From IMG/VR virus record IMGVR_UViG_3300031566_000016, positions 1-64,000 of that record: a stretch of 64,000 nt of DNA; one strand, written 5' to 3'. This document shows positions 1 through 64,000 of the stretch, piece by piece. Numbering within the stretch: position 1 is the first letter of the stretch; each line of letters begins with the position of its first letter. Made by a program: the position numbers and the translations under genes. The notes under the pieces are model-generated. The model was not told where the DNA came from. It did not search any database and was given only the letters and a program-made list of their open reading frames with translations. This stretch comes from a virus.

Positions 1-210
1 GTGGCTGCAGTACGCCCCATTCGCCGGGCAGTCGCACGTCCACTTCTGCTTCTTCACCCACCAGCGCACCGTGTACTCGCCGGTCGCGCCCTGCACCTTC
101 CAGGTGGGCCAGTCGCCGTGATACTTGCGGACGCCACAGGCCGCCACGATCTCGGCGGCCTTGGATTCGACGGCGGGGGAGAATGTGGTCTCTGCTGCCA
201 CGCTAATCAC
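1..210 (-). CDS. SWIM zinc-finger protein (runs off window edge)
   Basis: Manual translation from GTG at 210: ...KVQGATGEYTVRW...WTCDCPANGAYCSH, a CxC-x5-CxH SWIM motif. Not in the ORF track because it is truncated. Confidence 0.65.
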   Translation of the reverse strand, partial: MISVAAETTFSPAVESKAAEIVAACGVRKYHGDWPTWKVQGATGEYTVRWWVKKQKWTCDCPANGAYCSH

Positions 211-422
211 CCATCCCCGTGTCTACTTGCTAAGGCACCGACCTCGGATAAATCCCCGGGCCCCGACTCTTGTCCGTACTCCACATATTCCATGGATTTG
301 TGCTTTGGTTTGCCGCAGATACTGCAACGACCAACGCCCGGACGGATTGAGAACGACTTGCACTCCAGGCAGAATGCCCGCGTTTGCGTGCGAGTGCTCG
401 GTTTCGCGCCCATTGCATCCAC
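207..422 (-). CDS. small Zn-ribbon protein
   Basis: CLEC...CSICG; overlaps the next start by 4 nt. Confidence 0.5.
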   Translation of the reverse strand: MDAMGAKPSTRTQTRAFCLECKSFSIRPGVGRCSICGKPKHKSMEYVEYGQESGPGDLSEVGALASRHGDG

Positions 423-536
423 CTATGCCTTCTTCGGGATCAATGCTGCCAGCAGAAACAGCACCCCGGCGCCGCTCAGAACACCCATGATGTAGCCGGC
501 CCAGAAGGGCACGACGTGCCAGCCTTGCTCGATCAT
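423..536 (-). CDS. small single-TM peptide (37 aa)
   Basis: Manual translation MIEQGWHVVPFWAGYIMGVLSGAGVLFLLAALIPKKA, preceded by AAGGAG. Confidence 0.45.
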   Translation of the reverse strand: MIEQGWHVVPFWAGYIMGVLSGAGVLFLLAALIPKKA

Positions 537-549
537 CTCAGTCTCCTTG

Positions 550-729
550 TCATCTCTTCTCCCCCATGCCCGTGCATACCCGCTGCCCTCGCAGCATCGC
601 CCAGTGGCAGACCCCGCAGCCGGCGCACGTGGCCCGCGTCAGCCCGTTGCCGGGGTACGGCACCTGCACGTCCTTCCCGCAGGTGCACCGCAGGGTCAGC
701 TTCGCATTCGACGGCGGCGGCGTCCGCAT
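550..729 (-). CDS. small Cys-rich (Zn-finger-like) protein, 59 aa
   Basis: MRTPPPSNAKLTLRCTCGK...TCAGCGVCH...; GAGGTG RBS upstream. Confidence 0.5.
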   Translation of the reverse strand: MRTPPPSNAKLTLRCTCGKDVQVPYPGNGLTRATCAGCGVCHWAMLRGQRVCTGMGEKR

Positions 730-752
730 GGCTCACCTCTGTTGGCTTTCTG

Positions 753-1200
753 GAGGGGCCGGGCGTCTCCTTGTCCGGCACCCGGCCCCTCGTGGGATGG
801 TGCTGCGCACGACAACTTCATTGCCCTGCCCCTGGGGTAAGCGTTCAATGTTCCGCCTCCGGCGTCTGCGGTTTGGTGGTCTTCCTGCGTTTGCCCAAGG
901 GGCAGGGCTGTCATTGCGGAGAGCCGAGGCCTGCTTGATACCCAGTCCAACTTACTCAGGGGAGCGACCCCGTCCTAGAGGTTCCCATAGGGCGTAAAGT
1001 TGCTGCGGTGCCTTGGTACGCTCTCTACTCTGAGCGCCTGTACTCCCCAGCGGGCGGTCTGCCAAACCGCTCTCCGCAATCATCATGCCGCCGGGTAACC
1101 GTCCAGTCCACTCTGACGGGAATGCTGTCGTGGCCCCGGCGGCAAACCTGTCGTCTCAAGCTGCGCTACTCATCGCCCCCGGCACGTCGCGCACTCGACA
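753..1200 (-). ncRNA. array of ~5 abutting stem-closed structured RNA domains (array 1)
   Basis: Perfect inverted repeats 753-763/781-791 (11 bp), 823-833/898-908 (11 bp), 913-924/1069-1080 (12 bp), 1086-1095/1135-1144 (10 bp), and a weaker pair at 1149-1153/1196-1200. No credible ORF here. Confidence 0.55.
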
Positions 1201-1201
1201 A

Positions 1202-1897
1202 CTACGCCTTCTCCGCGCCGGTCTCCGCCATGATCTTCGCCAGTTGCTCCCGCGCCGTCAGCGTGGCATTGTCAGCATCCAACTTCAATGCGATGGCCTC
1301 CTTGATCTGCAGCGCCACCGACCATGCATTGTCAGCCGTCTGCATCGCCGCGGCCAGTTCGGCCGCGTCAACTCCGGTGATCGGCTCGGCCACCACCTCG
1401 ACCACACGGTTCGCGATCAACAGGTTTCGGCACATGGCCGCCACGGACTTCTCCAGGAACTCCAGCGCGGCGGCGAAGTCAGCGATGTTCGGCTTGAGCT
1501 GGACCGCCACGATCAGGGCGATTTCCAGCTTCGCGATGCTGTGCCACTTCTCGTTCGACCGGTACTGGTCCGGGACCAGTAGCTCGGTGATCTCCAGTTT
1601 GAAGTTGTACTTCTGCTCGGTCAGTTCCGGCTGGCCTTCCTCGTGGTCGCAGACGGGTACCAGCCCATTGGGGAACCCGGCTTTCGTCAACGTGTCTTGG
1701 GCCACCATCGCGGCCCCCAACATGAGCCGGGAGAGCGGCCCCGCCAATCCCTCCAGCGTCAGGTCAATGCGCGTCTGCACGTCCTTGTCGCCGTCCTCTT
1801 TGACGCGCCCCAGCACCAGTTCCGTCGCGAAGTCCGCTGTCTGGTAGCTGGGGTTCACGGCCATCTTCAGATACATCGTTCCCATGTCGTCACTCAC
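1202..1897 (-). CDS. hypothetical phage protein
   Basis: Long ORF with GAGG RBS and normal composition; no motif recognised. Confidence 0.7.
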   Translation of the reverse strand: MSDDMGTMYLKMAVNPSYQTADFATELVLGRVKEDGDKDVQTRIDLTLEGLAGPLSRLMLGAAMVAQDTLTKAGFPNGLVPVCDHEEGQPELTEQKYNFKLEITELLVPDQYRSNEKWHSIAKLEIALIVAVQLKPNIADFAAALEFLEKSVAAMCRNLLIANRVVEVVAEPITGVDAAELAAAMQTADNAWSVALQIKEAIALKLDADNATLTAREQLAKIMAETGAEKA

Positions 1898-2348
1898 CTC
1901 TCTGGTTGCACTGCTCACACTCGCAGAGCGGGTCGTCCGGGATGTGCCTCGGCGACATCATCGCCCAGCACTGCCGCCCCAACTCCGTCGTCTCGTCGCG
2001 CACCACCTGCGGCTTCACGTCCGCCCCCACCGTGCCGATCTTGCGGATGCTCATTGGGTCCTTGAACTCGATCATGAAGTCTGTGTCGGCTGCGACGAAC
2101 AGGGCACGAGCTTGTCCCCTGGTGTGCGCGATCACAACGTCACAGACCCGAGCGTACTCAGGGGGATCATAGGAGCCCGACCCGCGCCATGCTTCGCCAT
2201 CACCAGCGTCGCAGTAGTACACGTTCATGGTCTGGCCCCCGTCCCAGCCCTCGGCGTGGGCGCGCTCCGTCCGCGCCGCCCGCGCCTCCTCCCGCGCCGC
2301 CACCTCCCGCGCCTCCGCCTGTATCGGCAAGCCCCAGTTGGTGCTCAT
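1890..2348 (-). CDS. hypothetical phage protein
   Basis: ORF coupled to its neighbours; C-terminal CECEQC. Confidence 0.6.
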   Translation of the reverse strand: MSTNWGLPIQAEAREVAAREEARAARTERAHAEGWDGGQTMNVYYCDAGDGEAWRGSGSYDPPEYARVCDVVIAHTRGQARALFVAADTDFMIEFKDPMSIRKIGTVGADVKPQVVRDETTELGRQCWAMMSPRHIPDDPLCECEQCNQRGE

Positions 2349-2737
2349 ATCCTTGGCTCCCGACTTCCCAGCCCGGCCAGGATGTGTTCGAGGTCTGCCG
2401 CGAGGCGCGTGAACGCATAGGTCGTCTCATAGAGAAGCTCCCCCAGTTCTACATCGTCCTGCACATCAGACCAGTCCATTGTCAGCGTCTCTACAATTTC
2501 GCGCTCATCGTCCCGCAGGACGCACTTCACCGTGTAGACCCGCTGCTGCGTTGGCTTCGCTCGATAGGTCAACTTAGCATACGGAAAGCGCCCTCGCACG
2601 ACGACGAGACACATTTTGATGATGGCCGAGGGCGTCTTGTCCACCACCGCCTGCAAGTCTTCGCGGGAGCAGTGGCCGGCGATGTCAGCAAGCATCTGGT
2701 CGCCGCGCTCTTTCGTGAACTCCGGGTGGTCGCTCAC
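2345..2737 (-). CDS. hypothetical phage protein
   Basis: GTGA-coupled to the upstream gene; start reassigned to GTG 2737. Confidence 0.55.
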   Translation of the reverse strand: MSDHPEFTKERGDQMLADIAGHCSREDLQAVVDKTPSAIIKMCLVVVRGRFPYAKLTYRAKPTQQRVYTVKCVLRDDEREIVETLTMDWSDVQDDVELGELLYETTYAFTRLAADLEHILAGLGSREPRI

Positions 2738-2970
2738 GGCTCCACGCTTCCTCCAACGATCTTCAGGCAGCGACGGCATACGGGCAGCGCGGCGATCTTC
2801 TCCATCGGCATCGTCGCGGTATCCACGACCACCTGCATCATCCCACAAGCCGTGTGCCCCATATACCGCGTTCCCTCTGGTAGAAGGTGGCGCTTTGCCA
2901 TGGTGCGCTTCTGCCCAGACGACCGGATCACGTAGATCATCCATCCAGCCACAGTTCCTCTGTCGCTCAC
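2734..2970 (-). CDS. small His/Cys (Zn-binding) protein
   Basis: RH...TACG...CRRC; coupled to neighbours. Confidence 0.5.
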   Translation of the reverse strand: MSDRGTVAGWMIYVIRSSGQKRTMAKRHLLPEGTRYMGHTACGMMQVVVDTATMPMEKIAALPVCRRCLKIVGGSVEP

Positions 2971-3116
2971 GGCTCCCGCTCCTTCCACTGGCGCAGCCAG
3001 CGCCGCTCCCGCCGGATGTCCCGCACCAGCAGCACCGCGCAGACCACGATCACCAGCGCGAAGAAGCCGAGCACGATGTCATTGACCAGCGCCACCGGCG
3101 TCATGCTCTCGGCCAT
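2967..3116 (-). CDS. small membrane protein
   Basis: GGAGG RBS; MAESMTPVALVNDIVLGFFALVIVVCAVLLVRD has one TM segment. Confidence 0.55.
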   Translation of the reverse strand: MAESMTPVALVNDIVLGFFALVIVVCAVLLVRDIRRERRWLRQWKEREP

Positions 3117-3142
3117 CTCAGTCCTCCGTTTGGATGTAGGGG

Positions 3143-3536
3143 GCCGCCGGGCCGATCTCGGCGCAGAAGGAGGGCACCCCTGCGCTACGACCCGGCGGCT
3201 GCGACTTGAGAGACGCGGACTCTGCGGGACGCGCCTCCCAAAAAGTAGCGGAGGGGGCTGCTTAGTGTTCCCCTGCACGCTTCGCAGGGCGGGTAGCACA
3301 GCCACAATCTCCGGCCTGTCCTCTCCCGGCGTCCCGGTCAAGCAAGGCCCTCCGCAAAACTACTGGTGTGCCGGCCCTCCTATCCCAGGGAGCGACTTGT
3401 CGGAGGCCCTTTCTCTCAGGTCTGCTCTGAGGGAGCCCTTGTGGGTCCGTCACGCGCTGGCGCTTCCTTCGGTGCGGCCGCTCAGACCACGGCCCGCCCT
3501 TCCAGATACCCGGCGCGCTTCTCCACCGACACACCA
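3143..3536 (-). ncRNA. array of 4 abutting stem-closed structured RNA domains (array 2)
   Basis: Stems 3143-3154/3188-3199, 3210-3217/3230-3237, 3248-3255/3348-3355 and 3364-3374/3526-3536. The stem imperfections read as G-U pairs only on the minus strand. Confidence 0.55.
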
Positions 3537-3545
3537 AATCTCAAG

Positions 3546-3989
3546 CTACGCTTCGTCCTTCTCGGTCGCCAACCGCAGCCCTGGCACATCCACCTCAGTC
3601 CGTATCTCCACCAGCACCCCATCCTCGAACACCGCCAGCGTCTCCCGCAATCGCTGCTCCACGTTGTCCCCAATCCGGCCCACGAAGAGCGCTTGTTGCA
3701 CCCCCGCCGCCACCTCCTGGCCCATCTCCAACCCCGCCAGCGCCTCCAGTTGCGCGTTGATGCCCCGCCGCTCCTCATTCACTGCGCGGAGCTGCTCGTC
3801 GATCTGCGCGATGGCGTTGCCGGGGACATTGGGCTGTAGGATGGCCTGCCCGCGCAGTTTCGTCAGCCGATCGCGTTCCTGTAGGAGTTGAGTCTGGGCC
3901 TGCTCCAGCTTCGCCCGCTGGTCGTCCTTGAACTGCTTCGTCACGATCACGCGGATGCCCACTTGCCCGATGAAGGTCAGTTCGTCCAT
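3546..3989 (-). CDS. ylqD: YlqD-family protein
   Basis: N-terminal V-x-IRVIVT, central coiled coil, then LEMGQEV...VGRIGDN...VFEDGVLVEIR, the layout of the YlqD family. Confidence 0.7.
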   Translation of the reverse strand: MDELTFIGQVGIRVIVTKQFKDDQRAKLEQAQTQLLQERDRLTKLRGQAILQPNVPGNAIAQIDEQLRAVNEERRGINAQLEALAGLEMGQEVAAGVQQALFVGRIGDNVEQRLRETLAVFEDGVLVEIRTEVDVPGLRLATEKDEA

Positions 3990-4624
3990 CAAGCATCCTC
4001 CTTCTCGGCGGCGGCCAGCTCCGCCAGTCGCTCCGCGTATTCGTCTATCTCGCCGACCTCCGGGGCCACGGCGTCAGCCGCCGGCGCAGCAGCCGGCGCC
4101 ACCAGATCCTCCACCAGCCGGTCGCTTGCCGCATCCGACCACGGGGCCGGGTACAGGTCAGGGAACAGGACCCTGTGCGCCGCCAGCCACCCGCGACATG
4201 CCTCCAGGGTATGCACAGACCGCGCCTCGCCCCGGTCGCATTTGTCCACAAAGTCCTGCATGATGAGTTGAGCACCGCGGAGCGCAGACATGCCAACGGC
4301 CGCGGGGTCGAGGATGCCGCGTTCCTTTCCGAACGGGTACACGTCCGCCCCCTCGTGGACCGCCATCGCCGGGCACGGCCCCACCGGCCGCGCCCCCTCC
4401 GCGTCCGCCAACACCGCCGCCAACTCCTCCCGCCGCCCCGCCGCCCGAGGCTCGCCGCGCTCCCGCGCCAGCGCCGCCTGCGCGTCCTCTAAGCCCCGCC
4501 GCCATGCGTCGGCCTCCGTCTGGGCATCGGCCACCTTCGAGGCCGCCAGCAGCGCAGCGATCACGATGCCCACCCCGCCCCCCAGGATGAACGCCACGAC
4601 TACCCACGCTGCTGCTACGTGCAT
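3989..4624 (-). CDS. membrane-anchored hypothetical protein
   Basis: N-terminal TM (WVVVAFILGGGVGIVIAALLAA) followed by a helical region. Confidence 0.6.
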   Translation of the reverse strand: MHVAAAWVVVAFILGGGVGIVIAALLAASKVADAQTEADAWRRGLEDAQAALARERGEPRAAGRREELAAVLADAEGARPVGPCPAMAVHEGADVYPFGKERGILDPAAVGMSALRGAQLIMQDFVDKCDRGEARSVHTLEACRGWLAAHRVLFPDLYPAPWSDAASDRLVEDLVAPAAAPAADAVAPEVGEIDEYAERLAELAAAEKEDA

Positions 4625-4625
4625 G

Positions 4626-4841
4626 TCACTTGTCCTCCTGGGTGGATGATGCGGCCAGCGCCTGCGCCCGCTCGTCGTCCAGTCTCGCTTGTTCGAGGAT
4701 CAGGTTCAGGAGGTTATTCGCCGAGCGACCCTGGCTGGACGCATTGGACTCCAGCCACTCCATGCTGGCGCGGGGGATACGAAAGCTGCGTAGTTTGGTG
4801 CGAGGCTCGGGTGGTGTAGGAGTATCGGCGCGCTTTGTCAT
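4626..4841 (-). CDS. Arc/CopG-like ribbon-helix-helix regulator
   Basis: LRSFRIPRASMEWLESNASSQGRSANNLLNLILEQA fits the RHH pattern; first gene after a promoter. Confidence 0.7.
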   Translation of the reverse strand: MTKRADTPTPPEPRTKLRSFRIPRASMEWLESNASSQGRSANNLLNLILEQARLDDERAQALAASSTQEDK

Positions 4842-4868
4842 CTGGGGTCTGCCCTCCTGTGATGACAA

Positions 4869-4897
4869 AGTATAGCGAGTGTTTCGACGTGTGTCAA
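4869..4897 (-). promoter_or_regulatory. sigma70-type promoter TTGACA-17-TATACT
   Basis: Near-consensus boxes. Upstream palindrome TTGTGT-N3-ACACAA (4907-4921) is a candidate operator. Confidence 0.8.
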
Positions 4898-5033
4898 CGT
4901 AATTCTTTGTGTACAACACAAGGAAGCTCCCGCAGACGCCTGAAAGCTCCCCGGCACCCCGAGTGGAGGGGGGTAGCCCCACTTTTCTCCAGCGCAGGCC
5001 ACAGGCACGTCTGTACCCATGCAGGAGAGGCAG

Positions 5034-5070
5034 AACAGAGAACGCCGCCCCGGCATAGGCCAGGGCGGCG
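5034..5070 (-). terminator. intrinsic terminator ending the late/accessory operon
   Basis: CGCCGCCC/GGGCGGCG stem (5043-5070) followed on the minus strand by TTCTCTGTT. Confidence 0.5.
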
Positions 5071-5097
5071 CAGATACATCATTCCGTGCGGCAAGCC

Positions 5098-5301
5098 TCA
5101 GAGCTTGAGGTCTTCCTTCACCTGCGCGGCGGTCGGCGTCTGGTGTTGGCACACGAAGCGCAGTGCCTTCCACACGAGGTCGAACGCCTTCTGGAAGGGC
5201 GTGATCTTGTACCCGGCACTGAGGGCCAGAGTGCAGTACAGCAGGGCGTCCTTCTTCTGGCGGTTGAGGTAGGACAGCATCATCGTTGTGGCCAGGCTCA
5301 T
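5098..5301 (-). CDS. hypothetical protein
   Basis: Short ORF at the operon end. Confidence 0.5.
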   Translation of the reverse strand: MSLATTMMLSYLNRQKKDALLYCTLALSAGYKITPFQKAFDLVWKALRFVCQHQTPTAAQVKEDLKL

Positions 5302-5307
5302 TTCAGG

Positions 5308-5625
5308 TCACCCTTCCTCTGGGTCGAGTGGAACGGATGGTGCGACTGCATAGGTCTTGCTCAGGATCTCCCACGGGCCGACAGCGAAGACCATCGCCAC
5401 TGCCCATTGCATCCAGAACTGCGGCGTGGTGCCGGTCACCACGATCGTCGTCGCGGCGGTAGCAGCGGCGACGGCCAGCAGCTTCGTGACCTTCGCGGCG
5501 GCGGTGTCGCTCAGCGGCCTGCCGGACCAATGGCATATCGCCTTGATGAGCGCGAACACAGCCATGACCACGAGTCCCTGAAGTGCGGCCTGCTGATCGG
5601 GCGGCAGTTGCGTATACCAGTCCAT
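5308..5625 (-). CDS. holin-like membrane protein
   Basis: 105 aa, 2-3 hydrophobic segments, AAAGGAG RBS, end of the late operon. Confidence 0.5.
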   Translation of the reverse strand: MDWYTQLPPDQQAALQGLVVMAVFALIKAICHWSGRPLSDTAAAKVTKLLAVAAATAATTIVVTGTTPQFWMQWAVAMVFAVGPWEILSKTYAVAPSVPLDPEEG

Positions 5626-5659
5626 GTGCGTTCTCCTTTGCTCCAGAGTGTCCCGGCGG

Positions 5660-5764
5660 TCAATGCCGGGCTACGCTTACGATCACGTCCAGCACCGCGA
5701 CGAACACGGCGGCGGCAACGATGAACCCCACCAACTGCAACGCGTACCTCTGCAGCGTCGTCAT
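5660..5764 (-). CDS. small TM peptide (34 aa)
   Basis: MTTLQRYALQLVGFIVAAAVFVAVLDVIVSVARH; ATGA-coupled. Confidence 0.45.
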   Translation of the reverse strand: MTTLQRYALQLVGFIVAAAVFVAVLDVIVSVARH

Positions 5765-5919
5765 GGCCCCCACCTCGTAAAGCAGTAGTACCCGGCCAGC
5801 AGCGCCGCCAACCCCACCACGATCACACACCACAGTATCCGCAGCGCCACCCGCGCCATCGGGTCCTCGCGCTCAGGAGGCTCATCCGCGTCGGGCAGCA
5901 GCAGCGCCGGGGCGGTCAT
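5761..5919 (-). CDS. small TM peptide (52 aa)
   Basis: ...RVALRILWCVIVVGLAALLAGYYCFTRWGP. Confidence 0.45.
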   Translation of the reverse strand: MTAPALLLPDADEPPEREDPMARVALRILWCVIVVGLAALLAGYYCFTRWGP

Positions 5920-5920
5920 G

Positions 5921-6397
5921 TCATTGCCCCGCTATCGTCTTCGCCGCCTCCGCTACCGTCGGTGAGAACCGGATGAACACGGTGCCTAGAAGCATAATGA
6001 GCGCCACGATGATTGGCCCCAGGAACGCCCGCCAGCTCTTGCCGTACTTCACGTCTTCAATCAACTTCGGCAGCGGCTTCGTGACCTGCTCGATGTCATG
6101 CAGCCGCTGCCCGTGGCCGTCCATGTCCCCGCGCAATGACTTCAGGGTCTCCACCTGCTCCGCCTGCACCCGGTCGCACCCGGCCATGCGCTGCAACATC
6201 AGCGGATGCCCATCGGACGCGCTATGCTTGTCAATGCGATCCAGCAACTCCCGGATGATGGCGCGGGCCTCGGTCTTGAACTCCTTCAAGATGGCGGTCT
6301 GCGCTTCCGTCTGCGCCACAATAGTGGCGACATCGGCTTTGATGTCCCCGTGTTGGCTACAGAAGGTGTACGCCCGAACCGGCGGCTGCTCTGCCAT
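5921..6397 (-). CDS. coiled-coil protein with C-terminal TM (holin/XhlA-like architecture)
   Basis: Heptad-rich body plus FLGPIIVALIMLLGTVFIRF. Confidence 0.5.
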   Translation of the reverse strand: MAEQPPVRAYTFCSQHGDIKADVATIVAQTEAQTAILKEFKTEARAIIRELLDRIDKHSASDGHPLMLQRMAGCDRVQAEQVETLKSLRGDMDGHGQRLHDIEQVTKPLPKLIEDVKYGKSWRAFLGPIIVALIMLLGTVFIRFSPTVAEAAKTIAGQ

Positions 6398-6459
6398 GAT
6401 CCCGTACCCATGCCATGTATTGTGGGCAGTGCGTCGTCTCGCGGCTCGGCTCAACCCGG

Positions 6460-6630
6460 CTACTCCGGGCGCGGTCCGGCTTCAGCCTCCGCGCTCTCGT
6501 CGCCATCCCTCAGTATCTCGGCCAGCACCACCTCGGCCGGCTCCCGCGCCACGTCCCCCAGCGCGTTCACCCTCCGGCGCATCGCCCGCCCCAGCGCCAC
6601 AATCTCAGCTACCGCCGCCTCACGAGACAC
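6460..6630 (-). CDS. hypothetical protein
   Basis: Short ORF overlapping the end of the GT2 gene. Confidence 0.35.
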   Translation of the reverse strand: MSREAAVAEIVALGRAMRRRVNALGDVAREPAEVVLAEILRDGDESAEAEAGPRPE

Positions 6631-7471
6631 CTGCGGCCTCCGTCCAACCTGCGGCCTCCCGCAACTCCCACACCCTCTCATCTCCGTTGACGACGTGCCC
6701 CATATACTCCGACAACCACTCCCGGTGCTTCAACACAATCCACTGTCGCATCAGGGGCCAGTCACCCTTCGTCCGCAGGCTGTCGTCGCGATCCCGCCTC
6801 CAACAGTACACTTTCGGCGAACAGTGTACCTTCAAGCCCCGAGAAAGGCAAGCCACAAGTAGCTCCGCATCCTCCGCCACAACCATGCTTTCGTCCAGCC
6901 AGAGGCCGCGCTCGATGCAGGCATTGCGGCGCAACGTCACCGCACAGGTGCCGCAACCAGTCGCTCCCACGACGTTGTGCGGCGTCACCGGCACCGCCAG
7001 GCTATCCTTCTCCCACTCCTGCGGGTGTCGGCGCCACTTGCGCTTCTGGCCGTAGATCAGCGACGCCCCGGTCGCCCGGAACTCCTCCAGCGTGTCCGCG
7101 ATCCGGTACTCCGGCATCATGTCGTCGGCATCCATGAAGATCAGGAACTCGCCGGACGCCTGCCGTATGGCATGGTTGCGCGCCGCAGATGCTCCCCGGT
7201 TGACCTTGTGCTGCAGGCACCTGGTCGAGATCCCCAGCCCGGACAAGTCCGCGAGGCAGTCCCAGGTATCGTCCGTGCTGGCGTCATCCACGATCACGAT
7301 TTCATTCGGCCGGCGCGTTTGCCACTCACAGGAACGCAGGGCCTCATACAGCGTCGTGGCGGCGTTGTAGACGGGGACGATGACAGAGACGGTGCCAGGG
7401 CTGGTGCGGCGGGTGTGGAGTTCCCACGGGTGCCAGGGAATGTAGGGAAGAAAGCCGCAGCGCGGGCGCAT
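6620..7471 (-). CDS. glycosyltransferase family 2
   Basis: VSVIVPVYN, IVIVDDASTD, NRGASAARN, FMDADD (DxD), AED. Confidence 0.92.
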   Translation of the reverse strand: MRPRCGFLPYIPWHPWELHTRRTSPGTVSVIVPVYNAATTLYEALRSCEWQTRRPNEIVIVDDASTDDTWDCLADLSGLGISTRCLQHKVNRGASAARNHAIRQASGEFLIFMDADDMMPEYRIADTLEEFRATGASLIYGQKRKWRRHPQEWEKDSLAVPVTPHNVVGATGCGTCAVTLRRNACIERGLWLDESMVVAEDAELLVACLSRGLKVHCSPKVYCWRRDRDDSLRTKGDWPLMRQWIVLKHREWLSEYMGHVVNGDERVWELREAAGWTEAAGVS

Positions 7472-7698
7472 GGCGGTGAGGGGCGGCGTCAGCGAGCGGG
7501 GGATGCGTAGCCTACTCATCATCGTCCTCCCATGAGGCGATCCCCGCGCGCAGTTGCCGTACAAGGTCGTGGTCGCGGTCCCGCTCGCGGCGTCGGCCCT
7601 TCACCTTCGTCGCGGACTTCGCATAGCGCCGCCCGTTCTCCTGGCCATGCAGGCGTTCCGCCCTGTCTCGTGTCGGCACTGCTACACCACCTCCCGAG

Positions 7699-7893
7699 TT
7701 ATCGCCCGCTGAGCCAATTACTGAACCTCGAACCAACGATCATCAGAAGCAGAACAGGGAACAGGACTACGATGAAAACCCTGTAGTCTGATACCGTGAA
7801 CTCGACCATTGGTGTCTGAAATGGATTGCGGAATCTGTCGTGCAGAAAACCAGCGAAGACACATGCCACGACACCTACCAGAATGTATAGCAC
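7699..7893 (-). CDS. small 2-TM membrane protein, AT-richer than its flanks
   Basis: Two hydrophobic segments. Confidence 0.45.
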   Translation of the reverse strand: MLYILVGVVACVFAGFLHDRFRNPFQTPMVEFTVSDYRVFIVVLFPVLLLMIVGSRFSNWLSGR

Positions 7894-7894
7894 C

Positions 7895-8860
7895 TCATGC
7901 CACCTCCGTCAGGAAATCTGCCCACTGTCCCGCGATCACGTCCAGGCGGTACGCTCCCGCCGCCTTCTTCCCCGCCTTCCCCATGTCCTTCCGCTTCGTG
8001 GCGTTCCCCATCAGTTCGTCCAGCGCCACCTCCCACTCTTCCGGCCCGTAGCACAGCCGCCCCGTCACCCCGTCCTCGATGGCCGCCCGGTAGCTGGGCA
8101 CATCGCTCACCACTACCGCCAGCCCCGCGGCCATCATGTTGACCGCCTTGTTGGCGCACTTGCACCAGCACCACTCGTTCTGGAACAGCGGTGCGATGCC
8201 GAGGTCGCACGTCGCCATGACCTCCAGTGCGCCCTCCACGCTCCACTCGTGGAACTCGGTCGGGTACGGCTTCGTGGCGACCCGCTTCTCGTTGCTCTTC
8301 ACGCACCCATCCCCGTGGTCCAGGTTCGACTTGCGCGAGGTGCAGAAGTGGACGGTGAACTCGTGGCGCTTCGCCAGCGCCTCCAGCACCGGGTCCAGGT
8401 CGCGAAAATATGTGATATTGTCGTGCATCCCCATCCAGAACAGGTGCAGGCCCTCGTGCTTCCTCGGCTTCACCGACCAGTACTGCGGCCCGACCGCCTG
8501 CTCGATCATGCGCACCGTCGGGTGCAGGCGTTCCAGGTGCTGCCCGAGGCGCGGCGACCCGGCGACGATGGCCGAGACGCGCGCCATGCCGGCGATGATC
8601 GTCTCCTTGGGCCCCGGCCAGGCGTCCGCGAAGGTCATGTCGTTGCAGTCGTAGACCACGACCGGCGCGGCCGCCAGGGCCTCCTCCAGCGCCCGCATGT
8701 TGTACTGCACCACGATGATGTCGGCGCGCTCCTTGCCGTCCCACTTGTCGGCGTCCCAGCCCTGGCGCCGCAGTTCCTCGTAGACGCGCATCCCGCGTTC
8801 CCTCGTTGTGGGCTCGCCCTCATCCTGAAACAGTCGCCAACGCACCTTCGGATTGCTCAT
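7895..8860 (-). CDS. glycosyltransferase, GT-B fold (GT4-like)
   Basis: VYDCND, DLGIAPL, KCANKAVNMMAAGLAVVVSDVPSY, IEDGVTG. Confidence 0.85.
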   Translation of the reverse strand: MSNPKVRWRLFQDEGEPTTRERGMRVYEELRRQGWDADKWDGKERADIIVVQYNMRALEEALAAAPVVVYDCNDMTFADAWPGPKETIIAGMARVSAIVAGSPRLGQHLERLHPTVRMIEQAVGPQYWSVKPRKHEGLHLFWMGMHDNITYFRDLDPVLEALAKRHEFTVHFCTSRKSNLDHGDGCVKSNEKRVATKPYPTEFHEWSVEGALEVMATCDLGIAPLFQNEWCWCKCANKAVNMMAAGLAVVVSDVPSYRAAIEDGVTGRLCYGPEEWEVALDELMGNATKRKDMGKAGKKAAGAYRLDVIAGQWADFLTEVA

Positions 8861-9945
8861 GCCGCGCCACCCTTCTGTCGTGCGATGATCTCCCGCGCCC
8901 GCTGCGTGAACTGCGCCGGCGCAATGTAGTACGCCAGCAGCGCCTCGATGTTCCGCTGCGGCGTCAGGCCCGCCAGCCGGAAACTCGGCTGCCCCAGGAA
9001 CGTCACCGGCACCCCGTGCATCCACGCCTCGATGCCCACCTGCGAGTTGATGGTCGCTACGTGGTCCACTTGCTCGAGCAGCGGATGCACCGCGAAGTCC
9101 ACCAGCCTGAAGTCCAGCGCCGCGCATTTCGCTTCCAACGCTGCGGGGCTCGTGAACCAGTCCGCCGGGTGCTTCTTGACGATGATCTGCTCATCGGCCT
9201 TGCGATGGATGTCCACCCAGTCCAGCAGCCCGTCGTTCGTGCAGATCGCGCCCGCCCGGAAGACCATGTTGGTGTCATAGGGCATCTGCAGCGGCACGAA
9301 GGTCGTGCGCCGGCCCTTAAGCGCCTGCCGCACCTGCCCTGGTGTCGTCAGCCGCTGCGGCTCGATGGCCTGGCTGGTCGCCAACGATAGCCAGTTCCGG
9401 TAGTCCTCATCACCCACAGTCATGCCCGCGTACAGCTCCAGGTCGCTGTGTCCCTCCGCCAGCCCCGTGCCGTCCACGATCAACATGCCGGGAAAGCTCG
9501 CCCGCTCCACGTAGATGATCGGAATGCCCCGTTCCCGCGCCCAACCCTTCGCGACCTCGTTGTACCAGCACCACTGGCTCCACAGCACCAGGGCATCATA
9601 GTGTTGTTGCTCCCATGCGCTCAGGGCCTGCCGCAGTGCCGACACCATCTCCAGCAGCGCCGGGGCGTACCACAGGAACTTTTCATTGAGCGGGAGGGCC
9701 AGCGCCCCGCAGGCCCGCTCGTATGACAGCGCGAGGATGTCCGGCAGCACCTCGCCCTGCGGTGTCGCCTCCACCCAGCGGTCGCGCAGGGCCAAGTGGT
9801 GCGCGCGTTTCGTCCAGTCATACAGCTCGCCCACCGCATCCTCGCGCACGGTCACGCAGTCCCAGGTCATGCCGGGGTTGCAGCGGGCGATCTGCCGGAA
9901 GCGCACCGCGGCGTTGCTATCAGCGGCGATGGCGAGTAGTCTCAT
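8857..9945 (-). CDS. KpsS/LipB-like capsule polysaccharide biosynthesis protein (beta-Kdo transferase-like)
   Basis: IYVERASFP, FVPLQMPYDTN, IVKKHP, VATINSQVGIEAWMHGVPVTFLG. Confidence 0.75.
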   Translation of the reverse strand: MRLLAIAADSNAAVRFRQIARCNPGMTWDCVTVREDAVGELYDWTKRAHHLALRDRWVEATPQGEVLPDILALSYERACGALALPLNEKFLWYAPALLEMVSALRQALSAWEQQHYDALVLWSQWCWYNEVAKGWARERGIPIIYVERASFPGMLIVDGTGLAEGHSDLELYAGMTVGDEDYRNWLSLATSQAIEPQRLTTPGQVRQALKGRRTTFVPLQMPYDTNMVFRAGAICTNDGLLDWVDIHRKADEQIIVKKHPADWFTSPAALEAKCAALDFRLVDFAVHPLLEQVDHVATINSQVGIEAWMHGVPVTFLGQPSFRLAGLTPQRNIEALLAYYIAPAQFTQRAREIIARQKGGAA

Positions 9946-10712
9946 GCGAATGCTTCCTCCAGGGTCAGTTGCGCTTCGGTGGCCTCGCGCTTCTTCACGG
10001 CTTCCTCCACGCGGCGGCAGGCGATGTCGAAATACTCCTCGCTGATCTCGATGCCGATACCGCGCCTGCCGAGGAGTTCGGCGGCTACGAGGGTCGTGCC
10101 GCTGCCCATGAACGGGTCAAAGACCGTCTCATCTTCATACGTCACTGCTGACACGAGCAGAGAGAGCAGTTCCACGGGCTTCTCTGTTGGGTGGAGGTCC
10201 GTTCCCTGTCGAGTGACGTTGAGCACGTTGCCCAAGTCGCGCCGCACCATCGGCCTGCTCTTTCCATAGGTGAAGTGCAGAATGAGTTCGTGCTGGTTGC
10301 GGAAGTAGTTGCCCATGCCGAAGTGCTGCTTGTCCCACACCACGAGGCCCACTTGCCGCAGGTCCGCGCTCTCAATCGCCGCTGACAGTTGCGGGTACAT
10401 GCGCCAGTCAATGAAGCTCAGGAAGTGCGCCCCCTTGCTCATGGTGCGCTTCGTCAATAGGGCGAGTGACCGCATAAGCCAGACGAACCCCGTTGTAGTC
10501 AGGCAGTCGGATGCAAACCATGCGCTGTCTGCGGTCTCGCGGTTCATGGACTTGCGGACACCCTTCGACGCTTCGCGCCGAGTTCCGCTGCTGTACGGCG
10601 GGTCAGTAATCACCGCATCCACGCTGCCCGCCGCCAACGTCGGCAGGTATTCCAGACAGTCGCCGAGGATGAGCCGCTGCCCGCCGATCACCTCCTCCCG
10701 CAGCCCGTTCAT
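9942..10712 (-). CDS. DNA N6-adenine/N4-cytosine methyltransferase
   Basis: ITDPPY, HPTEKP, FDPFMGSGTT, GIGIEI. Confidence 0.92.
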   Translation of the reverse strand: MNGLREEVIGGQRLILGDCLEYLPTLAAGSVDAVITDPPYSSGTRREASKGVRKSMNRETADSAWFASDCLTTTGFVWLMRSLALLTKRTMSKGAHFLSFIDWRMYPQLSAAIESADLRQVGLVVWDKQHFGMGNYFRNQHELILHFTYGKSRPMVRRDLGNVLNVTRQGTDLHPTEKPVELLSLLVSAVTYEDETVFDPFMGSGTTLVAAELLGRRGIGIEISEEYFDIACRRVEEAVKKREATEAQLTLEEAFA

Positions 10713-11965
10713 ATCTGCCGGGCCTCCTCGATGACTCTGTCCCACTCGCGTCTCGTGCAGTCCCCCAGCATCACCCTCCCGCTCTGGTGCAGGAACCCCG
10801 CCCACGACTGCGGCCGCTGCCCCGCCGGGATCATCTCCCACAGCTTCGTCCCCGGGTACGGCGTCAGCAGGCTCAGGCAGATCTCCGCGCCCTCGCCCTT
10901 GAGCCGCCGCGCCCACGCCAGCGTTGCCCGCATCTCCGCCACCGTCTCGCCCGGGAAGCCGAGTATCATGTAGAAGGCGACCGCCGCCACGCCCTTGCCC
11001 TTCAGTAGCGCCAACGCCGCCTCGGGGTCGCCCTCCTCCAGGTGCTTGCCGCTCAACTCCCGCCACCGCGGACTCGCGCTCTCCACACCCATGCACGCCT
11101 TCTCGCAGCCCCCGGCCGCCAACGCCTCCGCCAGTTCCTCGTCCACGTTCTGCAGCGCCATGTCCCCGATCCACTGGTAACCGCTGCCCGCCAGCGCCGC
11201 GCACACTGCGAGGCCATGCGCGCGGTTCACGCCGAAGCTATCGTCAATGATGCGCCCATGGGCGACGCCGAGGGCGTCCACCTCCGCGCGCACCCTCAGC
11301 GGGTCGCGCGTCCGCACTTTCGTCCCGAAGACCGCCGGCGCCGCGCAGTACGCGCAGGCATAGGGACACCCCCGCTGGGTGGCGATCATGCCACGCAGGA
11401 AGTCGGGGTACTTCTCGTGGCCGATCACGGCGTCGCGCGCGGGGAGGTAGCGGTCGAGGTCGTCATGTCCCAGTGAGAATAGCGGGTCTGTTTCCTGCGT
11501 CTCGAACGCGCTGGCTGCAAACTCCCAATCTCCTTCCCCCGCTACCACACAGTCAAAACAGCCCGACTCTGCCTCCTCGTCCGGCATCAGCGACGGGTGT
11601 ATCCCTCCCGCCACCGTCCTGATCCCCCGCCTCTTCGCCATCTTCGCGAATTGGTGCGCCGCCGCCCAGTCCGCCGTCGTGTAGCTGATCCCCACCACAT
11701 CCGGTTGCCACGAGTCGAGCAGGTCCCCGAACGGCGCGCAGATGTCGGCCGTCAGCGGCGCTACGTTCATCTCGCCCAGCACCACCGGCCCGTTGGGCAA
11801 CGGTTCTGGATTGGATACGTCTCCGTGGTAGATCAGGACCTCGTGCCCGCGCTCCTGCAGCATCGCGGCCACGTACATCGCGCCAAGGGGGTACGTCTGA
11901 TAGACCCGGCTACCGAGCAGGCTGGCAAAGTCAGGTTTGGCCAAAAGAACGCGGAGCTGCTTCAC
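10709..11965 (-). CDS. cobalamin-binding radical SAM protein (class B methyltransferase-like)
   Basis: N-terminal B12-binding region (PLGAMYVAA, PDVVGIS, VAGGIHPS, GEGD) plus RGCPYACAYC (CxxxCxxC), GVES, LGFPGET, PYPGT. Confidence 0.9.
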   Translation of the reverse strand: MKQLRVLLAKPDFASLLGSRVYQTYPLGAMYVAAMLQERGHEVLIYHGDVSNPEPLPNGPVVLGEMNVAPLTADICAPFGDLLDSWQPDVVGISYTTADWAAAHQFAKMAKRRGIRTVAGGIHPSLMPDEEAESGCFDCVVAGEGDWEFAASAFETQETDPLFSLGHDDLDRYLPARDAVIGHEKYPDFLRGMIATQRGCPYACAYCAAPAVFGTKVRTRDPLRVRAEVDALGVAHGRIIDDSFGVNRAHGLAVCAALAGSGYQWIGDMALQNVDEELAEALAAGGCEKACMGVESASPRWRELSGKHLEEGDPEAALALLKGKGVAAVAFYMILGFPGETVAEMRATLAWARRLKGEGAEICLSLLTPYPGTKLWEMIPAGQRPQSWAGFLHQSGRVMLGDCTRREWDRVIEEARQI

Positions 11966-12555
11966 GATAGTCCTTTCTTCACGATGTACAGGCTGTTTCC
12001 GTCCGCTGCCTCCGTGGAATGGGTGCGGTACTGAATCTCACAGTTGCTGAAGGACCCCAACTCGTCCCCGCGCGGCTGGTAGAAGCGTATCTGCGAGGCC
12101 CCGCGCCCCGCCATGAGCGCATCCCAGTCCGCCACGCTGTAGTCGCGCCCGTGGTGCCACTCGTTGAGCCCCTGGTGGACCGGCACAGACAGAAGCAGGG
12201 TCCCTCCTGGCGCCGTCAACTCCATGAGCTTGGCCAGTCCCGACTCCATGTCGTCGAGATGTTCCAGCGTCTCCAGGCAGACCACCGTGTCGAATGGGTC
12301 CTGTGCGCTCAGATCCTCGATGCGACTCTCGCGGAAGTGTACCGTCGGCCCGTGCCACTGGTAGGCCTCGCCAGACACGTCTACCGCCCACACCTCGCTG
12401 GCCACCTTTGCCAGCATGGCGCTGCCGTATCCGATCCCGCACCCCGCGTCGAGCACCCGCTTTCCCACGCACCACTTGAGCGCCCACACGTAGCGCACGA
12501 GGTGCTGCTGGATCGTCACGATGGAACTGCTGAAGGTCATCCGCTCGCCGGTCAT
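11962..12555 (-). CDS. class I SAM-dependent methyltransferase (glycan-type)
   Basis: HLVRY, VLDAGCGIGYGS, FDTVVCLETLEH. Confidence 0.9.
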   Translation of the reverse strand: MTGERMTFSSSIVTIQQHLVRYVWALKWCVGKRVLDAGCGIGYGSAMLAKVASEVWAVDVSGEAYQWHGPTVHFRESRIEDLSAQDPFDTVVCLETLEHLDDMESGLAKLMELTAPGGTLLLSVPVHQGLNEWHHGRDYSVADWDALMAGRGASQIRFYQPRGDELGSFSNCEIQYRTHSTEAADGNSLYIVKKGLS

Positions 12556-12776
12556 GATTCACCTCGCCCGGTATGCCACTGATCTCCCACCACGAACCAC
12601 CATAGGCCACAAATCATTGCCAACATGCTGACATCTCCCATGATAACAACTCCCCAAGCCTGCCAGCCATGACCTCTGGCTACATTTACTCCTACCCATA
12701 AGAGAATCATGGCGCAGATGGTGATAACCAGGATGGCCACCAGACTGACAACTCTTTCCGCATTAGGTGTTGCCAT
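12552..12776 (-). CDS. small 2-TM membrane protein, AT-richer
   Basis: Two TM segments, coupled to both neighbours. Confidence 0.5.
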   Translation of the reverse strand: MATPNAERVVSLVAILVITICAMILLWVGVNVARGHGWQAWGVVIMGDVSMLAMICGLWWFVVGDQWHTGRGES

Positions 12777-13345
12777 TATATCCGCGTCACCCTCTCTATT
12801 GGCAATACCCGCCCCACGTCATCCAGGAACTCCTCCACTGTCGGCCAGAAATGGAGGTGCCAGGGATTGCCCTCATCTTTGCCAGCAATCGGTGTCGTCA
12901 GGATGTACCGCGTGTGATCATGGCTGACGCCCAGGAATGCTTGCAGGAGCACGTCCATCTCGCGAATGTGCTCCAACACGTCAAGGCACACGACCACATC
13001 GAACGGCCCTATCCCAGCAGTCCATTCCGGCAGATTGAAGTCCCCCGCCACGAAGGTCACGCCCGGTGTCGGGTACAGCACCCGCGCCCACTGCACCGCA
13101 TAGTCCTGATCCACGGCTACCACCGGCCGCCGACTCTTCAGCGAGTAGATGCGCGCTGGCAGCCCGCACCCGCACCCAGCCTCCAAGACTCGGTCGCCCT
13201 CGTTGATGAGTTCCGCCGCCCGCTGCCAATGGATGAAGTGCGAGTTGACGTTGCTCACCCCACCCGTGAACGCCTCCGGCACCATGCGCTCCCCGTCGGC
13301 CCACTGCTTCATGCCCTCCAGGTACTCTTCCTGTGTCATCATCAT
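12776..13345 (-). CDS. class I SAM-dependent methyltransferase
   Basis: VLEAGCGCG, FDVVVCLDVLEH, NPWH. Confidence 0.88.
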   Translation of the reverse strand: MMMTQEEYLEGMKQWADGERMVPEAFTGGVSNVNSHFIHWQRAAELINEGDRVLEAGCGCGLPARIYSLKSRRPVVAVDQDYAVQWARVLYPTPGVTFVAGDFNLPEWTAGIGPFDVVVCLDVLEHIREMDVLLQAFLGVSHDHTRYILTTPIAGKDEGNPWHLHFWPTVEEFLDDVGRVLPIERVTRI

Positions 13346-14115
13346 CTCCTTTCCCAGATATCCCAACCCGTGTGCGGCTGTTGTTCCGGCTTCCACTCAT
13401 ACCGATACGCCAAGTCCAGGGCGCACGTCACGGCCTCCGGCGCAAAGTTCTTGTTCTCCTGGTGCCCATCAAACTCCGGCCGGGTCCAGTCCAGCCGCGT
13501 GTAGTTCGTCAGGAACAGCCCACCCGAGGGCAACGCCTCCATCATCTTCGGAAAGAGCCATCGGATGCCCGCGACGTGCTCGAAGGCCGTGACCTCGATG
13601 ATGAGTGCGGTGTCGCTCGTCACCTGCAGGGAAGCATCGTCGCCCTGGGCCGCGAGCACGATCTCATGCTTGACGCCCGCCTGCTGTAACTGCCAGGCCG
13701 CGAAGTACAGCGGCAGCGGGTTGATGTCCACCAGCCGCACTGTGGGGCACGTCAGGCGGCTGGCGAAGTACAGCGACGCATCCACCCAGGGCCCACAGCC
13801 AAAGTCCATGATCTCGGCGTCCTCCCGACTCCCACACAGCAGATCCCCGATGCTCTTGGCATAGAGGCCCAGGCGCAGGGCGCTATCCGGGCGCATCCGC
13901 TCCAGCCCGGGGTCCACCATGCTGAGTACGTGTGTCATCTGTAGCCCATAGGAGGCAGTTGCCCGGTCGCCCGCCTCCCACTGGGCGATCAGGGCCTCGG
14001 GGATGCCGAACTCCCGCAACTGCTGGCGCTTGCGGTCGTGGTAATTCGCGCCCCCCAGGTGATTGTTGAAGAACTCCCATCCCGCGGCCTCGTCCCCGAC
14101 GATGACCCGTCTCAT
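13342..14115 (-). CDS. putative SAM-dependent methyltransferase
   Basis: IMDFGCG, LVDIN, AFEHV. Confidence 0.7.
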   Translation of the reverse strand: MRRVIVGDEAAGWEFFNNHLGGANYHDRKRQQLREFGIPEALIAQWEAGDRATASYGLQMTHVLSMVDPGLERMRPDSALRLGLYAKSIGDLLCGSREDAEIMDFGCGPWVDASLYFASRLTCPTVRLVDINPLPLYFAAWQLQQAGVKHEIVLAAQGDDASLQVTSDTALIIEVTAFEHVAGIRWLFPKMMEALPSGGLFLTNYTRLDWTRPEFDGHQENKNFAPEAVTCALDLAYRYEWKPEQQPHTGWDIWERR

Positions 14116-14354
14116 GCGGTCCCCTCCGACACCAGGTGGTTGCCCGGGCCCGGCCCGGTGTCGCCACGCTCTGTCCACCGTTCAACAGTGCCGTCTGCCC
14201 GCAGAAGATCACCGCATTCATCGCAATGACGATTGGTGTCTGTCTTGAAGATTGTTGGGCGAAAAGGCCTCTGCCTGCGCCAATGCCCTCCTACGCCAGG
14301 ATGCTCTGTCCAGACGAAGGGGCGTCTCTTGCAGCTACAAATCATCTCAGCCAT
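14112..14354 (-). CDS. small Zn-ribbon protein
   Basis: ICSC...HCDECG. Confidence 0.45.
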   Translation of the reverse strand: MAEMICSCKRRPFVWTEHPGVGGHWRRQRPFRPTIFKTDTNRHCDECGDLLRADGTVERWTERGDTGPGPGNHLVSEGTA

Positions 14355-16455
14355 CTGCCATCGCACCTCCTGCCATTACTCGGTCCACAATGGCCATCCA
14401 CTGTCGCTGCTCCCGCTCCCACGTCCGCTCCCGCGTCAGCCGCACCCCGTTGCGTGCCAGCTTCTCCCGCAGCGTCGGTTCCTCGAACACGCGCGTCACC
14501 GCCGCCACGATCCCTGCCGTGATCTCCTGCCCCAGCGCCGGCCTCGTCTTCGTGTCCATCCCGCGCGCGATGAACTCCGCGGTCGGGATGTTCGGCACCA
14601 GCAGCAAGTCCTCATCGTCCACCGCCACGTCGCTCACGCCGATCGGCGTCGCCACCAGCGGCGTCCCGCACGCCATGGCCTCCAGATCGGTCAGACTGAA
14701 GCCCTCGATCAGCGACGGCCGCACGAAGCACGAGACGCTGTTAAGCAACCTTCGCAGTTCGTTCGGATCGTAGGTCTTCACGTGCCGCACCTTGCACGGC
14801 CACCTCGGCGCCGTCTGCCCCACCACCACGACCTCCAGGTCTGCATACCGTCGCGCCAACTCCAGCACCGCCGCCTCCGCATAGTCCTGCCCCGTGAACC
14901 ATACCGGGGCGTTTTTGCGAATCATCATCAACGAGTGCGGCCACTTGCGCTCTAGAAACCAGTCGGGGTAGAAGATCAGATTGTCCACCGCGTTGTCAAT
15001 CTGCCCCGCGATCTCCATGCCGTATTCCTCGGCGAAGCCGCGCATGTGGTTGGCGATGATGACATGCTGGTAGCCGGGGGTGCGGAAGTTGGCCTCCACC
15101 GTTTTCGTAGCCTCGATGTCCCACTTCGGCTCGTCGCTCTGGATCAACGCCAGCCGGTGCGAGGCCTTGATCTTCGCCCCGATGGGCAGCGTCGCATGGT
15201 AGTTCGCCACTACCATGTCGTAGGGCGGTTCGATCGTGTTCTGCGTCAGCCGCCGCACGAAACTCCAATCGGTCCATTCGCCCCGCTTCCACTCGTTGAA
15301 CGAGTTCACCGACACTTCCCATCCCGCCTCGTACATCGCGTGCATCATGTGGTAGCACACCTTCACACCACCATGACACCCGAGCGAAGCCATCATCCAC
15401 AGTACCCGTCGCGGCTTCTCAGGCCCGCGTGGAGCGACTTTCAGCACCGAGTAGGGCACAGGGGCCATCGGAAAGGTACTTAGGTTCGCGTGCCCGTAGT
15501 CCGGTATCGCCGCATAGCCTCGCCGGTCCTCCCCATAGTGGCAGCACATCACCTGCGGGTCCAGGTAGAGCTGGTGCCCCAGCGCCGCCGCCTCCGCGCA
15601 AAGATGGTCGTCCTCGCCGCCGCCCCCGTCCACGATCCCCGTCAGTTCCTCCGGCTGCCAGTGTACCTGCTCCAGCATCTCGCGCTTCATCAGCAGACAC
15701 CCGAACCCGGACATGGCGATCTTACGCAACCCCTCGGTCGCGATCTGCTGCGGTCGCAGTAGCGGTTGCCCGAAGCCATCTCGGGCAATCACGCTGTCCG
15801 GCTTGCGGCTCGGCACCACGCCGCTCACCAGAGGCTGCCCATGCGCCGCCATGGCCTCTGCGGCGTCCTCAGGCACCACCACGTCGCAGTCCACCCACAA
15901 GGTGAACTCTCCCCCCACCTTGAGGTCCAGCAGCGCCCTGCGCGTCTCCTCGCGAAGCAGGGCGACGATCCCGCTGTGCCACTGGTTGTCGCGGCTGACG
16001 CTCAGGTCCACCTCGATGCTGCTCAGGGGCCCGTCCCAGTGGCGCGCCACCAGCCGTCGGCTCAGCTTGCTCGGGCCGTTGTAGGTGACGTGGAGCACCT
16101 TGTCGCCCTCCCAACGCAGGCGCCGAAAGGCCACGAGCACCTCGGGCAAGACGTAGGCCTTGGCGTCGGTCACGATGGTTGTGATGATGAGGGGATTGGT
16201 GAGGTCGGCAGGAAGGCTGACCTGCGGAACCCCGGTGCGCACGACGGCTACGATGCTGGGGCCGCTGCCCGGCTTGCCGCCAGGAGTGCGCGGGGGCGAT
16301 GACGATGTCAGCGGTGGCGTCAGCGAGAGCATACGCGGTATGCTCATCTTCGACTCCTTGGTCTCGGGCTGTGGCGGTGGTGCGGCGGGTGTGCCTACGA
16401 CGGACCTGGTGTGGCGGCGCGGCGGGGGCCTGCTACTGCGGCTGTTGCGGCGCAT
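14347..16455 (-). CDS. bifunctional glycosyltransferase (GT-A/GT2-like fused to GT4)
   Basis: WVDCDVVVP, GFGCLLM and GEDDHLC in the N-half; HGGVKV and PSLIEGFSLTDLEAMACGTP in the C-half. Start uncertain. Confidence 0.88.
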   Translation of the reverse strand: MRRNSRSSRPPPRRHTRSVVGTPAAPPPQPETKESKMSIPRMLSLTPPLTSSSPPRTPGGKPGSGPSIVAVVRTGVPQVSLPADLTNPLIITTIVTDAKAYVLPEVLVAFRRLRWEGDKVLHVTYNGPSKLSRRLVARHWDGPLSSIEVDLSVSRDNQWHSGIVALLREETRRALLDLKVGGEFTLWVDCDVVVPEDAAEAMAAHGQPLVSGVVPSRKPDSVIARDGFGQPLLRPQQIATEGLRKIAMSGFGCLLMKREMLEQVHWQPEELTGIVDGGGGEDDHLCAEAAALGHQLYLDPQVMCCHYGEDRRGYAAIPDYGHANLSTFPMAPVPYSVLKVAPRGPEKPRRVLWMMASLGCHGGVKVCYHMMHAMYEAGWEVSVNSFNEWKRGEWTDWSFVRRLTQNTIEPPYDMVVANYHATLPIGAKIKASHRLALIQSDEPKWDIEATKTVEANFRTPGYQHVIIANHMRGFAEEYGMEIAGQIDNAVDNLIFYPDWFLERKWPHSLMMIRKNAPVWFTGQDYAEAAVLELARRYADLEVVVVGQTAPRWPCKVRHVKTYDPNELRRLLNSVSCFVRPSLIEGFSLTDLEAMACGTPLVATPIGVSDVAVDDEDLLLVPNIPTAEFIARGMDTKTRPALGQEITAGIVAAVTRVFEEPTLREKLARNGVRLTRERTWEREQRQWMAIVDRVMAGGAMADG

Positions 16456-16485
16456 GGGGGCAAGGTCTCCTTTTCAGTAGAGCGG

Positions 16486-18027
16486 CTATGAGACGGGCGC
16501 GTCAGTGACAGGTAAGAAGCTTCCGCGAAAGCCATACGGGATGGCGAACATGGGGTTGGTGGCCACGTCCGCCGCGGTGGCAGCGTAGCCAAACAAGAAC
16601 CCTGCCTCGCAGATCGTTCCTTTGTATGGCGTATAACCAAATCCCAGTACGCCCGACCCCACGCCTACATGCAAGTTACCTGTGCCTCCGGTTGGGACAC
16701 CCGTAGTCGGCACGAAGTTGCCAAGTACCAGACCATCCATGTAGCAAGCCCCGCTACCCGCTTCCAGGTCGGCCGACAGAACGAAGCGATGGCCCATTCC
16801 ATCCTCCACGTTGGACAAAAGGTCGAACAATACCTGGAACGATATTTCGTTGGCTGAGAACACTATCCACACAGTCTCAATCGGCGGGTCTCCGTGTGGT
16901 GGGCCTTCCAACAACGACAGGTTGACCAATCTACCGAGGCCATCGGAACCAGTATAGTGCATGATCGTTTCGTTGCCCCACTGCATAGAACCCTTCTTGA
17001 CATCGACGAGAAATGTCATCTTTCGCAGGTCCCAAGGCGCTGGTCCAGGCGGAACATCGCAGTATTGTGCCAATACAGACTCGCCCTGCGGGAATGAGAG
17101 ACCACTTGATGTCCATCCCGATGTCCACCAATTCAACAATGTACCATTCAACGACGGGTCGGAGGCGTTCGCAACCAATGTTGGGTCTGACGTGTCCTCC
17201 GCGCACCAGCTCCAGAACGCCGCGTACTGCGCCAGCGGGTTCCCCGTGTCAATCGGCGTCCACCACGGTGGCCGCGCGCTCCCGATATCCCCCCCGTACC
17301 GCCGGTTGTTCATCCGGTCGAACGTCTTCGGCACTGCCACCGACCGCGCCGCCCCCGGCCACGCCCCCGGCGTCAACTCCAGTTCCACCAGGCCGCCCAA
17401 CCCCTCTGGGTACACCGCCACCACCAGCCCGCCCGACACCAACTCCCCCGCCGTCACCACCGACCCGGGATCCCCTGGCTGAAGTTGCCCCGCCACCGTC
17501 AGCCGCCCCTCCCCCGCCGTCACGACCACGCCGCCATCTGGGACGATCTCCACCGGCGTATGCGAGACCAACTCCGCATCGCCGGCCGCCACGACGGACC
17601 CTGGGCCATCCGGCGCGACCACCACCGGCGTGTGCGACACCAACTCGCCTTCCCCCGCCGTCACCACCACTCCGCCATCCGGCACCACCCGCGTCACCGG
17701 CATCTCGATCACGAACGGCGCCGGCTCAGTCACGCCCTCATCCGTCCAGCCCACCAGCAATAGGTCCGGGCCCGTCCCCTCCAGATACCAGCGCCTCTTC
17801 GCTGGCGCCGTCGCGAGCACCACGCCCGGCGTCGCATTGTTGCCGGGATCCCACTGTACCGCCGTCGCCTCAAAGTTGGTAGGGTTCACGTAGCCGAAGA
17901 AGCCGACATCGGCTACCACCGCGCCTATCGCCGGCCAGTAGCCGAAGGTCTGGTAGTCGCCCTGAACTCCCGACTCGGGAGCCGGGAGTTCTATGACATC
18001 GGTAAGGGCGGTCAGCGTCAGGGCCAT
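16486..18027 (-). CDS. fibre-like structural protein with V/G-rich repeats and C-terminal LamG/ConA-like domain
   Basis: Repeats VVPDGGVVVTAGEGELVSHTP; C-terminus with HRFVLS...YMDG...YKGTICE. Confidence 0.55.
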   Translation of the reverse strand: MALTLTALTDVIELPAPESGVQGDYQTFGYWPAIGAVVADVGFFGYVNPTNFEATAVQWDPGNNATPGVVLATAPAKRRWYLEGTGPDLLLVGWTDEGVTEPAPFVIEMPVTRVVPDGGVVVTAGEGELVSHTPVVVAPDGPGSVVAAGDAELVSHTPVEIVPDGGVVVTAGEGRLTVAGQLQPGDPGSVVTAGELVSGGLVVAVYPEGLGGLVELELTPGAWPGAARSVAVPKTFDRMNNRRYGGDIGSARPPWWTPIDTGNPLAQYAAFWSWCAEDTSDPTLVANASDPSLNGTLLNWWTSGWTSSGLSFPQGESVLAQYCDVPPGPAPWDLRKMTFLVDVKKGSMQWGNETIMHYTGSDGLGRLVNLSLLEGPPHGDPPIETVWIVFSANEISFQVLFDLLSNVEDGMGHRFVLSADLEAGSGACYMDGLVLGNFVPTTGVPTGGTGNLHVGVGSGVLGFGYTPYKGTICEAGFLFGYAATAADVATNPMFAIPYGFRGSFLPVTDAPVS

Positions 18028-18033
18028 GGCGTC

Positions 18034-19122
18034 TTACTCTTCAGCCACGAGATTCTGCACGTAGGCTTCGGCGGTCTCTGGAATGACCACGCGGGTCCAT
18101 GTCTTCTGCTTGCCCGGCGTCGCCAACACGAAGCTCACGACGGCACCCTGGCGCACCTGCCGATACGCCGCACCATCCACGAGCGCCATGCTGGTCCCGC
18201 CGCGGACGATCTCCACCGGCGTCCCATCCGGGTCGTAGACCTCGGGCGAGAAAACCTCGGAGACGTAGAAGGTCCCCGTCGTATCATCCGGCCCCTCAGT
18301 GCCGGCGAGGCACCAGACAGTGCAGTAGCCGTCCGGGGTGGGTTCCGGCGTAGCCGCCTTGGGCACCACGAAGGCCCCGTCGGTCGGCGTCGTCACGCTG
18401 CCATCGGCCGCCACTACGAGCGTGTACGGGTTGGCGGGCGTGTATCCAGCCGGCGCCATGATCGTGACCGCATAGGTGCCTGGGTCGAGACCCCAGGCGC
18501 TCGCGAAGGTCCCATCGGTCTCGCTGCTCTGGACCGAGAGACCCGGGATGGTCAGCCGGGCGGCGGGCACCGGATCTCCGCTGTCGTCTTCCACGGTCAA
18601 CGGCACCGGGAACTCGCCGTCCCCGAAGGCGGCAGCCACGACCGCGGCGGCATTCGCGGCAGCGGTCGGCACCGCGTCCACAGCGGCCTGTAGCGTCACC
18701 TGTGCTGCCCGCAGGGCCACGAGCGTCTCATCGGTCCACCCGTCGCCCATGAGCGCCACGACGAGATTGCCGATGGCAGTCACCGCGAGGCTCGTAGCCA
18801 GTCCGCTCACCGGCGCGTCGAGGAACTCCGCCCGCGCCTTCGTGTAGTCCGCGTCCGGCACCACCGTCAGCGGCAGAATCACCACGTCGGGAGTCGCGCT
18901 CACGCCCTGAATCGTCACGCACTCCGCCGTCATCTCCGCTGCCGTCAGCAGCAGCGAGCAGACGCCGTTCTCCACGTCAACAGGAGCATTGGTAGCCGCC
19001 GCCGCCGCGCCGTCGCGCACGAGCCGGATGGTATGGTTCGCGGCATCAGCAAGTGCTGGCGCATTGTTGTCCACGTCCCACGCGACGTAGTGCGCAATGA
19101 AGGCCTGTCCGTAGAGGGCCAT
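18034..19122 (-). CDS. putative virion structural protein with Ig-like/carboxypeptidase-regulatory-like domain
   Basis: Ala-rich helix, then LTVEDDSGDPVPAARLT...DGTF...LDPGTYAVT. Confidence 0.55.
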   Translation of the reverse strand: MALYGQAFIAHYVAWDVDNNAPALADAANHTIRLVRDGAAAAATNAPVDVENGVCSLLLTAAEMTAECVTIQGVSATPDVVILPLTVVPDADYTKARAEFLDAPVSGLATSLAVTAIGNLVVALMGDGWTDETLVALRAAQVTLQAAVDAVPTAAANAAAVVAAAFGDGEFPVPLTVEDDSGDPVPAARLTIPGLSVQSSETDGTFASAWGLDPGTYAVTIMAPAGYTPANPYTLVVAADGSVTTPTDGAFVVPKAATPEPTPDGYCTVWCLAGTEGPDDTTGTFYVSEVFSPEVYDPDGTPVEIVRGGTSMALVDGAAYRQVRQGAVVSFVLATPGKQKTWTRVVIPETAEAYVQNLVAEE

Positions 19123-19137
19123 GCGTCCTCACGCTCC

Positions 19138-19947
19138 TTAGGTCGCGACCGCGCTGATGGCGGGCTGCCACTGCGTGTCCTGATCCGGCGTGAGACCTGC
19201 CGCCAGAGTCAGCTTGATCCATACGCCCTGCCACTCATCGGCGGCGAGGTTGCCGTCCTCGGCGTCCCCGGCGACATGGGCTGCGCCCTCAGAGGCGTGT
19301 TCACCCCAGGAGTAGGTGCCGCCCGTGGTCGGTTCCGTGACGCGATTCGCCGTCGTCTCAGACCCACCCGTGAGCGTCACGTCGCCGCTCATCTCGCAGT
19401 CCATCGTGAGGTAGGCCCCGGCATCCTGTGCCAGCCACACCTTCGCCTCGATGGCGGCATCACTGGCGTGGTCATTGCCCACGAAGACCTTCTCGTACAG
19501 GTCCTTGCTGGCGCCACCGACCGCGTTGGCCTTCGCCAGGATGAACATGCGGGCCGCGCCGCGCTCCCCGATGGGAATGGTGTGGATCGCCGCTGCCGTC
19601 GTGTTGCCTGTGACCGCAATCGTCCCGTTGGCATCCGAGGCCAGCACGAGGCTCACGAGGTGCAGGTACGTGTTAGTCGAGACCTTGGGCGTCACGCCGG
19701 TCAGGGCGAACGTCTCGGTCGCCCAGGTGCCGTCCGGGGCATAGCCCATGAGTGTGCAGTTCTGAGTGTCCGCAGCGGAGTCCGAGGTCAACTTCACCTG
19801 CTCGCCGCTGCCGGTGTTCATGGCGTCGGCATAGGTGCGGTCAATCAGTTGCATCTTCGGATCGAGCGCCCCTCCGCTGGTGCCGGTGTCCGCAACGGGC
19901 CGGCTGGCGGCGAGGTAGAACTTGAGGTCGGCGTCGGCGACTGGCAT
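19138..19947 (-). CDS. putative virion structural protein
   Basis: G/T/A-rich beta-type sequence with GGAGG RBS, among the fibre-like genes. Confidence 0.55.
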   Translation of the reverse strand: MPVADADLKFYLAASRPVADTGTSGGALDPKMQLIDRTYADAMNTGSGEQVKLTSDSAADTQNCTLMGYAPDGTWATETFALTGVTPKVSTNTYLHLVSLVLASDANGTIAVTGNTTAAAIHTIPIGERGAARMFILAKANAVGGASKDLYEKVFVGNDHASDAAIEAKVWLAQDAGAYLTMDCEMSGDVTLTGGSETTANRVTEPTTGGTYSWGEHASEGAAHVAGDAEDGNLAADEWQGVWIKLTLAAGLTPDQDTQWQPAISAVAT

Positions 19948-19959
19948 GGGACTAACCTC

Positions 19960-20889
19960 CTAGTGCCTGGGGGTCCAGGGCGTATTCTGAAATAGGGCCA
20001 TGATGAACTGCCGGGCGCTGCGAATGTCTGTACCGAGCGAGGCCGCGAGACTGGCCAAAATCACTTCCAAGGTGCCGAGGCTCGCCTGCCCGGTCTTTAC
20101 CAGCACCAGCAGGTGCCCGAGGCTGGCGAGTTGTGCCTGTGAGACGCTGAGACCCGCGCCGACACTGGCGTTGCGCGAGGCCGTGAGGCCATCCAGCAAG
20201 GTGCCGATGCTGGCGGGCGCTTCGGCGGCCAGGGTCAGCAGCGTCCCCATGCTCGCGTCATGGGCGTTACTGGCGCTGAGGCCGGCCCCGAGGCTCCCGT
20301 CACCCGCGCCGCTCACGTTCATCCCCGTACCCACGCTGCCATCGAGATCTGCGCTGGCGTCTCGCCCATGCGCGCTGCTGGCAGGTTGCGCTCCGGTGAC
20401 ATCGAGGCCGGTGCCGAGGCTGCCGTCACCCGCCGCGTTCACATCGCGCAGGGTGCCCAGGCTGCCATCGCCGACACCGGCTACGTCCAACCCGGCCCCC
20501 AGCGAACCGTCGCGGCTGCCTGTGACCTCCAGCCCCGCCGCCACCGCGGCCGTGAGGGCCTGTGTGATCTGTAGCAGCGTGCCGAGACTGACGAGGCGCT
20601 CCTGCGACAGCACGAGGCCGCTGCTGAGGCTGCCACCGAGAGCTTGCGCGACGGTGAGTCCTGCGCTCAGGCTGGAGGCGAGGGCTCGGGAAACGGCCAT
20701 GCCGGTGCCGAGGCTGGCGAGGCGGCTGTTGCTGATCGCCGCGCCCCCCGTTACGACCACCAGCACCAGCCCCAACCCCGAGTGGTCCAGCGTCGTCGTG
20801 TCAATGGCCGTCGTGCCGTCGTGCAGAGGCACGGAGGTCATGCCGCCGTAGCCGAGACCGCTGTAGTCGAGGGTGCGGGTGTCTCCCAT
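19960..20889 (-). CDS. 14-residue tandem repeat protein (fibre/solenoid-like)
   Basis: About 17 repeats of xxxGSLG(T/A)GLxVxx. Confidence 0.65.
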   Translation of the reverse strand: MGDTRTLDYSGLGYGGMTSVPLHDGTTAIDTTTLDHSGLGLVLVVVTGGAAISNSRLASLGTGMAVSRALASSLSAGLTVAQALGGSLSSGLVLSQERLVSLGTLLQITQALTAAVAAGLEVTGSRDGSLGAGLDVAGVGDGSLGTLRDVNAAGDGSLGTGLDVTGAQPASSAHGRDASADLDGSVGTGMNVSGAGDGSLGAGLSASNAHDASMGTLLTLAAEAPASIGTLLDGLTASRNASVGAGLSVSQAQLASLGHLLVLVKTGQASLGTLEVILASLAASLGTDIRSARQFIMALFQNTPWTPRH

Positions 20890-20891
20890 AG

Positions 20892-22409
20892 TTATGCCAG
20901 CGCCGGATCGTCAAAGTAGAACAGCGCATCGCCGTCGGTGTTGTCCGTGACGCGCAGGCCGAACTGCACCACGCCGTCATAGGCCACGGTGCCGGTGAGG
21001 TCCACGGTGTGCTGCGTCTCGTTGCCATCCCAGGCCGTCGCCACATCCGTCACGGTCACGGCAGCATGGTCGGCGATAGTCAACCCGTTCGGCTGGAAGA
21101 GGAAGACCTCCACGGTGGGCACGGTTGCCCCCGCTAACGAGGTGCTGCACTGGTAGAAAGTGAACGCGGTCGGCGTGTCGTCCTTGTCCACCAAGAACGG
21201 TGGCAGCAGGTAGGTGCCCGGCACCGACTTGTCGCCGGGGTCCATCCGCAGACAGTGGCCGGTGCCGCCACGACCTTCTACCTTGTCCACCACGATGTTC
21301 GGCGCGACGAACCACTCATTGCCCGTCGTCAGGTCCACGTTGCAGGCGAGGAGAGTGCCACTCATGCCAGTCGTCTGAGATTGCCCCCCCGTGTCCGCCT
21401 CCCCGATCATCAGCCATCCGTTAACCACGATGAGATACACGGACGTAGCTGCCGAGCGGGCATACAGCTTACCAATCACCAGGGCATATGGAGTGCTAAT
21501 GTTTACGGCGCATGCGCCGCCGCGCAAGTCAGCAAAGTCCACGCGGGTTAGAGATACGTTGGTCAGCCGAAGGCATCCTACTGTTGACCGAGTACCGTAC
21601 ACATATAGAGTCCCCACCGAATCTGGAGCAGCCACAGTGCAATATAAACCGTAGTTGCCCGGCCCAGCAATGTAGCACAAGTCAAGCCCGGTGCCTGTGC
21701 AGGCGTTGGTGAGGAAAAGCACACCGTATGTGTTCGTCCCCGACGAGTAGAGGTCACTCACCAGGCAGGCGAGCGCCCCGTTGAAGATCCATCCTGTCGA
21801 GTAATCGCACACCCCGATTTTGCAGTTGCGCATGTCGAGATAGTCGGCGGTGATGGCCAGGCCGTTGCCGGTCAGCGTCGTGCCGCTCTGCTTGATCCAC
21901 GTCTCCCCGTCTACTAATCCTGTCGTCGGGTTCCACCCACCCGAGACCTTTATCATGCTGCCGGCAGAACCCGATTTGTTGCCTAGCGTCTCCCCCGCGC
22001 TGGCGTGAGGGGCGAGTTTGCTGGCCGCACCCGTACCACCAGGACCGTAGTAGGACATATTGCCGGCAGTGCCGAGGGTGATGGTGGTAGTCGGCGCGCC
22101 ATAGCTGATCGCCCTTACCCGCCACCACATTTTGCTATTCGGGAGGGCGTTGTCGCTGTTCAGTTTGATGAAGTCGCCGACCGCGATCTCGCCCGTGAAG
22201 TCGCCCGTACCCGTCACTGTCGCGGAGTCGTTGGTGAAGGTCAGGTTGCCGGTGGCTATCGCTGTCGTGCTGGACTTGGCGATGCGCACCTCATCGCCCG
22301 CAGAGCAGAGGTTCAGCGCCGCGTCGAACGTCTTCTTCGCCAGCGCCCAGGTGCTTCCGTTGTCGCCATCGTCGCCCGTCGTCGGGTCGCAGAAGTAGGT
22401 CGTGCCCAC
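20892..22409 (-). CDS. putative beta-helix (pectate-lyase-like) tail spike/fibre
   Basis: N-terminal YFCDPTTGDDGDNGSTWALAKKT...AGDEVRI motif, typical of beta-helix proteins. Confidence 0.55.
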   Translation of the reverse strand: MGTTYFCDPTTGDDGDNGSTWALAKKTFDAALNLCSAGDEVRIAKSSTTAIATGNLTFTNDSATVTGTGDFTGEIAVGDFIKLNSDNALPNSKMWWRVRAISYGAPTTTITLGTAGNMSYYGPGGTGAASKLAPHASAGETLGNKSGSAGSMIKVSGGWNPTTGLVDGETWIKQSGTTLTGNGLAITADYLDMRNCKIGVCDYSTGWIFNGALACLVSDLYSSGTNTYGVLFLTNACTGTGLDLCYIAGPGNYGLYCTVAAPDSVGTLYVYGTRSTVGCLRLTNVSLTRVDFADLRGGACAVNISTPYALVIGKLYARSAATSVYLIVVNGWLMIGEADTGGQSQTTGMSGTLLACNVDLTTGNEWFVAPNIVVDKVEGRGGTGHCLRMDPGDKSVPGTYLLPPFLVDKDDTPTAFTFYQCSTSLAGATVPTVEVFLFQPNGLTIADHAAVTVTDVATAWDGNETQHTVDLTGTVAYDGVVQFGLRVTDNTDGDALFYFDDPALA

Positions 22410-22410
22410 G

Positions 22411-22596
22411 CTACCTCACCTCCTCCCATTTGCGGATCGCGGCCAACCTCGCTGCCAGCGGCTTCGGCTTGCGGCGCTTCCCGGTCGGGTTATCATCCAG
22501 GTCCACCAGCGGCCCACGCACCCGGTAGCCGACCGTCACCACAACCTCGTCACCGTCGCACTCCACGTCCAGTATGCGCAGCTTCGGTGCGGGCAT
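22411..22596 (-). CDS. hypothetical protein
   Basis: Coupled short ORF. Confidence 0.45.
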   Translation of the reverse strand: MPAPKLRILDVECDGDEVVVTVGYRVRGPLVDLDDNPTGKRRKPKPLAARLAAIRKWEEVR

Positions 22597-22862
22597 CAGA
22601 ACTCGCCTCCCTCAAGCCCCGCCAGAAGTTGCTCCTCGGCGTGGGCGATGGACGCGGCCTCGCAGGCCTCGCGCAGCTTCGTCATCGCCTCGGCGTCCGT
22701 GGCGTTGCGGTCCACCGGCACCACCAGGTACTGCAGGTCCTCGGGCGCGAACTCCAGGTGGCCGCGCACCTGCTGCCGGTCAGGGTTGGCGTCGTCAATG
22801 CGCCAGTGCTCGACGCGGATGCTGTACCCGTCGCCGATCTCCTCGGTGTAGCCGCTGTACAT
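22596..22862 (-). CDS. hypothetical protein
   Basis: AGGAG RBS; acidic, 88 aa. Confidence 0.55.
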   Translation of the reverse strand: MYSGYTEEIGDGYSIRVEHWRIDDANPDRQQVRGHLEFAPEDLQYLVVPVDRNATDAEAMTKLREACEAASIAHAEEQLLAGLEGGEF

Positions 22863-22888
22863 GGTCTCGCTCCTATGTGATCGTTACG

Positions 22889-22996
22889 CTACCCCGCCCC
22901 GCCGCACAGCCACCCGACCGCCAGCCCCGCCAGGATGATCGCCACTTGTGCCAGCCGCCACCGCCACGACCTGCCGATCGCTTTCCTCGTCATCAT
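22889..22996 (-). CDS. small TM peptide
   Basis: MMTRKAIGRSWRWRLAQVAIILAGLAVGWLCGGAG; coupled to the upstream stop. Confidence 0.35.
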   Translation of the reverse strand: MMTRKAIGRSWRWRLAQVAIILAGLAVGWLCGGAG

Positions 22997-24159
22997 GTCA
23001 CCACCACCGAGTTTTCGACGATCCGGTGTGTCGTGCCGCTCACAACATGCCGCCCGAACAGCACCGTCCCGTCGCGCTCGTACAGGCTGATGTCCAGCCG
23101 CCCGATCGCGTCCGCGCTGCAGGCCACGTCGGCGTAGCCCGAGGGCAGCGCCGGCAGGGCGTCCGTCCCGAGCAGCGTGATCGTCCCCGAGCCGACCACG
23201 TACTCGTAATACTTGGCGTCGGCGCCGTCCACGCACATGAACCGGAACGTGTCCGCGGCCACCTGCAGGAACGGCGTGATGTGGACGGTCGGAAGCGCCA
23301 CGGTGTCCACGGTGCCCTTCGTCGGCGTGGCCGGGGTCACGTCCCAGGCGGCGAAGTCGAAGTAGGGGTCGTCGGAGCCGTCGAGGTAGGAGCCCGAGCA
23401 GATGTAGATGTGGGTGCCGTCGCCGGCGTCGTAGGCGGCGGCGGTCTGGCCGGGGTCGTGCGTGGTCGCGCCATAGAAGACGGGAGTGGTCGTCCATGTC
23501 TTGCGGGTGAAGGCGATGTCGAGCGGGTCGGCGGTGATGATCTCCGCGAAGGCGATGAGGTAGGTCTCTACAGCGCTGATGAGGCCCTGGAAGGGGAAGA
23601 GGATGTAGTTGGTGCCGCCGATGGTGGCGCGGCAGGGGCGGATATGGTCGCCGGGGCCGTAGTAGGGGCCGTCCCACCACCAGTTCCAGGGCCAGTCGGG
23701 GGGGGTGCCGCCGGCGGCGAGGGTGGGGGCGGGGGCGGTGCCGTCAGGTGTGGTTGTCCAAGGGTTCCCAGGAAGTGATGCTCCGTCGCTCACGTAGAGA
23801 GGGTCGCCACCGCCCGAATTGATAATCCAGTAGTCGCCGATGTCTACCAGATTGTACCCATGCTCATTGACGAAGGGACTGCCTACCCCCGTGTAAATGC
23901 CATTCGCGTTCGCGATGCCTGCACTACTTGCGATCCATGACATGACTTTGTGCCCCTTCGCCTTGTACGTCGGACCTTTGCGCAGGTGAGGCGCAGGCCC
24001 GCTGTCCCGCGCCGCCGCCTCGTCCTCGACCGCAGGCCCGTACCACACGGCCTGCCATGTTTCCGGCCTCGCCAGTTGCGGCTTCGCGATGCTCAGCACC
24101 GCCGCGCACAACGCCAACAGCACCAGCCCGCACCAGAACCCCCGCTCCCATGTCTTCAT
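22993..24159 (-). CDS. beta-rich protein with N-terminal signal/TM segment
   Basis: MKTWERGFWCGLVLLALCAAVLSIA, then a G/T/D/Y-rich body; possible second in-frame start at MSWIASS. Confidence 0.6.
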   Translation of the reverse strand: MKTWERGFWCGLVLLALCAAVLSIAKPQLARPETWQAVWYGPAVEDEAAARDSGPAPHLRKGPTYKAKGHKVMSWIASSAGIANANGIYTGVGSPFVNEHGYNLVDIGDYWIINSGGGDPLYVSDGASLPGNPWTTTPDGTAPAPTLAAGGTPPDWPWNWWWDGPYYGPGDHIRPCRATIGGTNYILFPFQGLISAVETYLIAFAEIITADPLDIAFTRKTWTTTPVFYGATTHDPGQTAAAYDAGDGTHIYICSGSYLDGSDDPYFDFAAWDVTPATPTKGTVDTVALPTVHITPFLQVAADTFRFMCVDGADAKYYEYVVGSGTITLLGTDALPALPSGYADVACSADAIGRLDISLYERDGTVLFGRHVVSGTTHRIVENSVVVT

Positions 24160-24189
24160 CTCGAACACCGCCTTTCTCTGAAAGCACAA

Positions 24190-24325
24190 CGGCCCCCAAA
24201 CAGGAACCACGCTGCGTTCCGCCAGGATCGCGCCGTGGAGCCCGCTGGGGGCCGAGATGACCTGTCGCCCTACTCGCCGCCCGAAAGCGGCTTAGAAACG
24301 CTCCTGTGTGTTCGCGATCCTGGCG
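24190..24325 (-). ncRNA. promoter-proximal structured RNA/leader
   Basis: Perfect 13-bp closing stem 24220-24232/24313-24325 starting at the predicted TSS; inner GGAGC/GCTCC and GCCGC/GCGGC stems; alternative 9-bp pairing 24190-24198/24246-24254. Confidence 0.6.
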
Positions 24326-24331
24326 AGGACC

Positions 24332-24360
24332 GTTCTACTCCCATAAAACTTCGGTGTCAA
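24332..24360 (-). promoter_or_regulatory. sigma70-type promoter TTGACA-17-TAGAAC
   Basis: Perfect -35 box, 17-nt spacer, intergenic. Confidence 0.65.
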
Positions 24361-24397
24361 GGTGCTTTGCGCGAAATGACAAGCCCACTCCCACGCC

Positions 24398-24781
24398 TCA
24401 GGAAATGTACTCGATCAGCGTCTCTGTAGTAATTGAGACGGGCGCCCCCGCCGGGCAGTTGATCCCCGGCGTCACCGGAATCCAGAACCACAGCGTCCCG
24501 TCCGCCTTGTGGACCCCGATCGCCACCACCACGCCCCAACCCACCGACGGCGTGCCGAAGGCGAACTCGGCCTCGTTCCACACCGTCCCCGGGATGCCCC
24601 CCGACCTCGCCAGCAACGTCCCGTTGATCCGGGCATAGCCGCCGCCGGTGCATTCCGTCCCGGCCGCCGACTTGCTCGGGCTCACCGTGTACAGCCCGAT
24701 CTTGAAGGGCGAGAACGTTGCCACCCAGTCGCCCCACTCCTCGGCGAACGCATTGGTGCAGTTGTACTCTGTGACGGCCAT
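24398..24781 (-). CDS. minor tail/fibre-associated protein
   Basis: IGLYTVSP...GTECTGGGYAR...AFGTPSVGWGVV, a recurrent phage tail motif. Confidence 0.6.
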   Translation of the reverse strand: MAVTEYNCTNAFAEEWGDWVATFSPFKIGLYTVSPSKSAAGTECTGGGYARINGTLLARSGGIPGTVWNEAEFAFGTPSVGWGVVVAIGVHKADGTLWFWIPVTPGINCPAGAPVSITTETLIEYIS

Positions 24782-24823
24782 CGTTCATCACCCTTCGCTT
24801 CTCGCGTTGCGTTCTCGTCTACC

Positions 24824-27655
24824 CTAACTTTCCGGCACCGACCATGGCCCGACCATCTCGCGCCCCTCGAACTGCGTCGTTCCCCGGCTCGGATCGTGGC
24901 GCACCCCCACCAGCCTGAACTTCAACCCATCGCACCCCGCCCACGCCGCCCCCTGTACCTGCGCCACCATCCCCACCTTCACCGCCACCGCCATCGGCGT
25001 CACGAACCGGATCTTCTTCGCCCGCACCCCCGACCGCGCCGCCAGTTGCGCCACCCGCTGATTCACGTCCTGCTGCGTCATCAGGGCGTCGTCATTCTCG
25101 ACCCGGCTCACCGTGAACCCGACAAAATCATCCCCCGGTGGCTCAGTATAGTCCAAAGCATCCGCGTTCCGCCAGTGCCCGAGTATCTGCCGATCATCAG
25201 ACCACTCCGCGGCGATCCTCGCATCGCGCCACCAGCGCCCCCGCAAGCTGTACTTCTTGTCCCGCCGCGCCGAGGTCCCGACAACCGTGATGCTGTTGGC
25301 ATAGTCCTGCCGGTCCAGCGCCGCGACCTCGCACCGAAAATCCCAAGCCGGCTGCACGCTGTACGGCCAGAACGGCGCCGCCTCCAGTGGGTCATTGAAG
25401 CCGTTCCACGTCACATCGGGCGTCAGATAGGCCACCAGGTCAACACCGCCGGTGATCCGCAGCGCGTCCGCCGCCAGGCACCCACTACTGTCCCACCCGT
25501 TGTCGCTGTGTGTCATCCACTCTAGCACATCGTTGCCGTTCCCATCCGTCCCCACCACGGCTTCCGTCCGCTTCGTGCGGCAGTACCGACAAGCCGTCTT
25601 GACCTTCCCGTCGCTCAGGTCGTAGTACAGCACCCCGCCGTAGCCGCCCCAGGGGTCGCCCTGGTCACTGCGGCTGTCGCCCCCCGCGAGGCTGCGCATG
25701 ACTTCCAGCCAACTCTTCCCGCGGCCATGCACGAGCTGGTCGCTCTCCGGGATGTCCAGGATGTCCTCCAGGTCGTACTGGCGCGCCCCGAAGCCATTCA
25801 TCTCCAGCCCGAAGCGCAGTGCGTCATAGACGCTCCATGACCGGAAGCACAGGTCGCTCTCCCCTTCCCACTGCGCCAGTGCCAGCCACCCGAGTGCGTC
25901 GATCAGGCTGATGCGCCCCTCCAAAAAGCCTGCTTCCACGGCCGCGATCCACATCTCTGCCCACGTCGCCGTCACATCAGTGTCCGCCCCACCATCGAGG
26001 TCCTCGTAGATCCAACCCACGTGGTTGAGCTTGACCGCCCGTCCCACGTTCCAGTCCGCCAGCGGTGCCGTCGCCGGGTCCACCCAGTCCCCCGGCGCCC
26101 CGATGGGCCCGAGGTTGCTCACGGTGAACCCGACACGCTGGTTGCCCTCCGCCTCCCCGTCAATGCCGATGTCCGCCACCGGCCGCGCCGGCACCGTGAA
26201 CGCCGGGGCCCCGTTGTCCGTCAGCACCGGCTCCTGCCAAATCTGCACGGCCTCCACGAACGGCGGCGTCTGCGTCAGCACGTCGTCGTAGATGGCCGCC
26301 CCCGTCGGGTAGACCCCCTCGCTGATCCGCAGGTCATACCGCATGTGGTCCGTCAGGCCGTCATCATCCGTCGCCACCGGCCCAACCAGCGAGACTGACA
26401 TGCCCTCCGTGTCCGGCAGCGTGTCCACGATCACCGGGGCTTCGTCCTCGGACGCCCGGGCCGCCCACGAGAAGGGCTGCCCCAACACCCGGCCCTGCAC
26501 CGTGGCCACATCCAGCGACGGCGCATACTTCGGCCAGGACCGTGCCGTCGCCACCGGGAACACATTCAGGTCCAGCCAGCACGTGAACTGGCCGGGGAAA
26601 TTGCTCACCAGAACCTGCCCGCTCGGGCAGACCGGCTCGTCCGCCCCCTCTACCAGGTAGTAGGCGAAGTTCTGGTCGTTCAAGTACCCACTTTGGCTCA
26701 CGCAGATCGCGTGGCCCATGGTGCCGATGTGGTACGTGTAGCCCTCATCGGCGGCCTTCTCGGCCTTGTACTCCTCCAGGTCGCCCTCTGTCCACGCCCG
26801 CGGCACGAAGTGACCGGCCGGGTTCGGATCGAAGGCCCACACCCAGTCGGCACCCACCCACTCGTAGAGCTGCGGCTTGCCCACCACCGGGCACCACAAC
26901 ATCCACTTGCCATAGGGGTAGGAGATCGTGTGCAGCGTCGTGTCGATGTGCAGCCCGCCCCAGGAGATCGTCGTCCCCGGCAACTCGTTGCCGAGGATAT
27001 ACGCTGCTGCCGCGACCGACTGCATGTAGGGAGAACACGCCTGCCGGCGGAAGCCCACCGTGAAGAACGGGTTCGGGGCCTGCCCCATGTGGCCATCCGC
27101 CAACTCGGGGCCCGAGAAACCGACCTCCGACCTGATCCAGTTCTGCGGCACGCTGCTGTCGCCCTCGTAGGCGACCTTCTGCGTCATATCGTAGAGAAGG
27201 CCGTCCGGGCGGAGAGTGAAGTCCCAGTAGGCGGTAAAGTCGTCGTAGGTGGCTCCCGTCGGGGAGAAGGTGTAGTAGTTCCAGAAGTCGTTGTGGATCG
27301 TCCCGGCGGGGGTCGGCCAATCTGGCGCGCCCGTGCTGGTGGTGACACCCCAGCGGCGCGTCGGGGTGTCGTCGCCGCGGATGGCCGGCACGGGCTGGCG
27401 GTAGTACGGTGTGGGGAGGATGCCCTTGAGATGCTGGCGGTTGATCGGGATGAGATGGGGGATGGCCTGCGCGCCGAACTGCGTCATCGTGTTCGCGGGG
27501 AAGGCGCTCGTGTAGAGCTTGCCAGCCTGGGCCAGCGAAGCGAGACGATCATAAAAGAAGAACCCCTCGCTGCCGGCAGCGATGCTGTACTCGCGCTTCC
27601 GGCTGTCGGCCAGCGCGACCTCGATCTTCGGCGTCTTGAACATCGGGTTCGGCAC
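24824..27655 (-). CDS. large tail tip/minor tail protein
   Basis: 943 aa, downstream of the tape measure; C-terminus YANSITVVG...VGMVAQV...RLVGVRHD resembles tail hub proteins. Confidence 0.6.
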   Translation of the reverse strand: MPNPMFKTPKIEVALADSRKREYSIAAGSEGFFFYDRLASLAQAGKLYTSAFPANTMTQFGAQAIPHLIPINRQHLKGILPTPYYRQPVPAIRGDDTPTRRWGVTTSTGAPDWPTPAGTIHNDFWNYYTFSPTGATYDDFTAYWDFTLRPDGLLYDMTQKVAYEGDSSVPQNWIRSEVGFSGPELADGHMGQAPNPFFTVGFRRQACSPYMQSVAAAAYILGNELPGTTISWGGLHIDTTLHTISYPYGKWMLWCPVVGKPQLYEWVGADWVWAFDPNPAGHFVPRAWTEGDLEEYKAEKAADEGYTYHIGTMGHAICVSQSGYLNDQNFAYYLVEGADEPVCPSGQVLVSNFPGQFTCWLDLNVFPVATARSWPKYAPSLDVATVQGRVLGQPFSWAARASEDEAPVIVDTLPDTEGMSVSLVGPVATDDDGLTDHMRYDLRISEGVYPTGAAIYDDVLTQTPPFVEAVQIWQEPVLTDNGAPAFTVPARPVADIGIDGEAEGNQRVGFTVSNLGPIGAPGDWVDPATAPLADWNVGRAVKLNHVGWIYEDLDGGADTDVTATWAEMWIAAVEAGFLEGRISLIDALGWLALAQWEGESDLCFRSWSVYDALRFGLEMNGFGARQYDLEDILDIPESDQLVHGRGKSWLEVMRSLAGGDSRSDQGDPWGGYGGVLYYDLSDGKVKTACRYCRTKRTEAVVGTDGNGNDVLEWMTHSDNGWDSSGCLAADALRITGGVDLVAYLTPDVTWNGFNDPLEAAPFWPYSVQPAWDFRCEVAALDRQDYANSITVVGTSARRDKKYSLRGRWWRDARIAAEWSDDRQILGHWRNADALDYTEPPGDDFVGFTVSRVENDDALMTQQDVNQRVAQLAARSGVRAKKIRFVTPMAVAVKVGMVAQVQGAAWAGCDGLKFRLVGVRHDPSRGTTQFEGREMVGPWSVPES

Positions 27656-27666
27656 GACACATCTCC

Positions 27667-28509
27667 TCAGACTGCGTGAAGGTCAACGAGCGACCAACTC
27701 GCGCCGCTGTCAACCGAGTCGTACTCCACGATCCCTGCGCCGGTCCCCGGCAGATCGTCCCACGCCGTGCCTGTCTTCGGCACCACCACGATCAGTTCCA
27801 TGGTCGCCGGGCGTCGGATGATCGCTGGCCGCCCTTCGTCCGCCGGCCCCACCACCACCGGGTCCCCGAGCGTCTCCAACGTCGCGTCCGCCCGGAACTG
27901 GTACGCCATGCACTTGCCCGCCGCCCCCTGGTACGCGCCCGGGAGATACCCCACGAGGCGCAGCACATCCCTATCACACCACAGGTTCGGGTACTCCAGG
28001 CCATCCACGTCCGCCGCCCAGACCGTCCCACTCAGATCCTTCTCATGCCACGTGGCGCCGCGGTCGGGGCTCGTGTTCAGGATCGTCTTCGCTCCATGCC
28101 AGACGGCCTCGAAAAAGCGCCAGTTGAACGGATGGACCACCAGCACCGGGAAGCGTGGAGACCCGAATGGTTCATAGACATTGACCACATCCCCCACCTG
28201 CGCCCACGTCTGTTGGTCATATACCCGGAACCGCACCGTGCCCCCGCCGATGCTCACCACGTAGACCCGGTTCTCGAACGGCACCCCGTAGGCCTCGACA
28301 TCGGTGAAGTCCGCCGGCGGGGTCCCCGTCTGGAGTGTCACTGGTGCGCCCCAGCCGCCGTCTAACGACGCGGAGGGCACAACCTTGAGCAACCCCCCGG
28401 TACTGACCACCAGCTCCGTCTGGGCGTCTCCTGGCAGCACGTTCGCCACGGCTGAGGTATCCGCGGCGAGGGTGTCCACTGTCGTCCGTTCCGACCAGGT
28501 GTAGGCCAT
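27667..28509 (-). CDS. minor tail protein with BNR/Asp-box-like motifs
   Basis: SPDRGATW, SVDSGASW. Confidence 0.55.
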   Translation of the reverse strand: MAYTWSERTTVDTLAADTSAVANVLPGDAQTELVVSTGGLLKVVPSASLDGGWGAPVTLQTGTPPADFTDVEAYGVPFENRVYVVSIGGGTVRFRVYDQQTWAQVGDVVNVYEPFGSPRFPVLVVHPFNWRFFEAVWHGAKTILNTSPDRGATWHEKDLSGTVWAADVDGLEYPNLWCDRDVLRLVGYLPGAYQGAAGKCMAYQFRADATLETLGDPVVVGPADEGRPAIIRRPATMELIVVVPKTGTAWDDLPGTGAGIVEYDSVDSGASWSLVDLHAV

Positions 28510-28967
28510 CAGGGAAGCAACTCCAACTCGTGCAACGCCTCTACGACCAGCCGGGCTATGCCACTCACGAAGTAGGCGAACTCTTCCTCTGGAGAGAATG
28601 CACCGGCCGGGGCATCCGACAGATCCCAATCCACCGAATTGCCCCGTTTGCGCCGCCACCAGGCCGCTGCCGCGTGGACAGACTCATGGACAATGGTTGA
28701 CGTGCCCAGGGCTGTGCGACACAGATACATCGTGCCGAACTCGCGACCGACAACCTGCCTTCCATTGGTCTCTCTGCACAAGCGGTATCGGCAGAAAGCG
28801 CCCTTCGTTACGCGATTGTTTTTGGAGGCATTGAGATGCCCTGCGGAACGCGCTGCTGCCACCATCTGTTTGCGCTTCTCAAACACCCGGACATTGAAGC
28901 ACAGCCCATGTTTCGTCTCAGGCCAGATCGTGAACCACGCCACTTGTCCCTCGGGGAGGTCGCTCAT
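28509..28967 (-). CDS. HEXXH minimal metallopeptidase-like protein inserted in the tail module
   Basis: IVHESVH...EEEFAY; AT-richer than its flanks. Confidence 0.55.
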   Translation of the reverse strand: MSDLPEGQVAWFTIWPETKHGLCFNVRVFEKRKQMVAAARSAGHLNASKNNRVTKGAFCRYRLCRETNGRQVVGREFGTMYLCRTALGTSTIVHESVHAAAAWWRRKRGNSVDWDLSDAPAGAFSPEEEFAYFVSGIARLVVEALHELELLP

Positions 28968-29845
28968 TTGCTTTGTACCTTCCACCATCCCACGCTGCCA
29001 TCCGTCGCCAGCCCCGCGTCCGTCACCAGCAGCGTGTCCGCGACCGCGTGGTGCCCGATGCTCAGGTTCGCTGCTGCCGCCAGACGGTACTTGCGGAAGT
29101 TCGTCTGGATCGCCCCCAACCAGTTGTCCCCCACCTGTGACACCGCATACATGCACCCGTCCCCGTCTACGGCCAGTTGGTCGTAGTAGTCCCAGAAGCC
29201 CTCCGCAAACAGTTCCCCGGCCACATCCCAGTCGCCAGGGTCGCCCCCGGCTGCGACGAACGGAACCCAGCCGGCCCACAGGTGGCTCGTGGCCGATACT
29301 ATCGCCGGCTGATCATCGTCATCCACCACCACCGCAATCGGCGCCGCCGTCCCGCACCCCCAAATGGTCGCCGCCACTGTCCCCGCGCGGTACGTCTCGA
29401 AGCCTGCCCCGGCCGCGCTCTTGCCACCTCCGGCCAGCCAGAGCCGCGACACCAGTTCCGCTACCTCCGGGCTCCCCACGGACACCCACGTATCCACCAG
29501 CACATCGTCGCAGTAGCACTCGGCGTAGTGGGCTCCTCCCTCATCTATCACCATGCGGAAGCGCAACTCCACGTCCAGTGCCCCTGCCGTGAACCCCTGC
29601 ACAAGCGTGCCCGCCCCGCTCGTCGTCACGGAATAGTCGGACCAGAAGAACTCCGCATCCGTCGGGCCCCAGTAGAGCAGCCCTTGTGTCGCACCGTCGC
29701 CGACCACACGGAAGTACATGATGCCGTTGACGCCGAACCACTCTCCGCCATACCACACGGCATCGTCCAGAAGCGTCGCTTGCGCCTGAGTAGCCTTCAG
29801 GCGCAGCGTCACGTCGGCGACGGAGCAGTACCGCAGGGCAGCCAT
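28964..29845 (-). CDS. distal/minor tail protein
   Basis: Immediately after the tape measure; beta-rich. Confidence 0.55.
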   Translation of the reverse strand: MAALRYCSVADVTLRLKATQAQATLLDDAVWYGGEWFGVNGIMYFRVVGDGATQGLLYWGPTDAEFFWSDYSVTTSGAGTLVQGFTAGALDVELRFRMVIDEGGAHYAECYCDDVLVDTWVSVGSPEVAELVSRLWLAGGGKSAAGAGFETYRAGTVAATIWGCGTAAPIAVVVDDDDQPAIVSATSHLWAGWVPFVAAGGDPGDWDVAGELFAEGFWDYYDQLAVDGDGCMYAVSQVGDNWLGAIQTNFRKYRLAAAANLSIGHHAVADTLLVTDAGLATDGSVGWWKVQSK

Positions 29846-29848
29846 GGT

Positions 29849-32608
29849 CTACGTCAGTCCTGTCGCGGGGCCACCGACATTCTGGTAGCGCACCATGTTC
29901 TTGATCTCGCCCCGCAGCACCACGCGGATGGTCTCCTTGTCCGTGCGAGCGTCAATCTGCACCGTCTGGGTGCCACCCTGCGGGTTGTAGCCCACCGGCT
30001 CCAGCCCGGGCGGCGGAGTCAACATCGCCTGCCTGCCATCTGGCGGGGCTGGCGTGTTGTTGTTGAGGTCCTGCTTTATCCGAAGCAACTTGACCCCGCT
30101 CTGGAAAGAAAGCTGTTCGGCCATTTTCCATGCCTTTTCCAGCAGATCCATCTGCTTGTTCCACAAATCCAGTTGTCCCGCAAGCGCGTAGCCGATCCAC
30201 TTGAAGTACATCCCCGCCATGGCCTGAAAGATCTCCCACTTGATCTTCATCTCCAGCAAGCCAAGCAGTTGCACCAGGAGATCGATGATGTCGATCAGCA
30301 CTTGCTTCGGATGTCCCCCGAGATACTCAATCCAACCAGCCACCGCCTGCAATACCGACGTGACGCCGGTATCCATGACATCCGCGATCGTGTTCACCAC
30401 AGCGGCCACCGTCTCCAGTACCTTCGTGATCTGCGGCCACTGGGTGATGATGAAGTTCAGCACCCGCATGATCGTCCCGAGGAACCTCATCACCGTCGGG
30501 ATCATGTGGCTGCTTAGGTGTGTGCGGAAGTACTCCATGAAGAGCAGCAATACCGCAACCCCACGGTACGCCAGCGCGATCAGCCACGGCAGCAACGCCT
30601 GCGCCGCCGCGATTAGCACCGGGATCGCATTGACGGCCGCTTGTGCGATTTCTAGGGCAATGTCCGCGAACGCATCCACCATGTCCTTCAGGAGCGGCAG
30701 CAGTTGCGGTAGACACTCAATCACGCGAAGCACGCCAGTTGTAAAAGTCACGAACCAGCGGACGATGCTGTCCTTGTTCTGCGAGAGGAAGTCCGTCAGG
30801 AAGTTGCCCACGCCCGTCAACGCCGCCACGAGGAACGGTAGCACAACGCCCGCCACCCGCAGCAGCAACGGTATGAAGGCCTGCCCGAAGCGAACAAGCA
30901 TCGGCACGATCTCCGCGAAGGCGTAGGAGAACAGCCGGGGGAGCCACTGCAGAAAGCCGATGATCGACGGCAGCACCTTCACCGCGCCCTGGAACATCTG
31001 CCAGATGGCCTGCCCGAGCGACAAGAGGATGTCTCGGATAGCCCCGATGGCCGTCGGTCCCAGATACCTCAGCAGCGCCCCGAAGCCCGCCACCAGGTTG
31101 ATGAGTACGCCCTGCAGCGCCCCGATGGCCCCTGACTGCCGCGCCGTCTCGATGAGTTCACGCAGGATGCCAACAAACCACATGAACCACTGCGCCACCG
31201 GTCCCTTGATGACCAGCGTCTCCAGGTTCTGCAGGTTGTTCTTCAGGAGTTGCCACGCCCCTGCCAGCGTGTTCAACTGGTCCGCCGCGGCCGCCGCCGC
31301 TACGCCCTGCTCGTCCAACTGTGACCGAAACAACTTTATCTGTTGGACTGAGGCTGCCATCGCCGCCATGATGCCATAGGCGCCGCGCGTGCCAAAGGCG
31401 TTGATAATCATCTGCGTGAACGCCTTCTGACCGATGCGTTGGCGTAGGGCGTCCAACTTCTCCAGCGAGGCAATCAGACTACCCGTGCGAATGACCGAAA
31501 ACTCCTTGAGGTCCGCGCCAAAGGCCGCAAAGGCCTTCCTGGCATTGGGGATCTCCCGCGAGAGCGAGATCAGCGTCTGCCGGAAGTACACCCCGGCCAT
31601 GCTGCCCTTCAACCCCACTTGGTAGAAGCCCTCCAGGACCGCCACAGTGTCCTTGAGCGACATGCCGAACATCGCCGCTGCCGGCCCAGCGTACTTCATA
31701 GCTTCGACGAGCTTGCTCATCTCCGCAGCCGAGTAACGCACAGCATTGAAGAGAATGTCTGAGACCTGCGCCGCATACTGCGCCGGGATCTTGAAGGCCG
31801 TCATCACTGCGGCCATCATCATCGTGGTGTTCTCGATGCCGTACAGCGTCGCACTGGCGAGGTTGAGCGCCGCCTCGGTCAATGACTCGACTTCCTGGCG
31901 CGTGGTGTACCCGTAGGAATAGATCTGGTACATCGCATCGGCGACTTCCGACGCCATGTACCGCATCCGTGAGGACATCTCGATCGCGAACCGTTCGACC
32001 TCAGTGCGCGACGCCATCGCTGCTGCGCCGAACTGCCCAAGCACCGTCGCCGTGTTCGCCGCCGACTGCTGCAACTCCGCATAGGCGGCCACACCAGTCC
32101 GCACCATCCCCGCCAGCGCCTCGGCCCCGCGCCTCGCCCAGTAGACGGTCTGCTCCCCCAGCCACTGCACGGCCTTCCCCGTGTAGCTGAAGATGGTTTG
32201 CCCCAGGCGCACATACAACCCCATGAGCCACAGCGCGCCGCGCACTCCCGCCTGTGCCATGGCGAGCAGCGCATCCTGCACCCGCTGGGCGATGGCCCAC
32301 AAGTCCTTCAACGCGCCTTCCACGGACTTGTAGCCGACATACAAGAGGGCCACGGCCCCCACGATGCCCATGATCCCCGGAACACTCATCCCCGCCGGCA
32401 GCAGATTCCCCAAAGACAAAAGCGAGCGCCGCAGTGCAAACATCCCTGCGATGCCCGCTACGTTGCCCAAGCCCGGGATGACGTTCTCCCCACCGCCACC
32501 CGTGGAACCACCAGCCGTGGCCCCGCCTCCGCCCCCAGTTCCCCCAGCGGGCAGGCCGGTGATGCTTCCGACATTGATGTCGATGTCTAGCTGTGCCCGG
32601 CGTGCCAC
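29849..32608 (-). CDS. tape measure protein (TP901-family core)
   Basis: AMKYAGPAAAMFGMSLKDT...GLKGSMAG; long amphipathic/hydrophobic helices. Confidence 0.9.
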   Translation of the reverse strand: MARRAQLDIDINVGSITGLPAGGTGGGGGATAGGSTGGGGENVIPGLGNVAGIAGMFALRRSLLSLGNLLPAGMSVPGIMGIVGAVALLYVGYKSVEGALKDLWAIAQRVQDALLAMAQAGVRGALWLMGLYVRLGQTIFSYTGKAVQWLGEQTVYWARRGAEALAGMVRTGVAAYAELQQSAANTATVLGQFGAAAMASRTEVERFAIEMSSRMRYMASEVADAMYQIYSYGYTTRQEVESLTEAALNLASATLYGIENTTMMMAAVMTAFKIPAQYAAQVSDILFNAVRYSAAEMSKLVEAMKYAGPAAAMFGMSLKDTVAVLEGFYQVGLKGSMAGVYFRQTLISLSREIPNARKAFAAFGADLKEFSVIRTGSLIASLEKLDALRQRIGQKAFTQMIINAFGTRGAYGIMAAMAASVQQIKLFRSQLDEQGVAAAAAADQLNTLAGAWQLLKNNLQNLETLVIKGPVAQWFMWFVGILRELIETARQSGAIGALQGVLINLVAGFGALLRYLGPTAIGAIRDILLSLGQAIWQMFQGAVKVLPSIIGFLQWLPRLFSYAFAEIVPMLVRFGQAFIPLLLRVAGVVLPFLVAALTGVGNFLTDFLSQNKDSIVRWFVTFTTGVLRVIECLPQLLPLLKDMVDAFADIALEIAQAAVNAIPVLIAAAQALLPWLIALAYRGVAVLLLFMEYFRTHLSSHMIPTVMRFLGTIMRVLNFIITQWPQITKVLETVAAVVNTIADVMDTGVTSVLQAVAGWIEYLGGHPKQVLIDIIDLLVQLLGLLEMKIKWEIFQAMAGMYFKWIGYALAGQLDLWNKQMDLLEKAWKMAEQLSFQSGVKLLRIKQDLNNNTPAPPDGRQAMLTPPPGLEPVGYNPQGGTQTVQIDARTDKETIRVVLRGEIKNMVRYQNVGGPATGLT

Positions 32609-33099
32609 GCTGCTGCTTCCTCCTCCGTCAGGTCCCGCGCCTCCCCCTCGTCCGACTTCACCCCGCCGCCGTTCTGCACCACCATCTCCCGCATCCGCAC
32701 GGCCTCACACGCCAACAACAGCAGGGAAGCCCGATACTGGTTCTGCTCCCGCAGCGGCCGGCCGTCCGCGAACTGCCCCATCACCACCTGCCACCGCGCC
32801 TCGTAGAAGAGTTCGTCGAGCACCCGCGCCACCCAACTCTCCCACGCGCCCGCCGCCTCCTGCTCGACGATCTCGGCGGTCTCTTCCCGCCACTGCTTCT
32901 CCCGCTGCTTTGATCCAACCCGGAACGCCGCGATCTCTTCCTTGGTGCTCTTGTAGGTCAGCGGCTTCGGCGGTACGGCTACTCCGGCCTGCCGCACCAC
33001 CTCGCCGGCCTCATCCCCGGCTGCTTTCCAGACCTGCGCCCACGGGTCCCACTTGCCGGTTCGGATGAACCGTTCGGCGCAGGCCCTCAGCCGTTTCCC
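32587..33099 (-). CDS. tail assembly chaperone -1 frameshift extension (gpT-like)
   Basis: Open -1 frame from the slippery site to the stop at 32587. Confidence 0.7.
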   Translation of the reverse strand, partial: GKRLRACAERFIRTGKWDPWAQVWKAAGDEAGEVVRQAGVAVPPKPLTYKSTKEEIAAFRVGSKQREKQWREETAEIVEQEAAGAWESWVARVLDELFYEARWQVVMGQFADGRPLREQNQYRASLLLLACEAVRMREMVVQNGGGVKSDEGEARDLTEEEAAAWHAGHS

Positions 33100-33659
33100 A
33101 ATGCCTTGAACTGCTTGTCGAACTGCTCATCCCGGCCGTCGCGCGCCGCCACGTAGTCCATGAAGGCAGTCCACAGGATGCGCAGCCCCTTGCTCTTGGG
33201 CAGCATCAGCTTGTCCAGCACGGCCTCGTTCGCCTTGTTGTGACCATCCTTCGATGGATCATACGAGACGGGTTCGTTCGTGGGTCCCATGGGCAGGCAG
33301 AACCCCGTCGTCTGGGCCCACCAACGCAGTCGGAAAAGCTGGTCGGCGTTCAGGTTCGCCTGCGGAACGAACTGCTGGCCACCCTTGCCCCGCACGGCGC
33401 CGCCCATCCGCTGCCACTTGTCAGTGATCGCCCCGTCGCTCTTGGGCGCTTGCGTTTCGATGTAGAACTGCCCGCTGTACTCCTCGTTGACCACATTCAG
33501 CGGCAGTCGCACCGGGCCATCGTCCCCCATCGCCAGCGTCAGCGACAGCGCCGGCTCCTCCGGCTCCTGCTCATCTGCGGCTTCCTCGATCTCGTCCACC
33601 AATGCCATCTCGTCCAACTCGCTCATCGTCACCATCTCCTTGTCTATGTCCGGGCTCAT
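33087..33659 (-). CDS. tail assembly chaperone (gpG-like)
   Basis: Lies between tube and tape measure and ends in the slippery site. Confidence 0.7.
   Translation of the reverse strand: MSPDIDKEMVTMSELDEMALVDEIEEAADEQEPEEPALSLTLAMGDDGPVRLPLNVVNEEYSGQFYIETQAPKSDGAITDKWQRMGGAVRGKGGQQFVPQANLNADQLFRLRWWAQTTGFCLPMGPTNEPVSYDPSKDGHNKANEAVLDKLMLPKSKGLRILWTAFMDYVAARDGRDEQFDKQFKALGNG
33093..33099 (-). other. -1 ribosomal frameshift heptamer G GGA AAC
   Basis: XXXYYYZ in the correct phase, one codon before the chaperone stop. Confidence 0.8.
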
Positions 33660-33949
33660 GCCCGTGGTCGCACCAGATCCATCATGCCCTTCACAATGCG
33701 GAACCCGTCCTGATAGTCGCCATAGTCGCCCTCAATCCCATGCAGCCCCAACCCCACGCGCGCGACCCATGCCTCCACCTCGTCCTGCACCTCCGGCTCG
33801 CACTCCACATAGAACGTGACGTGCCGCCGAGCATCCACCTCCGCCCGCAACCCCTCCCGCCGCACAAGCCCCTTCGCCAACAATACCGCCACGGCGGTCA
33901 CCTGATGGACCTCTACCGTGGCGGCGGAAACAGCGTTTTCAGTTGACAT
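33656..33949 (-). CDS. hypothetical protein
   Basis: AGGAG RBS; coupled to the chaperone. Confidence 0.55.
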   Translation of the reverse strand: MSTENAVSAATVEVHQVTAVAVLLAKGLVRREGLRAEVDARRHVTFYVECEPEVQDEVEAWVARVGLGLHGIEGDYGDYQDGFRIVKGMMDLVRPRA

Positions 33950-33989
33950 CTCCTGTTCGCTCCCTCGGGGAGTGATACACACCGACTTC

Positions 33990-34967
33990 CTAGCTGGCCG
34001 CCGCCTCCGACGGCAGGCACGCCGGGAGTGTGATGTCATCCAGCGGACACAACGCCTGGAAGGCAATGCCCTCCTGCTTCACGAACCCGCCAGTCCCCGG
34101 CTTCAGCGGCGCAGCGGTGTACTTGATCCGCGGCATGTCGAAGGTCGCCGCGTCACCCGCCGGTCGCGTCAGCACCACCCGATACGCGCCCTCTGTCCCG
34201 AGCAGAAACGCTGACCGCAGCGCCGAAGACGTGAACCACTGATCGAATGTCACCGTCCAGTTGCTCCACTCGCGGTTCGGGTTGTCGTAGATCGTCGTGA
34301 CCCCGGCCAGCGAGGGCACTTCCTCCAGCATGTTGTCGAAGTTGAGCGTGTGGTTCTTCGTCACCAGCGTTGCCGCCAGAACCCCACCCACCGTCGGGGC
34401 GATGCTGAAGGCCGCTTCGGCGAAGCCATACGGCGTCAGACTGCCGTCTACGAAGGTCAGGTCCAGGTCCCCGCCCGTCGGCCACGCCCCATCCGTCGTC
34501 GGCAGCGCCGACCCCTGCAGGTCCAATTCCGCCTGCACATAGTCGATCCCCGCATCCAACTTGATCGACCCGGACTTCACCTTCACGTCCATGTACTGCT
34601 CGACCCACTCGTTGCTCTGCCCAAGGTTGATGACCTTGATGATCGTGGCGTAGTACCCCTGGTAGTTGCCGGTACCGTCATACCGGCCCCACAGCCAGTT
34701 GTACAGGTCGCCCGCGCCCACCCACCCGGGCGACAGTGGCAGCACGATCTTCCCTTCGATCTTGTTTCCCCGGTTCGCGTACAACGAGAGCCCGCGATAC
34801 CCGCCGCCAGACTGGAAGAAGTTGTAGTCGGGCGACACGTCAATGTCGCAGTCTTCCTTCGTCGGGATCTCGACAAACGACGTGGCCACGGCGCCCTTAT
34901 TGGTCTGGAGGCCGAAACAGATGCGGGCTTCCTTGTGGGAAGCCCAGATGGGTCCGTTGTATGCCAT
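33990..34967 (-). CDS. major tail tube protein
   Basis: FGLQTNKG...IEGKI...YMDVKVKSGSI...FDMPRIKY; position in the module. Confidence 0.75.
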   Translation of the reverse strand: MAYNGPIWASHKEARICFGLQTNKGAVATSFVEIPTKEDCDIDVSPDYNFFQSGGGYRGLSLYANRGNKIEGKIVLPLSPGWVGAGDLYNWLWGRYDGTGNYQGYYATIIKVINLGQSNEWVEQYMDVKVKSGSIKLDAGIDYVQAELDLQGSALPTTDGAWPTGGDLDLTFVDGSLTPYGFAEAAFSIAPTVGGVLAATLVTKNHTLNFDNMLEEVPSLAGVTTIYDNPNREWSNWTVTFDQWFTSSALRSAFLLGTEGAYRVVLTRPAGDAATFDMPRIKYTAAPLKPGTGGFVKQEGIAFQALCPLDDITLPACLPSEAAAS

Positions 34968-35002
34968 GGGACTTCGACCTCCCGTGATTGCTGTCTGGTC
35001 TG

Positions 35003-35557
35003 CTACACGACTGCCGGGTCGAGCGTCGCCGAACCTATCACAGCCTGCGCCGTCACCGTCGCCGCCACCGTCCCCGCCCAATACGTCGCCGACGCTTCGC
35101 CGTACATGTCCGTCGCCGGCTGCCCTGTCTCGGGCGCGCAACTCATCCGCCGACCTGCATCATCCAGGTGCCAGTATGTTCGTAGACATGCTTGAACCCC
35201 ATCGCGCCAGACGTTCATCGCCTCGCGCATGTCCTCGGCCTTCCGCCCCTTCAGCCAGATCCAGATGTCAAAGTTGTAGACATCCTGCGTGTACCCGGCG
35301 AGGATCGTGCCATCCACCTGTATCCCGCCCCCACAGTCCTCATCGTTGTTCTCGGTGCTGCGGCTCTCGTCGATCCAGATGCCGGGGCACTGCGCCGGCA
35401 TCGCCAACAGTCCGTTCTCCAGGTGATACTGCTCATCCAGCAGCGCCGTTTCATCGGGCAGGAAGCGCCGGTCGCCCTCGTCATCGTTCTCGAACAGGTG
35501 GGCCAGGAGGGTGTCGCGGATCGCCTCGGCCACGGCGTTGCTCTTCGAGCTGCTCAT
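35003..35557 (-). CDS. tail terminator/completion protein
   Basis: Size, position, and CPGIWI motif. Confidence 0.55.
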   Translation of the reverse strand: MSSSKSNAVAEAIRDTLLAHLFENDDEGDRRFLPDETALLDEQYHLENGLLAMPAQCPGIWIDESRSTENNDEDCGGGIQVDGTILAGYTQDVYNFDIWIWLKGRKAEDMREAMNVWRDGVQACLRTYWHLDDAGRRMSCAPETGQPATDMYGEASATYWAGTVAATVTAQAVIGSATLDPAVV

Positions 35558-36273
35558 GGCTCCACCGTGCCCGTGATGTGATCGAGGGCGATGTCTTCGA
35601 TCCGCTCAAGGTTCGCTTCGGTCACACGGAAAATCTCGCGCGGCTCCATCGGGTAGTAGTTCTCGCGGCCATCGTTGAGGACGCCGCCGAGGTCCGCGCC
35701 GCGCGTCCGGTCCCGCCCCGACCGCGGGCGCCCCGGAACACCAAAGAAGTCGTTGTAGTTGGTGCCGAAACTCAGGGTGCGTCGAGTCCGACGCTGGTAG
35801 GCCGTATCGCTCACGCCGGTCAACTGCCGCCTGAGTTTTCCGGTCAACTCCATGATCTTGCGGCCGGGGTAGTTGATGGCCTTCCATTGCGCGTAGCTCG
35901 GGAAGTAGGTCATCCACACCCTGCGCCCTCCGCTCAAACGCAATTGACGAGTGATATTCCACCCTGCGAATGAAGGATTGGCCGCCTGCATCGGACTCGG
36001 ACCAGATACGGCAAAGCCCCGCGTCACCTTGCCGTGGAACCTGATTGGACGCCGCGAGTTATCTTTCCATCGCGGCTCCCCGTCCACAGCGCCTTCCTTC
36101 TCGAACACCTCAGCCATGTTGTCGTATAGAATGGGTAGCACTCTCGGCCAGATCGGCCGGAAGTCCCGCGCGCGCCGCTTGCACTCCCGCAGGTACTCAC
36201 GCAGGGCCAGCCGCGCCCACGTCGCGGGGTTCCGGCTGATCGTGTTGATGCTGTAGTGGGGCACGGCTACCAC
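35554..36273 (-). CDS. virion morphogenesis (Mu gpG/P2 gpS-like) protein
   Basis: FEKEGA...PRW, IMELTGKLRR, FGTN, MEPREIF. Confidence 0.7.
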   Translation of the reverse strand: MVAVPHYSINTISRNPATWARLALREYLRECKRRARDFRPIWPRVLPILYDNMAEVFEKEGAVDGEPRWKDNSRRPIRFHGKVTRGFAVSGPSPMQAANPSFAGWNITRQLRLSGGRRVWMTYFPSYAQWKAINYPGRKIMELTGKLRRQLTGVSDTAYQRRTRRTLSFGTNYNDFFGVPGRPRSGRDRTRGADLGGVLNDGRENYYPMEPREIFRVTEANLERIEDIALDHITGTVEP

Positions 36274-36731
36274 GTCTCCTGTGTCGCGGGGTCCGCTCCG
36301 ACCGCGACCACCGTTAGCCCCGCGAACTGTGGGATCGTCACCACGGGGTTCGTCGGCGTCTCCGCGTCCGGCGCCTTGTGGGCTGTCTTCATCATCTGTG
36401 CCATGATCTTGTCGGCCCGAGACTCCAGGTAGTCGTCATACCACTTGGTGCGCTCGTCGCGCTGTACCTGGTTGCGGCTCTTGAGCAGGAGCGCCGCCGC
36501 CCGCATCGCGCACACATCGGTCGCCTGCGCGTACAACTCCGGGCTGACATCATTGTCGATCGGGACCTTCACGTACCCACGAACATCGTTCTCGAAGTCC
36601 TTCTCGGCCAGACCCTCGAAGGTCTGCAACACCTTCGGGTCCGTCGGGCCCACGTCAAAGGTCTCGCCGGGGTTGAGTACCGCCGCCTGGTCGAGCCAGT
36701 ACTTCACATCCTGCCAGGTCGCATACGCCAC
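36267..36731 (-). CDS. head-tail adaptor (Mu gp36-like)
   Basis: MAYATWQDV...GYVKVP; position. Confidence 0.6.
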   Translation of the reverse strand: MAYATWQDVKYWLDQAAVLNPGETFDVGPTDPKVLQTFEGLAEKDFENDVRGYVKVPIDNDVSPELYAQATDVCAMRAAALLLKSRNQVQRDERTKWYDDYLESRADKIMAQMMKTAHKAPDAETPTNPVVTIPQFAGLTVVAVGADPATQETW

Positions 36732-36737
36732 GGGCGG

Positions 36738-37286
36738 CTACTCCTCTCCGAGTTCCTCTTCCGCTGGCAACGCCGCCACAGGTTCCGCAACCGGCGTCTC
36801 TTCCTGTGCAGCCGGGCGCCGCCGCTGCGGTTCCGGCTGGGGTTCCAGGATGCTCAGGTCCGGCGGCTCGACGTTCCGGCCACCCTTGGGCACCGGCTCC
36901 CGATCCAGCACATCTGGTGTCCGCCGCACATGCTCCTTCTGGTACGCTGCCAGCATCGCCGCGAGGTTCAGCGGCTTCTCCGTCAGCGCCGCGCAACTCT
37001 TCAGCTTGCGCACGTAGGCCAGCAACTTGTTGAAGAAGTCAATCGCGTGCTGCGTATGCTCGCGCTTGAAGGCCTGCCGCGTGAACGACAACTTCTCCTC
37101 GCTCCGGTCGCGGTGGCTCTCAGCCCAGTGGATCAGTTCCTCTTTGGTGCGCAACTTCACCAGGTGAGGCTGACCCCGCAGGCCATTCACCATGTCTTCC
37201 CAGAACGCGATGAAGGGCCGAGTGTCCTCGGCCTCATCAACCTGCTGCTGTACTTGCTTGTTTCGCACGTCCGCGGCCGTCATCAT
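36738..37286 (-). CDS. hypothetical protein (head module)
   Basis: AGGA RBS; charged. Confidence 0.6.
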   Translation of the reverse strand: MMTAADVRNKQVQQQVDEAEDTRPFIAFWEDMVNGLRGQPHLVKLRTKEELIHWAESHRDRSEEKLSFTRQAFKREHTQHAIDFFNKLLAYVRKLKSCAALTEKPLNLAAMLAAYQKEHVRRTPDVLDREPVPKGGRNVEPPDLSILEPQPEPQRRRPAAQEETPVAEPVAALPAEEELGEE

Positions 37287-37303
37287 GTTCCTGCTCCGTG
37301 TCG

Positions 37304-37687
37304 TTAGAGTTTGGCTACGCCAGTCAGCGACACCACGGCGGTTCCGGCCCCTCCGCCGGCCATGGTGATGCGGACATAGGGCGCCTCGGCTGCGAGCTGC
37401 ATGATCGCCTTGCGAACGGTGACGCCATTGGCGGCCACGCTCACACTGGCGACCAATGCGCCTGTGGAAGCACCGGTGAGGTCAACTACCGGCACGGTGA
37501 ACCACGTATCGCCATCCTCCGACACCTCGGCAGAGAAGACGACCGCGGCGTTGGCCTGGCCCACGATCTCGGCAAAGAGTGTGAACCGCTCATAGCCGAC
37601 AATGTGGCCCAGGCCAACTACGGTACTGGCGCCGCCGACGGCGGCGACTGCTTGGTCAAGGGACTGTTGGATGTCGAATGGTTCCAC
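37304..37687 (-). CDS. putative head-associated structural protein
   Basis: Beta-rich (EVSEDGDTWF, APYVRI); follows the capsid gene. Confidence 0.5.
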   Translation of the reverse strand: MEPFDIQQSLDQAVAAVGGASTVVGLGHIVGYERFTLFAEIVGQANAAVVFSAEVSEDGDTWFTVPVVDLTGASTGALVASVSVAANGVTVRKAIMQLAAEAPYVRITMAGGGAGTAVVSLTGVAKL

Positions 37688-37702
37688 GAGTCAGGCCCCT
37701 TC

Positions 37703-38743
37703 TTAGACGCTGATGTCGAGGATGCCGCTCGGCGCCGTATAGGCGTCGCCATCCACGGCCCCGTCCAACTGCACAGCCACGCCCTGCCCGGGACTCTGGA
37801 TCGTCGGCGCGCCGTAGCGCGTCGCCGTGCCCCACCACTTGTACTGGCTGTTGGGGATGGGCACTTCCTGCGTGAAGAGCAGGTCCACGGTCTCGGGCCG
37901 GTTCTCGGGCTTCCAGACCATCGGCTTCTCTTCGCCCAGGGCCATGTAGAGGGCATACCCGATGGGCACCCAGTCGGTCAGCAGCGTCGGCACGCCCGAC
38001 AGCGGCATACCAGGCTGGAAGCCGTACTTGATGAGGGCCTCGATGAACGGCATGGTCTGGTAGTAGTTCGTGGCCGAGATGGTCCCGAACTCCTGCTCGA
38101 AGAGCGTGCCCGTCGCGCTGTTGGTGAAGCACACCACGCTGCCGCCGGCATAGCCGTGGTGAGCGATGTGCCACTTGGCGAAGGACGACACCTCGGGCGT
38201 CAGGTTGCCGCTGTTGGCGAAGACCACGTAGTGATCGTGGGCCGAGGTGAACGTGTTGGCCCCCTCCGGCGGGGGCGTCAGGTCGGCATCATAGAAGCCG
38301 GCCGGCGTGAGGGCCGTGCCCATGATGAACTGCTCACACCAGATCTGGTCCGCCACCAGCGGCGCCATGGTCTGCTGCTGCAGCTTCGCGGCGCTCATCC
38401 CATGGTAGAAGGCGTCCTGCGTGACCGCAGTGCCCGCCTGGAACTTGCGCGGTGGGTTGATGTCCAGCATGTAGCGCGGCGTGTGCTGCGGGTTGGGCGC
38501 GGCCATGTCGCGGCCGACTTCCTGCATCCGCACGCCGGAGGTCGCTACCTCGATCTGCGAGTCGAACGTGATCTCACAGAACATCTGCAGAAACTGCCGT
38601 GTCCAGGCCTTCCGCAGTTCAATCGACTCCTTGAACTTGATGATCTGCGGGTAGTCTGGCACATACTCGGACGTGAACGCCCCGTAGTTCGGCGCAACGC
38701 CGTAACTCGTGACATCCATCGGGGGCACCACTGCATCGGGCAT
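37703..38743 (-). CDS. major capsid protein
   Basis: 346 aa after the protease and decoration genes; strong GAAGGAGG RBS; PPPEGANTF...HDHY motif. Confidence 0.75.
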   Translation of the reverse strand: MPDAVVPPMDVTSYGVAPNYGAFTSEYVPDYPQIIKFKESIELRKAWTRQFLQMFCEITFDSQIEVATSGVRMQEVGRDMAAPNPQHTPRYMLDINPPRKFQAGTAVTQDAFYHGMSAAKLQQQTMAPLVADQIWCEQFIMGTALTPAGFYDADLTPPPEGANTFTSAHDHYVVFANSGNLTPEVSSFAKWHIAHHGYAGGSVVCFTNSATGTLFEQEFGTISATNYYQTMPFIEALIKYGFQPGMPLSGVPTLLTDWVPIGYALYMALGEEKPMVWKPENRPETVDLLFTQEVPIPNSQYKWWGTATRYGAPTIQSPGQGVAVQLDGAVDGDAYTAPSGILDISV

Positions 38744-38780
38744 GATCTTCCTCCTTCAAAGGCTGCCGAGTTGACGGCTG

Positions 38781-39209
38781 CTACGAGTTGGTCACGTGGG
38801 CGTCAGCCACACTCAGGTCCGGGTCGAAGTAGATCTCGTCGTCGGCAACGTAGGACCGGCCCACGAGTTGAGTCGTGTCACCGGCGGTGTTGCCGAAGGT
38901 GCCAGGCGTGTTGCTGATGTAGACCCTGCTAGGCGCGGTCAGGTCGGTCAGGCCGCGGATCGTCCCGCGGTTGACGAACGTGCCCATGTCGCCATTGGCC
39001 AGCCGGCGCGTCGCGACGCCGACACAGGGCAACTGTTCGCTGCCACTGGCCGCGCAGGCCAGTACCATGTGCCCTTCCGTGTTGATCGCGATGGCCTGGC
39101 CCTTCTCGATGGCGAAGGTCTCGCCGGTGCCGCCGGCGTCGCTATCCGTCTGGTCGTCCCCCTCCGCCACTTCCGCCGAGAAGACATTGTTGTCATCCGT
39201 GTATGCCAT
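38781..39209 (-). CDS. capsid decoration/cement protein
   Basis: AIEKGQAIAI...VGVA...VYISNTPG; lies between protease and capsid. Confidence 0.65.
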   Translation of the reverse strand: MAYTDDNNVFSAEVAEGDDQTDSDAGGTGETFAIEKGQAIAINTEGHMVLACAASGSEQLPCVGVATRRLANGDMGTFVNRGTIRGLTDLTAPSRVYISNTPGTFGNTAGDTTQLVGRSYVADDEIYFDPDLSVADAHVTNS

Positions 39210-39252
39210 GTCTGTAAACTCCTCTCCGGGCCCATGGCCCGCGGTCGTTGGG

Positions 39253-40485
39253 TTAGCCCGGCAGACCGGCAGTGGCGAGTGCCAGCTTGCGCCGCGCGCT
39301 ACTGAAGGGCAGACCAGCTTCCATGTACCCGATGATCGCAGCGTGGTCTTCGGTGCCGGGGATGACTTCTCCGGCCGCCACGGCCGCCGCCAGCTTCTGC
39401 TCCTCGCTCATCCCGGCAAGGTCGGCCGGTGCGGAAGCCGCGACGTGCAATGCGGGCTTGTCGCCGCCCGGCGCCGGCACCGTCGGCAGGCTGCCGTTGT
39501 TGGCCTGCACCAGCGCCCAGTAGGCGGTCGCGTTCTCCTGGTTGGCCGGGTCCACCTTGAAGGACGCCGCCACCTGGATCGCCTCGGGGGCGATGGCCCG
39601 CAAGTCCGTCTGGATCGTGCCATCCGGCAGCTTCGTCCCGACCGGGATGCGCACGGACTCGAACTCGCGTATGGCTTCATCCAGCCGCGCCTGCGCCTTG
39701 GCCTGCTCGGACTCGGCCAGCAGCACCTCGACCTGCTTCTGCAGCTTGTCGTAGTCTCCGGCCTTCTCGGTCAGTTCGGCGATCTGCGCCAGGAGATCAG
39801 TCTTCTCGGTCTCCGCGGCTGCCAACACATCGGCCTGTTCCTGCTCCCAGGTGGCCTTTGCCGCCGCGATGGCTTCGTCAATCTGCGCCTGAATGTCGTC
39901 GGGCATGGTCGCCATCACTCCTTCGTCTGAAGTATCGGTAGCGGCAACAGCCGCCGTTGCTTCCTCGAATTGCGCGGACGCCAGGATCATGTGCGGCTGA
40001 CCGCCATGCTGCGGCAAAGGCGTCAGGGCCGCCGCAATCAGGATGTTCCTGCGCCCCCAGTCGGGATCAGGCAAATCCCCAACCGTGTAACGCGGGGAGG
40101 TATAGGGCATGTTGCCAGCAGCGATCACCGGCTTGCCATACTCCGTCGGGGTGAATAACCCGTAGATACCCGGCCCATACTCACCACTCTCGTCAAACTT
40201 CAGATCGCTGTAGTAGGCATAAGCTCCGTCTGGATTCGTGCTGTGGTCAGCTCGCTCGTTGGCCGGGACGCCCAGGGATGTGGGGAAGCCATCCTTGAAG
40301 TTCGCAACCATCTCATCGAGCCACTCTCGGAGAATGTCAACCTCGACCGTCTCGAACTTTCCGGTCTTGGAGTTCCTCACCTGCAGGTGGTACTTGCCGA
40401 GGGGGACGACAGGAAGCCAAGTGGGCGTTCCGTCCTTGGGGATCGCGACTGCACCGCTGGAGTTCCACGCCTGGGGGTAGGCCAC
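39253..40485 (-). CDS. Mu gpI-like prohead protease/scaffold
   Basis: LDEMVANF, DH, YTSPRY, AAALTPLP, followed by a coiled-coil scaffold region. Confidence 0.75.
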   Translation of the reverse strand: MAYPQAWNSSGAVAIPKDGTPTWLPVVPLGKYHLQVRNSKTGKFETVEVDILREWLDEMVANFKDGFPTSLGVPANERADHSTNPDGAYAYYSDLKFDESGEYGPGIYGLFTPTEYGKPVIAAGNMPYTSPRYTVGDLPDPDWGRRNILIAAALTPLPQHGGQPHMILASAQFEEATAAVAATDTSDEGVMATMPDDIQAQIDEAIAAAKATWEQEQADVLAAAETEKTDLLAQIAELTEKAGDYDKLQKQVEVLLAESEQAKAQARLDEAIREFESVRIPVGTKLPDGTIQTDLRAIAPEAIQVAASFKVDPANQENATAYWALVQANNGSLPTVPAPGGDKPALHVAASAPADLAGMSEEQKLAAAVAAGEVIPGTEDHAAIIGYMEAGLPFSSARRKLALATAGLPG

Positions 40486-40495
40486 TTGTCACTCC

Positions 40496-40725
40496 AAACG
40501 AAAAGGCGCAAGCGCCTCGGGTGAGGCCCTTGCGCCATCAGGGCTACCAGCGCGTTGCTCGTGGCTTGCGCCTCGTTCGCTTGCTACCGCGGGAGGGGCC
40601 TTCTCTCGAAGCACCCCTCCCGTTCCGCAAAGGAGGCGCATCGGGGCGAGTGAAGCGGCGCTGTGAGCTTCGTTCAGCAGGCTCTTCCCCTGCGCAGAGG
40701 AAGAAGATGCCTATCGCCTTGGCAT
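40496..40725 (-). ncRNA. structured 5' leader of the protease-capsid operon ending in a terminator-like hairpin
   Basis: Hairpins ATGCC/GGCAT, CTTCCTCTGC/GCAGGGGAAG, GGGAGGGG/CCCCTCCC with a GAGA tetraloop, and GGCGCAAG/CTTGCGCC followed by TTTTCGTTT. Confidence 0.55.
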
Positions 40726-40727
40726 GT

Positions 40728-40757
40728 AGTCTAGGCACGATGGTATCGCTTTGTCAA
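40728..40757 (-). promoter_or_regulatory. sigma70-type promoter TTGACA-18-TAGACT
   Basis: Near-consensus boxes in the portal-protease gap. Confidence 0.65.
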
Positions 40758-40788
40758 GCCCCTGTTCGAGAAAGTTGCACCACTCCGG

Positions 40789-42297
40789 TCACTGACCCGA
40801 GGTCTCCGCGAGGGGTAGTTGCATGTTCCCGGCCGTTCCTGCAGCCGCTTCTGGCACCGGCGGCGCGGGAGCTACGGATGCTTCTGACTGCGGCCCCACG
40901 GCCTCGCCCGGGCGCACCCCCACAGTCTCCTGCCACTCGGCCTGCAGGTCCGGCGGCACCCCACCCGGCTGGTCCTTGTACCAGACCTTCAGCGCCCGCG
41001 TGTACCGCTCCAGGTCGCGCACCGCCACCTTGCCGTGCTCCAGCGATGGAAGACGCTTCGCCGTCGAGCCGTTCATCCGGGCAAAGTCCGGGATGGCCTC
41101 TGCGTTGAAGCGATGGCAGATCCAATCGGCGATGCCCTCCAGCAGGACCTCTCCGAACCACTGCGATGCCACCTGCGACAGCGCATTGCTGCCGCCAGAC
41201 CCGCCCTGCGAGAGCACCACAAAGCCGGTGCCGAACACGTCATGAATCGCCTCGGTCTGTCGCTGAATGTGCATCTCGAACGGCACCGAGGCGTCGCCCA
41301 TGTCGAAGGTCTTGAGTTCCCAGCCGTAGGGAATGTAGCCGCCGCTGTCCTGGGCCGTTGCGATGCTCCGCATGAAAGCGACCACCGCGTCGGCCTGATC
41401 CTGGACGATCTCCTCGCCCTCCGGTGCCACGGCGTAGGGCACACCACAAGCCTGCCGCTTGATGCGCACCCCGGCGTACCGCTGGTAGTCGTCCTTCTGG
41501 CAGTAGGCCCGGTAAGCCCGACGCAGACCGCCGAGACCCTCGGGGTCCCCGCCGTCGTCACACCACGACCACAGCAGGATCTCGTCACGGGCGTAGTAGA
41601 CGTAGCGCGGCTCCATCGTGCGCGGGTCCATGCCGTAGGCGACAAGCCCGATCGCATGGCCTTCGGCGTCGAAGTCCCACTGCCAGACCGTGCTCGGTAG
41701 ACGCGGCGCCAGCTCGTGCCAGCCGGTGAACGACTTGCCGCCGGTCTCCATAGAGCCGGTCTTCTGGTACTGCCAGGCGAAACCCTCGAAGAATGCCAGT
41801 GATCCCTCCCGGATCGCGGATGCGAAGGGTCGCGGCGGGACGTTGCTGCCGACCTGATACTGGCCGAGGCCGTCATGGATGTTCCACTCCAGCAACTCGG
41901 CAAGTTCACCGTCTTCGCCGGGCAATACGTGGAAGTCCGTCATGGAGAGCGGGAGGGTGATGAGCAACTCGGAGATGCCAACGGCCGGCTCGCTGCGGCG
42001 CATCTCATTGAACTTGGTCATGCGCGATTGGATGTCGGAGAGTTCGGAGTTGTACTCCTCGGTGACGCGGCCCACGCTGACGCCGAGGCCGGTGTTGCCA
42101 GCGGCCGAGGACTCGGCCGGGATGAGCATGGGGTTCGGGTTGGCGTTGTAGGCGTTGGCGAGGAGTTCCCGGCCGGACTCGGTCTGACGGAGTCCGGGGA
42201 TGCTCTCGGGCATGACGACGTAGCGGGGTCCGGGGGCGGACTGGAGCTGGCGGATGCCGAGGCCGCGCTTGATCTGCTGGAGGAAGGAGTCGGCCAT
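40789..42297 (-). CDS. portal protein (Mu gp29/DUF935-like)
   Basis: Follows the terminase; FFEGFA, GDPEGLGGLRRAY, GGSNALSQV, FNAEAIP. Confidence 0.8.
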   Translation of the reverse strand: MADSFLQQIKRGLGIRQLQSAPGPRYVVMPESIPGLRQTESGRELLANAYNANPNPMLIPAESSAAGNTGLGVSVGRVTEEYNSELSDIQSRMTKFNEMRRSEPAVGISELLITLPLSMTDFHVLPGEDGELAELLEWNIHDGLGQYQVGSNVPPRPFASAIREGSLAFFEGFAWQYQKTGSMETGGKSFTGWHELAPRLPSTVWQWDFDAEGHAIGLVAYGMDPRTMEPRYVYYARDEILLWSWCDDGGDPEGLGGLRRAYRAYCQKDDYQRYAGVRIKRQACGVPYAVAPEGEEIVQDQADAVVAFMRSIATAQDSGGYIPYGWELKTFDMGDASVPFEMHIQRQTEAIHDVFGTGFVVLSQGGSGGSNALSQVASQWFGEVLLEGIADWICHRFNAEAIPDFARMNGSTAKRLPSLEHGKVAVRDLERYTRALKVWYKDQPGGVPPDLQAEWQETVGVRPGEAVGPQSEASVAPAPPVPEAAAGTAGNMQLPLAETSGQ

Positions 42298-42359
42298 GAG
42301 GGGTCGCCTCGCCGTCGGGTTAGTGGCTTTGGCGGGGAATGGTAGTCCGTGGTGGGAGG

Positions 42360-42794
42360 TTAGTCAAGAGGGCGTGCGTGGAACACGACGACCGCCGATG
42401 CGAACGGGGCACGCCTTCCCACCCCATCCTGCTCAAAGTACAAACGGTTGCGGATGAAGCGGATCTCGCCCTGCATCGCGATGTCGTGCCACCATGCCAT
42501 GTCCGTCCGGCTAACCACGAGGCAGACGACGGTGGCCCCGCGCCGCGACGCATCCAACGCCTTCTGCATCCACTTCGCGGTGTCCCGCCCATATGGCGGA
42601 TTCATGAAGACAACTTCGTCTGACCAGTCCTGCGCGAGCCCGTCCTGCTCGGGTGTGAAGAAGCGGCGGCACTTAGCCGTCTCAGGCAGCGCACATGGAT
42701 CCAGCGTGAAGTGAAACTCCGCGTCGAGTTCATCGAAGAACTTCTGCGGCGTCGCCCAGTCCTGTTTGCGCGGACCAGCATACTGCCCTATCAT
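42360..42794 (-). CDS. phage DNA N6-adenine methyltransferase (Dam-like phage family)
   Basis: DWATPQ, FTLDPCA, DGLAQDW, FMNPPYG. Confidence 0.9.
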   Translation of the reverse strand: MIGQYAGPRKQDWATPQKFFDELDAEFHFTLDPCALPETAKCRRFFTPEQDGLAQDWSDEVVFMNPPYGRDTAKWMQKALDASRRGATVVCLVVSRTDMAWWHDIAMQGEIRFIRNRLYFEQDGVGRRAPFASAVVVFHARPLD

Positions 42795-44392
42795 CAGTAC
42801 ACCCTCCGTTCCGGCTCCACCTTGCCCAGGCTCACCACGCCGCTCCCCGTCGTCTTCTCCCCCACCAGCGCCCGCCGCGGCATGATCGGCAGGATCGTCA
42901 TCATGTACGCATCCAGCACATCAGGGTGCTTCCCTCTTCGCTTCGCCGCCGCCGGCGACTCGATGTTGCCCTTCGCCGTCACCTTCGGGTTTGGCGCCGT
43001 CCGTAGTGCCACATGGATCATCGGCGTCTGCTGCTTCAGACACACCGCCCGCCCCTTGTCCATGACGCCCTTCGCCCCGCGGATGAGTCTGTCCCTCGGC
43101 ACGCACTTCCAGTGCAGCTTCTCCACCGGGTCATACTTGTCCCGGTAGAAGTCGCCCCCGGTGAAGTTGATCGCCACGATGTCGTTGGGGTTCATGCCCT
43201 GGCGCTTGAACTCCTCCTTCAGGTAGGCGATGAACGTGGCGTCGTTCGTCCCGTCGATCCGCAGCTTACCCGGCCACTGCTTGTGCAGCGCGATCACGCG
43301 GGCCTCTTTCTCGGCTGACCCCCGCGGCAGTTCTTCCTCGTATACCGGCTGGGCCGGCCGCACGGTCAGGTCTGTCGCCACGAAGGCAGCCACGTCCTGA
43401 CCGGGCCCGCTGTTGTCCACGGCGGTGCTGTACCGTCGCCCCGCCTGCGGCAACGACCCGACCGCGACGGCCCCGGCTTCGTGCCTTCCCAGTGCCTCCG
43501 CGTCGAAGATCGGCGTCCCGACGCCGGCCGGTCGCAAGCCCTGTTCCTCCTCAAACAGTTCGTCGCCCAACCGCGCCCGCTCCGCCGCCTCCCAATCCTC
43601 GTCATGCCCCGGCACGAGGCCCTTCGAGACATACGGCAGGTACGTCGCGCCCCAGGCTCCCGGGTCCTCGCACATTGCCGTGAAGAAGTGCCCGGCATGG
43701 CCCGGCGTCGAGACCACGAAGGCCGGCGCATGGGGCACGTCGGTAATCATCGAGTAGGCGGCCTTCCAGATCGTCTCCAGGATGGCGATCTCGGCGGCCT
43801 CCTCGATCAGGAAGCCATTGCCGTCGAACGACCGCACCGAGGCCCCGGTGGTCGGATGCGCCAGCGCCGAGTTGAAGGCCATGATGTCGCTGGTGCCGCC
43901 GGCGCGCGGGTTGTACTGGACCTCCTCGTTGCCCGACTCGGGATTGATACCCCGTAGCCAGCGACGTTCGGATGAAGACAGCCGCGCCGTGCTGAGGGCG
44001 ATCTTCACCTTGCGCAGCAGCGCGAGCGTCTTCGATCCCTTGTCGGCGATGAGGTGGAAGTGCAGGGAGCGACCGTACACGTCCATGTAGTGCATCAGGG
44101 CCCACGGCACGGCACCCGCGAGGAGGAGCGTCGTCCAACCCATCTGCCGCGACTTGCGGACGAAGTAGGTGCCGCCCTCGGCAAAGTAGCGCATCCCGTC
44201 TTCCTGGTACTCCCAGGGATCGAAGACGATCATGCTCTGTGTCTTGGTCTCGATCATGGGGCGCTTGTCGCGGACCCAGGCCACGGGGTCGGTCTTGTAT
44301 GAGGGGGGGCCGGTGTCGGGGACGCCGGAGGGGAAGGCGCGCTTCACGATGTCGGCGAGGCTCTCGGCGCTACTCATCATCGCCCTCGTCAT
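42794..44392 (-). CDS. terL: terminase large subunit
   Basis: PWEYQ, Walker A KSRQMGWTT, Walker B FLIEEAA, STP, nuclease acidic residues (AVD, IDGT, HPDVLDA). Confidence 0.9.
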   Translation of the reverse strand: MTRAMMSSAESLADIVKRAFPSGVPDTGPPSYKTDPVAWVRDKRPMIETKTQSMIVFDPWEYQEDGMRYFAEGGTYFVRKSRQMGWTTLLLAGAVPWALMHYMDVYGRSLHFHLIADKGSKTLALLRKVKIALSTARLSSSERRWLRGINPESGNEEVQYNPRAGGTSDIMAFNSALAHPTTGASVRSFDGNGFLIEEAAEIAILETIWKAAYSMITDVPHAPAFVVSTPGHAGHFFTAMCEDPGAWGATYLPYVSKGLVPGHDEDWEAAERARLGDELFEEEQGLRPAGVGTPIFDAEALGRHEAGAVAVGSLPQAGRRYSTAVDNSGPGQDVAAFVATDLTVRPAQPVYEEELPRGSAEKEARVIALHKQWPGKLRIDGTNDATFIAYLKEEFKRQGMNPNDIVAINFTGGDFYRDKYDPVEKLHWKCVPRDRLIRGAKGVMDKGRAVCLKQQTPMIHVALRTAPNPKVTAKGNIESPAAAKRRGKHPDVLDAYMMTILPIMPRRALVGEKTTGSGVVSLGKVEPERRVY

Positions 44393-45092
44393 CTTCCGTC
44401 ACCACCGACTGCCCCTCCACCCGTACCCCCTCAGCCTCCACGAAGTCCCCCAGCAGGTCCTTCGCCATCTCCTCGCCCCACTTCTCCGTCACATGGGCGA
44501 AGAAGCGCCGTGTCACCGCCGCCTCGACCTCCCGGCGCTCGTTGTCCGATACGCCGCCGAACTCCCGCAGTTCCCGGATCTTCTCGTACCCCCGCTCCAG
44601 GATGCCCTCCAACATCGCCAGCGCCTTCACCGCCTCCGCCGTGCTCTTGGGACGCAGGGCCCCGAGACGCACCTCGTTGCCGGCGCGATCGTACAGGACC
44701 CCGACGGGTTCCCGTGTGTCCTCGCCCTCCGCCGGAAGCGGCTTCATGAACAGGTCGGCCCCGGAGATCGCCGTCAGTACCCCGCCCAGTTGCGCCTCCG
44801 CCGCCTTCACGATCTCGACATGCAACCGCAGCTCGCGATCCGAGCCGGCCGCGGCCTGTTGCGCCATGGCCAGGCCCTCGGCGTCCTCGAGTCGCACCTG
44901 CTCCCAGTCGCGGCCGTCGGGAAGGCCCTGTTCCTTCCAGTACGTGACGGTCGCGAGGGAGAGACCGCAAGTCTTGGCGACCTCGGCGAGAGGGTCTTCG
45001 CAGCGGCCATGGCGGGCGATCCAGAGGCGGCGGACGACGCCGGGCATGTCGGCGCCGGGCTGGCGGCCGGCAGTGCGGGCAAGCGCGCTCAT
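44370..45092 (-). CDS. terminase small subunit
   Basis: N-terminal HTH (LAEVAKTCGLSLATVTYWK...DW), directly upstream of terL. Confidence 0.7.
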   Translation of the reverse strand: MSALARTAGRQPGADMPGVVRRLWIARHGRCEDPLAEVAKTCGLSLATVTYWKEQGLPDGRDWEQVRLEDAEGLAMAQQAAAGSDRELRLHVEIVKAAEAQLGGVLTAISGADLFMKPLPAEGEDTREPVGVLYDRAGNEVRLGALRPKSTAEAVKALAMLEGILERGYEKIRELREFGGVSDNERREVEAAVTRRFFAHVTEKWGEEMAKDLLGDFVEAEGVRVEGQSVVTEDDEGDDE

Positions 45093-45634
45093 GGTTGATC
45101 CTTTGCTGCCAGAATGTCACCGTCGGCGATCAGTTGCTCGTGCAAGTCCTCTGGCATCTCCCAACCCCACACGCCCTGCTTGCCCTTTGCTGGCACCGGC
45201 TCGTCGAATAGCCGGATCGGGTTCATTACCCAGGCGTACCGGCCCGGCGAGAAGTCCCCCAACTCGCGGTCATGCGTGTCCGCGAAGACCGTCGGCTCCA
45301 ATACCGGGATGTCCGGCCGGCGCATGTCCATGTAGCTCGTGCGGTAGCACCAGATGAAGGAGCAGATGCCAACCACGGCCCCGAGGGGCAGGCCCGTCAG
45401 GAACTGCCGTAGATCGGTGATCCCGAGACAACGCATCATCAGCGCCACAGTCTCTTCCCCGACATCGTACTCATCGAGTGTGTTGGCCACCGGCGTCAAG
45501 CCCGCATGGATGGCGATGATCTGCCCCATGCGACAGGCCTTCGGCGCTGGCCACGAACGGGTCTCAGAGGGCTTGTGGGGCGTCATCTTCAAGTTGGCGT
45601 ACGGCTGGCGCAGCGTGAGGGTCGGATAGATCAT
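45089..45634 (-). CDS. ASCH-domain protein
   Basis: LTLRQPYA, ETRSW, IAIHAG, GAVVG, GRYAW, PVPAKGKQGVW. Confidence 0.85.
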   Translation of the reverse strand: MIYPTLTLRQPYANLKMTPHKPSETRSWPAPKACRMGQIIAIHAGLTPVANTLDEYDVGEETVALMMRCLGITDLRQFLTGLPLGAVVGICSFIWCYRTSYMDMRRPDIPVLEPTVFADTHDRELGDFSPGRYAWVMNPIRLFDEPVPAKGKQGVWGWEMPEDLHEQLIADGDILAAKDQP

Positions 45635-45801
45635 CACCGTCTCCGTTTCCGTGTCGTCTTGCGCCGTCGGCCCACCCGCTCCGGCAGCGCCCTCAGTCTC
45701 CGCGTGTGCCGCTTCCACTTCGCGTAGGTGCCCTTCGGCAGCCGCCCGGCATGTTCGAGCATGGCGATCTTCCGCGCCTGGCTCCGGCTCTTGAATGGCA
45801 T
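45634..45801 (-). CDS. small basic phage protein (MPFKS-type, 55 aa)
   Basis: Manual translation MPFKSRSQARKIAMLEHAGRLPKGTYAKWKRHT...LPERV; TGATG-coupled to the ASCH gene. Confidence 0.65.
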   Translation of the reverse strand: MPFKSRSQARKIAMLEHAGRLPKGTYAKWKRHTRRLRALPERVGRRRKTTRKRRR

Positions 45802-45806
45802 AGGGA

Positions 45807-46046
45807 TCATCCTCCGTCCTGGTGCGCCTCGATGATCTGCCGCAGCAGCACACTCGCCGTCAGCCCCTTCTCCTCGGCCTCCCGGTCCAGTTCGTCACTC
45901 CGCCACTCCTCCAGCGCGAATGACCGCACCTTCGTGTACTTCGCCTCCTTGACGATCCGCGGCTTGCCCTTGTGGCCGCCCTTCTTCGGTCGCTTCGGCT
46001 CGCCGGGCAGCACGTCCGTCGTCTCCATCGTGTCCGTCACCGACAT
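45807..46046 (-). CDS. ribbon-helix-helix (CopG-like) protein
   Basis: VRSFALEEWRSDELDREAEEKGLTASVLLRQII. Confidence 0.6.
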   Translation of the reverse strand: MSVTDTMETTDVLPGEPKRPKKGGHKGKPRIVKEAKYTKVRSFALEEWRSDELDREAEEKGLTASVLLRQIIEAHQDGG

Positions 46047-46063
46047 TCTACTCCACCTGCCTC

Positions 46064-46468
46064 TCATGTAAAAGACTCGTCGCTGTCTGGAGGAAATGGC
46101 AGCGGGCCAGCCAGGGCCGTTGCTACCCGCGACGCCAGCCGCTCCTCGGCCTCGCCCAGCACGTCATCCGCCAACTCCGCCGCCTTGGCGTCCAACCGCC
46201 TCAGGATGCTCTGCTGCAGTTCGTTCATCTCCAGAAACGCCTGGTGCATAACCTCGTGGATGATCCGCCAATCTGTGCCCGCTTCATCGTATCCGTTCGG
46301 GATATAGATGCGTACCTGGTTGCGATGGTTGTGCCACTTGATCCGACCCTCCCCCATCTCGCCATTCCCCAGCGTCTTCCCCGGGCAGACAACGACCTCA
46401 ACGGACGGAGCGAGTTGAAATCGATCCAGCCAATACGCCACGCGCTTCCTGATCCAGGCTGGCCTCAC
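46064..46468 (-). CDS. HEXXH metallopeptidase-like protein
   Basis: IIHEVMH...EE. Confidence 0.55.
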   Translation of the reverse strand: MRPAWIRKRVAYWLDRFQLAPSVEVVVCPGKTLGNGEMGEGRIKWHNHRNQVRIYIPNGYDEAGTDWRIIHEVMHQAFLEMNELQQSILRRLDAKAAELADDVLGEAEERLASRVATALAGPLPFPPDSDESFT

Positions 46469-46515
46469 TCGTCATCATCCTTCGTCGTCACCGGCTCGTG
46501 TAAAGACTCGTCGCC

Positions 46516-46773
46516 CTACTGCTCGTCCGTTGGCACTGCCCGCCCCCAGCGCACGCCGGCCCAGAAAGCCATCCTCGCCAGCGACAGCGCCGTCGGCACG
46601 ATCCCGAACAACTGCAGCCCCGGCACCATGCGCGCCAGCGCCGCAGTGAGCGCCTCCTGGATCAGCTCGGGAGGCATCCCCTTGAGCGAGTTGCCGGAGT
46701 CGAACTCGTCCAGCATCTCCCGCACAATGTCGCGCATCTCCGTGTCCAGCAGCGCCTGCAGATCAGCCTTCAT
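46516..46773 (-). CDS. hypothetical protein
   Basis: GGAG RBS; MKADLQ start. Confidence 0.5.
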   Translation of the reverse strand: MKADLQALLDTEMRDIVREMLDEFDSGNSLKGMPPELIQEALTAALARMVPGLQLFGIVPTALSLARMAFWAGVRWGRAVPTDEQ

Positions 46774-47122
46774 CGGTCTTCGTCTCCTCCATCGCCGGCT
46801 CGTCATACGCCAACGCCACGACACTTTTCCCATTCATCTGCACCACGGCCATGGGGCACACGATGGTCGCTACGGCGTACCTGTCACTTGGCCCCTGCTC
46901 TATCCTGATCTCTCGCCACAGTAGCTCGTGTCCGTTGACCATCACGTGAGAGTTCATGCTGTGCCCCGATAACACGATCTGCACAGGGTGGACGGTGCCC
47001 TTGCCCAGGATCAACTCTTCACGCTCCTCGATGGCGCGCACCCGTTCCTCGTAGCGCCGTTGCTGCTCCTCGGCGGACACTCCGGGGATGCGAATATCAA
47101 TGGCTACATCATCACGTCGCAT
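46763..47122 (-). CDS. hypothetical protein
   Basis: AAGGAGG RBS. Confidence 0.55.
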   Translation of the reverse strand: MRRDDVAIDIRIPGVSAEEQQRRYEERVRAIEEREELILGKGTVHPVQIVLSGHSMNSHVMVNGHELLWREIRIEQGPSDRYAVATIVCPMAVVQMNGKSVVALAYDEPAMEETKTDEG

Positions 47123-47123
47123 T

Positions 47124-47357
47124 TCAGTCCTCCTTCGCAGTTGCCGTCTCCGGCTCGTGATACCAGCAGTTGCCCGCCATCGGGCAGCGCCAGTGGTTCT
47201 CCCGCTTCGGGTGGCCGCACAACACCGCCCGGCGGCCATTGTAGAGCCGCCCGAGCCGCACATGCGCGCAGTCGGCGCAGCCGGAGACCCCGACCGGGCC
47301 AGGCACCGTCTCAGTTGTGGTGGTCTGCGTTGCCATCGCCATTCGCTCGCTCATCAA
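47124..47357 (-). CDS. small Cys/His-rich protein
   Basis: CADCAH...LCGHPK...C...GNCWYHE; start uncertain. Confidence 0.5.
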   Translation of the reverse strand: MMSERMAMATQTTTTETVPGPVGVSGCADCAHVRLGRLYNGRRAVLCGHPKRENHWRCPMAGNCWYHEPETATAKED

Positions 47358-48129
47358 GGGCCTGCGCCCGCTCCTCGTAGCCGCACTCGTAGCAGTCGAA
47401 GATCAGGCAGGGGCCGATGCCACCTTCCCACTCCTCGAAGGCTGTAAGCCACAATGGATGTCGTTCGCCGCCACACTTGGGGCACCGCCCCGCGTCCAGC
47501 ACCGTATCCGCCAGCGGCACTGCGGTCTCTGACACCGGTTCCTCGCGGGCAATCACCAGCGGCCCGAAGTCTGGGATCTCCCGCGTCTTCATCACCGACA
47601 CCACCATGTTGCCCGCCTCGTCCTGTTTGAAGCGCAGGATCAGCGACGCGCGTTCCCTCCAATCCGAGCAGGCGATGTCCACGACGGCGGCTTGACGCCA
47701 GTTGCAGACGATGGAGGACAAGGCCGCGGACAGACCACACTCCACCTGTGCCGCCACGACAACCTCGTGGCCCTCAAAGCCGACACACTCGACCACACTG
47801 CCATCTGTGAGGCGGGCTGCCTGTAGCATGAGTTCCTTCAACACCTCGCCGAACGGCTGCGGCTTCGGCTTCGGTGTGGTGCCCCGCGCCTCATCTAACA
47901 GCCGCTTCGCCAAGACGAAGTTGTCGCTTATCCCATCATGGTCAGCTTGTTCGGCTTCCACCCGATAGTCGTAGTGATCGATCAGGTACTGGCCCAACTC
48001 CTCCGCTGCCTCCTTGCAGGCGAACAGCGCGTCGTGCTCGCTCTGCGGCAGCACCACCAGCGCCTCGCCCTCCGGCCCCATGTTCCTCAGCATCATCTCC
48101 ACCTGCTCACGGCTGAACTGCACGGCCAT
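47311..48129 (-). CDS. hypothetical protein with C-terminal Zn ribbon
   Basis: GGAGGT RBS; CPKCG...CYECG. Confidence 0.6.
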   Translation of the reverse strand: MAVQFSREQVEMMLRNMGPEGEALVVLPQSEHDALFACKEAAEELGQYLIDHYDYRVEAEQADHDGISDNFVLAKRLLDEARGTTPKPKPQPFGEVLKELMLQAARLTDGSVVECVGFEGHEVVVAAQVECGLSAALSSIVCNWRQAAVVDIACSDWRERASLILRFKQDEAGNMVVSVMKTREIPDFGPLVIAREEPVSETAVPLADTVLDAGRCPKCGGERHPLWLTAFEEWEGGIGPCLIFDCYECGYEERAQALDERANGDGNADHHN

Positions 48130-48160
48130 CTCGACACCTCCGTTTCGCTTGCCCAGCGCC

Positions 48161-48589
48161 CTACTTGCCTTCGTTCCCGAAGGGGTCTTCACTATCCCCC
48201 TCCGGGCCGTGGCCCTCCTCCGGAGCCACCTGCGTCGAACCCTTGGCCGCCCGCCGCCGCTCCGTCTCCGCCTTGCTCTCCAGGAAACGCACGTCGCGCG
48301 CGATGACCTCCACCGCGTACTGCCGCTTCCCGCCCTGCCCCTCCCACGACCGCGACTGCACCCGCCCCTCGATCCCCACCAACATCCCCTTGTCGCAGTA
48401 CTCGTCCACCAACTCTGCCGTCTTCTGGAAACACACGATGTTCAGCCAGTCGGTCTGTCGTTCCCCGCCCTCCGACTTCATCCCGCGGTCCACCCCCAGC
48501 CGGAACTTCGTGACCGGCATCCCCGACGGCGAGTACTTCATCTCCGGCTCGTTCGCGAGCCGGCCGACCAGCACCACACTGTTCACCAT
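48161..48589 (-). CDS. ssb: single-stranded DNA-binding protein
   Basis: MVNSVVLVGRLANEPE...TDWLNIV...IEGRVQSRSW; acidic DPF tail. Confidence 0.95.
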   Translation of the reverse strand: MVNSVVLVGRLANEPEMKYSPSGMPVTKFRLGVDRGMKSEGGERQTDWLNIVCFQKTAELVDEYCDKGMLVGIEGRVQSRSWEGQGGKRQYAVEVIARDVRFLESKAETERRRAAKGSTQVAPEEGHGPEGDSEDPFGNEGK

Positions 48590-48818
48590 CTGCGCCTCAC
48601 TCCTTCTCCAGTAGTTGCCCGCGGCAGTACGCTCCCCAGTCGGACTCCAATATCCACCCCTGTAGCAAGACCACGCCCGATCCCTCTCGGAACGCCTGAT
48701 CCAAACCAGCCATCCACGCCTCATCGGCCGGCGGGCCATGGGCGACCATCGCTCGCCCCTCGCCATCATGTACCACCACGTATACGTGCCGCTTGCCCAT
48801 CTGCCATCGCCTCCCGTA

Positions 48819-49277
48819 TCAGTCTAATTGCCTGATTCTGCGGCGGCCCGGAAACTTCCGCGACGAACCTCCATCCGGCACCATCTCCAGCGGCCCCGCC
48901 GTGATGATCTTTCGCACCGCGTCCTCAAACCGAAGCCACTGCTCCGTCTTCTCCTCCGGCCGAAACAGCAGCCGCTTGCGCGCCAACCTCACGATCTCCG
49001 CCTCACCCCGCTTCATCGCCGCCCGCCGGCTGGGCAGGTGCTCATCGCCCTCGCACACGTCGTCCCCGCTCTCGATGTCAATGACGAACAGGTGCCAGCC
49101 CCGGTCCTTGTCCCAACTCACGATGGCCTGCAGCCCCTCGTCATTGTCACCCTCTGGCTTCGGCCCGAGCACCACGTGCCCCAGCGGGTCCTCGTCGAAG
49201 CCCTCGTCCAGCCACTCCCACTCGCTGTCCCCGGCTACGAAGCGCCGGATGGCCTCCGCCCACTGCGCTGGAGTCAT
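48819..49277 (-). CDS. hypothetical protein
   Basis: Coupled to the methyltransferase; acidic. Confidence 0.55.
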   Translation of the reverse strand: MTPAQWAEAIRRFVAGDSEWEWLDEGFDEDPLGHVVLGPKPEGDNDEGLQAIVSWDKDRGWHLFVIDIESGDDVCEGDEHLPSRRAAMKRGEAEIVRLARKRLLFRPEEKTEQWLRFEDAVRKIITAGPLEMVPDGGSSRKFPGRRRIRQLD

Positions 49278-50788
49278 ACCTCGTCGCCCTCCTCGATCGT
49301 GAACTCCATCTGCCCCTCGGGGTCACTCCGTTCCAGGGTCCCGAACAGGTCGCCTACCATCTTCTCGGGCGGCGACGGGATGGACCGCGGCCGCTTGACG
49401 TGCCAGCGTTCAATGCCGCGCCGGGCCATCGCCGCGTACTCTTCGTTGATCTCACAGCCGATGAAGCGGCGGCCGTGGCGCAGGGCGACGCGCCCAGTGG
49501 TGCCGCTGCCCACGAACGGATCGAGAACGATGCTGGGCACGGTGTCCGCGGTCGAATTACAGTTGCAGGTTGGGGCGAAGCCGATGGTGGTGACCTTCAC
49601 GCACGGTCCGTTGCGAATGTCACCAGTCCCCCCGCCACCCTGCAGGCTCTCTCCCCACTTGCCGACGGGAGCGTTGCCAGACTTGCCGCTGCCGCTTTCG
49701 TGGCTGCGTTCCTTCTCCACCATCCGCTGCCACGGGGCCCCGCACTTCGCGCATGACTTCTCCGCGCTGGCGGCCAGTATCCCGATCTCCGGCAGCCGCT
49801 CCGGGAACGCCGCGAAGTGTCCCTCGCCCAGTGGCTCTGTCTGCACGGCCCACACGCTGCGCGGAGCGCGGGTTCCGGTGGATCGCTTCAGTTCGGTGCC
49901 GCCCCCACGGTCGTGACCGTCGCCCCGGTCGTCAACCTGTCCAGGCGCATAGGGCTTGCGGTTGTCGTCGGGAAATGCTTTTCCCTCAGATACCGCCACC
50001 TGGTCGAAGAAGTACGTCGGCTGCTTCGTCAGGAACCACACCGGCTCCTCGCTCACCGTGAACCTGTCCGCCGCGCTCGACGGCATGACCGACCCTGACC
50101 ACTCCGGCAGGTACGAGCAGCCCTTCATCCACGAGCAGCGGTTGCGGATGATCCAGCCGTCGTCAGCCAGCGCGAGTGCGAGGCGCTCCGGCACGAGGCA
50201 GAGGGACTTGGGCCGCAGACCGTCCACGCTCTTGGCGCTTCTGCGCCCGCCACCGCGGCTCGCCGTCTGCGCCGGATCCCACGTCGCACTGAAGCTCTCG
50301 GCGGACTTGGTACGGGTGGGACTGTCACCAAAGTGGTTGTCCGCAATGTTCAGGAACACGCAGCCGTCGTCCCTCAGCACCCGCCACACCTCACGCATCA
50401 CCTCCACCAGGTGCGCCACGAACAACTGCGGCGTCGGCTCCGCCCCCAGGCACCCGAACCAGGCCCCGCACCGCTGACAGACCTGGCCCTTCTCGGCTCC
50501 CCTCGCGTACTGCTCGCCACGCCCGTTCCTGCCCGTGGGCGTCCCGCTGCCGCCGCGGCTGCTTCCCGGGATGGTGTCGCCCCACTCGTGCTCACACCCC
50601 CCCGTCCCATCCCCGCCCCACACCGACGCCGGAGCCTGGTAGTCCCTCAACCCAAAGTACGGGGGACTCGTGAAGCACACCTGAACGCACCCCACCGGCA
50701 GACCGCGCATCGTCTCGCGGCAGTCGCCGACAAGCACCGTGTACCGATCTCCACCCAGCACGTCTCTCCCAACTTCTCTCTCTTCCAT
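49274..50788 (-). CDS. DNA N4-cytosine/N6-adenine methyltransferase with Zn-ribbon inserts
   Basis: TSPPYFGLRDY, HFAAFP, VLDPFVGSGTT, FIGCEIN. Confidence 0.93.
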   Translation of the reverse strand: MEEREVGRDVLGGDRYTVLVGDCRETMRGLPVGCVQVCFTSPPYFGLRDYQAPASVWGGDGTGGCEHEWGDTIPGSSRGGSGTPTGRNGRGEQYARGAEKGQVCQRCGAWFGCLGAEPTPQLFVAHLVEVMREVWRVLRDDGCVFLNIADNHFGDSPTRTKSAESFSATWDPAQTASRGGGRRSAKSVDGLRPKSLCLVPERLALALADDGWIIRNRCSWMKGCSYLPEWSGSVMPSSAADRFTVSEEPVWFLTKQPTYFFDQVAVSEGKAFPDDNRKPYAPGQVDDRGDGHDRGGGTELKRSTGTRAPRSVWAVQTEPLGEGHFAAFPERLPEIGILAASAEKSCAKCGAPWQRMVEKERSHESGSGKSGNAPVGKWGESLQGGGGTGDIRNGPCVKVTTIGFAPTCNCNSTADTVPSIVLDPFVGSGTTGRVALRHGRRFIGCEINEEYAAMARRGIERWHVKRPRSIPSPPEKMVGDLFGTLERSDPEGQMEFTIEEGDEV

Positions 50789-50795
50789 GGCTATA

Positions 50796-50825
50796 TCTTT
50801 ACCACCAACCCACCCACCCTGTCAA
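50796..50825 (-). promoter_or_regulatory. putative leftward promoter (TTGACA-18-TAAAGA), probably leaderless
   Basis: Perfect -35, weak -10 ending 7 nt before the ATG, no SD sequence. Confidence 0.45.
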
Positions 50826-51063
50826 CCCTCCATCCCTCCCACCAACCTTCCATTTCCCTAAATCTATATCACCACCATGGAGAAAAACGACATGCTGGGT
50901 TTTTTGAGAGTATAAGTCATTGTGCGCGCGACCCCCCAGAGAAAAAGAATGCTTTCGCGGGCCTGGTGGGGCCTGCCGGCGGCCCTATCCCGCCGATCGG
51001 GCACCCGGCCTTCCGAAATGGCGATAACGGAAGGCCCACGACGCACCAGACGGCCATCCGCCC

Positions 51064-51227
51064 CACCTGCGCCACCAAAGGCGCCCTGATCTCCACCTGG
51101 CGCACCTGTCAAGCACCTGCAACGGCCGGCCCAGCGCCACCAAAGGCGGTTTCAACTACCCCCGCGCGCGCGTACGCGCGTAAGGTATCTAGAACACCCT
51201 AGGGGACGGAGGCCGTAAGGCCGTAAG
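51064..51227. repeat. repeat/palindrome cluster in the divergent intergenic region
   Basis: GCGCCACCAAAGGCG x2 (51069, 51134); CACCTG x4; 14-bp palindrome 51167-51180; tandem AGGCCGTA x2. Confidence 0.6.
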
Positions 51228-51421
51228 AGTCTGGGAGGAGGTTACTAAGTATCATATACTCAAGTCAACAGTCGTTCAGCCGTATAAGTTGGAGCGAGTT
51301 CAGGGCAGCATCAGGCGAAGGATCATAGGAGAAACGGCAACGTCAACGCTAGGCATGGAGGTGTTAGATACATACGGGCGCGCGTGCGCGAGAGGATAGA
51401 AGGGGGAGTTTGCTACGAGTA

Positions 51422-51466
51422 TACGTAGTTAAATATACGTAGAAGTACGTACATAAATATACGTAG
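51422..51466. repeat. four TACGTA palindromes in two 21-bp direct repeats (operator-like)
   Basis: TACGTAnnTAAATATACGTAG at 51422 and 51446, directly upstream of a -35 box. Confidence 0.7.
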
Positions 51467-51474
51467 TTTTGGCA

Positions 51475-51503
51475 TTGACACAGGTTTTATGGGGAAGTAT
51501 AGT
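51475..51503 (+). promoter_or_regulatory. strong sigma70-type promoter TTGACA-17-TATAGT
   Basis: Near-perfect consensus heading the rightward gene array. Confidence 0.85.
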
Positions 51504-51542
51504 GGGCAAGTCGGGCGGGATAAAAGAGACAGAGAAGGTGGC

Positions 51543-51728
51543 ATGATGATACGGAACCTGCTGAACCTGCTTGAGGACCTGAAGTACCGCGTCTTGTGCG
51601 TAGTGTTCCCGTTGGGCGACCTTGGTGTGCACGAGGTTGACTTGAGGCTGTGCGCGCCCCATGGCACGCCCTGCTGTGAGAATGAGGAGGAGGTGCTGGC
51701 AGAGGTGCTGACGAGCTGGAATGTGTGA
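51543..51728 (+). CDS. hypothetical early protein
   Basis: AAGGTGG RBS; first gene after the promoter. Confidence 0.55.
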   Translation: MMIRNLLNLLEDLKYRVLCVVFPLGDLGVHEVDLRLCAPHGTPCCENEEEVLAEVLTSWNV

Positions 51729-51802
51729 ACCCAGACTCGGCCGCGGGGAGGCGGCCGCGATGTGGGCTCACCAAACAGACGGGAAGCGAAAGGGCGAACA
51801 TC

Positions 51803-52069
51803 ATGGCGATTGCGCCGAGCAACTATGACATCCTCGTTGACCGCAGAACGAAGCTGTTCCGCAAGGCGAAGCGGAATCCCCAGACGGCGCCGAGCATGTT
51901 GCGCGAGTGGCAGCTCTACCTGCAGGCATTGATGCTCTTCCGCCGCGGTCAACGGGGCTGTGAGTTTCGGGTTCCGCAGATGACGGCAAGCGGCAAGCCG
52001 GCGGGTTGCGGTTCGTGTGGGGGAAGTTGTGCGAAGTGCCTGGCATTCATGGCGCGCATTCCAGGTTAG
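51803..52069 (+). CDS. small protein with C-terminal CxxCxxxCxxC
   Basis: CGSCGGSCAKC. Confidence 0.55.
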   Translation: MAIAPSNYDILVDRRTKLFRKAKRNPQTAPSMLREWQLYLQALMLFRRGQRGCEFRVPQMTASGKPAGCGSCGGSCAKCLAFMARIPG

Positions 52070-52150
52070 TGACGACCACCGCTCTTCCCTTGGCGCTCGC
52101 CCAAGGGAGGTGTGACGGCCGCACCAAACAGACGGAGGACGGTGGCAGCT

Positions 52151-52396
52151 ATGGCGAAGGCAATCACGAAGGGCGCAAGGGACCTGAATTCGCAGGCGTT
52201 GCTTTGGTGGGGTTTCCGTTGGGTCGGCAAGCTGGCGCGCTATGATGTTTGGGAGGGTTCCGGCCTTATCATCTACACTTCTCCCGCGCGCACCATGAGA
52301 GCGTTGAATAGCGCCCACGACCACGCCTGCGAGAATATCACGAGTGACTTCCGTAAGTGCGTTGCCGACGCGCATGAGCTCATGGCGGAAGCGTGA
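52151..52396 (+). CDS. hypothetical early protein
   Basis: GGAGG RBS. Confidence 0.55.
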   Translation: MAKAITKGARDLNSQALLWWGFRWVGKLARYDVWEGSGLIIYTSPARTMRALNSAHDHACENITSDFRKCVADAHELMAEA

Positions 52397-52491
52397 CCTG
52401 CGACTTCTGCGGGCCCGGCCCGGCCTGACGGCCAGAGGCCCGGTTCGTAGAGGTGGCCGGTTCCCCAAACGAAGGGCAGGAGGCGTTGACC

Positions 52492-52689
52492 GTGACGACA
52501 GACCAGAAGGCGATAGCACGAAGTTACAGTCCAGCGACGAGGAACTGCGGCGGAGGGGCGAGGGCGGCCGCGGCATTCTACATCGGGGAGGCGCAGGAGT
52601 GCCGGGCGCAGGGCTTCCCGAGTGACGCGCGGCGGCTACTCAGAAGCGCGAGTCACGCGAGCCACCGGGCACTGCCGTTGCCGGGTTAG
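52492..52689 (+). CDS. hypothetical early protein
   Basis: AGGAGG RBS; FYIGEA motif. Confidence 0.5.
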   Translation: MTTDQKAIARSYSPATRNCGGGARAAAAFYIGEAQECRAQGFPSDARRLLRSASHASHRALPLPG

Positions 52690-52732
52690 GCGAACACGGC
52701 CAGACGGCCCATAGCCGAGGAGGCTTGAGCAG

Positions 52733-52852
52733 ATGAGACAGGCACTCGATTCGTTCCTCGTGCTCCTCGGCGTTATGGCGGCGGAGGTCGTGGTGGTGGC
52801 CGGCAGCTTCGGCCTGATATGGGCGGCGGCGCGGTTGTTCGGCGGGCACTAG
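52733..52852 (+). CDS. small TM peptide (39 aa)
   Basis: AGGAGG RBS; MRQALDSFLVLLGVMAAEVVVVAGSFGLIWAAARLFGGH. Confidence 0.5.
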   Translation: MRQALDSFLVLLGVMAAEVVVVAGSFGLIWAAARLFGGH

Positions 52853-52899
52853 GCGGACCCCGAGGCTTCGGCCCGGCACAATGGCAGGAGGCTTAGATC

Positions 52900-53055
52900 A
52901 TGGCGAGAGAGACACAATGGGCGGCAGTTTCCCCGGAGGAATTGGCCGAGGCGGAAGCCCGTTCCGAGGCAAAGAGGAAAGCGGCAGTGGCAGAGGCGGC
53001 AGAGAAGCGCCGGAAGCTCGTGGAGCGGTATTGGAAGGCCGGGGCGTCATTGTAG
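52900..53055 (+). CDS. small helical protein (51 aa)
   Basis: AGGAGG...AGATCATG start. Confidence 0.55.
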   Translation: MARETQWAAVSPEELAEAEARSEAKRKAAVAEAAEKRRKLVERYWKAGASL

Positions 53056-53165
53056 GCCCCGAGGTGAGGGGAAGTCCCACAATGGGGCGCGACGGGCCTT
53101 AGATCAACGTACAGGCCCGGCAGCGGGCACAATAGCGGGGCGCGGCCCCGAGGAGGCAGGACAGA

Positions 53166-53384
53166 ATGGCGAACACAGTAGATTTGGAGAAGCTGGCCGC
53201 AGAGCTTGAGCATTGCGCGTGGCAGAGCGAAGCGACCGCGACGGTGGGCAGGACGAACAAGGAGAAGCGGGCACACTGGCGAGGCCGGGCGGACGCATTC
53301 CGTCAGACCGCGCGGGAGATTCGAAGCATAGCGGACGGAACGGCCCCTCCCGCGCTCTTTCCCTCGGTTGCCCGCAAGACCTGA
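53166..53384 (+). CDS. hypothetical early protein
   Basis: Repeat leader plus AGGAGG. Confidence 0.6.
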   Translation: MANTVDLEKLAAELEHCAWQSEATATVGRTNKEKRAHWRGRADAFRQTAREIRSIADGTAPPALFPSVARKT

Positions 53385-53478
53385 GCACGGGCGCAGATCG
53401 GCAGGCGCACCGAGCCGGGCGGACCCCGGCAACGACGGCAGCGAGCTGCGGCCGTACAGCTAAGAGGAGGCGAGGCAG

Positions 53479-53679
53479 ATGCAACAGGGCGACAAAGTGA
53501 AGGTTTCGGCGAAGTTCATGCGGGAGGCGGGGCTCCCCCGATGGGAGGGAGCGATCGACACCGTGGAGGAGGTCGGCGAGGGCGAGCGCAAAGGGCTTGT
53601 GCGCGTAAAGTGGGACCGTGGCGAAGACGCCTTCGCATGGTGGCGGCGAAGCAGCCTGCAGAAGGTGGCGGCACCGTAG
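53479..53679 (+). CDS. small SH3/KOW-like beta-barrel protein
   Basis: MQQGDKVKV...GAIDTV...VRVKWD...SLQKV. Confidence 0.55.
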   Translation: MQQGDKVKVSAKFMREAGLPRWEGAIDTVEEVGEGERKGLVRVKWDRGEDAFAWWRRSSLQKVAAP

Positions 53680-53763
53680 GCGCACCAGGGGGACAACCTG
53701 AAAGGCGGCAGATCATGGACAAGCAGACGGCCCGGCAGCGGGCACAATCAGGAGGCGGTTACG

Positions 53764-53952
53764 GTGACACAGGCGCAGAAGGCGGACCTTGAGTTTTACC
53801 AAGGGGAGGCGCGGCGGCACTTGGCGGAGGGCAATCAGCGGGAGGCCCTGGGGTGCTACATCCTGGGGCGGGACCTGGCCGGGCTTCCGGTGGCGGACCA
53901 GACCCGGCGGGACTATGGGAACAAGCTGCAGGCGGAACTGGCGCGCAAGTAG
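53764..53952 (+). CDS. hypothetical early protein
   Basis: AGGAGG RBS; FYQGEA motif. Confidence 0.55.
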   Translation: MTQAQKADLEFYQGEARRHLAEGNQREALGCYILGRDLAGLPVADQTRRDYGNKLQAELARK

Positions 53953-53992
53953 GCGGGCATAATAGCGGGGCACGGCCCCGAGGAGGCAGATC

Positions 53993-54211
53993 ATGCAAGA
54001 CACCAAGATCATCCTGACTGACGAGAATCTGGCGCTCGTGCTGGCGGCCCTGCGCGCCTATCAGATTCACCTGACCGGCAAGCTGGCGGACACGGGACAG
54101 GTGGAGGGCATCGCAAGCATCGCCACAATGGACGGCCACTACCCGGCGCCCACACCCGAGGACGTGGACGAGTTCGCGGAGAGGCTGAACACAGGGTACT
54201 ACGACGTTTGA
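53993..54211 (+). CDS. hypothetical early protein
   Basis: Repeat leader plus AGATCATG. Confidence 0.6.
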   Translation: MQDTKIILTDENLALVLAALRAYQIHLTGKLADTGQVEGIASIATMDGHYPAPTPEDVDEFAERLNTGYYDV

Positions 54212-54272
54212 CCGGCCCCACCACAGGCGGACCCGGGCGGCAGGCCCGGCACACGACGGCAGGAGGCAGATC

Positions 54273-55202
54273 ATGGTACAGACAGCGCAAAGCGAGCACG
54301 TAATATCGCGGCTGGCGCAGGTTCTCGGTGAGGGTTGGACGGCGGTTCCCTTCAGCGGTTCCGGCGATGGGCAGTTGACCGGGCCGGGCGGGGAAAAGGT
54401 CTGGGTCAAGCTGTACCTCGGGGAGGCGTCATTGCACATTGACCTGCAGGACGGCGCGGAGGCCCCGACCATTCGGCAGCGCGTCACGAACGGCGAGGCC
54501 CTTGACTTCATGGCGCAGGCTATCGCGGAGGCCTTCCCGGTTTGGGCGGAGGCCCACAAGCAGGACCTCCGGCGGCAGAAGGAACTGCCGGGGGCGCAGG
54601 AGGCTTTCGCCCGTGCGGTCGCGGATCACCTGGGCGAGGGTTGGAGCGGGGGCGTAGAAGGCTACTGGAATAGCCTCAAGGTGTACGTGACGAAGGGGGA
54701 CCTGCGGATTCAGTGGCAGCCGGTGGGGTTCGCGCCGAAGGGGGCTGACAAGCTGGCCGAGAGGCTTAACCTGTCGGCCTTCGGCGGCCCGTCTATCACG
54801 GTTTCCAGCAAGCGCACGGCGAAGGCAGTGGCGAGCGAAATCACGCGGCGCCTGTTGCCCGGCTACCTCGCGGACCTGCAGGCGGCAGATGAGGAGAAGG
54901 CCCGGCACAAGCAGGCCGTGGCGGACGTAGTAAAGATCGTGGCCCTCGTGGAGAAACACGGGGCGGCATTCAAGCCCTTTGTTCGCGGCTACAACCAGGA
55001 CCACACCGGCGAGACGGTAGATGTAGACCTGAGCGCATTCGACCTCGGCGGGGCTACACTCCACGGGGAGGCGCAGTGCCGCGCGGGCGGAGCGTACCTG
55101 AAGATCGAGGTGGGCAAGTTGGACGCGGCGGGGCTCAAGATCATGTTGGGGGCGCTGGCCAAGGCCGCGGCGAAGCTGGCCCCCGCGGAAGGTGATGAGT
55201 AG
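54273..55202 (+). CDS. hypothetical phage protein with internal duplication
   Basis: LGEGW occurs twice; ITVSSKRT...EITRRLLPGY. Confidence 0.7.
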   Translation: MVQTAQSEHVISRLAQVLGEGWTAVPFSGSGDGQLTGPGGEKVWVKLYLGEASLHIDLQDGAEAPTIRQRVTNGEALDFMAQAIAEAFPVWAEAHKQDLRRQKELPGAQEAFARAVADHLGEGWSGGVEGYWNSLKVYVTKGDLRIQWQPVGFAPKGADKLAERLNLSAFGGPSITVSSKRTAKAVASEITRRLLPGYLADLQAADEEKARHKQAVADVVKIVALVEKHGAAFKPFVRGYNQDHTGETVDVDLSAFDLGGATLHGEAQCRAGGAYLKIEVGKLDAAGLKIMLGALAKAAAKLAPAEGDE

Positions 55203-55312
55203 CGGCCCGGTGCCTTCGTCCTGTGCCGGGCCGCGCGCTGGCGGCTGCGGCGCAGGAGGGCGGCACACGCCCGGCAGGCGCACCAATCGGCGCACCAGGA
55301 GGCAGGCAGATC

Positions 55313-55570
55313 ATGGGTTACTTGAGAGTACAGATCATCACGAACGGTACGCCCTGCGACGTGAAGGACTTGACGGCAGAGGGCTTGCACGAAGCGGCGC
55401 ACCAGGCGCGGAGGCTGGCCGATGAGTGCGAGGAACGGGAGGCGGAACTAGCCGACGAGGAGGCGGCAGGGGACAACCTGAACGCCGCGGAGAAGGCGCA
55501 CTGCCCGTCCTGTGGGCACCCGGTTCCCCTCTGCACCTGCGAGCCGGTGACGGACCCGCAGGAGGCCTGA
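55313..55570 (+). CDS. small protein with C-terminal Zn knuckle
   Basis: CPSCG...CTC. Confidence 0.55.
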   Translation: MGYLRVQIITNGTPCDVKDLTAEGLHEAAHQARRLADECEEREAELADEEAAGDNLNAAEKAHCPSCGHPVPLCTCEPVTDPQEA

Positions 55571-55654
55571 CCCCTGCGCTGTGGCGGGCCTGTGACGGGC
55601 TGCGCCACACCGGAGGGGCTTGTGCCCCCACAATCGCTCAGGAGGCGAGAGATC

Positions 55655-55822
55655 ATGTCACAGAAGGCGCTGCAGGTGAAGTTCAAGGTACAGCATTTCG
55701 ACCGGAAGCGGTCGGCGGCGGCGAAGGCGCAGGACTGCGAGCTGCGGCAGGCGCGGCGGGCCGTGGGGCGCGGGGTGCTCCCGGCGGTCCCGGCGGACGA
55801 CGCGGGGGAGGTGGCCATGTGA
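55655..55822 (+). CDS. hypothetical early protein
   Basis: AGGAGG...AGATCATG start. Confidence 0.5.
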   Translation: MSQKALQVKFKVQHFDRKRSAAAKAQDCELRQARRAVGRGVLPAVPADDAGEVAM

Positions 55823-55988
55823 CGACCTCCCCCACAATCCGGCACCTGCAGGCCCGGTGCCTGCGGAACGCGGCGCAACTCGCGGGGGACCGGCGGGAGC
55901 GGCGGCGGCTGCGGGCAGAGGCGGCGCGGGTATCGGCAGGGCAGGGCGTGCTCGTCACGCCACAATGCGACGCACAGGAGGCAGGACG

Positions 55989-56246
55989 ATGAGACTGGCA
56001 ACCGTAAATGCGAAGTTACTTGATGTGCAGATCGTGAAGGCCGGGCGGCGATACGCCGTTGCCTACAAAGAGCGGGGGAGTTGGAACGTGTACTGCAACG
56101 GCGGCGGATGGGGGACGGGCATCACGCCTGAGCAGGCACTCGTGGGGGCATACTACGACAAGTCAAAGCCGGTGCTGTTTGACACCATCGGGGACGCGCT
56201 AATAGCGGCCAAGTATGATGCGCCAGAGGAGGCCCCGAATGTCTGA
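55989..56246 (+). CDS. hypothetical early protein
   Basis: AGGAGG RBS; MRLATVN start. Confidence 0.55.
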   Translation: MRLATVNAKLLDVQIVKAGRRYAVAYKERGSWNVYCNGGGWGTGITPEQALVGAYYDKSKPVLFDTIGDALIAAKYDAPEEAPNV

Positions 56247-56448
56247 GCAGATCATCATTTCCAGGAAGGGCTGGACAAGCAAGACGTACCTGATACCACG
56301 GGTGCCCGGATACTTCTCCGACTCGTTCTCAAACTGGAGATCCCAGGCGCGCGTCTTCTCCACAATGCCCGAGGCGGAGGCTGCACTTGACCGGCTGATG
56401 CGCGCCGGTATCACAGACGCCAGAATCGAGGTGGAGTCCCATGACTGA
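56239..56448 (+). CDS. hypothetical protein
   Basis: GGAGG RBS; coupled to the upstream gene. Confidence 0.5.
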   Translation: MSEQIIISRKGWTSKTYLIPRVPGYFSDSFSNWRSQARVFSTMPEAEAALDRLMRAGITDARIEVESHD

Positions 56449-56662
56449 GCAGATCACACAACAGCAGCGCGTGGCCGGCGCGGCCGCCCTGGCCGACTCC
56501 GCAGAGAGACAACTGCGCGAGCGCAAGGACTGGCGCAAGCACCCCACAATGCTCAAGTTTATGGAGTCGCAGGCGGCGCGGCTCCGCCACCGGGCAACCG
56601 GAATCGCTGAGGGCTGGTGGAACTCGGATATGGAGGCGGCTTCCCATGTCAGCTTCGCCTGA
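56441..56662 (+). CDS. hypothetical protein
   Basis: Coupled ORF. Confidence 0.5.
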   Translation: MTEQITQQQRVAGAAALADSAERQLRERKDWRKHPTMLKFMESQAARLRHRATGIAEGWWNSDMEAASHVSFA

Positions 56663-56930
56663 GCAGATCACAGAACTTCCGACGACCGCTGAAGAGTGCG
56701 AGCGGTACAACAACCCGACGAATGACGAACTGCGGCAGATCGCCCGCTCCTACATCGGCGACGACCCCGACCGCATCGAACGCATGGTGGAGTCCTACCG
56801 GGCCGGGGGACGCCTGCGGCAAACGCTGGACAGCTACGCGGCGGCGGGGATCAAGGGCGGGCTACCAGGGCTTGAGGCAAAGATCAAGGCGTCATGCGAC
56901 GCCCGGGCGAGAGGCAGGCGATCCCGATGA
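56646..56930 (+). CDS. hypothetical protein
   Basis: GGAGG RBS. Confidence 0.5.
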   Translation: MSASPEQITELPTTAEECERYNNPTNDELRQIARSYIGDDPDRIERMVESYRAGGRLRQTLDSYAAAGIKGGLPGLEAKIKASCDARARGRRSR

Positions 56931-57148
56931 CCTGGACCTGCACCACCTGCGGCGCCGTCCTGGCGAACCCGGCCGAGGTACAGGATCACTACTACACCGT
57001 TGACCTGGACGACGAGGGGCACGACCACTTCCGCAGTCCCGGCGGCGTGGTCTACAAGGAGACCGCGGACGGGCTCAATCCGCTGGAGCCACAACCGGCC
57101 CCCGAGGCCGTGACGGTGGACCTGCGGCAGCTCGCGCTGGCAATCTGA
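56927..57148 (+). CDS. small Zn-finger-like protein
   Basis: MTWTCTTCG...H; ATGA-coupled. Confidence 0.5.
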   Translation: MTWTCTTCGAVLANPAEVQDHYYTVDLDDEGHDHFRSPGGVVYKETADGLNPLEPQPAPEAVTVDLRQLALAI

Positions 57149-57159
57149 GGAGGTAGATC

Positions 57160-57525
57160 ATGGCAGTTACGGACAACCATCTGCACATGGCGATCATGTT
57201 TGACGCAGCGGCCTGCTATGAGGTATTCGACCGCATTGGGGACGTAGCGGCAGCCGAGGCGGCACAAGCAGCCAACGAGCACAACCTGCAATTCCCCTGT
57301 TGGATGCCCGGCACCAATGGACGGTTCAGGGAGTTCGACATCCCGCATTTCGGGAGGAGATCGTCCGTCTTCGTCCTGGCGATCATCGCGGGATACCTTG
57401 TCTGGATCTCCCGAAGAGGGAATCAACCCATTCCTGATGACAACGGCTTTCTGACCGCTGCGGCTGCTGGTTACGACACTCTCTACGCACCGGGACGAGA
57501 ACATGCCCTGACCTTGGAATTGTGA
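57160..57525 (+). CDS. hypothetical protein
   Basis: AGGAGGT-AGATCATG start. Confidence 0.55.
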   Translation: MAVTDNHLHMAIMFDAAACYEVFDRIGDVAAAEAAQAANEHNLQFPCWMPGTNGRFREFDIPHFGRRSSVFVLAIIAGYLVWISRRGNQPIPDDNGFLTAAAAGYDTLYAPGREHALTLEL

Positions 57526-57534
57526 GGTGACACC

Positions 57535-58536
57535 ATGACACGACTCAAGCTCAAAGATGGCGCGGTAGCCTTCTCCCCCGACCGGCGCGGCGTCTGGGTG
57601 GAGGACGCAGGCGGGGAAGCGGGGTGGGCAGAGGTGGCGGCGCTCCCTGCCGACCTCCCCCCGAAGGACCGGGCGCTGGTCGCACAGGCCATCGCCACAA
57701 GCGCGCCACAAGCGCCTGTAACGCCCGTTTCGGAGAAATGTGGACCTACGCCACCCGGACCGCCTGTAGCGCGCTCAGAGACAAGCCCTGCGCCTGCGCC
57801 GCCCGTCGAAGTGCCCGTGGCCGCAGCAGAGCTGGCGGAAGCCCTCCGGCAGGCCGACGGCCGCCGCGCCGGCGGCAGGCCCCCGAAGCCCGGCCCCTCC
57901 CCCGAGGCCGAAGCCGCCGCCGTGGAGCTGGTGCGCGCGAAGGCCGAGGTCGAACGCGCCAAGGCCGATTCCCTCCGGGGCGAAGCCGCCGCCCGCATCG
58001 AACGGGAACGCGAGCTGCACGAGGCCCGCCTGCGCCGCGAGGAGGACGCCGCCGACCGGGAAGCCGACCGGCGCCGCGACCGGCCGCAGGCTGAGCTCTC
58101 CCCCTCCGACTTGGCACAACAGGCCCGGGACCAACGCCTGCGGGCGCAGATCGAGCGCGACCGCCTCGAAGCCGACGTGGCCCGGACAACCCGCAAGGAC
58201 TACAAGGTCCAGCGGAAGCGGGAGATGGAAGCCCAACCGCCCTCGGGGACGAACACAATGATCCTGGGGTGTAGCGGCTGGGTCATCGGCGCGGGGGCCG
58301 GCGCATTTCTTGCCTGCATCAGCGGCGCAGGGCTGGATGGCAGCGCGGCTGTCGGCATCGGACTGCTGCTGGTCATGCCGTGGGTGGGGGCGTTCTTGTT
58401 GCCGCAGGTGGAGTGGATACCGTACCGGGCGAAGTTGCGGCAGGAGCGGGAGCGCGAGGAGACGCAGGCGCGGGCGAGACGACGAGAAGAGTACCTGGCC
58501 ATGAGAGCGGCCACAACTACAGAGGAGGCGAGATAG
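57535..58536 (+). CDS. coiled-coil membrane protein
   Basis: Pro-rich linker, charged coiled coil, two C-terminal TM segments. Confidence 0.6.
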   Translation: MTRLKLKDGAVAFSPDRRGVWVEDAGGEAGWAEVAALPADLPPKDRALVAQAIATSAPQAPVTPVSEKCGPTPPGPPVARSETSPAPAPPVEVPVAAAELAEALRQADGRRAGGRPPKPGPSPEAEAAAVELVRAKAEVERAKADSLRGEAAARIERERELHEARLRREEDAADREADRRRDRPQAELSPSDLAQQARDQRLRAQIERDRLEADVARTTRKDYKVQRKREMEAQPPSGTNTMILGCSGWVIGAGAGAFLACISGAGLDGSAAVGIGLLLVMPWVGAFLLPQVEWIPYRAKLRQEREREETQARARRREEYLAMRAATTTEEAR

Positions 58537-58538
58537 AC

Positions 58539-58784
58539 ATGCGAGGACTCATCGGCACAATCAAGCACCTGCGGCCCGGGCTCTACAAGGTGGCGCGCGG
58601 CCTCGGGGACGTGCAGGCCCTGGCCAGCGGCAAACCCCGCGTCGTGGGGCGCAGACTCATTCGCAAGACGGCAGGCCACGCTTACTCACAATTGGCGGGA
58701 GGCCGTGGCGGGTTCGTTTCGGTGCTGCTGGACATCGCGCTGATGCTGCTGGGGCGCGGCGTCGGCGGACGGGGGCGGTGGTAG
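58539..58784 (+). CDS. small basic phage protein
   Basis: LYKVARGLGDVQAL...RRLIRKTAG. Confidence 0.55.
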   Translation: MRGLIGTIKHLRPGLYKVARGLGDVQALASGKPRVVGRRLIRKTAGHAYSQLAGGRGGFVSVLLDIALMLLGRGVGGRGRW

Positions 58785-58787
58785 GAG

Positions 58788-58949
58788 ATGGACGACTTCA
58801 AGATCGTCAACATTCACGAGTTGGTCGAGAAGTTGCGAGAGATCGCGACGTTCCCCTACTACAGCGAGGAACAAAGAGACCTGATGCTGGTAGAGGAGCT
58901 GCTCGCGGTTCTGGGCGAAGATGTCAAAGAGGCCTTCGACGAAAGGTAG
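58788..58949 (+). CDS. small acidic protein (53 aa)
   Basis: Manual translation MDDFKIVNIHELVEKLREIATFP... Confidence 0.5.
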   Translation: MDDFKIVNIHELVEKLREIATFPYYSEEQRDLMLVEELLAVLGEDVKEAFDER

Positions 58950-58952
58950 CGG

Positions 58953-59159
58953 ATAGCCACGAAGACGACGACCTGCCGCACCTGCCGACACCACGAGAAG
59001 GGACCCCGCGGCTCCTTGTGCCGGCACCCCAAGCACATCATCACCGTCCCCGACATCATCCGGGGCGGAGAGGTCCAGTTCCCGCAGAGCTGCGTCGTGC
59101 TGGCGGCGCGCATGGTGGGCGACTGCCCACATCACGAAGAGGAGAGTGAGAAGCTATGA
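58953..59159 (+). CDS. Cys/His-rich reading frame lacking a canonical start
   Basis: CRTCRH...LCRHPK...C...GDCPHHE; begins with ATA, in frame behind a TAG. Confidence 0.4.
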   Translation: MATKTTTCRTCRHHEKGPRGSLCRHPKHIITVPDIIRGGEVQFPQSCVVLAARMVGDCPHHEEESEKL

Positions 59160-60211
59160 GCACCGAGACCGCGCCGAAGACGATCACCCTGGGGGACTGG
59201 CTCAAGGGCATGACCCGCATGGTGGCGGGACTAGGCGCAAATGGATTCTATGCAGCGGCAGAGGTCGGGCCGACCACATACATCGGCGAGGGCCCGACCC
59301 CCGAGGACGCGCTGCAGGAGCTCGCCGAGACCGTCTGCGGCCCCGGCACGCTGCTGGACCTCGGGCGCTCCGCCAAGTGGGCGGCGGCCCACGGCCCCGA
59401 CGGAGTGGCCGGCCTATCCGAGGGGGAATGCGGAGTGGTCGAGGTGAAGGATGGGGCGCTGCGACTCATGGAGACGCTGGGGACGCCCGAGTATCACACG
59501 GAGGGCGACCAGCTCATCGTGGAATACCGCAAGGCACCAAACGACACCGCCGGCCTGGCCGAGGGGGAATGGGGTGTCGTCGTCTGCCGCGAGGGGAAGC
59601 TACTCCTAGATGACAAGATCACGCCGGAGATCATGGAGCGCATCGGGCCATTCTTCTCCCGGAGAGTGCGGGACAACGACACCCCTACCGCGCGCGCCCC
59701 CAACACCTGCGAGACCGGCCTGCCCGTCGTCTACCCGGACCCGCCCGCCGAGACCCGAACGGAGAACCTCCAGCGCCGCGTGGATGAGCATATCGCAGCG
59801 CACCCCGAGGTACTGGGCAACGCCCACGATGGCAAGGTGACGATCTCACTGCCCTCCGAGGGCCCGGCCGACCGCCTCGCCGAGGCCATCATCGGACTCG
59901 CCGAACGCTGCCACGCCACCAAGACGGCACCCAGCCTCGACACCGATGTGGAACGGGGCGGCATCCGGGATACCCTGAACCGCGTCAGCGCCTGGGCTGC
60001 CGAACACATGGGAGAAGGGACCGTGCTGCAGCACCATACCGCTAACGGCATTCTCCTGCAACTGCAGCATGGCGGCAGGACGTTTCCCGATGCACAGATA
60101 TACTACGATCTGAAGCGCCTCACGCCCGGCGACTTCTCCCGCCAAGTGGACGAGATGCTGGCGGCCTGGGAGAAACTGCTGAAAGGGATGAAGGAGGAAG
60201 ACCATGAGTGA
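59156..60211 (+). CDS. hypothetical phage protein with short internal duplication
   Basis: AGLSEGECGVV / AGLAEGEWGVV. Confidence 0.65.
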   Translation: MSTETAPKTITLGDWLKGMTRMVAGLGANGFYAAAEVGPTTYIGEGPTPEDALQELAETVCGPGTLLDLGRSAKWAAAHGPDGVAGLSEGECGVVEVKDGALRLMETLGTPEYHTEGDQLIVEYRKAPNDTAGLAEGEWGVVVCREGKLLLDDKITPEIMERIGPFFSRRVRDNDTPTARAPNTCETGLPVVYPDPPAETRTENLQRRVDEHIAAHPEVLGNAHDGKVTISLPSEGPADRLAEAIIGLAERCHATKTAPSLDTDVERGGIRDTLNRVSAWAAEHMGEGTVLQHHTANGILLQLQHGGRTFPDAQIYYDLKRLTPGDFSRQVDEMLAAWEKLLKGMKEEDHE

Positions 60212-60479
60212 CCTGCTCGAACGCTTCAAGGTCGGCTGCTGCCTCGCCAAACGCGCCGGCACCGCCGTCACGCTCACCTACGATCAGGCGGAGGAGATTC
60301 TCGCCACCTGGTCCGCCGCCGAAGAACTCGCCGGGCTCGACCCGCTGACTATCGGACCCGACGGCCCGGACCATGTTGTCGTCGGCGTCCGCAAGATCGA
60401 GTGGACCGCCGAACGCCTCACCAACGAGGAGGCCCGTGCCGCCGCCGTGCGCCTGGGCGCCCTCTCCGAACGCACCTGA
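60204..60479 (+). CDS. hypothetical protein
   Basis: AGGAGG RBS. Confidence 0.55.
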   Translation: MSDLLERFKVGCCLAKRAGTAVTLTYDQAEEILATWSAAEELAGLDPLTIGPDGPDHVVVGVRKIEWTAERLTNEEARAAAVRLGALSERT

Positions 60480-60563
60480 CCGCCACAACACGCCCGGCGC
60501 CGGACTGCCTCGCCCCGCGCCGCGGCCCCCACCTCACCCGCGAGAGCCACCGAAAAGGAGACG

Positions 60564-60917
60564 ATGACGATGACACAATGGGAGTACAGCATCGAGGTGG
60601 GGGGCAACAGCGACTCGTATCAGCACACCACACAACGCTTGATTCAATTCGGTTCCGAAGGGTGGGAACTGTGCGGAGTTCACGACGGGGACCAGCCCGG
60701 ATGCATTTTCTACTACTTCAAGCGCCCGAAGGCCGAAGCCACCGCCCCCGTGCCGACCGACACCGAACTGCTCGACGCCCTGGAACGCAACTTCCACGGC
60801 TGCCATGTCGGCCCCGAGCGCGTCCTCGCCGAGATCGTCGTGCCCCATGACTGCGACAGCGCCCGTGACGCGGCCCATGCCATCCTCAACACGAGGGGGG
60901 GCGCCACCCATGTCTGA
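60564..60917 (+). CDS. DUF4177-like protein
   Basis: QWEYS...FGSEGWELCGV...YFKRP. Confidence 0.65.
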   Translation: MTMTQWEYSIEVGGNSDSYQHTTQRLIQFGSEGWELCGVHDGDQPGCIFYYFKRPKAEATAPVPTDTELLDALERNFHGCHVGPERVLAEIVVPHDCDSARDAAHAILNTRGGATHV

Positions 60918-61542
60918 CGCCTGGGCCGAACCCGCACCACGCAAGCAACGACAGCTTCCCGACGTGCTCACCGACGACGAGGTAGACCGCCTCCTCGCCG
61001 CGCCCAACATCCGCACCCACACCGGCCTCCGCGACCGCGCCATCATGGAAGTCGCCCTCCGCGCCGGCCTGCGTGTCTCGGAAATATGCGACCTGCGCGC
61101 CGACGCCGTGGACCTCGACACCGGCTGGTTGCACGTCCGCCACGGCAAGCGCGACAAGTCCCGCGACCTCGCCATCGGCCCGCGCCTCGCCCCCTGGCTG
61201 CAACGCTGGGTCGAGATCCGCCCCGAGAGTCCCTACTTCTTCTGCTCCGTCTGGTCCGGCCACGCCACTGGCAACCCGCCCGGCCAGCGCCTCTCCCGAC
61301 AAGCGATCGGAGAGACCTTTCGCCGCTACGCGGGGAAGGCCGGGGTCGCCCCGCGGGAGGAGGGGATGCACCCGGCGCGACCCCATGGCTTCCGGCACAA
61401 GTTTGCGACTGAGGCGGTGCGGGCGGGAGTATCGGTCTTCGTGCTGCAGAAGCTGATGGGTCACGCGGATTCGTCTACGACAAGTTTGTATCTGCACATG
61501 GAGAGCCGGGACGTAGCCGACGCCATGGCGCAGATCGGATGA
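60910..61542 (+). CDS. tyrosine recombinase, catalytic domain only (210 aa)
   Basis: LPDVLT, RDRA, GLRVSE (R), GKRDKSR (K), HGFRH (HxxR), LMGH, SLY (Y). Confidence 0.93.
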   Translation: MSDAWAEPAPRKQRQLPDVLTDDEVDRLLAAPNIRTHTGLRDRAIMEVALRAGLRVSEICDLRADAVDLDTGWLHVRHGKRDKSRDLAIGPRLAPWLQRWVEIRPESPYFFCSVWSGHATGNPPGQRLSRQAIGETFRRYAGKAGVAPREEGMHPARPHGFRHKFATEAVRAGVSVFVLQKLMGHADSSTTSLYLHMESRDVADAMAQIG

Positions 61543-61557
61543 AAGGAGACACACGGG

Positions 61558-62175
61558 TTGGAACCCATTTGGCTCACTGAAGAAGAAGCAACAACCGCGG
61601 TCGCCAAGTGCGCCGCATTCGTCCATGCCCGCCTTGCCGAGACTTCGTCCATAGGCTTCCGAATAAGTCCAATGTTGGAGCCCCAGAATGACCGAGGTCT
61701 GCTCGTCTCAACGAGCATCGGCATCTTGCACAAGCACGACCATCCCTGCCTCAACTTCCACGACATGCAGGACGACAACAGCATGGGATTGTACTGGCTG
61801 GTCTCGTCGCGACCATCAGACGATGTCATGCGCTATTACGAAGACGAACCTCCACCCGACATGTGGGAAGGCATCATCGAGGTCGCGCCGTTCGGGTTTG
61901 ACTCACGCTTCTATGATGGCTTCATCGTGGGGCCACCATACGAAAGAGCCCCTAGTGAAGCGGTGTTTTCGCGGTGGACAAGGCTGCTATATCGGTCCAT
62001 GATGCGAGAGTACATCAAGTGGGCAGAAGAGGAAGAAAAGATCGTGACGCCAGGGGAACTCACACTCGGAGACGAGTTGGGTATCTTCAATCTGTACACG
62101 AAGAGCATACATATGTCAGGGCCTTGGCAAGCGGTTGACCGCGTGCTGGGCGGCAACTTCTGGTACGAGGACTAA
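61558..62175 (+). CDS. hypothetical protein, AT-richer (moron-like)
   Basis: AAAGGAG plus TTG start; composition differs from the flanks. Confidence 0.6.
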   Translation: MEPIWLTEEEATTAVAKCAAFVHARLAETSSIGFRISPMLEPQNDRGLLVSTSIGILHKHDHPCLNFHDMQDDNSMGLYWLVSSRPSDDVMRYYEDEPPPDMWEGIIEVAPFGFDSRFYDGFIVGPPYERAPSEAVFSRWTRLLYRSMMREYIKWAEEEEKIVTPGELTLGDELGIFNLYTKSIHMSGPWQAVDRVLGGNFWYED

Positions 62176-62198
62176 CCGCACCGCCGCCATACACCAAC

Positions 62199-62235
62199 AA
62201 AGAAGCCGCCTCAGGTGATCCTGGGGCGGCTTCTT
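62199..62235. terminator. bidirectional intrinsic terminator
   Basis: AAGAAGCCGCC...GGCGGCTTCTT between convergent genes. Confidence 0.8.
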
Positions 62236-62311
62236 CATGTCGAGTAATGGGTCAGGTCTACTTGGTGCGCGTTTGTCGGTCTGGTGCCGCTGGTGACGCC
62301 ACGGTGAAGCC

Positions 62312-62755
62312 CTACGGCATGGCCTTCCACACCGTCACGATCAGGCACTCCTCCAGCCCGAACTCCTTGCGCTGCGTGTTCTCCACAATAAGCCGATCGT
62401 CCACCCACAAGACGCCATTTCCAGCATCGCCACAAATCTTGCCAAAATTGTCACAATCAGGCGTTGCCGTGTCGAAGCGCAGATCGGGCACCGTCGCCGA
62501 TGGCTTCTTTGGCACCGGGCGTCGGCGCGTGATGAGCACCCGCAGAGGGAAGTCGAATGGCGCTGTATGGCCGGCCTTCCTCATGGCTTGCCGCATGAAC
62601 GGAACCGCCCCCTCCTTCCAAGCCTTCTGCCGTGGCTCATCCGTGCGGGGGCCTTGCATCGTCTTCCCCGTCTCGCGGTCCTGGTACGGCCGCTGGCGCT
62701 TGCGCTCCGGCACCGCCCGGAAAGGGATCACAACCTCAACCAGCACTGTCGCCAC
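62312..62755 (-). CDS. rusA: RusA-family Holliday junction resolvase
   Basis: PDCDNFGKICGDAGNGVLWVDDRLIV. Confidence 0.82.
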   Translation of the reverse strand: MATVLVEVVIPFRAVPERKRQRPYQDRETGKTMQGPRTDEPRQKAWKEGAVPFMRQAMRKAGHTAPFDFPLRVLITRRRPVPKKPSATVPDLRFDTATPDCDNFGKICGDAGNGVLWVDDRLIVENTQRKEFGLEECLIVTVWKAMP

Positions 62756-62786
62756 AATGGGCCTCCTTCTTCTTCCGCGGTGTGGT

Positions 62787-63476
62787 TCATGTCGCGCTCC
62801 CTTTCGTCTTCTCCCTGGCCACCCGCTCCGGCAGCTCCGCCACGGTGACGCCGATGGCCTGGGCACGGATGGCGTCGGCGAGGCCCGGCACCGTCTCGAT
62901 GTCGTAGAACTCGTGGCAATTTATGCGCACATGCCCGGCCCGCCAGTCCGCCGCCTCATCCAGCACGGCGAGCCGGGCCTCAGCCAGTTCGGCGCGGGCC
63001 TCCAGGACTCTGTTCTCCGCCAGCAACGTCTCGACCGCGCACTGCTGCTCGTCCAGCGATGGGCAGCCGGGGCAGTTTGCCCACGCCGCCGGGACCTTGC
63101 CGGATGACATGAACGCGATGCTGGCGGCGAGTTCGTCGCGCTCCTTCTGTAGCCGCGCCACCGTGAGGCCGGACGCCCGGTTGCAGACCATGTTCAGGGC
63201 GCACTTCTCCTCCTCCGACAGGCTCGGCAGATCGGCGCGGAGGTCGTCAATGATGCGAATGGCCTCGGCGATCTCCGGGTCGGGTTCGGTGGCGGCACAC
63301 TTCTCGGCCGCGGCCAGGCGCTGCTCCAACGCGGCGGCGCGGGCAGAGAGTATCTGCGCTTTCTCGGCGCTGATGATTTCACATTGGTCGCCATCCGGCG
63401 CGAGGATTTGTGATAGTGGTGCGGTCTGTAGATACTCCCTGGCGATTGCAGTCAACTGCTCCATTAGGTCACTCAC
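62787..63476 (-). CDS. hypothetical coiled-coil protein
   Basis: GGAGG RBS; GTG start at 63476. Confidence 0.55.
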   Translation of the reverse strand: MSDLMEQLTAIAREYLQTAPLSQILAPDGDQCEIISAEKAQILSARAAALEQRLAAAEKCAATEPDPEIAEAIRIIDDLRADLPSLSEEEKCALNMVCNRASGLTVARLQKERDELAASIAFMSSGKVPAAWANCPGCPSLDEQQCAVETLLAENRVLEARAELAEARLAVLDEAADWRAGHVRINCHEFYDIETVPGLADAIRAQAIGVTVAELPERVAREKTKGSAT

Positions 63477-63834
63477 GGTCGGCCTCCAATCCGAGGGTGG
63501 TGCGGGCAATGATGTCATCGGCCAGCGCGTCGAGTTCTCGGTTCCCCTTAGTCTGCAGGAAGACCGGAACTTCGTGCAGCACCGCGACAACCCCCGCCGG
63601 GCCATCGTCCTCCCTCGGTTCGCAGTGCAGGATTCCGATGGCCTCGTATCGCAACCCCTGCCGGGCCAGGGCCACCAGCGCCCGCACCACGTCGGGCGAA
63701 GCGGCGTCACGGAAGACGGTGCGCGGGCAGATGTGACAATCGGCGATATCACAACGGGCGCAGACAACCTCCGCCTTCTCCGCCAGCGCGTCGAGTTCGG
63801 CCAGCAGCGCCTCGGTGATCTCGGGGGCGGTCAT
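63469..63834 (-). CDS. Ead/Ea22-like phage protein
   Basis: LAELDALAEKA...AASPDVVRALV. Confidence 0.5.
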   Translation of the reverse strand: MTAPEITEALLAELDALAEKAEVVCARCDIADCHICPRTVFRDAASPDVVRALVALARQGLRYEAIGILHCEPREDDGPAGVVAVLHEVPVFLQTKGNRELDALADDIIARTTLGLEADRE

Positions 63835-64000
63835 GGCGTCACGTCCTTTGGCCACCAGCTCGCCGGCCCCACGAACACCTTCCCCGTCGCCGCGTCGATC
63901 TTCACCACGTCGCCCTGCGCGTCCGCCACGGCCCGCAACTTGAGGAAGTGCGCCCCGTCCACCAGCACCACGTCAGCCGGGTCCAGGTACTGCCCGTGCC

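Follow-up and report, generated by a model that had tools for sequence, protein, structure and literature searches.

Stem-closed domains in a non-coding spacer within an operon of an uncultured soil phage

Results

Genomic context of Array 1

The analysed sequence (the window, 64,000 nt) covers the first 64 kb of an IMG/VR viral contig of 75,153 nt that belongs to an uncultured soil phage. Window position 1 adjoins genome position 75153, a junction that is contiguous in the related locus L002 described below. The phage genome encodes a Mu-type portal, which shares only 23-26% identity with those of actinophages, as well as a tape-measure-like protein and DNA methylases, and most of its neighbouring genes abut or overlap. 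The region under study, Array 1, occupies a 472-nt gap (730-1201) between two minus-strand genes. All genes in its surroundings are on the minus strand, here called the sense strand.

The operon is headed by a near-consensus sigma-70-type promoter on the minus strand (TTGACA-17-TATACT, 4869-4897, an 11/12 match), upstream of which lies a canonical terminator (5042-5071). The operon that runs from this promoter contains both Array 2 and Array 1. Its order, all on the minus strand, is a 211-aa gene, a YlqD family gene, Array 2 (the sister spacer, a 429-nt gap at 3117-3545), a 49-aa membrane gene, a 199-aa gene, a 152-aa gene ending in PLCECEQCNQRGE followed by its stop, and then the orphan gene immediately upstream of Array 1. 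That Array 1 sits inside one operon, as the original prediction had stated, is supported by these co-oriented genes behind a strong promoter.

The orphan gene (1202-1918, minus strand) is an open reading frame of 238 aa with its stop at 1202-1204; its true product is probably 227 aa, starting from the ATG at 1885. A search among 5.8 billion proteins returned one relative, with 83% identity, on a 1136-nt JGI contig. On the other side of the gap, a ribosome-binding site (AGAGGTGAG, 732-740, minus strand) precedes a 59-aa Cys-rich, zinc-ribbon-like gene (550-729, minus strand, start ATG at 729-727), which follows the spacer in both phages and is conserved between them (78-81% amino acid identity). 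A Mu Com-type regulator was considered for this protein and rejected, given that it has no Pfam match and the atlas gave generic zinc-ribbon look-alikes only. It is followed on the minus strand by a 37-aa membrane gene and by a SWIM/RecT-like gene, which lies about 1 kb downstream of Array 1 and runs over the contig end.

The gap shows no codon periodicity: the spread of GC over the three phases is at most 0.22, against 0.3-0.7 in the neighbouring genes. Pfam, applied to every open reading frame in 730-1201, matched no family. These two negative results agree with the earlier description of the gap as non-coding, and they rule out a hidden or decayed protein gene within the four domains presented below. 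Neither a promoter nor a U-tailed terminator was found within 730-1201 on either strand. The sense strand of the gap contains 34% G against 30% C. Given that independent Logan contigs from three soil runs carry exactly the same sequence, Array 1 is not an assembly artefact; the same runs, being identical in pieces, yield no covariation.

Four stem-closed domains

The gap contains four adjoining, non-overlapping perfect inverted repeats of 10-12 bp, each closing one domain. D1 (753-791, 39 nt, minus strand) is closed by 11 bp (753-763/781-791) and forms a GC-rich hairpin (-31 kcal/mol) whose end lies 23 nt upstream of the following start codon, with no U-run beside it on either strand. D2 (823-908, 86 nt), to which no strand was assigned, is closed by 11 bp (823-833/898-908), and its helix extends to 21 positions with one G.A mismatch. 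D3 (913-1080, 168 nt, minus strand) has the longest closer, 12 bp (913-924/1069-1080), and an inner hairpin at 1014-1037 on the minus strand that reads GCGCUC-AGAGUAGA-GAGCGU in the sense direction. D4 (1086-1144, 59 nt, minus strand) is closed by 10 bp (1086-1095/1135-1144); its closer, GCCGCCGGG/CCCGGCGGC, also closes the last domain of Array 2 (3143-3199). The linkers between successive domains from D1 to D4 measure 31 nt, 4 nt (909-912) and 5 nt (1081-1085). Hence the four perfect terminal helices that had been described are exact, and so are the short linkers of 4 and 5 nt between D2 and D3 and between D3 and D4.

These helices are real and statistically significant. In 3000 dinucleotide shuffles of the 472-nt gap, there were never more than two such repeats. 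For arms of at least 10 bp and loops of at most 250 nt, the whole 75-kb genome contains 38 perfect inverted repeats against 29 +/- 5 in shuffles (1.7 standard deviations above), and a cluster of four within 450 nt arose in one of 60 whole-genome shuffles. A partition-function fold of 650-1300 gives all four closers a mean pair probability of 0.91-1.00 on either strand.

The fold z-score of the whole gap is -2.8 for the sense strand and -4.6 for the antisense strand. The corresponding sense and antisense values are -5.4 and -4.7 for D1, -3.7 and -6.1 for D2, and -3.1 and -2.6 for D4, while the interior of D3 does not fold clearly better than shuffles on the sense strand (-1.6, with -2.8 antisense). 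Among 1500 sliding windows of 200 nt on two strands of the 75-kb genome, 751-950 is the top folding outlier.

A gene relic and a head motif in place of a fifth domain

The original prediction comprised five abutting domains. This holds for D1-D4, whose closers are significant, and fails for the fifth (D5, about 1145-1200), which is unstructured (z of -0.3 sense and -1.85 antisense) and instead contains a relic gene end and a 14-nt motif. A block of 47 nt in this region (1151-1197, minus strand) is kept at 46 of 47 nt in L002 according to blastn, and the flanks of the block are non-homologous between the two phages despite this 98% identity.

The relic (1170-1199, minus strand) is a copy of the C-terminal coding end of the 'CEC(E)xC' zinc-protein gene. 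Translated, it gives VECATCRGR followed by a stop, out of frame with the preceding gene, and its L002 counterpart reads ECETCRGR followed by a stop; the Cys-rich source gene is the next but one upstream. In L002, the 20 nt CGAGTGCGAGACGTGCCGGG occur twice, at the real gene end (2087-2106) and in the block (2411-2430), and these direct repeats flank a 95-aa gene. The slot is thus occupied by unrelated genes in the two phages, of 238 aa in the window and of 95 aa (2123-2410) in L002. Given that the in-frame reading matches the C-terminus and that the 20 nt are duplicated around the L002 gene, the comparison of the two sequences shows that D5 is a relic gene end, left by cassette insertion or exchange, and no RNA domain.

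The relic ends in the 14-nt motif AGCGYAGCTTGAKA (AGCGCAGCTTGAGA; 1154-1167, minus strand), which heads Array 1. A second exact copy heads Array 2 (3539-3552, minus strand), and the motif has exactly four copies in all, at the heads of Array 1, Array 2 and two L002 spacers, each on the sense strand and at or just past a stop codon. Its TTGAGA/TTGATA letters were considered as a -35 box and rejected: inspection by eye found no -10 box 16-18 nt away in any of the four copies.

Module sharing with a related locus

The single related locus obtained, L002, came to light through its version of the 59-aa protein (81% identity) and covers 6.2 kb of a soil metagenome contig of 41.5 kb. There, the 59-aa gene is preceded by a 590-nt non-coding spacer (2411-3000) that is over-folded, with z-scores of -3.0 sense and -2.3 antisense. 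L002 also has a promoter of the same type (1402-1429) and a canonical terminator (1206-1235). When Array 1 was aligned to L002 by blastn, 1151-1197 was the only piece recovered, with no copy of D1-D4; the coding DNA on its flanks shares only 76-86% identity, and the two phages have unrelated genes upstream.

Sharing appears at a finer scale. The modules of the 590-nt L002 spacer include a perfect 10-bp hairpin (2657-2695) and a closer of 13 positions (2903-2975). The D1 stem, GGGGCCGG/CCGGCCCC, recurs in the former hairpin, and the D4 interior is identical at 18 of 23 positions to the loop and 3' arm of the same hairpin. A stretch of some 100 nt within Array 2 (3354-3446) can be aligned to L002 2809-2905 at 72%. 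The modules are thus mosaic. A strong closed domain precedes the next ATG by 23 nt in Array 1, 26 nt in Array 2 and 25 nt in the L002 spacer at 2411-3000; such a terminal domain is therefore present in three of the four spacers and absent in the 120-nt L002 spacer at 1657-1776.

Variation was also seen between strains. In one soil run, a low-depth variant represented by a 91-nt contig over 980-1067 has an altered inner D3 hairpin: its listed differences (9 of 10 substitutions and 3 of 3 indels) all lie within 1014-1037, with identical flanks. Another soil contig may join 933 to 1142, a possible deletion or replacement of 208 nt.

Overall paralogy of Array 1 and Array 2 was ruled out, as their local alignment is no better than that of shuffles; taken over its full length, Array 2 shows no excess of folding (z of -1.0 and -0.7). 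Further module copies in the 75-kb genome amount to chance-level 10-13-mers only. Outside this genome, no match was found for window positions 1-6000 among GenBank phages (blastn), for Array 1 among plasmids, or for the RecT-like protein among phages (tblastn). The viral contig collection had no match for the 238-aa protein, the terminase, the RecT-like protein or the 59-aa alignment, nor for DNA patterns of the D1, D2 and D3 helices and D5. The metagenome collection had none for the 238-aa alignment, and scans of the genome contig collection were likewise empty. The picture suggested by these sequences is of a slot filled with exchangeable hairpin modules and not of a conserved RNA gene.

Strand polarity and selection on folding

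Full pairing of the 9-position extension of the D2 helix (835-843/888-896) is limited to the + strand, on which two of the positions form G-U pairs that are A.C on the sense strand. D2 accordingly forms 20 pairs on the + strand, and 11 plus interrupted pairs on the sense strand, with fold energies of -54.5 kcal/mol antisense versus -39 kcal/mol sense and a pair probability of 1.0 for the extension on the + strand. Among imperfect helices of at least 11 positions, the ratio of sense to antisense G-U positions is 7:1 in Array 2 and the L002 spacers and 1:3 in Array 1, whose two long imperfect helices carry their wobble positions on the antisense strand; with four informative positions only, the Array 1 asymmetry has p of about 0.06. 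The reversed polarity is a hint that could mean an antisense RNA, an inversion between perfect arms, or chance.

Under the first of these, D1-D3 would belong to a separate + strand RNA, antisense to the operon, that regulates the flanking early genes. The better folding of the + strand over the gap (-4.6 versus -2.8), the D2 energies and fully paired extension, and the restriction of the G-U pairs of the two long helices to that strand all point this way. Nevertheless, we regard such an RNA as very improbable: the nearest + strand promoter is a weak 9/12 match (347-375) with no terminator, the asymmetry is weak, and all other spacers of both phages point to the sense strand.

The four closers are pure Watson-Crick helices and therefore carry no strand information, so that palindromes acting at the DNA level fit them equally well. 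The elements might then be selfish palindromes or foldbacks of REP/BIME or MITE type, able to insert, invert or recombine, or substrates of the RecT-type recombinase of the phage, with RNA folding as a by-product. Perfect pairing with abrupt ends is what DNA inverted repeats or quasi-palindrome correction would leave, and inversion between perfect arms could give Array 1 its opposite wobble polarity. The slot also behaves as a recombination hotspot, with its 20-nt direct repeat and mosaic modules, its 24-nt strain patch and the possible 208-nt change, and a RecT-like gene lies close by. A mobile palindrome is, however, difficult to reconcile with a 75-kb genome holding only chance-level copies of the modules, with the lack of anything similar in the phage, plasmid, viral-contig and genome collections searched, and with the absence of a transposase nearby. 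In addition, a sister-spacer hairpin with a conserved loop and compensating stems argues for selection on a folded strand. We therefore consider an origin at the DNA level rather unlikely.

This hairpin lies in Array 2 (3208-3241, minus strand), and its counterpart is at L002 1671-1707. Both keep the 11-nt loop CCCGCAGAGUC, and their stems differ wholly and pair nonetheless (GGGAGGCGCG/CGCGUCUCUC versus CCCGGUGUG/CACACCGGG), with G-U pairs on the sense strand. To judge from this pair of sequences, it is the best evidence of selected folding, and it is located just outside Array 1. Together with the 14-nt head motif, it indicates that parts of the spacers are under selection.

Such selection also bears on the proposal that the array has no selected function and is debris of repeated cassette exchange, its helices being tolerated accidents of GC-rich DNA. 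The absence of D1-D4 from L002, the gene-end debris that D5 certainly represents, the unremarkable folding of Array 2 and the slight genome-wide excess of perfect inverted repeats are all compatible with debris. Yet four disjoint perfect helices occurred in 0 of 3000 shuffles, Array 1 holds the most structured window of the genome, and both phages keep a 0.5-kb gap, in a genome whose neighbouring genes mostly abut or overlap. Given also the head motif and the loop-conserved hairpin, an array of mere debris seems distinctly improbable.

Tests against known RNA families and look-alikes

ARAGORN found 0 tRNA genes over the 64 kb. For tRNA and tmRNA in 1-2000, Rfam 15 gave none at gathering score and none at E<=10, and over the array it gave nothing at gathering threshold. 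Permissive Rfam searches of both phages produced chance-level matches, of which the best in the array was mir-431, with 21 bits against a threshold of 70 bits. The checks suggested with the original prediction thus gave no tRNA or family signal, and tRNA, tmRNA and any Rfam family were rejected.

The same prediction had read GGGGCCG...CGGCCCC-U-CCA, at the end of the array, as a tRNA acceptor-like microhelix. The letters are present, but two of those in UCCA (754-751), the U and the leading C, lie within the helix: U754 and C753 pair with A790 and G791 inside the 11 bp of D1. Since CCA is also absent after both terminal hairpins of L002, and ARAGORN and Rfam are negative, mimicry of a tRNA acceptor is not upheld.

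TRF found no tandem array in 730-1201, and no direct-repeat family exists within it. CRISPR, TIGR and type III antitoxin RNA arrays were rejected for lack of a tandem constant unit, in keeping with the earlier statement that the architecture is neither CRISPR nor a tRNA cluster. Intrinsic terminators were rejected as well, because D1-D4 have no U-run on either strand. Membership in the PeSL (promoter-early stem-loop) cassettes was rejected given the lack of a promoter or terminator in 730-1201 and of paralogous copies; the repeated flanks that serve PeSL gene swapping are present, in the form of the 20-nt repeat and the unrelated genes in the slot, and by analogy these flanks resemble the working of PeSLs in a locus that is no member of the class. 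With regard to REP/BIME elements, the 75-kb phage has no further copies, and exact-pattern scans of the viral and genome collections were empty. As for the length of an RNase III substrate, only D2 reaches 21 positions. From the negative results on families, repeats, promoter and terminator it follows that Array 1 is no tRNA mimic, CRISPR or TIGR array, PeSL, terminator cluster or catalogued RNA.

A further reading is that the modules are excised at their closing stalks to give putative stable, trans-acting small RNAs, which may be regulators, protein sponges or defence decoys. The linkers of 4-5 nt and the perfect stalks resemble the processing stalks of rRNA and tRNA operons, the number of modules exceeds what a cis role needs, and their fast turnover between relatives and strains would fit cargo in an arms race. 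CAGAGU-like loops at hairpin apices occur in all four spacers, at 5 versus 0.75 expected from genome frequency; this enrichment fails correction over all k-mers, and the motif was dropped as a secure signal. The released RNAs would, moreover, be without orthologues, without a tRNA-like or known-family signal and without a conserved CCA, and stalks of 10-12 bp are short for RNase III. Release of this kind is a real possibility, though on balance a somewhat unlikely one.

Discussion

A cis-acting structured spacer as the preferred reading

We tentatively read Array 1 as a sense-strand, cis-acting, structure-dense untranslated spacer made of exchangeable hairpin cassettes, an explanation that is plausible, if short of probable. 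It is suggested by a non-coding gap between co-oriented genes behind a strong promoter, with no internal promoter or terminator, and by four closers that are significant and thermodynamically dominant. The comparison of spacers adds to this, because L002 has an over-folded non-coding spacer before the same 59-aa gene, three of four spacers terminate in a closed domain at 23-26 nt from the following ATG, and modules are shared at fine scale among Array 1, Array 2 and L002. The remaining support concerns the strand: the sister-spacer hairpin keeps its loop with a compensated stem and G-U pairs on the sense strand, the sense strand is richer in G than in C, and a 14-nt sense-strand motif heads all four spacers.

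From these features we infer transcription of the sense strand, processing, stabilisation and avoidance of Rho. The spacer would be part of an early polycistronic minus-strand mRNA that starts from the promoter at 4897-4869, and it would consist of independently folding, hairpin-closed modules that related phages exchange by recombination. Each perfect closer of 10-12 bp may isolate one module, so that 0.4 kb of RNA would resemble beads on a string. The double-stranded stalks could act in cis as endonuclease cut sites, as exonuclease barriers, or as both, and would thereby uncouple the upstream cistrons from the block of genes that begins with the 59-aa gene. The last hairpin, 23 nt before the start codon, might serve as a 5' stabiliser or boundary of the downstream message, while dense folding and a sense composition with more G than C could prevent Rho from entering on a long RNA that is free of ribosomes. 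The segment 1151-1197 would stand outside the RNA array, its relic and head motif marking a slot where gene cassettes are swapped.

Several observations count against a cis-acting spacer. D1-D4 have no orthologue in the only relative, and the closers are pure Watson-Crick. The wobble positions and the better folding of the + strand (z of -4.6 versus -2.8) favour an antisense RNA, and one hairpin per cistron end would suffice, so that four abutting modules exceed the need.

A bolder proposal is that Array 1, Array 2 and the L002 spacers form an undescribed class of phage 'RNA cassette arrays'. Their modules would be cut out at the stalks, and the interiors would pass between phages as a cargo of, for instance, sponges or decoys that engage RNA-binding or defence proteins of the host. 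A phage protein, perhaps the small zinc-ribbon or YlqD-like protein encoded next to the arrays, would recognise the head motif and the loop-conserved hairpins. We consider the existence of such a class unlikely and offer it as speculation.

In tight phage genomes, two non-coding spacers of 0.4-0.5 kb that two diverged soil phages both keep at matching places in the operon need explaining. If these spacers act in cis, they would illustrate how long early transcripts are insulated and processed in phages of high-GC soil bacteria, and how genes can be exchanged at joints formed by small hairpin cassettes and relic gene ends. If they release RNAs, they add to the growing and uncatalogued modular non-coding RNA arrays of uncultured phages. 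More narrowly, the idea of a tRNA mimic can be set aside, one 'domain' has been accounted for as the relic of a gene, and the conserved 14-nt motif and one covarying hairpin are available as experimental handles.

Comparison with known systems

According to Arbiol et al. (2010, PMC2839356), the PeSLs of T4-type phages are short, repeated stem-loop non-coding elements between non-essential early genes, each with a strong sigma-70 promoter and a working terminator and present in many genome copies, and recombination between them swaps genes among close relatives. Array 1 is similar in that its slot, which contains unrelated genes in the two phages, is bordered by a 20-nt direct repeat and the conserved 47-nt block. 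It differs in having no promoter, U-tailed terminator or repeated unit, and in consisting of four different, long-range closed domains.

Hairpins cut by RNase III are known in phage polycistronic mRNAs, such as the early and late sites of T7 and lambda sib, and processing stalks are known in rRNA operons. Array 1 would be comparable in its intercistronic, irregular, strongly paired helices within a single long transcript and in the hairpin placed close before the next ribosome-binding site. However, T7 has one site per junction where Array 1 has four abutting domains, and the stalks of Array 1 are perfect helices of 10-12 bp, with only D2 reaching about 20 positions. REP/BIME elements are extragenic mosaics of GC-rich palindromes in operons that are transcribed and stabilise mRNA; the REPs number tens to hundreds of nearly identical copies, and the host encodes a RAYT transposase. 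The GC-rich palindromic units of Array 1, joined by short linkers inside an operon, may be seen as analogous, although no Array 1 module recurs in the phage.

GOLLD, ROOL, phi29 pRNA and YrlA share with Array 1 that they are phage-borne, several hundred nucleotides long and multi-helix; Array 1 differs in having no Rfam score, no adjacent tRNA genes and no conservation in L002. For the 14-nt motif and the loop-conserved hairpin only, the stoperators of mycobacteriophage L5 (about 30 copies) and the nut sites of lambda, composed of boxA and boxB, offer a possible parallel, being likewise short, asymmetric, in one orientation and at gene stops in early operons. In L002, the motif is followed after 3 nt by a hairpin whose loop is conserved and whose stem is not, which may recall nut, and it follows a small RHH-type gene behind an early promoter, which may recall cro-nutR. 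In contrast with stoperators, the motif has two copies per phage, and it is not convincingly boxA-like. In its working principle, Array 1 would be closest to the intercistronic hairpins that process or stabilise phage mRNAs, to mosaics of palindromic units of the BIME type and, as regards its gene-swapping flanks, to the modular shuffling that PeSLs bring about in T4-type phages.

Variable slots and strain-level variation

At 1170-1199 on the minus strand (compare 1890-1935, minus strand), the window carries a relic of the CEC(E)xC gene, which encodes a Cys-rich zinc protein; the relic duplicates the C-terminal end of that gene. In L002, the 6.2-kb piece of a soil metagenome contig that was the only related locus reached, copies of this C-terminal end form a 20-nt direct repeat (2087-2106 and 2411-2430) flanking a 95-aa gene. 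The corresponding slot of the window is occupied by an unrelated 238-aa gene. Judged from these sequences, the region around the relic gene end looks like a gene-cassette exchange slot.

A second variable slot is represented by window 211-422, a stretch with no counterpart in L002. A contig from soil run X3 has 353 different letters in place of window 184-522. The 71-aa zinc-ribbon ORF located here (207-422, minus strand) shows nearly no codon periodicity.

The alignment of L002 4066-5802 runs through both contig ends of the phage record, covering window 183-1 and then genome 75153-73331, which shows that the record is circularly permuted, or complete across the joint between window 1 and genome 75153. 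It follows that the SWIM-domain gene with which the window opens encodes the N-terminal part of a SWIM/RecT-like protein of 578 aa.

The soil runs also reveal strain-level microdiversity within Array 1, the non-coding gap at 730-1201. In one variant, the 24-nt inner hairpin (1014-1037) of domain D3 is exchanged and nothing else. Another contig may join 933 to 1142, with 934-1141 skipped or replaced, a weak indication given that the contig's short side is only 36 nt. Separately, a sliding-window scan of the genome returned five further strong folding outliers (z of -2.7 to -3.4), at window 40451-40700, 37451-37750 and 59251-59450, and at genome coordinates 70851-71050 and 71151-71450.

Conserved elements of the spacers

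Array 2, the sister spacer, is directly preceded by a YlqD-family gene (3546-3992, minus strand; Pfam PF11068, E 1e-13). In bacteria, the gene of this family lies within the rpsP-rimM-trmD ribosome-maturation operon, and an RNA-related role is therefore conceivable for the phage protein.

The head of each spacer carries an exact copy of the 14-nt motif AGCGYAGCTTGAKA, always on the sense strand (window 1154-1167 and 3539-3552, minus strand; L002 1655-1668 and 2441-2454). The four copies lie at a stop codon or just past one, and the motif itself provides stop codons in two or three reading frames. Its possible roles include binding a protein, in the manner of stoperators or nut sites, and serving as a recombination linker.

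A hairpin at window 3208-3241 (minus strand) and its counterpart at L002 1671-1707 keep the 11-nt loop CCCGCAGAGUC, while their stems are wholly unlike but pair in both, the clearest case of covariation among these spacers. In L002, an early promoter and a small RHH-type gene are followed by the 14-nt motif and, 3 nt later, by this hairpin, a layout similar to that of cro-nutR.

Follow-up and report, generated by a model that had tools for sequence, protein, structure and literature searches.

A non-coding intercistronic spacer downstream of a ylqD-family gene in an uncultured soil phage, with two compact, possibly cis-acting hairpins

Results

Genes and signals around the spacer

The window analysed here is the stretch of bases 1-64000 of the linear 75,153-bp IMG/VR record IMGVR_UViG_3300031566_000016, which derives from an uncultured soil phage (65% G+C; CheckV completeness 77%). 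A sequencing-run search found the phage in three soil DNA metagenomes and listed no RNA run with it. Of the genes between approximately 51 kb and base 1, nearly all are on the minus strand. On this strand a 429-nt gap follows the ylqD-family gene and ends at a gene for a 49-aa membrane protein (Table 1). The 49-aa gene is an ORF with high GC3 whose match to PHROG 16606 is weak, and its Shine-Dalgarno sequence, GGAGG, occupies 3127-3123. A second long spacer lies further downstream; following the initial annotation of this DNA we call it array 1 and the 429-nt spacer array 2. In Pfam and PHROG scans all neighbouring genes were orphans.

Scanning 1-5400 for terminators returned them solely at 5071-5042 and 485-460, with no canonical terminator between the 4897 promoter and array 1. 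Since the promoter is strong and no canonical terminator intervenes, co-transcription of both spacers from 4897 is plausible, as judged from these sequence signals.

Where the Arc-like gene begins, after the -10 box of the 4897 promoter, positions 4833-4870 form a perfect inverted repeat of 10 bp, CTTTGTCATC ... GATGACAAAG. The Shine-Dalgarno sequence falls in the loop of this repeat and the start codon in its 3' arm (sliding-window z -3.27, minus strand). We regard the repeat as a candidate, either for an operator bound by the ribbon-helix-helix protein or for a translational hairpin.

Table 1. Features of the operon and its two long spacers. Coordinates are those of the window; z-scores compare folding energies with shuffled sequences.
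Feature	Coordinates	Strand	Description
Terminator-like strong hairpin	5071-5042	minus	Ends the preceding unit; the 4897 promoter comes after it
σ70-like promoter, TTGACA-17-TATACT	4869-4897	minus	Matches 11 of 12 consensus positions; followed by the Arc-like ribbon-helix-helix gene
Arc/CopG-like ribbon-helix-helix gene	4841-4626	minus	PHROG 6506, E 8e-6
211-aa gene		minus	Hydrophobic N-terminal stretch, taken as a membrane protein (translation read by eye); between the Arc-like gene and ylqD
ylqD-family gene	3546-3992	minus	Pfam PF11068 YlqD, E 1e-13, profile positions 3-131 of 131; directly upstream of the spacer
Intercistronic spacer (array 2), 429 nt	3117-3545	minus	From the ylqD stop codon to the start codon of the next gene
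175-nt predicted domain, weakly supported	3363-3537	minus	13-bp closing helix with three G-U pairs
119-nt multibranch predicted domain, weakly supported	3237-3355	minus	Closed by GCGGAGGG/CCCUCCGC
38-nt hairpin	3205-3242	minus	dG -18.4 kcal/mol; z -3.13 minus, -2.19 plus
57-nt hairpin	3143-3199	minus	dG -40.8 kcal/mol; z -3.27 minus, -2.50 plus
Small single-pass membrane-protein gene, 49 aa (MAESMTP...)	2967-3116	minus	Directly downstream of the spacer
Five small orphan genes	3116-1202	minus	Between the two long spacers
Second spacer (array 1)	730-1201	minus	3' of the five orphan genes; more small genes beyond
57-nt hairpin frame, second copy	1087-1143	minus	dG -31.7 kcal/mol; z -3.77 minus, -2.58 plus
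168-nt domain of array 1	913-1080	minus	12-bp closing helix AUUGCGGAGAGC/GCUCUCCGCAAU

The spacer is non-coding

We found that G+C content by codon position was flat in 3100-3550 and in 750-1200, while every flanking gene was strongly marked by GC3. Period-3 power was 0.04 for 3120-3545 and 0.2 to 1.9 in 99-nt windows (null mean 1), compared with 4 to 16 in genes. Since periodicity was missing even from the 99-nt windows, not even a short in-phase relic of a gene broken by frameshifts survives in the spacer. All ORFs across it are Arg/Pro/Ser-rich read-throughs, and the 91-aa ORF among them matched no Pfam or PHROG family. The spacer is non-coding, as the initial annotation had proposed: codon-position G+C, period-3 power and the family scans together rule out a coding or pseudogene reading, and no credible ORF was found. 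Both spacers rank among the longest non-periodic stretches of the 75-kb contig. Past the end of the window, positions 69681-71080 of the contig form another stretch of approximately 1.4 kb without codon periodicity.

Non-coding DNA of this kind could simply lack a function. It would then have decayed, or come in from elsewhere, in an accessory region that evolves fast; its helices would be those expected of any sequence at 65% G+C, and the 57-nt hairpin frame that it shares with array 1 (see below) would be a coincidence or the remnant of a small duplication. We consider this a real possibility, though an unlikely one. The absence of leftover codon periodicity in 99-nt windows argues against a recent pseudogene, and phage genomes seldom retain two gaps of more than 400 nt within one operon.

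The region is lineage-specific and matches no known RNA family

Relatives carrying the region were absent from GenBank phages (blastn), from IMG/VR (six protein queries) and from JGI metagenome contigs and GTDB genome contigs. A HMMER search of 1.84 billion representative proteins likewise gave no YlqD relative with the region, the next YlqD relative being 31% identical. Among 5.8 billion proteins the flanking proteins had one relative each, at 83% identity: that of YlqD lies on a 637-nt ENA contig and that of the 231-aa protein on a 1136-nt JGI contig. In the three soil metagenomes the pieces compared were identical and the spacer was without variants. We found one relative of the phage itself in IMG/VR, the 22-kb contig IMGVR_UViG_3300029288_000737, whose portal protein is 90% identical to the product of 40789-42297; it does not include the spacer region and could serve for comparison of the structural region and spacers. 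This lineage-specificity, with one relative for each flanking protein and orphans all around, fits a functionless spacer. The YlqD-family protein of the phage, encoded in an accessory operon, is itself highly divergent.

We compared the DNA with known RNA families. With Rfam 15 (4227 models) at the gathering score, nothing in the 64 kb matched, including tRNA, tmRNA, riboswitches, ribozymes, group I/II introns, GOLLD and ROOL. Relaxing the threshold to E up to 10 across 500-5100 gave four chance-level matches (best E 1.4), far below gathering, none of which fell in 3117-3545. ARAGORN found no tRNA or tmRNA in the 64-kb stretch. The initial annotation had pointed to a 7-bp stem plus A-CCA at the end of the largest domain; a tRNA-like or tmRNA-like element would have a cloverleaf or tmRNA architecture in which NCCA is unpaired beyond the acceptor stem. 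In both the MFE and the centroid fold, however, these bases are paired, as they form the 3' arm of the helix of 13 bp that closes the domain. Neither ARAGORN nor Rfam detected a tRNA-like element.

As a whole the spacer folds like shuffled sequence

Array 2 had been described as four abutting, stem-closed RNA domains. All of the helices named in that description are present when the minus strand is folded, in the MFE as well as the centroid structure, namely those of 13 bp (3363-3537), 8 bp (3248-3355) and 12-13 bp (3205-3242) and the 57-nt hairpin (3143-3199). The further claim that they form a selected, structured RNA did not withstand comparison with shuffled sequences, since the whole spacer and its windows fold as shuffles do. 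On the minus strand a 426-nt stretch folded to -199.6 kcal/mol, against -192.1 ± 6.3 for dinucleotide shuffles (z -1.20), and the plus strand gave z -0.86. Sliding 100-nt windows ranged from z -2.0 to +1.0, like coding DNA. When G-U pairs were allowed, the minus strand had five helices of at least 10 bp and the plus strand had six, counts that are reached by 27% and 12%, respectively, of genome windows of the same size. Perfect helices of at least 9 bp numbered one in array 2, compared with five in array 1. These whole-spacer z-scores (about -1.2 and -0.9) and a helix count inside the genome distribution are in keeping with an absence of function.

Neither of the larger domains changed this picture when folded alone, although their borders had been picked at helices. 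The 175-nt domain gave z -1.85 on the minus strand and -2.23 on the plus strand, values similar enough that it has no strand preference, and the 119-nt domain gave -1.57 and -0.76. The stem imperfections, which become G-U pairs on the minus strand, had been taken as a mark of selection on RNA. The minus strand is G-rich (153 G, 131 C), and its folding advantage of 11 kcal/mol over the plus strand is almost equalled by the 8.7 kcal/mol seen in shuffles, so that G/U composition explains the strand bias; the plus strand has as many helices with G-U pairs. In DNA of 65% G+C, long "domain-closing" helices with G-U pairs come up by chance on either strand, and without shuffle controls they are therefore no evidence of structured RNA.

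The annotation also placed a run of five uridines after the 119-nt domain. The run is there, at 3238-3234, 3 nt past the multibranch domain and ahead of the 38-nt hairpin; it is not a terminator in our scan, and nowhere in the spacer did we find the arrangement of an intrinsic terminator (a G+C-rich hairpin with a 3-8 nt loop and a U-rich tract within 0-2 nt).

Two compact hairpins exceed shuffled controls

Only the 38-nt and the 57-nt hairpins beat shuffles in the spacer, and both are stronger on the sense strand (Table 1). Each was equalled or exceeded by 1-2 of 200 shuffles, which speaks against a functionless spacer; domain borders were picked at helices, and the hairpin z-scores are therefore inflated. 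The 38-nt hairpin has a 12-bp stem with three G-U pairs, which on the plus strand are A-C mismatches, and the U5 run stands before it, not after it. In the 57-nt hairpin the lower stem of 12 bp is made up of 9 bp (GCCGCCGGG/CCCGGCGGC), a U-G pair and 2 bp; above it are an internal loop, an upper stem of approximately 9 bp and a 6-nt loop.

The 57-nt hairpin ends 15 nt before the Shine-Dalgarno sequence of the 49-aa gene, so that the 3' end of array 2 reads: hairpin 3143-3199, CCCCUACAUCCAAAC, GGAGG. The 3' end of array 1 consists of a 13-bp hairpin (753-791), CAGAAAGCCAACA and GAGGUGA. Thus both spacers have a common layout of a stable G+C hairpin, a 13-15 nt A/C-rich linker, a Shine-Dalgarno sequence and AUG.

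The two spacers share helices without sequence homology

The initial annotation had stated that the 57-nt hairpin closes with the same helix as a domain of array 1. We found this to be exact: the 9-bp helix is identical and the span is 57 nt in both. The copy at 1087-1143 also has the 39-nt interior length of 3143-3199, around an interior that is unrelated (13 of 39 positions identical by eye). In the 75-kb contig the pattern GCCGCCGGG-N39-CCCGGCGGC occurs at 1087-1143 and 3143-3199 only, and across all IMG/VR contigs it has 14 matches. In scans of viral, metagenome and genome contigs for this frame, the matches that we fetched were all unrelated to the phage, and those in viral contigs were mostly within apparent coding sequence, as judged by eye.

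Sharing of a stem is not rare as such; three stem pairs of at least 9 bp with a common 9-mer arm occur in the genome, and at least one occurs in 29% of shuffled genomes. What makes the shared 57-nt helix notable is its equal span and its location in two spacers of one operon, for which we estimate a post hoc p of roughly 0.01, lower when location is counted. A second helix is also similar between the spacers. The helix that closes the 119-nt domain (UUGCGGAGGGC.../...CCCUCCGC) resembles AUUGCGGAGAGC/GCUCUCCGCAAU of array 1, with one compensatory exchange of A-U to G-C. Array 2 has five perfect helices of at least 8 bp, of which two are near-identical to helices in the set of five from array 1; at least two such helices in common with array 1 were seen in only 0.5% of control segments. 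The similarity of the second helix is modest evidence, being post hoc. The 9-bp helix recurs in the second spacer at an equal span (p of about 0.01 or less), and this recurrence and the two shared helices weigh against the spacers being functionless. The pattern fits a view in which helices are the constrained part and interiors drift in two diverged spacers.

Outside the helices we found no similarity beyond chance. The best local alignment of array 1 with array 2 scored 22, compared with 21.2 ± 2.4 for shuffles. The spacers have four 9-mers in common, against a mean of 2.3 in random segment pairs, 22% of which reach four; 7-mers and 8-mers are likewise shared at the random-pair rate. No 14-nt window had 12 matches between the two spacers, and repeats of either spacer elsewhere in the genome were just 11-13-mers with chance E-values. 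Two words that the annotation had singled out in both spacers, GGGAGCGAC (960 and 3388) and GATACCC (937 and 3505), are where it placed them; since word sharing as a whole is at the random-pair rate, their RNA-sense forms, GUCGCUCCC and GGGUAUC, are chance words. The claimed relationship between the two domains of approximately 170 nt failed as well, because they cannot be aligned: MAFFT was uninformative and local alignment stayed at shuffle level. On the alignment, word and window controls we reject sequence homology between the arrays. Chance-level word sharing is again as expected of spacers without function.

Array 1 itself is unusual. Its five perfect inverted repeats of 9-12 bp are the maximum of any contig window (mean 0.42), and it folds with z -4.55 on the plus (antisense) strand and -2.77 on the minus (sense) strand. 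Given this preference for the plus strand, the structure of array 1 is not evidently selected on the mRNA strand, and this weakens the idea of one ncRNA system. The data hint that array 1 is a DNA-level or antisense feature rather than a sense-strand RNA.

These results bear on the model put forward in the initial annotation, in which the two arrays are a two-part family of stable, stem-closed ncRNAs, possibly excised at their closing helices and acting with partners such as YlqD. Consistent with it, two closing helices are common to the spacers, one of them with a compensatory pair, both spacers lie on the sense strand of the operon, and array 1 beats shuffles significantly. In B. subtilis, ylqD belongs to the rimM operon for ribosome maturation (PMC10100781), which makes an RNA-related role conceivable; for YlqD as an RNA partner the literature gives only this operon placement, and a search by sequence returned no solved structure of YlqD. 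Against the model, array 2 folds no better than its shuffles and its strand signal is one of composition; the domains of approximately 170 nt do not align; there is no Rfam, tRNA-like or tmRNA-like feature; and array 1 prefers the antisense strand. We therefore regard the model as very unlikely, and the two arrays are not supported as one ncRNA system.

Comparison with known intercistronic elements

The compact hairpins lie between cistrons and can be compared with elements known from such positions. The RNase III signals of phage T7 (R0.3, R0.5, R1.1 and others) lie between cistrons of the early and late polycistronic mRNAs. They are irregular intercistronic hairpins of approximately two helical turns with an internal loop, several per transcript and next to a ribosome-binding site, and the same features are predicted here. 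The spacer lies between co-oriented genes with a promoter upstream and no terminator between, so that it is predicted to be transcribed, and the 57-nt hairpins of both spacers are predicted to contain 20-21 bp broken by internal loops (21 in 3143-3199, 20 in 1087-1143). For comparison, two helical turns, at 22 bp, make up the idealised RNase III substrate, in which internal loops confine cleavage to one strand; the early polycistronic precursor of T7 carries five RNase III signals (PMC3867540). The T7 sites differ in occupying short gaps, whereas here the hairpin takes up 57 of 429 non-coding bases.

A second comparison is with stem-loops that stabilise mRNAs. Bacterial and phage examples are the ompA 5' hairpin, REP/BIME elements in operons and the T4 C(UUCG)G hairpins. 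Like these, the hairpins found here are very stable, G+C-rich and intercistronic, and they stand 13-15 nt before the ribosome-binding site in both spacers. REP elements differ in that their interiors are conserved and their copies number tens to hundreds, whereas the frame found here has two copies with unrelated interiors. MITEs carry terminal inverted repeats together with a target-site duplication. A REP/BIME or MITE-like repeat was rejected on the grounds of two copies in 75 kb, no duplicated flank, and matches on other contigs that are single and at chance level.

The attC sites of integrons end in an inverse core site and a core site (RYYYAAC ... GTTRRRY), and an integron integrase lies nearby. 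The ends of the 57-nt element read GCCGCCGGG ... CCCGGCGGC and no recombinase gene is adjacent, and we rejected an integron attC identity.

The repeated stem-loops of T4-type phages known as PeSLs (promoter-early stem-loops), which are mobile regulatory cassettes, flank blocks of orphan genes in the plastic part of the genome (PMC2839356), as the 57-nt frames do here. A PeSL combines a strong σ70 promoter with a terminating stem-loop and is conserved over its whole length (PMC2839356), and many near-identical copies exist; the frames described here have only 9+9 bases in common and two copies. No promoter-like or terminator-like site was found in 3117-3545 or 730-1201, and a PeSL cassette was rejected for these reasons, namely the missing sites and two copies that share arms only.

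The flanking position nevertheless suggests another explanation, at the level of DNA: the two 57-bp inverted-repeat elements could be recombination or insertion junctions, used in the shuffling of cassettes, around the 2.0-kb block of five orphans (1144-3142). An identical 9-bp inverted repeat with identical spacing and unrelated interiors does stand at both ends of the block, and perfect Watson-Crick arms are strand-symmetric. Nowhere else in the genome are perfect inverted repeats as dense as in array 1, whose folding is also better on the plus strand, and PeSL repeats, which flank ORFans, mediate modular shuffling (PMC2839356). Against this reading, there are two copies only, and 9-bp arms are too short for homologous exchange; the elements have no accompanying promoter or terminator, unlike PeSLs; their ends show neither an attC core (GTTRRRY) nor a target-site duplication; Pfam and PHROG place no recombinase gene adjacent; and the extension of the stem in array 2 through a U-G pair works just in RNA or on the minus strand. 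We consider module boundaries of this type quite unlikely.

The large non-coding phage RNAs GOLLD and ROOL resemble the spacer in comprising several hundred non-coding bases with predicted multi-helix folds. They differ in that the spacer matches no Rfam model and folds no better than shuffles. Our best reading is that the spacer is a further example of structured intercistronic spacers in phage mRNAs, a type that is already known.

Discussion

We tentatively favour the reading that the spacer is an untranslated intercistronic mRNA segment carrying cis-acting processing or stabiliser hairpins, while holding it with somewhat less than even confidence. Since only two small hairpins beat chance, the spacer looks like an ordinary structured mRNA spacer and not a new RNA machine, and it has no demonstrable identity as a trans-acting RNA. 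Under the reading we favour, a polycistronic mRNA would start at 4897 and carry the Arc-like, membrane-protein and ylqD cistrons, the spacer, the five orphans, the second spacer and further small genes. The two compact hairpins at the 3' end of the spacer would act in cis, either as processing sites for an endonuclease of the RNase III type or as protective 5' or 3' stem-loops, and in either role they may make the downstream cistrons independent of the upstream ones in stability and translation. Folding of the long, G-rich untranslated stretch might limit the loading of Rho, and what is left of the spacer is probably filler under weak constraint. We infer transcription from 4897, cleavage or stabilisation and the role of RNase III. 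The helices, identified in a single sequence, are putative functional elements on which selection may be acting.

Against the processing reading, 429 nt far exceeds what a processing site needs, and the statistic on helix sharing is post hoc. A further consideration concerns the helix itself. RNase III needs no specific helix sequence. Because it is indifferent to sequence, processing alone leaves the identity of the 9-bp helix at both sites unexplained. A more speculative reading, which we hold to be highly improbable, would account for the spacers as a modular RNA family in which conserved closing helices (GCCGCCGGG/CCCGGCGGC; UUGCGGAG.GC/GC.CUCCGC) are excision sites, in the way that helices cut by RNase III free the rRNAs from their precursor, and the variable interiors are freed as stable phage small RNAs, possibly working with the YlqD-family protein.

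Were the hairpins to serve in processing or as stabilisers, the operon would be another phage case of post-transcriptional control of accessory genes, which would be unsurprising and, if true, useful for annotating uncultured soil phages of high G+C. Should common helices around unrelated interiors be confirmed in relatives, a factor that recognises sequence, or a mechanism acting at cassette junctions, would be indicated.
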